From Terriglobia bacterium (lineage in GTDB: Bacteria > Acidobacteriota > Terriglobia > Terriglobales > Acidobacteriaceae): a stretch of 32,000 nucleotides of DNA. The notes below the pieces were generated by a model. The model ran no database searches. It was not told the origin of the DNA and saw only the letters and a program-made list of their open reading frames with translations. The translations under genes and the position numbers were made by a program. The DNA is taken from the NCBI GenBank assembly GCA_963840665.1, contig CAWIZO010000005.1, positions 200,820 to 232,819 on the forward strand, in the 5' to 3' direction. Each line of letters starts with the position of its first letter. Position 1 is the stretch's first letter. Positions 1-32,000 of the stretch are shown in pieces.

Positions 1-980
<980 letters not shown>

Positions 981-1151
981 CTATTTTAGCATCGTGGAGA
1001 GGAGCGATAAGGAGGCGATCCAAACGCGCGTTTATGCGTCGCAAAGTACGCGACGCTTCGCGCGGATCGCCCAGATCCCCCTCGGCTTCGCTCGGGGCAG
1101 GCTCTCGCCGCGCAAAAACCGCTTGCTCGGGATGACAAACAAACTGAACCA

Positions 1152-3675
1152 CTATCCGTTGAGGACTTCGCGAACCTTGCGGGAAAGCATTTGCAGGGTG
1201 AAGGGTTTCTGCAGGAAAGCGGTGCCAGAGTCGAGCACGCCTTGGTGGACGATGGCATCTTCGGTGTATCCGGAGAGATAGAGAACTTTGGTCTGAGGAT
1301 GCGTTTGCGCCAAATGCTTGGCGAGTTCGCGGCCGCTCATGCCCGGCATGACAACGTCAGTCACAAGCATGTGAATCGATCCGGTGTAAGAGGCTGCGAT
1401 TTCGAGCGCCTTTTGCCCCTCGTCGGCTTCAAGAACGTTGTAGCCGCGGGCAGCGAGAGTTTCGCGCACGAGTTGCGCGGACGGACTCTTCGTCTTCCAC
1501 GAGCAAGACCGTTTCGGATCCACGCTAGGAGAGTTTTGGCGGCTTGCGATTGGTTAATGGCTCGGCGGCGTCTTCCACGCGCGGGAAAATAGATGCGGAA
1601 GGTGGTGCCCTGTCCGATTTCGCTCTGGGCGAACACATAGCCGCCGCTTTGCTTCACGATGCCGTAGACGGTGGAGAGGCCGAGTCCCGTGCCCTTGCCT
1701 TTTTCCTTGGTCGTAAAGAATGGCTCGAAAATGCGGGACTGAGTTTCCTTGTCCATGCCCTGCCCGTTGTCGGAGATGGCGAGCATGACGTAGGGACCGG
1801 GCTGAATATAGCTGTATTCGCGCCGCCAGTCATCGTCGAGATTCACGTTCGCGGTCTGGATGGTGATCTTGCCGCCGTTGGGCATGGCGTCTTTGGAATT
1901 GACGACCAGATTCATGATGACTTGTTCGATTTGTCCGGCATCGGCGCGGGTGCGGCCGAGGTGCGGCCGCAGGCTTGGTCACGAGCTCGATATTTTCGCC
2001 GATCAGCGGCCGCAGCAACCGCTCTATGTCGGCCACGATGGCGTTCATGTCGACGACTTTCAGTTCGAGCAGTTGTTTGCGGCTGAAGGCGAGCAGCTGA
2101 CGCGTCAGTGTGGTGGCGCGGTCGGCGGCCTGCTGAATCGCTTCGATCTTGGGATACATGCGGATTCGACTGGTCGGTGTTCTCCAGCAGGACTTCGGTG
2201 TATCCGCTAACGACCATTAGGAGATTGTTGAAGTCGTGCGCGACGCCGCCGGCCAGCCGTCCGACGGCTTCCATTTTCTGGGCCTGGCGGAACTGCTCTT
2301 CGAGAACGCGGCGCTCGGTGACGTCTTCGGCGATGACTTCGAGGACTTCGTCGGTTTCGCCGGGTGTACTGACGACGCGGCCGCTCAGGCGGACGGTGAT
2401 GGCGTTGCCATCTTTTTTTTTCCAGCGAACTTCGACGCTGTCGAGGCGAGACGCCACGCTGGAATTCTCCCATGAGGCGGGTCATCTCATCGGGATCGAG
2501 AAAGACGTCGGTTCGGGGAGCGAGAGCAAGAACTGTCTTCGGCGCTGGCGTATCCGAGCATGGCGATCAGCGCCGGGATTCACGTCGAGAAACTTGCCTT
2601 CGAGCGTGGAGCGGTATATGCCATACACCGCGCTTTGAACGAGGGACCGGTAGCGGGCTTCGGAGCGGGTAAGGGCTTCTTCATGACGCTTGTGTTCGAT
2701 AGCGCTCGCGACTTGCTGCGAGACGAACATCAGAATCTCTTTATCTTTGTCACGGAAACGGACCGTCTGGGTCGTAACTCTGCAGCACCAGCACGCCAAT
2801 GGTGTGATTGCTGACTTTGAGGGGGACGCCCATCCAATCGACGGAAGGGGCGCCGATGAGTTCGACTTCATCTTTGACGACAAGATTTTCGAAGACTTCC
2901 GGAGTGCAGAGGAGCGGGTCTGCCGGTGCGAAGAACGTACTCGGTGAGCCCTCGGCCGAGCTTCTTCGGCGTGGGCGTGGGATCTTGTTCGTCGACAAAG
3001 TAGGGAAAACTGAGTAACTGGCGTTGAGGGATCGTAGAGAGCGATGTAGAAGTTTCGGGCATACATCAATTCGCCGACAATGGCGTGGATGGATGCGTAA
3101 AAGTGTTGCAGGTCGGCGGCCGAGCTGGTTCTTTCTGCGATGCGGTAGAGGGCGGAGCTAAGGGTCTCGGCCTTCTTCTGCTCGGTGATGTCGCGGTAGA
3201 GAACGTAGGAAGCAACTTTTTGTCCGGCGATGATGAGGGGCGCGGCCGCGAGGAAGACGTCGAGCAGCGAGCCATCCTTCTTTCGTCGCCGGGTCTCAAT
3301 GGAAACTTTCTGTCCCTGGCTGAGGCGCTCGCCGATCCAGCGGGTTTCGGCCGCGCGATCGGCTGGGACGATGAGTTCGTCGATGCGCCGGCCGACGGAT
3401 TCCTCCGCGGCGAATCCGAACATGCGGATGAATTCTGCGTTTACGCGCAGAATTTCATATTGATTGACAATGCTGACGGCTTCTGGAGCGCATTCGACTA
3501 AGATCTTCGAGATAGGCTTTGTGGGCTTCGGCTTTCGCTTGTCTGGAGGATCGACTTCAGGGTCGGCTTCGTGGGCGCGGGAGAGCGCCGGAGTTCCTCG
3601 CTCCAAGGCTTCCTTCAACAATTTCGCGCGCACAAGGTCAGCGGACTGCGCTGGCCGGGTGAACTTGTCACCCAT
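1152..3675 (-). pseudogene. Hybrid sensor histidine kinase/response regulator (PAS-GAF-PAS-HisKA-HATPase-REC), multiply frameshifted
   Basis: Minus ORF fragments 2482..3675, 2868..3062, 2750..2998, 1912..2457, 1830..2159, 1361..1915 and 1152..1523 read consecutively as one protein. It has a PAS domain (VNAEFIRMFGF), a GAF domain split over three frames (NFYIALYDPST / LLSFPYFVDEQD / VDWMGVPLKVSNHTIGVLVLQSY), a second PAS, HisKA ([12 protein letters not shown]), HATPase ([24 protein letters not shown]) and a receiver domain (ETVLLVEDEE, LVTDVVMPGMSG, LQKPF). Joining the fragments needs about ten 1-nt frame corrections plus read-through of a TAG at 1525-1527. Confidence 0.8.
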
Positions 3676-3793
3676 GGCCCCCCCTCAGAGTAACAAACAA
3701 GGCTAATCGAACGATGTTAGGGCCCTTCCGGGCTGGCCTAAAAGGTTACCGAGGTAATTTGGCATCCGGGGAGTCACGGACTGTGACCGGTGC

Positions 3794-3834
3794 AAAAAGG
3801 AATCGGGATGCGGACCCGCCAGAGTCCGCATCCC
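3794..3834 (-). terminator. Terminator-like hairpin on the minus strand (11-bp perfect stem, 8-nt loop, U5 six nt downstream)
   Basis: GGGATGCGGAC (3805-3815) is perfectly complementary to GTCCGCATCCC (3824-3834). On the minus strand the stem is followed by GAUUCCUUUUUG (A-run 3794-3798 on plus). The 6-nt spacer before the U tract is non-canonical, so confidence is moderate. Confidence 0.4.
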
Positions 3835-3978
3835 TCGTCGTCTACACAGGTTGGAACAGCGGAATTAATTTCGCAGAAGGGCGAGGGAAGTCCAATCGAA
3901 AGAATGAATGCAATGGATTGCTGGAAGCGGGGAAAGATGCGTGCAGAAATAAAGGATCCCGAGGTGATGTTTCGCTCA

Positions 3979-4094
3979 TTCGTCTCGGCCAGTAGCTCGC
4001 GTTAGACCCTTGCTGACCTGCTCTCGTCCCATCCCTTGCGGGTTACGACGCGCGATCTCGCTTGGGCTCCGGGCTCACCGCCAACCGGATAAAC
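3979..4094. repeat. Tandem repeat unit 1 (core)
   Basis: Aligns with 4142-4252 at roughly 70% identity by eye. Shared blocks are TTCG.CTCG.CCAG, TAGACCCTTGCT (4003-4014), CTTGCG, GAT.TCGCT and CCAACCGG..AAAC. The differences are not spaced in threes. Confidence 0.65.
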
Positions 4095-4141
4095 CAGCGT
4101 AACGCCTCGGGATCCTATCTTGCCTTCAACAGGTCTTCTTG

Positions 4142-4252
4142 TTCGCCTCGACCAGCACTTTGCTATAGACCCTTGCTCACCGCCCCTCCATCATCTTGCG
4201 ATGTGGAGAGTGATTTCGCTCGAGCCCCGGACGCCGTACCAACCGGGAAAAC
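4142..4252. repeat. Tandem repeat unit 2 (core)
   Basis: Second copy, offset ~160 nt from unit 1. It contains the identical TAGACCCTTGCT at 4166-4177 and CCAACCGG at 4239-4246. Confidence 0.65.
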
Positions 4253-4738
4253 TTCAGAAGGTGTCAAAGAACGAGTTTGTTGTACTCCTTTTATTTTTGG
4301 AGTCAATAAAAACTGCGCGACTGTATCTGCTTACGATGCAATCGAGTGCAGGCGGTTCACAGGGGGGTGAACCGGAAATTGTGCAGTGGGATTGATGGAG
4401 TGGGAAAACGGTTTGGGGACGAATTGATTTTGGCTGGATTCTTGGTTTGGGAATTTGCTGAGGTTGTCGGCACGGGATATTAGGAGATTGTGAAAATCAT
4501 GGGAAAAAGGGCTGTGGGAGCGGAGTTTCCGGTGAGGGTTAGTGGCGTCTTAAGCTCGCCCTTAGTTTCGGCTAACGGCGGCTTGCCTCTCGGGGTTAGC
4601 GCCTGGTTCGCTGCGCGACTCGGTTCTGGCTGGCGCAGATAGGCTTCTAGTTTGTCTTCGTGGCGAGACGCGGGCGAGGGCGCCCGCGCCACATTGCTGG
4701 GAGTACAATGCCGGGTTCCGGTCATAGGAGGAAGAGGC

Positions 4739-6253
4739 GTGGGCCTGGTGGCTCGATGGGTTGTCCTGGTGGCTTTGACGGCGTCGTTTGCGAGTGCGCA
4801 GAATTCTGCCGAGCAACGGACGGCGAGGTACATGGAGTCGATCCGGCAGCAGCCGCCCCTTCTGTTGGCTTTCTTGCGAGGCATGCCGAAAGGCGGCGAT
4901 CTGCACAATCACCTGGCGGGAGCGGTATACGCGGAGAGTCTGATCGACTATGCCGCAGACAATGGGATGTGCGTAGATCGCACCACCGCGTTCGTGATCG
5001 CGCCGCCTTGCGATTCGTCGTGCGAGAGATTCACCAGCAAGCCGAGGGCGAGCTGCGCGTATGGAGATCAGGTTCTTTACAACTCTCTGATCGATGCCTG
5101 GTCGATGCGGAACTTCAAAACCGAGGATGAGTCGGGTCACGACCATTTCTTCGCGACCTTCGACAAGTTCTTCCCAGCGATGATCAATCATAACGGGGAT
5201 GCGATTGCGGAAGCAGCGGCGCGCGCTGCCGAGGATCATGTGCAATACATGGAACTCATGCATACGGCGGATGGGAACGCGGCGGCGCAATTGGGGGCTA
5301 AAACCGGGTGGGATGACGACCTGGGGAAGTTGCGGCAGAAGTTGGTCGATGGCGGCATGGCTGAAGTTGTGGCGGAGACTCGGGCGCAATTGAACTTGGA
5401 CGAAATGCGCATGCGTTCGGTGCTGCGATGCGGGGCGAAGAATGAAGACGCCGGGTGCAGAGTTACGGTTCGGTATCTGTATCAAGTGCTTCGCGGATTG
5501 CCGAAGGAGCAGGTGTTCGCTCAGATGGTGCTGGGATTTGAGCTGGCAAAGAGCGATCCGCGGTTCGTGGGCTTGAACCTGGTGATGGCGGAGGATTGGT
5601 ATACGCCGATGCATGATTTCGACCTGCACATGAAGATGCTGGACTATCTTCACGGCGTGGATCCGAAGGTCCACATCGCTCTGCACGCCGGGGAACTGGC
5701 AATGGGACTCGTACCTCCCGAGGGATTGCGTTTTCATATTCGCGAGTCGATCGAGCGCGGGCATGCCGAGAGGATCGGGCATGGCGTGGATGTGATGAAT
5801 GAACACGATGCACTGCCGTTGTTGACAGAGATGGCGCAGCGGCGGGTGCTGGTCGAGATCTGCCTGACTTCGAATGACGTGATTCTGGGAGTGCGAGGGA
5901 AGGATCATCCTTTATCGTCGTACCGGAAATTTGGCGTGCCGGTGGCGTTGGCAACGGATGATGAAGGCGTGTCGCGGATGGATTTGACGCACGAGTATGT
6001 GCGGGCGGTTGAGGCCTATGGGTTGTCGTATGCGGATTTGAAAGAGATGGCGAGAGAGAGTCTGGAACACAGTTTCTTGCCCGGTCTCAGTCTGTGGGCC
6101 GACTCGAGGCCTTTTCGCATGGGTGGAGCGTGCGCGGCCGGCGGAGCTTCGAGTTCTTGCAAGAAATTTCTGAGTGCGAATGAGCGGGCGCGCGTGCAGT
6201 GGAAGTTGGAAGAGGCGTTTGCGGAGTTCGAGAAGGGCGTGGCGAGCAGGTAG
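4739..6253 (+). CDS. Adenosine deaminase family protein, long form with N-terminal signal peptide
   Basis: Part of ORF 4652..6253. ADA-fold motifs are present (GGDLHNHLAGAVY, HAGE, GHGV, LTSN, ATDDEGVSR). I place the start at GTG 4739, 7-8 nt after AGGAGG (4726-4731). That gives MGLVARWVVLVALTASFASA-QNS, a Sec-type signal peptide with an ASA cleavage motif. Confidence 0.8.
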   Translation: MGLVARWVVLVALTASFASAQNSAEQRTARYMESIRQQPPLLLAFLRGMPKGGDLHNHLAGAVYAESLIDYAADNGMCVDRTTAFVIAPPCDSSCERFTSKPRASCAYGDQVLYNSLIDAWSMRNFKTEDESGHDHFFATFDKFFPAMINHNGDAIAEAAARAAEDHVQYMELMHTADGNAAAQLGAKTGWDDDLGKLRQKLVDGGMAEVVAETRAQLNLDEMRMRSVLRCGAKNEDAGCRVTVRYLYQVLRGLPKEQVFAQMVLGFELAKSDPRFVGLNLVMAEDWYTPMHDFDLHMKMLDYLHGVDPKVHIALHAGELAMGLVPPEGLRFHIRESIERGHAERIGHGVDVMNEHDALPLLTEMAQRRVLVEICLTSNDVILGVRGKDHPLSSYRKFGVPVALATDDEGVSRMDLTHEYVRAVEAYGLSYADLKEMARESLEHSFLPGLSLWADSRPFRMGGACAAGGASSSCKKFLSANERARVQWKLEEAFAEFEKGVASR

Positions 6254-6292
6254 TTAGGGGCATCGTCGATTGAGTAGGGGTCCTTCGACTCC

Positions 6293-6327
6293 GCATTTTC
6301 ATTCGCTAAATGCGCGAATGGAAATGC
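6293..6327 (+). terminator. 14-bp stem-loop just after the deaminase stop; no U tract
   Basis: GCATTTTCATTCGC (6293-6306) pairs with GCGAATGGAAATGC (6314-6327), giving 13 Watson-Crick pairs plus one G-U and a 7-nt loop. It is followed by TCCGCTCAGGATGACA rather than a T run, so it may be a REP-like hairpin rather than a classical terminator. Confidence 0.35.
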
Positions 6328-6378
6328 TCCGCTCAGGATGACAGGTGGCTGGTTACGGGATAAGGCGAGGAGATTCTC

Positions 6379-7619
6379 TTGGGGCGGTTTACCGGCATTC
6401 TCGGATTGATATCGATGGTTGGGTTGGCTTATTTGTTTTCGACCAACCGGCGGCGCGATCCGGTTCAAGACCGTTGCTTGGGGACTCGGGCTGCAGATTG
6501 TATTTGCGTTTCTGGTATTGCGAGTGGCCGCGGGACGGGCGCTGTTTGCATGGCTGGGACAGGTGATCACGCATTTTCTCGAATACTCCTACGCCGGCTC
6601 TTCATTCCTATTTGGAGATCTAGGGAAGAAACCTCCTCCGGTGTACATCGCGTTTCAAGTGTTGCCGGTGATTATTTTTGTGGCGGCGTTCTTCGCAATT
6701 CTTTATCACTATGGCGTCATGCAATGGGTGATCCGGCAGATGGCGCGTGGGATGATGAGTTTCATGGGAACGAGCGGCGCGGAGTCGATGAATGTTGCGG
6801 CGAGTATTTTCCTGAGGCTGCACGGAGGCGCCGCTGACGATTCGTCCTTTTCTGCCGCGGCTGACGCGGTCGGAACTAATGACGATCATGACCAGCGGCA
6901 TGGCGCACATCAGCGGGGCGGTGATGGCTGCGTACATTGCGTTCGGCATCAGCGCTGAACATCTGCTGGCGGCGGTGATCATGACCGCGCCGGGAACGAT
7001 TCTCATCTCCAAGATGCTGGTGCCGGAGACGGAGCATGCAGTAACTGCAGGCCGCGTCGAGATGACGAACGAAGAGATGGGGGAAGACAAGACCGAGAAT
7101 CTGCTGGCCGCGGTAGCAAAAGGAACGACCGATGGGCTGTATCTGGCTTTGAACGTCGCAGCCATGCTGATCTCTTTTCTCGCACTGATTGCGTTGGGCG
7201 ATGGAATTCTTGGCGCCATCCATAACGGGGTTGCACGTTGGGGCTGGGTTTTCTTCCCTTCCAGCTTCGAACAGATTTTTGGATTCGTGTTCGCTCCGGT
7301 GGCTTGGGTGATCGGCATTCCGTGGAAAGATTGCGGAGCGATTGGGAACTTGCTGGGGACGCGCATGATCTTGAATGAGTTCGTGGCGTTTTCGAAACTG
7401 GCGGGAGAGAAAGCGGCACTCGATCCGCGGTCGTACACGATTGCGACGTTCGCGCTGTGCGGGTTTGCAAACCTCGGGAACATTGGGATTGAGATTGGCG
7501 GGATCGGGTCGCTGGCCCCGAACAAGAGAATTGAACTCGCGAAACTAGGCGTGCGAGCGATGCTGGCGGGGACGATGGCGAATCTGATGGCGGCGAGTAT
7601 TGCGGGGATGCTGTTGTGA
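6379..7619 (+). pseudogene. nupC: NupC/CNT-family nucleoside transporter with two +1 frame disruptions
   Basis: Three plus-strand frames join into one CNT protein: MGRFTGILGLISMVGLAYLFSTNRR (from 6379), then AIRFKTVAWGLGLQIVFAFLVL..GTSGAESMNVAASIFL (the 6419 frame), then G.TEAPLTIRPFLPRLTRSELMTIMTSGMAHISGAVMAAYIAFG.. to 7619. The frame switches lie at about 6448-6456 and 6812-6816. Confidence 0.8.
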
Positions 7620-7629
7620 AGAGCTCTTA

Positions 7630-7700
7630 GCTGTTAGCTCTTGGCTCTTACCTTGAAACGCTTTGGCTAAAGGCTAAGAGCTAAAAGCTAACGGCTTTTT
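7630..7700 (+). terminator. Strong intrinsic terminator: ~25-bp imperfect stem made of AGCTCTTAGC-type simple sequence, followed by T5
   Basis: The left arm GCTGTTAGCTCTTGGCTCTTACC (7630-7652) pairs with the right arm GGCTAAAGGCTAAGAGCTAAAAGCTAACGGC (7665-7695), with a few G-U pairs and mismatches. TTTTT follows at 7696-7700. The structure starts 11 nt after the nupC stop codon. Confidence 0.7.
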
Positions 7701-7702
7701 CC

Positions 7703-8548
7703 ATGACTGACGAATTTACACGCGCGGAATCGGCTGCGGCCTTGATTTTGTCGCGGACTTCTCTTCGTCCGCGGATTGGGTTGGTGCTGGGTTCGGGGTT
7801 GGGTGGGTTCGCCGACGAGCTGGCCGGCGCTACTCGCATTCCTTACTCAGATATTCCTGCGTTCCCCCGCTCTACCGCGATCGGACATGCCGGACAAATG
7901 GTCATCGGCACATCGAATGGCATCGCGGTGGCGGCCATGTCGGGGCGGGTTCATCTTTACGAAGGTTATTCAGCAAAGGAAGTCGCGTTTCCGGTGCGCG
8001 TGTTGGCGCGCATGGGTATTGGCGCGCTGGCGGTCACCAACGCGGCGGGCGGAATTAATTTGGAGTATAAGCAGGGCGCGCTGGTGATCATTACCGATCA
8101 CATTAATTTGCGGGGAGAGAATCCGCTGGTGGGGGCCAATGATGAGCGCTTCGGTCCGCGGTTTCCTGACATGACACAGGCCTATTGGAAGCCGTATCGC
8201 GAGATGGCGTTAGAGGAGGCTCGCAAGTTGCGACTCACTGCTTACCAAGGCGTCTATGCGGGGTTGCTGGGGCCGAGTTTTGAAACTCCGGCGGAGATTC
8301 GATATTTGCGCACGATTGGCGCCGATTTGGTGGGGATGTCGACGATCCCCGAAGTGATTGCGGCGCGGCATATGGGATTGAAGGTGCTGGCAATTTCCTG
8401 CGTGACCAATATGGCCGCGGGAATCCTGGATCAAGTCATCACTCATGAAGAAGTACTCGAGACGACTGAGAGGGTGAAGGGGGAGTTCACGGGATTAGTG
8501 AGAGCATCGATTCAGAGAATCGCAGCAGACGTCGACCGCGGGGGCTAA
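7703..8548 (+). CDS. punA: Purine nucleoside phosphorylase (inosine/guanosine type, PunA/PNP-I family)
   Basis: 281-aa ORF with GLVLGSGLG, AIGHAGQMV, GRVHLYEGY, TNAAGG, GPSFETPAE, VGMSTIPEV and CVTNMAAG motifs typical of trimeric PNP. Confidence 0.9.
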   Translation: MTDEFTRAESAAALILSRTSLRPRIGLVLGSGLGGFADELAGATRIPYSDIPAFPRSTAIGHAGQMVIGTSNGIAVAAMSGRVHLYEGYSAKEVAFPVRVLARMGIGALAVTNAAGGINLEYKQGALVIITDHINLRGENPLVGANDERFGPRFPDMTQAYWKPYREMALEEARKLRLTAYQGVYAGLLGPSFETPAEIRYLRTIGADLVGMSTIPEVIAARHMGLKVLAISCVTNMAAGILDQVITHEEVLETTERVKGEFTGLVRASIQRIAADVDRGG

Positions 8549-8590
8549 ATCCCAATTCAGACCGTACACCTTCCTGTTTATCCACCTACC

Positions 8591-11500
8591 TTAGAACGTA
8601 ATCTTCGCGCCTAGTTGGATGACTCTCGGTCCTCCTCCGCCCAGGCCGGGATTGGTTTGGGCTTGGTCGGGAGTTTGCGTGATCAAGCCTTGTCCAGTGG
8701 ATCCCGGGACGACGAAGAAATTGGGCAGCGCGAAATTCGGGTGGTTAAAGATGTTGAAGAGCTCGGCGCGCAATTGCAGGTTCACGTGTTCGGCGAGCGG
8801 AGTGTTTTTGCTCACCGCGAAATCGACATTCCAGAAGTGCGGTCCGTAGATCGCATTGCGGCCGAGATCTCCAAATGTACCGAAGGCTGGTTGCGAGAAG
8901 GCCGCTCCGTTCAAGTATCCGACGACATCGGGCCCCGATTCCCAGTTGGAGTTGATGGGATTCACACCGGGAATTAGATTCGGGCGCTGATGGAAGTTCG
9001 ACGGAGTTGGGAAAACACTGGAATTTGCCGCGCTCGTGTCATTCGCGCTGACAATAGGGACTGGACGTCCACTTTGCGCGGTGACGATGCTATTTAGTTG
9101 CCATCCGCGGACGAGACGATCAGGTCCTGCCCGGAGCGGGATTTCATAGGTGAATGCTGCGGTGAAACGCTGGCGCGTATCGAAGTTCGAAGGCCCATGC
9201 TCGGCTTTCAGATTGTTCGAGTCTTGCGGCAGAGCGACAGTCGCGAAATTGAAGTCGATACCATCGGAGGCGTCGTCGAGAGATTTCGACCAGGTATATC
9301 CGGTAAAGCCGGAGAGGCCGTGCCAGGCGCGAGTGCGGAAAGTCGCTTGCAAGGCGTGATAGGTCGAGGAGCTGATAGTCGCGAACTCGTCGACGAAACC
9401 GTACTGGGGAAAGTTGTTGCGGTTGCCGTTGACGTCCGGCTGGTTGGCGTCGCGCAGGCGAACCAATCGGGTGCCCTTGCTGCCGACGTACCCCAGTTCA
9501 AGAGCGACCCCGTTGGTTAACTCCTGTTCAAGATTCAGATTCCAGTTCTGCACGTACGGCGTCGAGAGATTGCGCGGAGTGATGAAGATGTCGGCGCCGC
9601 TCGGCGGATAGGGCGGTGTGGGCAGCGTGAAGACCGGGCTTCCTGGATTGGTGCCGTTAAACGCGGTGGAATCGTAGTTATTCGCGAGCGATACGACAGG
9701 CTTAGGGCCGATGGGATTGGTGACCAAGCCGGCGGAGTTGGTGAAGTTCGCGATCAGCAGGTCTTGTGGAACGTAATCGTAGTAGATGCCATAGGCGCCG
9801 CGAATGACGGTCTTTGAGTGAGGGTTCCAGGAGAATCCGACGCGCGGGCCGAAATTATTGAGATCGCGGCGGTAGGCTCCCTTGACACCGTCGCTGCCAA
9901 CCAGCGCGAGATTTCCATCGGCTCCCAGATTCGATAGGAGATTGTGCGCTTCGCTGATGGGTCCAAAATATTCCCAGCGAAGGCCTAGATTGATGGTGAA
10001 GTTCGAGCGGGCGCGGAAATCGTCCTGAACGAAGAATGCGAGACCATTGTTGAACGTGGTGCGTTGGGTGTTTCCGGCGTCGGCAGATGGGAAAGTATCT
10101 CCGAGATAGAAAGCGGCCAGCGTAAGAGCGCCCTGGTCAGAGCATCCAGCGGGCACCGGGGTCAGTTGGCAGGCTGCTAAGTTTGCCGGGTCTTCGGCAC
10201 CGAACGAGAAGAGGCCGCGCTCGAGGTTGTCATTAAAGCTGTCAATAACAGCGCGGCGGTATTCGCCGCCGAATTTGATGGTGTGGCGTCCACGCAGCCA
10301 TGTGAAATTGTCGAGGATCTGGAAGGTCTGGCTGGTACGCCCACGGGGAATGCTGAATGCGGTGGCGCCAAGGTTATCGAACAGTCCGCTGAAATCAATT
10401 TCAGGCAGGCCTAACTTGCCGGTCCCGAAGTCTAGCGTCGGCGCGGAGAAGTCGGTATTGGCATCAAGCGAGCTGAACGAAGTGCGGTAGCGACTGTAGC
10501 CGAAGCGAATCTCGTTGATCCTGGTTGAACTCAAGGTTGACAGCAGGCTGGCCGAAACCAACTGCACGCGCGTCGGTGAAGTTTGCGCGAACTGCGACAG
10601 CCGCGATCCAGCACCGAATCCGAGTCCACCTAGAGGGAATGTCTGCTGGCTTCCCGCGTACGCGTAGCGAACGGAGAGAGACTCGGAGCTTTTGATTTGT
10701 TGGTCCACTTTTGCAATCAGGCTGTTCACACTATTCGAGTCGTGAACCCCGCCGACGACTGTGCCGGTCTGGCCATTGAATCCGGTGGCGGTGGGAAATT
10801 GATTAAGGATCGAGGTCAGCGCGGGGTTGGTGGGAACGGGCGATCCGCCAACAAAGCCTCCCTGTGCGACGATTTGCGCGTCTGCGATCTGGGTTGCAGT
10901 CGGGACGAGGAAGGTGAAATCGGAGGTGACGCGTTCGCGCTGTCCTTCGTATGCTCCGAAAAAGAAGGTTTTATCTTTAATGATGGGGCCGCCGAGGGAA
11001 GCGCCGAATTGGTTGTTGCGAAATTCGCTCTTAGGGATATGGTTTCCCGACTGATCGACAGATCGATTGAAAAAGTTACGGGCATCAAACAGATCGTTGC
11101 GCAGAAATTCGAAAAGCGACCCGTGAAACTGGTTGGTACCGGACTTGCTGATGATGTTGACGACCGATCCGGTATTGCGTCCGTACTCGGCAGGGAAATT
11201 CGCTTGCAGGTTGAATTCCTGGATGGCATCAATGGGAAGAATTGACGCCGGCGCCCCACCGATTCCGGTCTGATTGAAAGCCGAGTTGTTGAAGAAGGGA
11301 TCGTTATTGTCGGTCCCGTCGAGCGTGTAGTTGTTGGAGCGGTCACGACTGCCGTTAATGGAGAATTGCCCGAAGCCGCTCTGGATCGCGGCAACGCCCG
11401 AGGGTTCTACGGTCGCACCGGGGACCAGAGCGACCAGTTTGCCGAAATCGCGTCCGTTTAAGGGCAGGTCGGTGACGAGTTTGCGTTCAACGACTTCTCC

Positions 11501-11911
11501 AAGGACATCGCGGCTGGTATCAACGAGCGGCGCGGCTTCGTTGACGATAACCTGCTCGACTTTCTTTTCTAGTTTGGTGAGATCGAAATTGGCAGTGGTA
11601 TCGAGGCCCACGTTCACGATTACGTTTTGTGCAACCGGAGAGAGTCCGGCGGACTCGGCGAGGACGACGTATTCTCCGGCGGGCAATTCGGCGAGGACGT
11701 AGGCTCCGTCGACATCGGTGAGCGTGTCGCGAACCAGTCCGGTGGCGTTGCTTTTTGCAGTGACTTTCGCCTTGGCGATTACGCCGCCGAGCGGATCGAC
11801 TACGCGTCCTCGGATGGAACCGCGAAAGCTCTGCGCGAAAGCGAGGCACGACAGGAGCAGCGCAGCCAGCAGGACAAAAGAGATGGTTGCGAATTTCGGC
11901 GAGCTGTTCAT
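8591..11911 (-). CDS. TonB-dependent outer-membrane receptor with N-terminal carboxypeptidase-regulatory-like domain
   Basis: Part of ORF 8591..12007. I moved the start to ATG 11911, which is preceded by AAGGAA. The signal peptide is MNSSPKFATISFVLLAALLLSCLAFA-QS. A CarboxypepD_reg-like segment follows (GRVVDPLGGVIAKAKVTAKSNATGLVRDTLTDVDGAYVLAELPAGEYVV), then a long Gly/Asn/Ser-rich beta-barrel ending in an aromatic C-terminus (LGAKITF). Confidence 0.8.
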   Translation of the reverse strand: MNSSPKFATISFVLLAALLLSCLAFAQSFRGSIRGRVVDPLGGVIAKAKVTAKSNATGLVRDTLTDVDGAYVLAELPAGEYVVLAESAGLSPVAQNVIVNVGLDTTANFDLTKLEKKVEQVIVNEAAPLVDTSRDVLGEVVERKLVTDLPLNGRDFGKLVALVPGATVEPSGVAAIQSGFGQFSINGSRDRSNNYTLDGTDNNDPFFNNSAFNQTGIGGAPASILPIDAIQEFNLQANFPAEYGRNTGSVVNIISKSGTNQFHGSLFEFLRNDLFDARNFFNRSVDQSGNHIPKSEFRNNQFGASLGGPIIKDKTFFFGAYEGQRERVTSDFTFLVPTATQIADAQIVAQGGFVGGSPVPTNPALTSILNQFPTATGFNGQTGTVVGGVHDSNSVNSLIAKVDQQIKSSESLSVRYAYAGSQQTFPLGGLGFGAGSRLSQFAQTSPTRVQLVSASLLSTLSSTRINEIRFGYSRYRTSFSSLDANTDFSAPTLDFGTGKLGLPEIDFSGLFDNLGATAFSIPRGRTSQTFQILDNFTWLRGRHTIKFGGEYRRAVIDSFNDNLERGLFSFGAEDPANLAACQLTPVPAGCSDQGALTLAAFYLGDTFPSADAGNTQRTTFNNGLAFFVQDDFRARSNFTINLGLRWEYFGPISEAHNLLSNLGADGNLALVGSDGVKGAYRRDLNNFGPRVGFSWNPHSKTVIRGAYGIYYDYVPQDLLIANFTNSAGLVTNPIGPKPVVSLANNYDSTAFNGTNPGSPVFTLPTPPYPPSGADIFITPRNLSTPYVQNWNLNLEQELTNGVALELGYVGSKGTRLVRLRDANQPDVNGNRNNFPQYGFVDEFATISSSTYHALQATFRTRAWHGLSGFTGYTWSKSLDDASDGIDFNFATVALPQDSNNLKAEHGPSNFDTRQRFTAAFTYEIPLRAGPDRLVRGWQLNSIVTAQSGRPVPIVSANDTSAANSSVFPTPSNFHQRPNLIPGVNPINSNWESGPDVVGYLNGAAFSQPAFGTFGDLGRNAIYGPHFWNVDFAVSKNTPLAEHVNLQLRAELFNIFNHPNFALPNFFVVPGSTGQGLITQTPDQAQTNPGLGGGGPRVIQLGAKITF

Positions 11912-11987
11912 CGGCTGTTCCTTTGTGCTCAGTTGAGCCTTGAGTCTTCTTACACTTTCGCTCGAAACGGTGCAGTGACGTACTTCA

Positions 11988-12962
11988 CTACTGCTTCGGC
12001 CTGTCAATGTTGATCGGCACGGGCGGCTTGATGTTGTAAGTCGCAGCGAAACTCGCCTGATTCACGGCGAGGCCCAGGTGTCCGCGCGAATCGATGTACA
12101 ACAGAGGCTTCTTCAACGGGACATCGCTGAATGTGCGTACAAATGGAATGTTCAGTTCAGTCTTGCCGATGGTGATGTGGACGTTCTGTCCTCGTCCATA
12201 GCCGAGCTTCAGGAAATCGTCGCCACTGATGTTGGTCACCAGATTTCCGAAGGGGCCGTCGGTGGCGATGACTTCTCCTTGCAGGCCATGGTCGTCGAGT
12301 TTGGCGGCAGTTAAGTTGAGGCGAACGAGTTTGTTGACGTCGACTTCAGGGCCGACCTGGGTCCAGTCTTCACCGTGAGCTAAGTGGGCTCCGGCGGGAG
12401 AAAAGATGTCGCGCCCGTGGAACGTGGAAGACAGAGCGGCGCCGATCATCCAATTCGTGTTCGTGATTTCTCGGGCGGCTTCGAGACCGTCGCGGTCCTG
12501 GACCAGCGTCATAAGGCCGTTGTCAGGGAGGACGAAATAATGTCCGCGCTTAGACTTCACGATTACGGCTTTGCGCGAACTGCCGACAGTGGGATCGATC
12601 ACCACAACAAAGACAGTTCCCGGCGGATAGTAGGGCGTGGCTCCGTAGAGGAAGCGCGCTCCGTCGAGGATGGAGAAAGGCGTGACCTGGTGGGTGAGGT
12701 CGACGATGCGGAGGTGAGGCTCGATGGAGTACATGACTCCCCTGCAGATCGCGACAGAGTCATCGACTACGCCGAAGTCGGTCATGAAAACGATGGTGGG
12801 CGGAGGGACGGAGTTATCGGCGGCGATGGCCGGCAAGGCGAACGCCACGAGCAGAGCGGCAATAAAATAACAATGACACGGCGGCTGAGTGAGTGAGAGA
12901 GCATGATTCCGTCCTCGATCGCGACCAGGTGTAAAGCCGACAATTTTACTGGACTTTCGCAA
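11988..12962 (-). CDS. SAM hydroxide adenosyltransferase family protein (DUF62/SalL-FlA fold) with hydrophobic N-terminal extension
   Basis: Family motifs are clear: FMTDFG, VDLTHQV, VFVVVIDPTVGS, FVLPDNGL, SSTFHGRDIFSPAGAHL, DGPFGNLVTN and DSRGHLGLAVNQASFA. Upstream of the fold lies ..CHCYFIAALLVAFALPAIA-ADNS, which resembles a signal peptide or membrane anchor. The start is uncertain: the maximal ORF begins at TTG 12962 and there is no in-frame ATG before the fold. Confidence 0.85.
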   Translation of the reverse strand: MRKSSKIVGFTPGRDRGRNHALSLTQPPCHCYFIAALLVAFALPAIAADNSVPPPTIVFMTDFGVVDDSVAICRGVMYSIEPHLRIVDLTHQVTPFSILDGARFLYGATPYYPPGTVFVVVIDPTVGSSRKAVIVKSKRGHYFVLPDNGLMTLVQDRDGLEAAREITNTNWMIGAALSSTFHGRDIFSPAGAHLAHGEDWTQVGPEVDVNKLVRLNLTAAKLDDHGLQGEVIATDGPFGNLVTNISGDDFLKLGYGRGQNVHITIGKTELNIPFVRTFSDVPLKKPLLYIDSRGHLGLAVNQASFAATYNIKPPVPINIDRPKQ

Positions 12963-13097
12963 GAACGCAACCCGATTTCCGCCAAATGGCGAGGCGAGAT
13001 GCGCAAGGCTTCTAATTTCCAGTAAGCTTTGGATTGTAACCGCTCCAGGAAGGTCGCGGAAAGAACGATGGGTATCACGCCGAAAACTGCATCCGTC

Positions 13098-13103
13098 TAT
13101 AAT
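13098..13103 (+). promoter_or_regulatory. Possible -10 box (TATAAT) for the PPOX-like gene
   Basis: A perfect TATAAT lies 41 nt upstream of ATG 13144, with AGGAGG at 13133-13138. No convincing -35 element was seen. Confidence 0.3.
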
Positions 13104-13143
13104 CCTGTGGAATCATTCTGTTGTTTTTAATTCAGGAGGTGGT

Positions 13144-13542
13144 ATGTCGCAGACGATTCCGGAGAAGTATCGTGATTTATTCAGCAAGCGAGCGTTTGCC
13201 AGTCTGGCGACGCTGATGCCTGACGGATCTCCACAAGTAACGCCCGTATGGTGTGACTTGGAGGACGACCTGGTCATCATCAATTCGGCGAAAGGCCGGC
13301 AGAAGGACCGCAATTTGCGCCGGGACCCGCGAGTGGCGCTGGCGCTCATTGATCCGGAGAATCCGTACCGCTATCTGGAGATCCGCGGCAAGGTGGTGGA
13401 GATCACCGAGCAGGGCGCGGCGGCGCATATCGACAAGATGGCGAAGAAGTACCTCGACGTGGACAAGTATCCCTACGGTCAGCCGGGCGAAGTGCGAGTG
13501 ATGTACAAGATTCGGCCGGAACACGCCACCATGATGGGGTAA
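13144..13542 (+). CDS. PPOX-class (pyridoxamine 5'-phosphate oxidase-like) FMN/F420-binding split-barrel protein
   Basis: 132-aa ORF with a strong SD. The sequence pattern (FASLATLMPDGSPQVTPVW.., INSAKGRQKDRNLRRDPRVAL, YLEIRGKV) is typical of PPOX-class probable F420-dependent enzymes. Confidence 0.7.
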   Translation: MSQTIPEKYRDLFSKRAFASLATLMPDGSPQVTPVWCDLEDDLVIINSAKGRQKDRNLRRDPRVALALIDPENPYRYLEIRGKVVEITEQGAAAHIDKMAKKYLDVDKYPYGQPGEVRVMYKIRPEHATMMG

Positions 13543-13567
13543 TGACAACCACCGTTCCCCACTGATC

Positions 13568-14572
13568 ATGCGCAATTACAACCTTTGCTTGCTGGGATTC
13601 GGGAATGTGAATCGGGCACTGGTGCGGTTGCTGGACGCGAAAAGAAACGAATTACGCGACCGCGGGATCGAGTGGCGGATTACCGGGGTTGCCTCGCGAC
13701 GGTTGGGGTGGATTGCTGGCGAGGGCGAGGTGAATGTTGAGGGGCTTCTTCGTGGCGAGACGCGGACGGGGGCGTCCACGCCACACAACGCTCGTCAGTG
13801 GTTGAGTGCGGGGCGGGCGGATGTTTTGTTTGAGGCGACTTCGCTTGACCCTGAGAGCGGGCAGCCTGCGATTGATCATATTCGCGCGGCTTTGGAACAC
13901 GGAGCGCACGCAATCACAGCGAACAAAGGCCCCATTGTTCATGCGTACGATGAGTTGCAGAAATTGGCCCTGGCGAAGGGCAAACGGTTTCTGTTTGAGT
14001 CAACGGTGATGGATGGAGTTCCCATCTTCTCTTTATTTCGCGACAGTCTGCCAGCGATCCACCTGAAGGGCTTTCACGGAATTCTGAATTCCACGACGAA
14101 TGTCATCTTGAGTGGCATGGAAAAGGGACTGACGTTTGAAGCGTCTTTGAAGAGAGCGCAGGATTTTGGCGTCGCGGAAACAGATGCCAGTCACGACATT
14201 GAAGGTTGGGATGCGGCGGTGAAAGTCGCAGCGCTGGTGAGAGTGTTGATGGGAGTTCCGCTGGCGCCGGCAGAGATTCAACGACAAGGGATTGCCGGAT
14301 TGAGCGCTGAGCGAGTGCGCAACGCTCGCCGCGAAGGCAAGCCATTTAAGCTGGTATGCCGTGCGCGGCGGGCCGATCGCGGCGTCAGTGCGAGTGTGCT
14401 TCCGGAGCAAGTGCCGTTGAGTGATCCTATGGCTTGGGTCGCGGGGACGTCGTCGATTGTGTGCTTTGAGACGGATGTGTTTCCAGCGCTGACAATCACG
14501 GAGATTGATCCCGGCGTGGAGGCGACGGCGTATGGGATGCTGGCGGATTTTGTAAGGGCGGCGGAAGAGTAA
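13568..14572 (+). CDS. Homoserine dehydrogenase family protein (no ACT domain)
   Basis: N-terminal Rossmann motif LLGFGNVN. Catalytic-domain motifs are GILNSTTNVIL, AQDFGVAETDASHDIEGWDAAVKVAAL and GTSSIV. It is 334 aa long and lacks a C-terminal regulatory domain. Confidence 0.7.
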   Translation: MRNYNLCLLGFGNVNRALVRLLDAKRNELRDRGIEWRITGVASRRLGWIAGEGEVNVEGLLRGETRTGASTPHNARQWLSAGRADVLFEATSLDPESGQPAIDHIRAALEHGAHAITANKGPIVHAYDELQKLALAKGKRFLFESTVMDGVPIFSLFRDSLPAIHLKGFHGILNSTTNVILSGMEKGLTFEASLKRAQDFGVAETDASHDIEGWDAAVKVAALVRVLMGVPLAPAEIQRQGIAGLSAERVRNARREGKPFKLVCRARRADRGVSASVLPEQVPLSDPMAWVAGTSSIVCFETDVFPALTITEIDPGVEATAYGMLADFVRAAEE

Positions 14573-14659
14573 AACGTTTATGGCAGCGCTGAAGCACTAC
14601 TCTGCCCAAAAGCCGTTTTTGGCCTTTTCGATAAGCGAAGACAAATTAAGAGGATATCC

Positions 14660-15925
14660 GTGGCTACGACAACTGGAGTGACTACAAAATTGGATCTTGC
14701 GTGGATTCGCCAACAGTTCCCTTCGCTTAAGCAAACGGTGAACGGGAATCCGGCGGTGTTTCTGGATGGGCCTGGGGGAACGCAAGTTCCGCAGCGGGTG
14801 ATCGACGCGATCGGAGATTATCTCGAGCGGTCGAACGCGAATACGCATGGCGCGTATGTGACCAGCCGGCGGACCGACGCGATGCTGGATGAAGCGCGGG
14901 CAGCCATGGCGGATTTTCTGGGATGCGATGCGGATGAAGTTGTTTTCGGCGCGAATATGACGTCGCTGACTTTTGCCATGAGCCGCGCGATTGGACGCGA
15001 GCTGAAAACTGGCGACGAAATTGTGGTCACTCTACTGGATCACGATGCGAATGTTTCTCCCTGGCGCATGCTGGAAGAAACAGGCGCGACGATACGCTTC
15101 GTCGATGTGCGCGAGGAGGACTGCACGCTCGACATGCAAGATCTGGCGCGGAAGATCAATGAGCACACGCGGCTAGTCGCGGTCGGATACGCGTCGAATG
15201 CAGTGGGCACGATTAACGATGTGAAAGAAGTGGTGGGATTGGCGCATGCCGCGGGAGCGCTGGCCTATATCGACGCGGTGCACTATGCTCCGCACGGGCC
15301 AATCGATGTACATGCGCTGGATTGCGATTTTCTGGTGTGTTCGACGTACAAGTTTTTTGGTCCGCACATTGGAGTCTTGTACGGAAAACGCGAGCATCTG
15401 AAGCGGCTCCCGGCTTACAAGTTGCGCGCGAACAGTGACGACATCCCTTACCGCTGGGAGTGGGGGACGCTGAATCACGAGTGCATTGCCGGAATCACCG
15501 CATGTGTGGATTATCTTGCGGATGTGGGCAGACGGTTAAGCCCTGAAGTGCCTTCCCGCCGGGCCGCTTTGCAAGCCGCCTACGCTGAGATTCGTCAACA
15601 TGAGCGTGAGCTTTGTGAGCGGCTCGTGCGAGGGCTTCTTGAGATTCGCGAGTTGAAGTTTTATGGCATTCGCGATTTTAGCCAGTTTGACCAACGATGC
15701 CCAACGGTTGCTGTCAGAATTGCGGGACATACGCCGTTGGAGCTCGCGACGAGACTCGGCGATCGCGGCTTCTTCACGTGGGACGGAAATTACTATGCGC
15801 TGAACTTGAGCGAGCGCCTGGATGTGGAGAAGGATGGCGGATTCCTGCGCATCGGACTGGTGCATTACAACACCGGCGATGAGGTGGACCGGTTGCTCGC
15901 GGCGTTACGGGAGATTGCAGGTTAG
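14660..15925 (+). CDS. Class V aminotransferase, cysteine desulfurase-like PLP enzyme
   Basis: GTG start after AAGAGGA. The sequence is typical of the cysteine desulfurase-like (SufS/CsdA-related) family: FLDGPGGTQVP, ANTHG, DAVHYAPH and CSTYKFFGPH (the PLP lysine region). Confidence 0.75.
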   Translation: MATTTGVTTKLDLAWIRQQFPSLKQTVNGNPAVFLDGPGGTQVPQRVIDAIGDYLERSNANTHGAYVTSRRTDAMLDEARAAMADFLGCDADEVVFGANMTSLTFAMSRAIGRELKTGDEIVVTLLDHDANVSPWRMLEETGATIRFVDVREEDCTLDMQDLARKINEHTRLVAVGYASNAVGTINDVKEVVGLAHAAGALAYIDAVHYAPHGPIDVHALDCDFLVCSTYKFFGPHIGVLYGKREHLKRLPAYKLRANSDDIPYRWEWGTLNHECIAGITACVDYLADVGRRLSPEVPSRRAALQAAYAEIRQHERELCERLVRGLLEIRELKFYGIRDFSQFDQRCPTVAVRIAGHTPLELATRLGDRGFFTWDGNYYALNLSERLDVEKDGGFLRIGLVHYNTGDEVDRLLAALREIAG

Positions 15926-15978
15926 GCTTTCAAGTGTCAGACGGACGAGTACGTCCATCCTCCATCGAAAACTAACTC

Positions 15979-17088
15979 ATGAATCGACGAACATTTTTGT
16001 GGAAGGCCGCGCAGGCCGGGGTGCTCTTAAGGCTGGCATCGGCGAATCTGTTCGCGAAACAAGCCGATCCGATTCCCCCGGCGTTGATCGAAAGCTACCG
16101 CAAATGGCTGGTGATCGACGCGCTGGCCGGCATCAATCTCGACGACCTTCCCATCAAGCAGCAGGTGTTGCAGCAGGCGCTCGACTCGGGTGTGACCGGA
16201 ATCAACTGGACGGTTTCGAGTCCGGATTACGAGTCCACCGTGGATGCCATTTCGTTTGTGGAAGGCCTGGTTGAGAGTGAGCCGACGCACTTCATGATCG
16301 TGCGACAGCAAGAGGATCTGGAGCAGGCCAAGCAAAAAAACAAGATCGGGATCATTCTGGGCTTTCAACATCCACAACCGATCGAGCCAGATTTGAAGCG
16401 CATTGCGACGTTCCGCCGGCTCGGGGTGCGAGTGATGCAACTCACCTACAACAAACGCGGGGTCTATGGCGACGGTTGCCTGGAACCAGCCAACGCCGGT
16501 TTGAGCAAGGCTGGGCACGCAGCGGTCGCTCGCATGAATGCCCTGGGAGTGGCTGTCGATCTGTCGCATTGCGGGCAGCGGACAACTGCCGAAGGAATCG
16601 AGGCGTCTTCAAAGCCGGTGGTCATTACACACGCAGGATGCAGCGCGGTGCACAAGCATCCACGGAATAAGGATGACCGTGAACTGCGGGCGATGGCCGA
16701 TCGGGGCGGAGTGGTGGGAATCTACTTTATGCCTTACCTGGTGGCCAGCCCTACGCCGCCAACGCGTCAGCACGTGATTGAGCATCTGGACCACGCGCTC
16801 AAGGTGTGCGGCACCGAACATGTGGGCATCGGCAGCGACGGGGTGCTCGACTCATTTCCGGACACCGTAGAGCAGCGCAAAGCATTCGCGGCCGATATGG
16901 CGAACCGTAAGAAGCTTGGAATTGCGGCACCCGAAGAGGATCGCCCTCCGTTTTCGCCCGATTTGAACACACCCCAGCGCATGGAGATCGTCGCAGCCGG
17001 TCTACAGAAAAAAGGTTATTCAGAAGAAGTGATTGAAAATGTAATGGGGAAAAACTTTTATCGGGTGTTTGGGGAGATTTGGAGCTAG
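15979..17088 (+). CDS. Membrane dipeptidase (peptidase M19 family) with twin-arginine signal
   Basis: MNRRTFLWKAAQAGVLLRLASANLFA contains an RR-x-FL Tat motif. M19-type motifs are DLSHCG, PVVITHAG, GGVVGIYF and HVGIGSDG. The N-terminal metal-binding region departs from the classical DGHND motif. Confidence 0.7.
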   Translation: MNRRTFLWKAAQAGVLLRLASANLFAKQADPIPPALIESYRKWLVIDALAGINLDDLPIKQQVLQQALDSGVTGINWTVSSPDYESTVDAISFVEGLVESEPTHFMIVRQQEDLEQAKQKNKIGIILGFQHPQPIEPDLKRIATFRRLGVRVMQLTYNKRGVYGDGCLEPANAGLSKAGHAAVARMNALGVAVDLSHCGQRTTAEGIEASSKPVVITHAGCSAVHKHPRNKDDRELRAMADRGGVVGIYFMPYLVASPTPPTRQHVIEHLDHALKVCGTEHVGIGSDGVLDSFPDTVEQRKAFAADMANRKKLGIAAPEEDRPPFSPDLNTPQRMEIVAAGLQKKGYSEEVIENVMGKNFYRVFGEIWS

Positions 17089-17128
17089 CACTCAGCACTC
17101 AGAGAGTGAATGCGGCCTGGTAGTTCCG

Positions 17129-17812
17129 TCAAGAGCGTTTTTGAATTTCGATTACGTCGCTTCCCTTTCCTATAAGGACTACATCCGCCATTCCGATGAA
17201 CAGGCCGTGTTCGACGACTCCTGGCATGTTCGCCAAAGTGTTTGCCAGGGCAGCGGCATCCTTGATCTGACCAAAGGCGCAATCGAGGATGCGGTGTCCT
17301 TCGTCGGTGCGGTAGAGCGTCCCGTCCTTCGCTTTTCGCAGGGAAACGGTGGCGCCCATCGCGGTGATTTTGCGAGTCAGAAGACTTTGAGCGAAAGGAA
17401 TGACCTCGACAGGAAGCGGAAAGCGGCCAAGAACCGGAACCTGCTTGCTCGCATCTGAAACGACCACAAACTTTCGAGAGGCTGAGGCGACGATTTTTTC
17501 GCGGAGGAGCGCTCCTCCGCCGCCTTTGATGAGATTCAGTTGTGGATCGAATTCGTCCGCTCCGTCGATGTCGACGTCGATCTCGTCGACTTCATCGAGT
17601 GTGGTTAGCGGTATGCCGTACTTCTCCGCAAGTTGTTGCGAATGGATCGAGGTCGGGATACCGCGAACTTTGAGTCCCGCTTTTACCCGTTCTCCGAGAA
17701 ACTGAATGAAGTACGCCGCCGTTGAACCGGTGCCCAGGCCGACGACTTGGCCGTCTTTTATGAACTGCAGGCTGGCGCGAGCCGCCGCTTGCTTTTCGAG
17801 ATCGTTTGACAT
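17129..17812 (-). CDS. rpiA: Ribose-5-phosphate isomerase A
   Basis: 227-aa ORF with GLGTGSTA, DGADE, KGGGGALLREK and GVVEHGLF motifs. Confidence 0.9.
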   Translation of the reverse strand: MSNDLEKQAAARASLQFIKDGQVVGLGTGSTAAYFIQFLGERVKAGLKVRGIPTSIHSQQLAEKYGIPLTTLDEVDEIDVDIDGADEFDPQLNLIKGGGGALLREKIVASASRKFVVVSDASKQVPVLGRFPLPVEVIPFAQSLLTRKITAMGATVSLRKAKDGTLYRTDEGHRILDCAFGQIKDAAALANTLANMPGVVEHGLFIGMADVVLIGKGSDVIEIQKRS

Positions 17813-17825
17813 GCGAGCGTAAAGA

Positions 17826-18641
17826 CTAACAGCCCAGCATCTTTCCCAGAAGCTCTTTCAAAATCTTCCCACAAACCGCGGAAGTAAGTTCCGAGACATC
17901 GCGCTTAGGATTGTATTCGACGATGTCGGCTCCCACGATGTTTCCGGTAATTTGATGCAGGTGCCGCATGGCCTCGCGCACGGTCATGCCTCCGGGCTCT
18001 CGGTGCGAAACGCCGGGGGCGAATGCGGGATCGAGCACATCGAGATCGAAAGAGATGTAGACAGGACCGGCGCGCTTGAGGCGCTCGAAGTTGGGGAGAG
18101 TCTCCATTTCCATAACCTGCACGCCGAAGCGCTCCGCCTGCTTCTTCTGATGACGATTCATGGTGCGGATTCCGAGTTGGATGAGTTGTTTCGCCAACCC
18201 GTCTTCCATGATGCGGGCGAAAGGGCTGGCGTGCGAGCAGCGATTCCCTTGAAATTCGTCGTAAAGGTCGGGGTGGGCGTCGAAGTGGATGATGCTGATC
18301 GCGGGATATTTCTTGTGGAAGGCTTTCAGAATCGGATAGGTGATGGAATGATCTCCGCCAAGGCAGATGGGGCGCTGATTCTTGTCGAGCAATTCTCCGA
18401 CGGCCTTCTCGATCTCGGCAAAGGCGTTGGCTTCTGAAAGCTTGAGGTCTCCCGCATCGACGAAAGGCTGACGTTCGAGATCGGTGCCAGCCTCGGTGCA
18501 CATGTTCGAGGAATCGCAGCGAAATCCTTCGCGAATGAGTGGCGGGGCTTCTGCGGCTCCGCGCAGATAAGAAGAATTGGCGTCAAAGGGAATGCCCAGC
18601 AGAACCGGAACTCCCTTGCCTTCTACCTGAGCCGTTGACAT
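17826..18641 (-). CDS. speB: Agmatinase/ureohydrolase (arginase superfamily)
   Basis: Part of ORF 17826..18713; I chose the start at ATG 18641 (MSTAQVEGKGVP..). Mn-binding motifs of the arginase fold are present: GGDHSITYP, HFDAHPD, SFDLDVLDP and GADIVEYNP. Substrate specificity is not determinable from sequence alone. Confidence 0.75.
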   Translation of the reverse strand: MSTAQVEGKGVPVLLGIPFDANSSYLRGAAEAPPLIREGFRCDSSNMCTEAGTDLERQPFVDAGDLKLSEANAFAEIEKAVGELLDKNQRPICLGGDHSITYPILKAFHKKYPAISIIHFDAHPDLYDEFQGNRCSHASPFARIMEDGLAKQLIQLGIRTMNRHQKKQAERFGVQVMEMETLPNFERLKRAGPVYISFDLDVLDPAFAPGVSHREPGGMTVREAMRHLHQITGNIVGADIVEYNPKRDVSELTSAVCGKILKELLGKMLGC

Positions 18642-18726
18642 GATAGGTGCCCCCTGAGGAAACCGAAGAAGATTGTAGTGGATGCGGGGGCCGCGATGGC
18701 AAGATTGCCGCAAGGGGTGTGAGCGG

Positions 18727-19899
18727 ATGGCACTGGAAACAACTTTCTATCGCGATCTTGCTTACGTATTCGGCGCGGCCGTGGCCGGTGGTGCCGTGGC
18801 CAAGGCTTTGCGCCAGCCGCTGATTCTGGGATACGTGCTGGGCGGGATTCTGATCGGGCCATTCACTCCGGGTTTTCAGGTTCATGAACTCCATGAATTC
18901 GAATTGCTGGCGGAAGTTGGAGTGATGCTGCTGATGTACTCGATTGGGCTGGAGTTTTCCTTTCGCGAGTTGTTGCAGGTGAAGTGGATCGCGATTCTCG
19001 GCGCGCCGATCGGGATCGCGCTTTCCATCCTGATGGGATACGGAGCCGCCCGACTTTTAGGCTGGAGCTCGGTGCAAGGTGTGGCGGTTGGAGCGGTAAT
19101 CGCCGTAGCCAGCACTATGGTGCTCTCGAAATTCCTGGCGGAGATGGGAGAGTTGCGAAGCTTGCAAGGGCAGGTGATGATCGGCATCACACTGGTTGAG
19201 GATTTGGCAGTAGTGATGCTGACCGTGTTACTGCCATCGTTCACTGACATTAGCCCTGACAAAGTCCGAGGGGTGGTGTTTGCGGTCGGCAAGGCTTTAT
19301 TGATTCTGACGCCCGTGATTCTGATCGCGGCTAAGCTCGTGCCCAAGCTGATGAGAAGGGTTGCGGCTAAGGGCAGCGAAGAGCTGTATTTGCTGGTCGT
19401 GCTGGCTTTAGGATTCGCTACCGCTGCGATCACGCAGGCGGTGGGCCTGTCATTGGCGCTGGGAGCGTTCCTGGCGGGCATGATTGTGAGCGAAGCCGAG
19501 ATGACGCACCGCATGCTGCACCAACTGCTTCCCTTGCGAGATGCGTTCGTAGCGTTGTTTTTCGTAACTATTGGAGCGCTGGTTGATCCGAGAGTTCTGA
19601 TTTCGCACCCGACCTTGTGGATCTCGATCGTGGTGATGACGATGGCCGGCAAGTTTGTCATCTGGACGCTGGTGGTCTGGATCTTTCGCTATCCATTTCG
19701 TACCGCTTTGCTGGTAGGCGTGGGGCTGACACAGATCGGCGAGTTCTCGTATGTACTGGTACGGGTGGCGCGCGACGCCCAACTAGTGGGAAACGACGTC
19801 TACAACGCTACCCTCGCGGCATCAGTGGTTACGATCGTATTGAACGGGCTCTTGCTGCGCGCCGTGCGGCCCCACCCCACCAAGACTGCCGCTGCCTGA
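18727..19899 (+). CDS. Cation:proton antiporter (CPA2/Kef-type membrane domain)
   Basis: Part of ORF 18682..19899; I chose the start at ATG 18727 (MALETTFYRDLAYVFG..). The protein is polytopic and hydrophobic, with LILGYVLGGILIGP and LGAFLAGM motifs typical of Na+/H+ exchanger-family proteins. Confidence 0.75.
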   Translation: MALETTFYRDLAYVFGAAVAGGAVAKALRQPLILGYVLGGILIGPFTPGFQVHELHEFELLAEVGVMLLMYSIGLEFSFRELLQVKWIAILGAPIGIALSILMGYGAARLLGWSSVQGVAVGAVIAVASTMVLSKFLAEMGELRSLQGQVMIGITLVEDLAVVMLTVLLPSFTDISPDKVRGVVFAVGKALLILTPVILIAAKLVPKLMRRVAAKGSEELYLLVVLALGFATAAITQAVGLSLALGAFLAGMIVSEAEMTHRMLHQLLPLRDAFVALFFVTIGALVDPRVLISHPTLWISIVVMTMAGKFVIWTLVVWIFRYPFRTALLVGVGLTQIGEFSYVLVRVARDAQLVGNDVYNATLAASVVTIVLNGLLLRAVRPHPTKTAAA

Positions 19900-19956
19900 C
19901 GGGCTAGCCGAATCCGGGACACAATCGCCGTCATCCTTTATTCTAGTAGTGAATTT

Positions 19957-22455
19957 ATGGCGACAAAATCAAAGGCACTGACGGGCTCCGGCGCGACCGG
20001 AGTATTGGAAGCAACGAACGGCGAGCGCGAGCGTGTGTTTGAAGCATTCCGGCGATGGGGATATCTGGAAGCGGATTTGGATCCGTTGGGATTTCTGCGT
20101 CCGGTGGCTTATCCCGAGTTGCAGATTTCGGGTGAGGCAGCGCGCGAAGCTCGCAGCATTTATTGCGGGACCGTGGGGGTCGAGTTTGCGCACATTGCCG
20201 ATCCCGAGCGGCGGCGCTGGATTCAGGAGCAGATGGAGGCGACGCCTGCACCGGTTGATCAAGCGCGAGTATTGGATCTCTTAATTCGCGGAGATCTGTT
20301 TGAGCAGGTGCTGCAACAGCGCTACCTGGGAACCAAGCGCTTCTCGCTGGAGGGGGTCACTGCGTTGTTGCCCCTGGTGGACGAGATTCTGGATGTCGCA
20401 GGGCAGCAAGGCGCGGTTGAGTTGGTGATGGGGATGAGCCATCGCGGACGTCTCAACGTGATTGTGCACGTCGCGAAGCGTCCGGCAGAGGAAGTGTTTG
20501 CCGGGTTTGAAGACGTCGATCCGCGGAGTGTCCTGGGCGGCGGCGACGTCAAATATCACATGGGCGCGACCGGCGAGTACGAGACACGCAGCGGCGCGAA
20601 GATTCACATCCACCTGGTTTCGAATCCCAGCCATCTGGAAGCGGTCGATCCGGTTACTGTCGGCAGGACGAAGGCCAAGCAGGATCGCGCAGGCGAGGGC
20701 GGAGACAAGAAATTTCTGCCACTGCTTGTGCACGGCGATGGAGCTTTCGCCGGCCAAGGGATTTTCGCCGAGACGTTGAACTACGCTGACCTTCCCGGAT
20801 ACACCGTAGGTGGCACGGTTCATGTCATCGTGAATAACTTGCTGGGATTCACGACGCTGAGCCGCGAGCTGCAGTCCGCGCGATTCTCGGCGCAGTTGGC
20901 GCGACGGCAGGAGATTCCCATCTTCCATGTGAATGCCGAAGACGTCGACGCCGTCGTGCGCGTGGGACGCATAGCGCTTGAGTATCGCTATAAGTTCGGC
21001 AGCGATGTGGTCATCGACATGATCGGGTACCGGCGGCATGGACACAGCGAAGTGGATGATCCGACGGTGACCCAGCCACTGCTCTATAAGGCGATTAAGG
21101 ATCATCCGCCGCTGTGGGAGATTTATGCCGAGGACAGCGAAGCCGCAAACGCGCAAGATCGGGTGAACGCGATTAAGGCGGAGTTGGAAGCGGCGCAGAA
21201 ACAAGCGGGAACACTGACCAAGAAGCCTACCCTGCGAGATTTGCCCAGCTATTGGGACAAGTTTGAAGGCGGGCGGTACAAGTCCGAATACGAAGTGAGT
21301 ACCGGTTTGCCTGCGAGTGAACTGCAACAGTTGACCGAGCGGCTGACGACGTATCCTGCGGGTTTTCACATTCACCCGAAGGTGAAGAAGCTTCTGGAAC
21401 AGCGGGCTGAAATGGGAGCGGGTAAGCGGCCCGTCGATTACGGAATGGCCGAGGCTTTGGCCTTCGCGAGCTTGGTGAAAGCTGGCACGCCGGTGCGGTT
21501 GAGTGGACAGGATTGCCGTCGCGGGACGTTCAATCAACGGCATTCCATGCTGCTCGACGTCGAGAACGAGCAGGAATATGTACCGCTCGAGAACATTTCG
21601 TCGGGTCAGGCGCGATGCGACATTTATAATTCGACACTTTCCGAAGCCGGTGTGCTCGGCTTCGAATATGGCTATAGCCGCGACTATCCGGAAACGCTGG
21701 TCTTGTGGGAAGCGCAGTTCGGCGATTTCGCGAACGTCGCGCAGGCGGTGATTGATCAGTTCGTGAGCGCGGGCGAAGACAAGTGGGGATTACTGTCAGG
21801 CGTCGTTCTGCTTCTTCCGCATGGCTATGAAGGACAAGGGCCGGAGCATTCAAGCGCGCGCATTGAGCGGTATCTGCAATTGGCGGCGCGCGACAATTTT
21901 CAGGTCTGCCAGCCGTCGAATGCAGCGCAGTACTTCCATTTGCTGCGGCGGCAAGCGTTGCGGTCCTGGCGGAAACCGTTGGTGGTGTTTACGCCGAAGA
22001 GCATGCTGCGGCATCCGGATGCGTCCTCGCCGATTGAGGACTTCACGAATAAACGGTTCGAGACCGTGATCGCCGATTCATCAGTTACCGACGCGAAACG
22101 TATATTGATCTGCACCGGAAAAATTGGTCACGAGTTGGCGATTGAGCGCAGGAAGAGAAAAGATGACAAAACGGCGATCATATTTCTGGAGCAGATGTAT
22201 CCATTCCCGGAAGAAGAGCTGACGATGGCGATCGATCAGCATCAGTCGGCGCGCGAAGTGGTGTGGGTGCAGGAAGAGCCAGCCAACATGGGAGCCATGT
22301 CGCATGTGATGCCGCGCCTGCGGCGCGTGGCGGGAGAGCGCGCTGTGCTTTCGGTAAAGCGATCGGCGAGCGCGAGTCCGGCAACGGGTTCCGCCAAGGC
22401 GCATGAAATGGAGCAGAAGACGATTCTGACGCTGGCATTCGACATGAAATCGTAA
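19957..22455 (+). CDS. sucA: 2-oxoglutarate dehydrogenase E1 component
   Basis: 832-aa ORF with GTKRFSLEG, GMSHRGRLNV, VHGDGAFAGQG, GYRRHGHSEVD, GQDCRRGTF, LWEAQFGDF and LLPHGYEGQGPEHSS motifs. Confidence 0.9.
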   Translation: MATKSKALTGSGATGVLEATNGERERVFEAFRRWGYLEADLDPLGFLRPVAYPELQISGEAAREARSIYCGTVGVEFAHIADPERRRWIQEQMEATPAPVDQARVLDLLIRGDLFEQVLQQRYLGTKRFSLEGVTALLPLVDEILDVAGQQGAVELVMGMSHRGRLNVIVHVAKRPAEEVFAGFEDVDPRSVLGGGDVKYHMGATGEYETRSGAKIHIHLVSNPSHLEAVDPVTVGRTKAKQDRAGEGGDKKFLPLLVHGDGAFAGQGIFAETLNYADLPGYTVGGTVHVIVNNLLGFTTLSRELQSARFSAQLARRQEIPIFHVNAEDVDAVVRVGRIALEYRYKFGSDVVIDMIGYRRHGHSEVDDPTVTQPLLYKAIKDHPPLWEIYAEDSEAANAQDRVNAIKAELEAAQKQAGTLTKKPTLRDLPSYWDKFEGGRYKSEYEVSTGLPASELQQLTERLTTYPAGFHIHPKVKKLLEQRAEMGAGKRPVDYGMAEALAFASLVKAGTPVRLSGQDCRRGTFNQRHSMLLDVENEQEYVPLENISSGQARCDIYNSTLSEAGVLGFEYGYSRDYPETLVLWEAQFGDFANVAQAVIDQFVSAGEDKWGLLSGVVLLLPHGYEGQGPEHSSARIERYLQLAARDNFQVCQPSNAAQYFHLLRRQALRSWRKPLVVFTPKSMLRHPDASSPIEDFTNKRFETVIADSSVTDAKRILICTGKIGHELAIERRKRKDDKTAIIFLEQMYPFPEEELTMAIDQHQSAREVVWVQEEPANMGAMSHVMPRLRRVAGERAVLSVKRSASASPATGSAKAHEMEQKTILTLAFDMKS

Positions 22456-22492
22456 GATCCACCACAGAGACACAGAATCACAGAGAGGACCT

Positions 22493-23104
22493 TTATTTTT
22501 CTTGGGGTCGTTCAGTTACTGGCTTCTCTCCTGCGCCCGGCAGCCGCACTTTCGCTCCTCCTGCGGCTTCATCTTTCAGCAAAATCTCAGTGTTCGGATA
22601 GGCGTAGATGGTGGGCGCATGGTTTTGCATGAGGCCTCCCGTGTCGGCGGTGGGACCGTAGTTGCTATGCAGATCGTGAGCTAACATGCGCAGCATCGCC
22701 ATTTGTTGGCCGCGATGATGGGCAGTGTGATTCAGGCGGCGGGTCATTACCCAGGCGCGCGAGCGGCGGACGTCAAAGAACGTAACAATTTCTTCCCACC
22801 AAGTGTCATTCTTATCTTTCAGCACGGCGAGGCGTTTGGCGCTATCTTCGGCGTAGCGCTTCATGAATTCCATACGCGTCTCGGATTTCGGCAACGGCGG
22901 CGCGCTGACGTCGATGCCCAGCATGGTGCGAAACCAAAGGTCTTCACTCACACATTGGTGAACCATTTGTTCGTGGACGCTGCGTCCGCGGGGGTCAGTG
23001 GGATGCGGACGGAAGGGCAGATCCGTGTCTTTAAATTCGCTCCAGACGCTGACGACCTTTTCGCGCTCGGTGGCGTAGGTTTCAACGAGAAAATCGTAAG
23101 GCAT
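22493..23104 (-). CDS. DinB-family (four-helix-bundle, metal-binding) protein
   Basis: 203-aa ORF. It has the DinB-like pattern, including HQCVSEDLW and LNHTAHHRGQQMAMLR histidine motifs. Confidence 0.65.
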   Translation of the reverse strand: MPYDFLVETYATEREKVVSVWSEFKDTDLPFRPHPTDPRGRSVHEQMVHQCVSEDLWFRTMLGIDVSAPPLPKSETRMEFMKRYAEDSAKRLAVLKDKNDTWWEEIVTFFDVRRSRAWVMTRRLNHTAHHRGQQMAMLRMLAHDLHSNYGPTADTGGLMQNHAPTIYAYPNTEILLKDEAAGGAKVRLPGAGEKPVTERPQEK

Positions 23105-23177
23105 GGGGGACCTCGGCTTCAGGCTCTAGGTTACTGATGCTCGAACGCGGCAAATGGTACCCTAATTCCCCAATTGC

Positions 23178-25247
23178 ATGGCACGTGCAAAGACAGTTTC
23201 GCTTCGCGTTGCGATCGACACCGGAGGCACGTTTACCGACTGCGTGTGGGTGGAGCGCGGGCGAGTGCGGATGGTCAAGGTATTCTCGACTCCTCAAGAC
23301 CCATCGCGAGCGATTGTCAAAGTACTCGAGAAGATTGGCGTCACGGGTTCACTGGTCTTGCTGCATGGCACGACCGTCGGGACCAATACGCTTCTGCAGC
23401 GCAAAGGTGCGAGAGTAGCACTGGTCACCACTGAGGGATTCGAAGACGCCATTGAGATCGGACGGCAGGCGCGTCCTAAGCTTTACGATTTTTTCTTCGA
23501 TCGTGTCGAGCCGCTGGTGGCGGCAGACATGCGATTCCGGCTGGGAGAGAGGACGGATGGGCAGGGCGACGTACTGCTATCGCCTTCCCAGACCGAGTTG
23601 GAAGCTCTCTCCAGGAAAATCGAGCAGAAGGGTCCAGAGGCGATTGCGGTTTGCCTTCTCTTCTCGTTTGCGAATGCCGAAAATGAACAAGCCGCGGCTA
23701 GCGCGTTGAAGAAACTAGGCGTCCCTCTTTCTGTATCGCATGAAATCCTGCCGGAGTTCCGCGAATATGAGCGCATGAGCACGGTGGCGATGAATGCGTA
23801 CCTGCAGCCGGTCATGCAACGCTATCTAGGAAATCTACGGGACAGTGTGCGGTCCTTCCCTCAGAAGCTAAAGCCCAAATCTCCGGCAGTTGGCGGCACG
23901 GCTGAAGCCGTGCCCTTCCCGCACGCGAAGATGTTTGTAATGCAGTCAAATGGCGGCATCACCGGCCTGGAGTCGGCGGCGAGAGAACCGGTGCGCACCG
24001 TGCTTTCGGGCCCAGCGGGAGGCGTGGTGGGAGCGGCGGCCATGGCAAGGCGCAGCGGGTTCGACCGCATCATCTCTTTTGATATGGGTGGCACCTCGAC
24101 GGACGTTGCACTTGTGGATCGCGAAATGCGAACTGGCAGCCAGGCTGAGGTAGCGGGACTGCCCGTGGGAGTGCCGATCCTCGACATTCACACAGTAGGC
24201 GCGGGCGGCGGTTCGATCGCGCGCTTCGACGCGGCGGGGGCGTTGCGCGTGGGGCCTGAGTCGGCGGGGGCAGATCCCGGTCCAATTTGTTACGGGCGCG
24301 GCACGCAGCCAACCGTGACGGACGCCAATCTGCTTTTGGGAAGGCTTCAACCAAAGCGCTTTCTGGGCGGGGACTTCACGCTCGACCTGGAGCGGACACG
24401 GAGCGTGACTGCCGAGTGGCTGAAGAAGACGCGCAGCGCGATGAGTCTCGAGCAATTCTCGGCCGGCGTGATTCGCGTTGCGAACGCGACCATGGAAAAG
24501 GCGATTCGCGTGGTTTCGATCGAACGGGGATATGATCCGCGGGAATTTGCGCTGGTTGCTTTTGGTGGAGCGGGCGGCCTGCATGCCTGTGAACTTGCGG
24601 AGGCGCTGGGGATTCCGCAGGTCATCGTGCCGGCGCTCCCGGGAGCGCTGTCTGCATTCGGCATTCTAGTAAGCGATGTGGCAAAAGATTATTCGCGCAC
24701 GGTTTTGTGGCGGGTTTCCGAAAAGCTTCCGGTCAGCGAGTTGAAGAAAGAATTCGCGACATTGCGGAAACGCTCCGAAGGCGATTTTCGCGCGGAAGGC
24801 TGGGTGGGGAAACTCCAACACGCCTTCAGTGTGGACTTGCGATATCGCGGACAAGGATACGAGTTGAATGTTCCTTATTCCCCGCGGCTCATCCAGAGTC
24901 TCCGGAAGGCGCATGAGCGGCGATACGGTTATGCCTATCCGGACCGCGAGGTAGAACTGGTCACGCTTCATTTGCGAACGACGTTGCGATCTCCGCAGGC
25001 GGAACTGGGAGCGAACAGCAAGGGTGTCCAGGTTCAAGGAACCAAGGGCGAACGAACACAACTATTTTTTAGCGGCAGGAAAGCTTTGTCCACGATTTAC
25101 GGGCGAGAGGAGTTGCAAACCGGCAAAGTCTACCGAGGCCCGGCAGTGGTGACAGAGTACAGCGCCACAACCGCCGTGCCGCCAGGCAAGGCTTTCCGGC
25201 GGGACATTGCGGGAAACCTGATCATCCGGATCGGAAAATCGCGGTGA
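23178..25247 (+). CDS. Hydantoinase A/oxoprolinase family protein (HyuA-like)
   Basis: 689-aa ORF. The N-terminus reads VAIDTGGTFTDCV, followed by HGTTVGTNTLLQRKG, SFDMGGTSTDV, HTVGAGGGSIA and AFGGAGGLHA, all typical of the ATP-dependent hydantoinase A / 5-oxoprolinase A family. No HyuB-like partner lies adjacent. Confidence 0.8.
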   Translation: MARAKTVSLRVAIDTGGTFTDCVWVERGRVRMVKVFSTPQDPSRAIVKVLEKIGVTGSLVLLHGTTVGTNTLLQRKGARVALVTTEGFEDAIEIGRQARPKLYDFFFDRVEPLVAADMRFRLGERTDGQGDVLLSPSQTELEALSRKIEQKGPEAIAVCLLFSFANAENEQAAASALKKLGVPLSVSHEILPEFREYERMSTVAMNAYLQPVMQRYLGNLRDSVRSFPQKLKPKSPAVGGTAEAVPFPHAKMFVMQSNGGITGLESAAREPVRTVLSGPAGGVVGAAAMARRSGFDRIISFDMGGTSTDVALVDREMRTGSQAEVAGLPVGVPILDIHTVGAGGGSIARFDAAGALRVGPESAGADPGPICYGRGTQPTVTDANLLLGRLQPKRFLGGDFTLDLERTRSVTAEWLKKTRSAMSLEQFSAGVIRVANATMEKAIRVVSIERGYDPREFALVAFGGAGGLHACELAEALGIPQVIVPALPGALSAFGILVSDVAKDYSRTVLWRVSEKLPVSELKKEFATLRKRSEGDFRAEGWVGKLQHAFSVDLRYRGQGYELNVPYSPRLIQSLRKAHERRYGYAYPDREVELVTLHLRTTLRSPQAELGANSKGVQVQGTKGERTQLFFSGRKALSTIYGREELQTGKVYRGPAVVTEYSATTAVPPGKAFRRDIAGNLIIRIGKSR

Positions 25248-25289
25248 CAGTCGCGATCACTAGGTAACCTGAGAGGCGACGGCTACAAT

Positions 25290-25988
25290 ATGCACGTGAA
25301 ACCAAGCATTTTTGTAGTGGAAGATGATCCCGACATCTCGCGATTGGTGCGTCACCACCTAGAGGCCGCCGGATTTGCTGTCAAGGTATTCCCCACCGGC
25401 GTCGCCGTGGTCAGCGAATCGGAAAAACAAAAGCCGGTTCTTTTCGTTCTCGACATCATGGTTCCGGGCAAAGACGGTCTGGAACTCTGCCGGCAGATTC
25501 GGCAGGCTCCGACTTTGGCCGCGACTCCCGTCATTTTTCTGACCGCGAAGAGTGGCGAGGCAGACCGGATCCTGGGGCTCGAGTTGGGTGCGGACGACTA
25601 CATTCCGAAGCCCTTCAGCCCGCGCGAACTGGTAGCGCGAGTGAAAGCCGTGCTGAGGCGGTTTGAGCGCCCGCTGCCCCAGTCGCCGATTCGCGTGGGT
25701 GATATCGAGATTGACCCCAGCGCCATGACCCTCATCGTGCGCGGCAACTCGATCACCACCACGGCAACCGAGTTTCGTCTGCTCGATTACTTCGCGCGCC
25801 ATCTGGGACGCGTTTTCACCCGCGATCAATTGCTCGATTCGGTGTGGCGCGATACCGCCTACGTCACTCCGCGTTCAGTGGATGTGTATGTGCGGCGCAT
25901 CCGCGAAAAAATTGAGCCGGACCCTGAGAATCCGCGCTATCTGAAGACGGTGAGAGGCGCCGGATACCGCTTCGAGGCGCCCAAGTGA
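25290..25988 (+). CDS. OmpR/PhoB-family response regulator
   Basis: It has a receiver domain (VVEDDPDI, LDIMVPGKDG, KPF) and a winged-helix domain (TATEFRLLDYF, VDVYVRRIREK, GAGYRF). Its stop codon overlaps the downstream kinase start (GTGA at 25985-25988). Confidence 0.85.
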   Translation: MHVKPSIFVVEDDPDISRLVRHHLEAAGFAVKVFPTGVAVVSESEKQKPVLFVLDIMVPGKDGLELCRQIRQAPTLAATPVIFLTAKSGEADRILGLELGADDYIPKPFSPRELVARVKAVLRRFERPLPQSPIRVGDIEIDPSAMTLIVRGNSITTTATEFRLLDYFARHLGRVFTRDQLLDSVWRDTAYVTPRSVDVYVRRIREKIEPDPENPRYLKTVRGAGYRFEAPK

Positions 25989-27712
25989 GAAGCCGGATCT
26001 TCCTGAAGTTGCTGGCGATCTTTGTGCTGGTAATTGGTGCAGCAACGTTGACCTTCGATCTATCGATTCAAGGCGCCTGGGAAAATTCCCTGCGTCAGGA
26101 GATCGAGCGCAACCTGCGGGAAAAGACGCTGATGTTCGCCCACCGGGTGAACGCCGACAATACTCACGATCTGCAAAATATTGCTTCGCAGGAAGCGCAG
26201 GCGGCCGGCGCGCGCGCCACCGTGATTGATGCGGACGGCAAGGTGCTCGCGGATTCTGAAGCGAACGCGGCATCGATGGAGAACCACGCCCACCGGCCGG
26301 AATTCGTGGCCGCACTCAAGGGCGACGTGGGGATGGACACCCGGCGCAGTCACACGATTGGAATTCCGTTTCTCTATGTGGCGGCTCCAATCTCTGGCGG
26401 CGCTGTGCGTTTGGCGTACCCGTTGTCGGACGTAGAGACCGCCACGGCGCGGGTCCACCACACCCTCTGGTTGGGATCGGGCATCGCGTTCGCCGTGGCC
26501 GTACTGTTGGCAGGAATCACTGCGCAATTGACTGCGCGGCGCTTGCAACGGATTGTGCAGTTTGCCGGACGCATCTCCAATGGTGACCTGACGGCGCGCG
26601 TCAATGAAAGTTCGACGGATGAAGTCGGCCTGGTTGCCGGCGCACTCGATATTACCGCGCAACGGCTGGAAAGCAGTTTTGCCGCCTTGCAGACGAGCCA
26701 GCACCAGCTTGAGACCCTGCTAAACAGCATGCAGGATGCCGTCATCGCCGTCGGCGAGGATGAACGCGTGCAATGGGCGAACCAGATGATGAGCCGGTTG
26801 GTGCCGCAGGGCGCGCGATTGAATGCGCCTATTGTAGAGACGGTGCGCGATCCCGATTTCCTGCGCGTGGTGCGAGGTGCAAGCGAGACTCGCCGCGTCT
26901 GCGCGGCGCGCGCTTCGTCGGTTGTACGGGGACGGACATTTGACGTAACCGCCGCGCCTTTGCCGGGCGGCGGCGCCGTGGCTGTGCTGCGCGATCTTAC
27001 CGAGACTGAGCGCGTCGAAAAAACGCGGCGGGACTTTATCGCCAATGTGTCGCACGAGCTGCGGACGCCGCTGACGTCGATCCAGGGATACACAGAAACG
27101 CTGCTGGATGGCGCTCCCGAGAGCGACCATTCGCGCGAGTTCCTGGAAATTATTCGCAAGAACGCAGCGCGCATGTCACGGCTCACGGAAGACTTGCTCA
27201 CTCTAGCTCGGGTGGAATCGGGCGAGCAGCGTTTTGATGTAGAGCCCGTCGGTTCGGGAGAACTGCTGCAGGAGGCCATACAGAGTTTCCGCGAAGTGGC
27301 GCGGACCCACGGCATTGAACTCAAAGTAGAGGACACGGCTCAGGCAGAAGTAAATGCGGATCGCGAAGCCGTCCACCAGGTTTTCTCGAACCTGATAGAC
27401 AATGCCCTCAAATACGGAGGATCTGGCGGGGCGATCGTGCTTGGGGCGCGTCTGTCTCCGCGCGGAGTGGAGTTTTACGTACAGGACTTCGGACCAGGAA
27501 TTCCTTCCGAACACCTGCCCCGATTATTCGAGCGGTTCTACCGCGTCGACAAAGCACGCTCGCGCGAATCCGGAGGAACCGGATTGGGGTTAGCGATCGC
27601 TAAACACATTGTTCTGGCCCACGGAGGAGCGATCGGAGCGGAAAGCGAACTGAATCACGGTTCGCGGTTCCTGTTCACTCTGCCTCTGGCGCCGGTTGAA
27701 AGACCGGCGTAG
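25985..27712 (+). CDS. PhoR-like sensor histidine kinase (TM, periplasmic domain, HAMP, PAS, HisKA, HATPase)
   Basis: 575-aa ORF with two TM segments flanking a ~130-aa extracytoplasmic domain (HRPEFVAALKG..). It also has a HAMP-like region, a PAS domain, FIANVSHELRTPLTSI (HisKA), and NLIDNALKY, DFGPGI and GTGLGLAI (HATPase). Confidence 0.8.
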   Translation: MRSRIFLKLLAIFVLVIGAATLTFDLSIQGAWENSLRQEIERNLREKTLMFAHRVNADNTHDLQNIASQEAQAAGARATVIDADGKVLADSEANAASMENHAHRPEFVAALKGDVGMDTRRSHTIGIPFLYVAAPISGGAVRLAYPLSDVETATARVHHTLWLGSGIAFAVAVLLAGITAQLTARRLQRIVQFAGRISNGDLTARVNESSTDEVGLVAGALDITAQRLESSFAALQTSQHQLETLLNSMQDAVIAVGEDERVQWANQMMSRLVPQGARLNAPIVETVRDPDFLRVVRGASETRRVCAARASSVVRGRTFDVTAAPLPGGGAVAVLRDLTETERVEKTRRDFIANVSHELRTPLTSIQGYTETLLDGAPESDHSREFLEIIRKNAARMSRLTEDLLTLARVESGEQRFDVEPVGSGELLQEAIQSFREVARTHGIELKVEDTAQAEVNADREAVHQVFSNLIDNALKYGGSGGAIVLGARLSPRGVEFYVQDFGPGIPSEHLPRLFERFYRVDKARSRESGGTGLGLAIAKHIVLAHGGAIGAESELNHGSRFLFTLPLAPVERPA

Positions 27713-27855
27713 GCGTCTGGAAGATCCATGAAAATTCATACGCTTTTAACCAACTCTGTAAGCAAAAGCTTTATTCTTTCACCTTGGGTACCAGCCCAAA
27801 TCGACGATCAGGGGTAGAGCGGACTGCTTCAGCCCGTTTGCGGAGGAATGTGCGC

Positions 27856-28581
27856 ATGAGTACGGCCACCATTAAGAGTCCAGCGCCAGAACCCTCCTAT
27901 GCACATCTGGTCCGGCGAACCATTGAAGCCTGTCAGGTAGCGAAGGAAGCTGCGGCGGCCGCAGCGGAGGGCATCGCGACCGGATCAGCGGTGCTGCTGA
28001 ATACCATTCGGGTGCGCGAGAAGGAACTCGACACCTTCGATATGGAGATCGATGCCGGCGTTACCGCAGCGATCACCCAGGTGACGGAAGCGGAAGCTCG
28101 AGAGTTGCTCGCTTGCATGAAGTTCATGATCGGCTTAGAGCGCATTGGCGATCTCTTGCTCAGCTTTGCCAGCAGTGCGCAAGCGGTGGGCGGACGGCTG
28201 GATCCGCAAGATACTCGCGATCTCACGCAGATGGCAACCGTTCTCGAAAAGATGTTGAGCGATTCCGCAGAGGCGTTCAGCGCGCGCGACGTGAAAAAAG
28301 CCATCGATGTGTTGCGTGCGGATGCGGAGATGGATCGGTTGAGAAATCTGGTGTTCCTGCGCCACATTGAGAATCCAGAAAATGTGCAGCGCCAAGCCAG
28401 CTTGCAGGTCATCTTCATGACGCAATCGCTGGAGCGAGCCGGCGATCACGCCAAGAATCTTGCCGAAGAAGTCTGCTTCGTAGTCAGCGGACACACCGTG
28501 CGCCACGTGATGATGGCTTACGACAAGCCTATCGAACAGATGTTTCTGGATTACTTGCGGCAGCGCGACGAGCGCCGGTAG
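27856..28581 (+). CDS. phoU: PhoU-family phosphate signalling regulator
   Basis: Part of ORF 27784..28581; I placed the start at ATG 27856 after GGAGGA. There are two PhoU repeats with the characteristic E..IGD / ERAGDHAKNLAE motifs (LERIGDLLL, LERAGDHAKNLAEEV). Confidence 0.75.
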   Translation: MSTATIKSPAPEPSYAHLVRRTIEACQVAKEAAAAAAEGIATGSAVLLNTIRVREKELDTFDMEIDAGVTAAITQVTEAEARELLACMKFMIGLERIGDLLLSFASSAQAVGGRLDPQDTRDLTQMATVLEKMLSDSAEAFSARDVKKAIDVLRADAEMDRLRNLVFLRHIENPENVQRQASLQVIFMTQSLERAGDHAKNLAEEVCFVVSGHTVRHVMMAYDKPIEQMFLDYLRQRDERR

Positions 28582-28728
28582 CCGCGTCTACAGCTTCTCC
28601 CTTACAGTTCCGATCAGTATTCCTGTATGAAGTTTCTCGGGGGAAAATTCCTCCCGGCGCCCTCCCGAAAGTTCCCGCCCGATACGACTCAATCGCGCTA
28701 AAGCGCAGCAAAATCAGTGTGCGAATTC

Positions 28729-28746
28729 CTGGCAAGACTCGTGCAA
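28729..28746 (+). promoter_or_regulatory. Sigma-54 (-24/-12) promoter
   Basis: CTGGCAAGACTCGTGCAA has GG at 28731-28732 and GC at 28743-28744, which is the canonical spacing of the TGGCACG-N4-TTGCW consensus. It lies 45-60 nt upstream of ATG 28789, and a GGAGGAG SD sits between them. A sigma-54 activator gene is encoded 1.6 kb downstream. Confidence 0.6.
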
Positions 28747-28788
28747 TAGACACATCGCATTCAGATAACGGCCTCTTGGAGGAGTGCA

Positions 28789-29136
28789 ATGAAGAAACGT
28801 TTAGGCATTATGGCAACGCTCGCTCTTGGCGCAGCGCTACTGCCGGCAGCGTTCGCACAGGAGCAATCGAGTCCGCCGAGCCAGCAGGATCAAGGCATGT
28901 CGCAGTCGCAGCCGGGACAGGACTCCGCCCAAAGCCCGACCGCGTATAGCGGCACCGTGATGAAGAGCGGCAGCAAGTATGTGTTGAAGACCGATGCGGG
29001 AACGCTGCAGCTCGACGATCAGGCGAAAGCGAAAAAATATAACGGGAAACAAGTGACCGTGAACGGCACCGTCGACAAGAGCACAGGCATGCTTCATGTG
29101 ACAGATATCGCTCCTGCGTCCTCGATGCAGCACTAG
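28789..29136 (+). CDS. Small secreted protein (signal peptide, Q/S/P-rich linker, beta-rich C-terminal domain); function unknown
   Basis: MKKRLGIMATLALGAALLPAAFA-QEQ is a Sec signal peptide. A low-complexity linker follows (SSPPSQQDQGMSQSQPGQDSAQSP), then YSGTVMKSGSKYVLKTDAGTLQLDD..KYNGKQVTVNGTVDKSTGMLHVTDI. There is a good SD and the sigma-54 promoter lies upstream. Confidence 0.7.
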   Translation: MKKRLGIMATLALGAALLPAAFAQEQSSPPSQQDQGMSQSQPGQDSAQSPTAYSGTVMKSGSKYVLKTDAGTLQLDDQAKAKKYNGKQVTVNGTVDKSTGMLHVTDIAPASSMQH

Positions 29137-29320
29137 GAGGTTTATGCAATAAAAAGGGTCCTTCGCAGATCCTCAGAAGAACCCGGTTCCGCGTTTTGCC
29201 CCCAACCGAAAGCGGCTGCCTGCGGATGTGCAGATCACAGGCGGCCGCTCCTACCTCGCACTAGCCCACGTGATGCTGATCACAGCTTTCTGAGACACGG
29301 CGTTCCATCGTGTTAGATGG

Positions 29321-30358
29321 ATGAGTGTGCATATTCCCATCTCGTCTGCCTTGGCGGAGACCACTTTTAAGTGGCTATTCCTCAGTGGTATAGCGCTGCC
29401 CGGTGGGTTGTCGAAAACCCTCGCTCTGGCTGGTTTCGTGGGAGCCGCCACGATCGAGCTTATCTTGTGGTTCAGGCGCCAACATCGGATCAACGCTTTC
29501 GAACAGGAACTGGAAAAAGCGCACGAAGCGATTCGCCACATAGGACGGGAGCGCGATCTGGCTCAGGAAGAAGTCTTCCGCCGCTTGTACGAAGAACGCG
29601 AGCTCAACAAAGAGAAGACGCAGTTTCAGGCGCAACTCGCGGAGTACGAGAAGTACGCAGCTTTGGCTCGACTGGCTTTGGGCGCCGCCCACGAGATTAA
29701 TAATCCACTGCTGGGCATCCTCTCGCACCTGGAGCTGGAGTTGAACGTCACGACCGATGCCGAACAGCGTGCCGAGATCGAACAGTGCATCATCGGGGCC
29801 AAACGAATTTCCAACACCCTGCGGGGACTAGTGAACTATGCGCGTCCGGGGCCTCTGGTGTTGAGCAAGATCAGCCTGTACCGGTTGGTGATGGACACGC
29901 TCGGATTTCTCGAAGGGCAGCCGATGCTGCGGGGAAAAGCGCTGGAAAACTACGTCCCGGCGGAACTTCCCCACATCCGCGCCGATGCTAACCAGCTTTC
30001 GCAGGTGCTGATGAATTTGTTGTTGAATGCGGCCGAAGCGACTCCGGAGGGCGGCAAGATTATTATCTCGGCAAGCAAACTAACCTACGTCGAGAGCGTA
30101 GAGATTCGCGTTAGCGATACGGGTTGCGGAATTCCTCCCGATATCCTGCCGCACGTGTTCGAGCCTTTTTTTACGACGAAAAAAGGAAAAGGCACCGGGC
30201 TGGGGCTGAGCATCAGCCAGGCGTACGTGCGTAGCCACGGTGGAGAGATGCGCGTGGACAGCGTTGTGAATCATGGAACGACGATCACGCTGACACTTCC
30301 GGTGCGTCAGGATTCGGCGGAAGGGGTCGGGGAAGCGGAATCGGAAGTGGTGGTTTAG
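29321..30358 (+). CDS. Sensor histidine kinase (two TM segments, coiled coil, HisKA, HATPase) without an obvious periplasmic domain
   Basis: The N-terminal ~55 residues form two hydrophobic segments joined by a very short loop. A charged coiled coil follows, then LGAAHEINNPL (H-box), NLLLNAAEA, DTGCGI and GTGLGLSI. Confidence 0.8.
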   Translation: MSVHIPISSALAETTFKWLFLSGIALPGGLSKTLALAGFVGAATIELILWFRRQHRINAFEQELEKAHEAIRHIGRERDLAQEEVFRRLYEERELNKEKTQFQAQLAEYEKYAALARLALGAAHEINNPLLGILSHLELELNVTTDAEQRAEIEQCIIGAKRISNTLRGLVNYARPGPLVLSKISLYRLVMDTLGFLEGQPMLRGKALENYVPAELPHIRADANQLSQVLMNLLLNAAEATPEGGKIIISASKLTYVESVEIRVSDTGCGIPPDILPHVFEPFFTTKKGKGTGLGLSISQAYVRSHGGEMRVDSVVNHGTTITLTLPVRQDSAEGVGEAESEVVV

Positions 30359-30394
30359 GGCGGACCTCAGACGTCAGCCCTCGGACTTCAGACT

Positions 30395-31771
30395 ATGGCT
30401 TACTCGGTTTTGGTCGTCGATGACGAAGAACTGACACTACGTACCATCTCGCGCGGGTTGCGGCAGGAAGGCTTCGAAGTCTTTACGGCCGGATCAGGCG
30501 AAGACGCGCTGAAAATTTTCCACGATGAGAAGCCTGATCTCACGCTGCTCGATATCATTCTGCCGGGAATTGACGGAGTCGAAGTGCTACGGCAGTTGAA
30601 GCAAGCGAATCCGGCCGCAATTATTCTGATGATGAGCGCGTATCACCTGGTAGATCGCGCGGTTGAAGCTATGAAACTCGGCGCGTACGACTATCTGGTC
30701 AAGCCTTTCCATTTGGCCGACATGATTGCCACGATGCACCGTGCAACCGAAATGCTGGCGTTACGGGTGCGGGTGCGTGACACGGTGGAGTCGGCCAAAG
30801 GTCGCTACGACTTCGGGCGAGTCATAACGCAGAACGCGACGACAATCAAGATGCTGGAAATGTCGCGCAAGGCGGCGGAGTCGGACCATACGACGATCTT
30901 GATTCAGGGCGAGAGTGGAACGGGAAAGGGAGTCTTCGCGAAAGCCATTCACTACGCCAGCCCCCGCGCGACCATGCCTTTGCTGGAAATCAACTGCGCG
31001 GCGCTTCCCGATAATTTATTGGAGAGCGAACTGTTCGGTTACGAGCCCGGCGCCTTCACCGACGCGCGGCGCCGCAAGGAAGGCCTGCTGGAACGTGCGA
31101 ATGGAGGCACGGTTTTTCTCGATGAGATCGGCAACATGTCGCTCAGCGTGCAAGCCAAACTGCTGCGCGTGCTCGAAGAAGGAACGTTCATGCGGCTGGG
31201 CGGGGTGCGGCTGATCAAAGTGAACGTCCGGCTGATCGCGGCGACAAACGTGAATCTGAAAGAGGCGGTGGCGCAGGGACATTTCCGCGAGGATCTTTAT
31301 TATCGGTTGAACGTTGTGCCGCTATTTCTTCCTTCGCTGCGCGAGCGTAAAGAAGACGTCCTGCCATTGGCGCTCGAGATGCTGCAGCACTTTAACCGCG
31401 AACTGAACAAGAAGTTCACGGGATTTACTCCAGCCGCGGCCGATCTGCTGCAGCAATATTCGTGGCCGGGGAACATTCGCGAACTGAAGAATGTGATTGA
31501 ACGGACGATGATTCTCTCGCCGGATGGCGACATCGATGCCGCCTACTTGCCCGAGGAGATCCGCGATCACGCGGTGGAGGAGCGACCAGGAGTGCTCACT
31601 CCGTCCGACATCTCTCCCACCGGGAATCAGTTTGTCAGCCTGCGGGAGATGGAGGATCTCTATATCGAGCAGGTTCTCGCCGCGACAGGACACAACAAGA
31701 CACACGCCTGCCGAATTCTCGGAATTCATCCCACTTCCCTGCTGAGAAGAATGAAGAAAGAGAAGGTCTAG
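30395..31771 (+). CDS. Sigma-54-dependent Fis-family response regulator (NtrC/AtoC/ZraR-like)
   Basis: It has a receiver domain (VLVVDDEE, LLDIILPGIDG, KPF), an AAA+ sigma-54 interaction domain (GESGTGKG, the GAFTDA GAFTGA-loop variant, ELFGYE, RLIAATN, FREDLYYRL) and a C-terminal Fis-type HTH (TGHNKTHACRILGIHPTSLLRRMKK). Confidence 0.9.
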   Translation: MAYSVLVVDDEELTLRTISRGLRQEGFEVFTAGSGEDALKIFHDEKPDLTLLDIILPGIDGVEVLRQLKQANPAAIILMMSAYHLVDRAVEAMKLGAYDYLVKPFHLADMIATMHRATEMLALRVRVRDTVESAKGRYDFGRVITQNATTIKMLEMSRKAAESDHTTILIQGESGTGKGVFAKAIHYASPRATMPLLEINCAALPDNLLESELFGYEPGAFTDARRRKEGLLERANGGTVFLDEIGNMSLSVQAKLLRVLEEGTFMRLGGVRLIKVNVRLIAATNVNLKEAVAQGHFREDLYYRLNVVPLFLPSLRERKEDVLPLALEMLQHFNRELNKKFTGFTPAAADLLQQYSWPGNIRELKNVIERTMILSPDGDIDAAYLPEEIRDHAVEERPGVLTPSDISPTGNQFVSLREMEDLYIEQVLAATGHNKTHACRILGIHPTSLLRRMKKEKV

Positions 31772-31772
31772 G

Positions 31773-31869
31773 CTTGGGCTTCGGGCTTCGGGCTTCGGGC
31801 TTCGGGCTTCGGGCTTCGGGCTTCGGGCTTCAGGCTTCGGGCTTCAGGCTTCAGCCATCGGGCTTCGGC
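31773..31869 (+). repeat. Tandem heptanucleotide array, about 13 units of CTTCGGG and variants (CTTCAGG, CATCGGG)
   Basis: Read directly: g CTTGGG (CTTCGGG)x6 CTTCAGG CTTCGGG CTTCAGG CTTCAGC CATCGGG CTTCGGC. It begins 2 nt after the activator stop codon. Confidence 0.9.
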
Positions 31870-31926
31870 CCCCGCTTGCGCTCGTAGAGACGCAGCATCG
31901 ATCTCTCTCACACGAAAAAGACCAAA

Positions 31927-31969
31927 CCTGACGCCTGATGCCTGACGCCCAAAGCCCGAAGCCCGAACT
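31927..31969 (+). repeat. Inverted-orientation heptamer array (CCTGACG CCTGATG CCTGACG CCCAAAG CCCGAAG CCCGAAC)
   Basis: Its reverse complement (GTTCGGG CTTCGGG CTTTGGG CGTCAGG CATCAGG CGTCAGG) matches the left array at about 36 of 42 positions in the best register. The two arrays could therefore form a ~40-bp imperfect stem around a ~60-75 nt spacer. Confidence 0.8.
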
Positions 31970-32000
31970 TTGGCTGTAGTCCTCCTGGCTACTGGGCGCG

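Follow-up and report, generated by a model that had tools for sequence, protein, structure and literature searches.

A probable stand-alone gene for a two-domain structured RNA in Terriglobales

What is encoded in the gap that surrounds positions 3951 to 4274 of this window, the 32-kb stretch of DNA analysed here? The original prediction was of an unassigned structured RNA, transcribed from the minus strand under a promoter of its own and containing two homologous units that conserve hairpins; the comparative data bear this out. The gap very probably holds a stand-alone gene for a real structured non-coding RNA on the minus strand. Taken as a whole, the best explanation joins such a gene to a trans-acting, protein-binding mechanism; we give it a blended probability of about 0.65, which also covers the RNA being stable, abundant, about 330 nt long and specific to a clade of Terriglobales (Acidobacteriota).

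As predicted, the gap shows no coding character. A six-frame stop analysis of 65 homologues found about 3-4 stops per frame per homologue and no conserved ORF, and the spacing from the first unit (A) to the second (B), 160-168 nt across homologues, keeps to no multiple of 3. We therefore read the element as non-coding. A Pfam search of the small ORFs within the gap gave no match, and ARAGORN reported 0 tRNA or tmRNA genes on the 32-kb window.

The two units form a tandem duplication. The blocks 3979-4025 and 4142-4188 agree at 74% and the blocks 4054-4094 and 4212-4252 at 71%; the first pair is spaced at 163 nt and the second at 158 nt, so a 5-nt indel lies between them. The pairwise column identity of the units is 73%. 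The fully conserved block noted at the outset is confirmed: TAGACCCTTGCT has exact copies at 4003-4014 and 4166-4177 and no others in the 32 kb, with 0.09 matches expected and two copies in 0 of 100 shuffles. Tandem Repeats Finder made no call on the repeat because the copies are too diverged. The duplication is ancient and not local, A and B being separate conserved paralogues in every genome listed. Covariance-model searches found one A and then directly one B in nearly every complete locus, and no further copies in the 32-kb window or the 8-kb loci. Among the matches listed, about 117 assemblies gave 120 loci, with two loci in only 3 assemblies. One genome (L078) carries a 213-bp unit, containing the 3' third of domain B, that is repeated 4.9 times.

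Each domain is modelled as a rod of about 160 nt: a stem closes it at the base, an internal loop lies at its centre, and its variable tip is capped by a GNRA loop. The parts are as follows.

4274-3951, minus strand: whole two-domain element, two paralogous domains of ~160 nt, A then B
4116..4274, minus strand: domain A, one long irregular hairpin (covariance model 174 bits, E = 1e-40)
4268-4263 with 4130-4125, minus strand: domain A helix P1 (covariation and fold)
4260-4256 with 4139-4135, minus strand: domain A helix P2 (covariation and fold)
4252-4249 with 4144-4141, minus strand: domain A helix P3 (covariation and fold)
4247-4236 with 4158-4146, minus strand: domain A helix P4, including four consecutive G-U pairs
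Between P4 and P5, minus strand: domain A central internal loop
4227-4222 with 4172-4167, minus strand: domain A helix P5 (covariation and fold)
4214-4179, minus strand: domain A variable distal hairpin, GCAA loop 4199-4196
3951..4115, minus strand: domain B, paralogue of A with equal architecture (domain-A model 67.7 bits, E = 7e-14)
4115-4105 with 3965-3955, minus strand: domain B closing helix, an inverted repeat that covaries
4089-4078 with 3995-3983, minus strand: domain B helix P4
4056-4016, minus strand: domain B distal hairpin, GCAA loop 4039-4036

Domain B directly adjoins domain A without a gap in the domain-A covariance model matches, and the single-sequence minimum-energy fold of domain A is the same structure as the covariation model. 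The central loop measures about 8 by 9 nt and includes two internal pairs. The distal tips are free to vary and tolerate inserts of 60-140 nt; their loops are GNRA, of differing type (GCAA, GAAA, GCGA, GUAA). The invariant core consists of a first helix, CCGGUUGG with CUGGYCGAG through four tandem G-U pairs, and a second, GCYC-AA-GC with GC-AA-GGGUCU, and the invariant blocks are kept across >100 species. With about 106 paired positions in ~330 nt, the RNA has very few conserved unpaired stretches; its sole GGA-like stretch sits in the A-B linker, GGCAGGAUAGAG. P4 and P5 face competition from a local pairing, CCGG/CCGG, that is itself conserved. We presumed CGGUUGG and AUCACCUC to resemble the 16S rRNA 3' end and dropped this idea, as most homologues read ACCACCUC, which leaves a 6-mer only.

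Covariation among homologues, on which the original prediction had made the RNA depend, is strong. Compensatory substitutions exceed those of both controls: 96.3% of cells pair, compared with 82.1% after shuffling and 37-50% with partners slid; both sides changed in 23 of 45 pairs, and the observed values were reached by 0 of 500 shuffles. A second alignment, not fitted to the model, predicts 106 pairs, 37 of them compensatory. The closing helix is kept in A and B despite entirely different sequences, and that of domain B covaries (C-G 21 versus U-A 9; in another count, TA 83 versus CG 80). Covariation thus strongly supports the model of one long irregular hairpin per domain. Some helical segments, the weak tandem G-U pairs included, are invariant and do not covary, and conservation peaks inside helices; the sequences were gathered with a pattern fixing 20 nt in one domain, so that apparent conservation is inflated at those positions of that domain. 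Pairwise covariation in 165 sequences brought out only nested helices, with no pseudoknots or inter-domain pairs.

The individual helices first proposed fared differently. The hairpin with a GCAA loop on the minus strand (4050-4025 and 4208-4186) is confirmed, with strong covariation among homologues. The second, a local CCGG/CCGG hairpin with a 12-nt loop, is possible but invariant; mutated sequences break it and keep the long-range helix instead, by compensatory G-C to A-U changes (pairs 34/184 and 208/321). Two G-U helices thought to form on the minus strand only show no compensatory change and are unpaired in 104 of 149 sequences at one pair and 68 of 149 at another. These three helices thus gain no support; in the fold that covariation favours, their strands pair over long range. 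Two features support the minus-strand reading: the loops read GNRA on that strand only, and the invariant G-U pairs would become A-C mismatches on the plus strand.

The signals that flank the two domains suggest where transcription would begin and end.

4279..4306, minus strand: sigma-70-type promoter, -35 TTGACT 4306-4301, 16-nt AT-rich spacer, -10 TACAAC 4284-4279
4320..4386, minus strand: conserved upstream block, ~70 bp, about -113 to -40 from the predicted start
4386-4381, minus strand: CTGCAC of the upstream block
4373-4354, minus strand: GGTTCAC-N6-GTGAACC of the upstream block
4351-4339, minus strand: CTGCACTCGATTG of the upstream block
3942..3954, minus strand: U-rich tail CCUUUAUUUCUG right after the domain B closing helix (family consensus CCUCGGGACUCUUAAUUUUU)
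3794..3834, minus strand: hairpin of 13 pairs (3834-3805) followed by T5, from a terminator scan

The TTGACT-N16-TACAAC first noticed on the minus strand is present and is >90% conserved in the family, whose pattern reads TTGACT-N16-TAnAAn; TTGAC and the T and A of the -10 hexamer each reach at least 90% (64-114 homologous loci). The predicted transcription start lies near 4273. A simple consensus promoter scan made no call at 4279..4306 because the -10 is weak against TATAAT. Conservation sets in abruptly at the upstream block (114 loci); a 24-nt motif taken from it has a single match in the window, against 0 expected. RNAalifold on both strands found no covariation in the block, which is therefore conserved in sequence and not in structure and is probably regulatory DNA. 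By eye, it does not seem to fit the consensus spacing of sigma-54 or CRP/FNR.

At the other end, UCUUAAUUUUU comes after the domain B closing helix, which is GC-rich and 11-12 bp long, and conservation ends there: T frequency in the tail is 0.81-0.96 over five positions, after which conservation is at background. Helix and U tract are likely an intrinsic terminator and the 3' end of the RNA, at about 3944. The stem is atypical in that it encloses a 140-nt domain, the consensus terminator scan did not call it in the window, and the window's own U tract is imperfect. Since conservation ends near 3944, the RNA would be ~330 nt long, with both ends predicted from conservation, rather than the ~480-nt transcript ending at 3794 that had been proposed. 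The hairpin with U5 invoked for that longer transcript (3834-3794) is present, with 13 pairs and T5, but lies outside the conserved block, in an unconserved stretch downstream of the family 3' boundary; it may be a back-up terminator or unrelated.

Evidence of expression comes from chimeric contigs that join fragments of the RNA to rRNA (of bacteria and of eukaryotes), to tmRNA, to RNase P RNA and also to RdRp-encoding RNA-virus genomes. Given these partners, the contigs must derive from RNA. In 11 of 12 chimeric transcript contigs the fragment has the same polarity as the partner RNA. Co-assembly and polarity indicate an abundant minus-strand transcript, an indirect support for transcription from the predicted strand. 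Matches also occur at the ends of IMG/VR 'viral' contigs. The chimera junctions, considered as a map of RNA ends or of an A/B processing site, were rejected: they are spread over model positions 15-90 and 68-323 and fall where invariant blocks meet variable sequence, a pattern expected from assembly-graph branch points in mixed strains and thus of no use for mapping ends.

How would such an RNA act? Our tentative proposal is that it works in trans by binding protein, as a scaffold or a decoy, much as 6S, Ms1, Y or CsrB-type RNAs do. Each domain would supply one copy of the same invariant helical core, to be bound by a dimeric partner or by two partners; A and B would differ in role through their diverged central loops, and the domain B closing helix with its U tract would act as an intrinsic terminator. 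Helices that are invariant even in their weak tandem G-U pairs, next to tips that vary freely, hint at protein or tertiary recognition; tertiary contacts within the RNA, a bound ligand or a switch in conformation could explain the invariance just as well. No candidate partner protein linked by neighbourhood appeared among the flanking genes of the 110 loci listed.

A rival reading is an RNA that needs no dedicated protein: a trans-acting ligand sensor, a ribozyme, or an assembly of RNA alone like OLE, ROOL, GOLLD or raiA, in which the two paralogous domains would build a pseudo-dimeric architecture. Such a role would account for the extreme sequence conservation of the internal loops and weak G-U helices and for GNRA loops kept on otherwise variable tips. 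The glycine and NAD+-I riboswitches likewise employ homologous domains in tandem, and other large orphan ncRNAs have lately been shown in RNA-only complexes, as one source indicates (PMC12286853). We nevertheless consider it unlikely, as the 165 sequences lack pseudoknot or inter-domain covariation, the varying GNRA type argues against a specific receptor, and no metabolic gene association among the downstream genes of the 110 loci listed hints at a ligand.

Less likely again is a trans-acting base-pairing sRNA, or a sibling pair of sRNAs from one transcript, with the linker or the central loops pairing with mRNAs. A stand-alone gene with its own promoter and terminator would suit such an RNA, the upstream control region suggests regulated expression, and tandem sibling sRNAs are a known bacterial theme (a review). 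However, a length of ~330 nt with so many paired and so few conserved unpaired positions is unlike seed-plus-terminator sRNAs, and conservation is highest within helices. Domain A has no terminator and domain B no promoter, and the contigs shared with rRNA, tmRNA and RNase P RNA point to a stable RNA of a housekeeping kind.

The gene neighbourhood bears on a further possibility, in which the RNA is a cis-regulatory, tandem riboswitch-like 5' leader of the gene next to it.

2482-3675, minus strand: PAS-domain gene, next downstream of the RNA in the window, ~270 nt away

In favour of this, gene and RNA share a strand in the window, the window's U tract is imperfect, and a second hairpin with T5 lies between the two. 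A 31-nt pattern of the RNA matches at least 120 genome loci, from Terriglobales, Sulfotelmatobacter and 'Acidobacteriaceae' MAGs, as well as at least 120 contigs from metagenomes. Among the loci listed, the downstream gene is convergent with the RNA in 85 of 110, the nearest flanking ORFs fall into 104 clusters, and a PAS homologue follows the RNA in one other locus only (L106); a second tblastn match to the PAS protein (L043) lies ~3.9 kb downstream on the opposite strand. The Pfam families of the downstream genes are mutually unrelated, the commonest covering 12 of 110, so the coherent same-strand downstream genes of a cis-leader or riboswitch are absent. Conservation, moreover, stops at the terminator-like helix and U tract. 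Because its flanking genes are unrelated and mostly convergent, we conclude that the RNA is no leader of a neighbouring gene: context largely refutes the link to the PAS gene and makes it very improbable. The original prediction had allowed for a stand-alone ncRNA or a tandem-domain leader, and of these the former stands.

Least probable of all, and readily set aside, is that the element is repetitive or mobile (a MITE or REP), a site of integration whose ends are duplicated, or a duplication in decay that has no function. Its tandem repeat, the 213-bp repeats of one genome and the matches at IMG/VR contig ends could point that way. Against this, nearly all of the ~117 assemblies listed have it at one locus per genome, and A and B persist as separate paralogues from species to species and show compensatory changes. 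The 'viral' contigs are RNA viruses to which fragments of the RNA have become joined as chimeras, and do not carry it. The many dispersed copies at unrelated sites that would mark a MITE or REP, named at the outset as evidence against an RNA gene, are absent from the 32-kb window and the 8-kb loci, with one A-B unit per locus among those listed. The idea of an integration site, raised by the repeats and the 'viral' contig ends, is ruled out by these RNA-virus chimeras and by the absence of any integrase among the 110 downstream genes listed.

In acidic soils and peatlands, Terriglobales, with their Sulfotelmatobacter-like lineages, rank with the most abundant bacteria. Most of them are uncultured, which is probably why isolate-genome surveys missed the RNA. 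An RNA of such size and conservation usually marks a basic cellular function. The analysis gives a new family with alignment, structure model, promoter and predicted ends, and an unusual design in which two ancient paralogous rods carry invariant tandem G-U helices. The RNA is also a candidate marker transcript for its carriers in metatranscriptomes. More speculatively, and with some doubt, it may represent a class of structured RNA not described before, abundant and of housekeeping grade, in a dominant soil and peat lineage, with a standing like that of raiA or OLE. The two rods would then make up a pseudo-symmetric particle that has its own biochemical role, as a new ribonucleoprotein, RNA-only assembly or sensor.

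The RNA family matches no described family, in line with the prediction; the family itself is new, the orphan structured ncRNA a familiar phenomenon. The 4227 covariance models of Rfam 15 (including 6S, RNase P, tmRNA, SRP, riboswitches, Acido-1, Acido-Lenti-1 and nadA) gave 0 matches in the whole window at the gathering threshold; with the limit relaxed to E <= 10, stretches of 1.2 kb and of 361 nt gave 0 matches that overlap the element, and five homologous loci gave none at E <= 1. A literature search by sequence string and topic found no description of the RNA.

Among known systems, 6S RNA (RF00013; 6S-Flavo RF01685) and mycobacterial Ms1 are likewise stand-alone, abundant, stable and usually single-copy rods, in which a central internal loop lies between a closing stem and a terminal stem-loop, and they act by binding RNA polymerase. 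In contrast, two tandem paralogous rods are joined here in one ~330-nt transcript and the central loop, ~8 by 9 nt, is smaller, a comparison of topology only, the 6S models being without a match. A general survey of the flanking genes here showed no conserved neighbour. A ygfA (5-formyltetrahydrofolate cyclo-ligase) neighbourhood is typical of 6S. The NAD+-I (nadA) and glycine riboswitches also consist of two homologous tandem structured domains, and the nadA motif is also acidobacterial (PMC6859854, PMC10702441). They are, however, cis-acting 5' leaders of specific genes, the nadA domains being small bulged stem-loops, while the RNA here has 160-nt domains, its own predicted terminator and no conserved downstream gene. 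Acido-1 (RF01686) and Acido-Lenti-1 (RF01687) are orphan RNAs restricted to Acidobacteria and without particular gene association (PMC2864571); they have other sequences and structures, and neither model matches the RNA. One locus (L014) has an Acido-Lenti-1 copy near the RNA, as a separate 46-nt element on the other strand. With raiA, OLE, ROOL and GOLLD the RNA shares high conservation, intricacy, abundance, a function unclear or lately emerging, and discovery by comparative genomics; it differs from them in phylum and in its simple, unbranched two-rod topology, has no sequence or structure homology to them, and is smaller than OLE, ROOL and GOLLD. CsrB and RsmZ, finally, are stand-alone RNAs of repeated units that present several copies of a binding site; their units are many GGA hairpins of ~20 nt, whereas the RNA described here has two units of 160 nt and one GGA-like stretch, in the linker.

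The structured-RNA locus of the window is a member of a conserved gene family rather than a local oddity. It occupies a gap between two ORFs, with these features (window positions):

2482-3675, minus strand: PAS-domain ORF, one flank of the gap
3834-3794, minus strand: 13-pair hairpin followed by T5, between the conserved RNA end and the PAS gene
4115-3951, minus strand: domain B
4274-4116, minus strand: domain A
4306-4279, minus strand: promoter TTGACT-N16-TACAAC
4320-4386, minus strand: conserved ~70-bp upstream block, at the equivalent position in 114 loci
4739-6253, plus strand: adenosine-deaminase-like ORF, other flank of the gap

The tandem duplication proposed in the original prediction is real: the gap contains a diverged direct repeat made of two blocks, 3979-4025/4142-4188 (74% identity) and 4054-4094/4212-4252 (71% identity), separated by a 5-nt indel, with a pairwise column identity of 73% between the copies. 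The 12-mer TAGACCCTTGCT is found exactly twice, where it had been placed, for a chance expectation of 0.09. Compared with shuffled sequence, folding is favored on the minus strand (z = -3.2) more than on the plus strand (z = -1.5). None of the small ORFs of the gap has a Pfam match, and the homologous loci contain no conserved ORF inside the RNA. The flanking 2482-3675 ORF, previously called a kinase, has no kinase or transmitter domain in Pfam at E <= 0.01; its only matches are PAS domains at residues ~59-167 of 397.

We searched with a 31-nt pattern from the block common to both units (AGCAAGGGTCTA-N10-CTGGNCGAG, minus-strand sense). The species-representative genomes yielded no fewer than 120 matching loci, and the metagenomes at least 120 further contigs. 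Among the matches listed, the labels are Terriglobia-type MAGs (Terriglobales, Candidatus Sulfotelmatobacter, Candidatus Acidoferrum, 'uncultured Acidobacteriaceae'), except for two labeled only 'Acidobacteriota'/'Acidobacteria bacterium' and one Candidatus Binatia locus (L098), probably a mis-binned contig. Scanning with a covariance model made from domain A found exactly one domain A (150-183 bits) in essentially all complete loci, followed without a gap by one domain B scoring 40-70 bits with the same model. The 32-kb window holds no further copy of the RNA. Just three assemblies among the matches listed have two loci, on separate contigs in each case (L033 and L050; L076 and L080; L039 and L120); each pair may reflect a genuine second copy, a mixture of strains or faulty binning. 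Across species, A-type units group together and B-type units likewise, so the duplication is ancient and both copies have been retained.

RNAalifold on MAFFT alignments folds each domain into one long irregular hairpin, running from P1-P4 through a central internal loop, P5 and small internal loops to a variable distal hairpin with a GNRA loop. Among 149 distinct domain sequences, standard pairs occupy 96.3% of cells, compared with 82.1% after shuffling and 37-50% in slid controls; 23 of the 45 pairs vary on both sides, and the observed measures were reached by 0 of 500 shuffles. When 31 diverse sequences were aligned over their full length, without fitting the alignment to a model, 106 pairs were predicted, 37 of them with compensatory changes. 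The closing helices are kept despite unrelated sequences (UUUGAC/GUCGAA in A, CCCGAGG/CCUCGGG in B), and both rods are recovered in the minimum-energy fold of the window sequence alone. The RNA strand is the window minus strand, because the loops are GNRA (GCAA, GAAA, GCGA) in that sense only, because the many invariant G-U pairs, including four consecutive ones in P4, become A-C mismatches on the plus strand, and because the conserved promoter sits on the minus strand.

The first hairpin of the original prediction corresponds to the distal hairpin. The tip of this hairpin in domain A is replaced by ~60-140-nt inserts in three loci (L207:8787-8691, L034:803-945, L241:2066-2129), which marks it as an expansion site outside the conserved core. 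The second proposed hairpin, a local CCGG/CCGG pairing, is compatible with the sequences but invariant, and is broken where G changes to A. In such sequences the long-range partner goes from C to U, giving A-U (three sequences in domain A, pair 34/184; 4 of 31 in domain B, pair 208/321). The CCGG strand therefore pairs long-range in P4, and the local hairpin could be a folding intermediate or alternative state. Two short helices thought to form only on the minus strand found no support. Overall, the strand, promoter, domain duplication and main hairpin had been called correctly, and the 3' end, transcript length and three minor helices had not.

Conservation sets in ~113 nt ahead of domain A, at a block reading CTGCAC ... 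GTCAC-N6-GTGGAC ... CTGCACTCGATTGAAAA, in which two CTGCAC repeats, 35 nt apart, lie either side of the imperfect palindrome GTCAC-N6-GTGGAC (perfect in the window, GGTTCAC-N6-GTGAACC). No covariation was found in this block, which is therefore read as regulatory DNA and is likely a transcription-factor site. The promoter proposed for the window is present, and its family form, TTGACT-N16-TAnAAn, is >90% conserved in an AT-rich stretch following the block. Conservation stops sharply past the domain B closing helix and the tail UCUUAAUUUUU, predicting an RNA of roughly 330 nt, from ~4273 to ~3944, in place of the ~480 nt originally proposed. The 3834-3794 hairpin taken as its terminator exists, but in unconserved sequence outside the family; it may serve as a back-up terminator that stops read-through, or have no connection with the RNA.

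Some loci vary around the 3' end. L056 (7274-7050, minus strand) is a natural single-domain variant, with promoter and domain A intact and domain B absent; the 3' strand of A leads straight into the usual tail (CGGAACUCUUUAUUUUUU), followed by about 8 copies of the 8-nt microsatellite CTCTTAGC. A (CAGTTCTT)n microsatellite lies directly 3' of the terminator in L022. L078 (5916-6959) has 4.9 tandem copies, at 94% identity, of a 213-bp unit that comprises the 3' third of domain B, the U tail and ~140 nt downstream; the array may be a true expansion or a product of misassembly.

Of the two roles envisaged originally, stand-alone RNA or tandem-domain leader, the genomic context bears out the first: the RNA is a stand-alone gene. 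In 85 of 110 loci the closest downstream gene is encoded on the other strand, and clustering the closest ORFs on both sides (about 211) by sequence gives 104 groups. The Pfam families seen most often downstream (carboxyl transferase, He_PIG, AcrB, DUF5131, DUF2961) each occur at <=12 of the 110 loci and share no common theme, and Pfam detects no integrase among the downstream genes. A homologue of the PAS protein follows the RNA at one other locus only (L106); in L043, a second PAS-protein match sits ~3.9 kb downstream, in opposite orientation. One locus (L014) also carries two Acido-Lenti-1 copies (RF01687) on the minus strand, at 2178-2223 (48.8 bits, above gathering) and, weaker, at 2244-2276 (26.1 bits). 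These are separate elements on the other strand, ~240-340 nt beyond the new RNA on its downstream side, and their closeness is probably coincidence.

Indirect evidence indicates that the RNA is transcribed and abundant. The 31-nt pattern matches five IMG/VR contigs (L121-L125), in every case less than 80 nt from one end. These contigs are AT-rich with mostly long viral-type ORFs; Pfam identifies an RdRp in four (L121, L122, L124, L125), one of them picorna-like (L122: helicase, 3C protease, RdRp), and has no match in L123. Each joins a different RNA fragment, within the first or last ~130 nt, to unrelated viral sequence; in 5/5 the fragment reads in the same sense as the viral coding strand, and all are most likely chimeric metatranscriptome assemblies rather than viral capture of the RNA. 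Using a full-length nhmmer profile, we also found many 1-2-kb metagenome contigs fusing part of the RNA to other sequence. In seven of them (1-1.8 kb), Rfam identifies the partner as bacterial LSU rRNA (L181, L140), eukaryotic SSU and LSU rRNA (L197, L127), RNase P RNA (L244) or tmRNA (L135, L151), and polarity is shared in 6/7. The overall agreement of 11/12 (binomial estimate about 0.003) supports the minus-strand sense. Such chimeras are the expected product of RNA-derived library assemblies and indirectly tie the RNA to the most abundant stable RNAs. Chimera junctions were dropped as a guide to RNA ends: they are scattered and coincide with invariant/variable boundaries, like assembly-graph branch points.

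The analysis establishes that promoter and upstream block are conserved, that both rods covary, that conservation ends at a helix and U tract, and that the RNA is independent of neighboring genes and present in RNA-derived assemblies. Transcription would terminate at the domain B closing helix, and the RNA would act in trans. The segments invariant in both domains in all species are helical, namely CCGGUUGG/CUGGYCGAG, with four tandem G-U pairs, and GCYC-AA-GC/GC-AA-GGGUCU. That they are constant instead of covarying points to sequence-specific recognition. Our leading reading, at a probability of about 0.4, is a protein-binding scaffold or decoy, and the two similar surfaces on one RNA would fit a dimeric partner or two partners. 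The distal tips are free to vary and tolerate 60-140-nt inserts; the central loops of A are unlike those of B, yet each is conserved across species. A function of the RNA alone, by ligand, catalysis or assembly, seems unlikely, and regulation by base pairing somewhat less likely still. A leader or repeat element is very unlikely, with mostly convergent, varied neighbors and one domain pair in essentially every complete locus. The function of the family is now open to direct testing.

No known RNA family was matched, in agreement with the original prediction. Rfam 15 (4227 families) gives no match at gathering score in the whole window, none at E <= 10 in the 1.2-kb gap and 361 nt, and, across five homologous loci, nothing that overlaps the RNA; ARAGORN finds no gene, and full-text literature searches returned no description of the core sequence or of ncRNAs of these taxa. 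The acidobacterial motifs Acido-1 and Acido-Lenti-1 (PMC2864571) and the tandem-domain nadA/NAD+-I riboswitch (PMC6859854, PMC10702441) are in Rfam; their models do not match the RNA, and their sizes and contexts are different too. The family is a genuine new, previously undescribed structured RNA gene. While a member of none of these groups, it resembles 6S RNA in the rod topology of each domain, recalls the design of tandem riboswitches in its two homologous domains, and has a standing similar to that of the orphan RNAs raiA and OLE.
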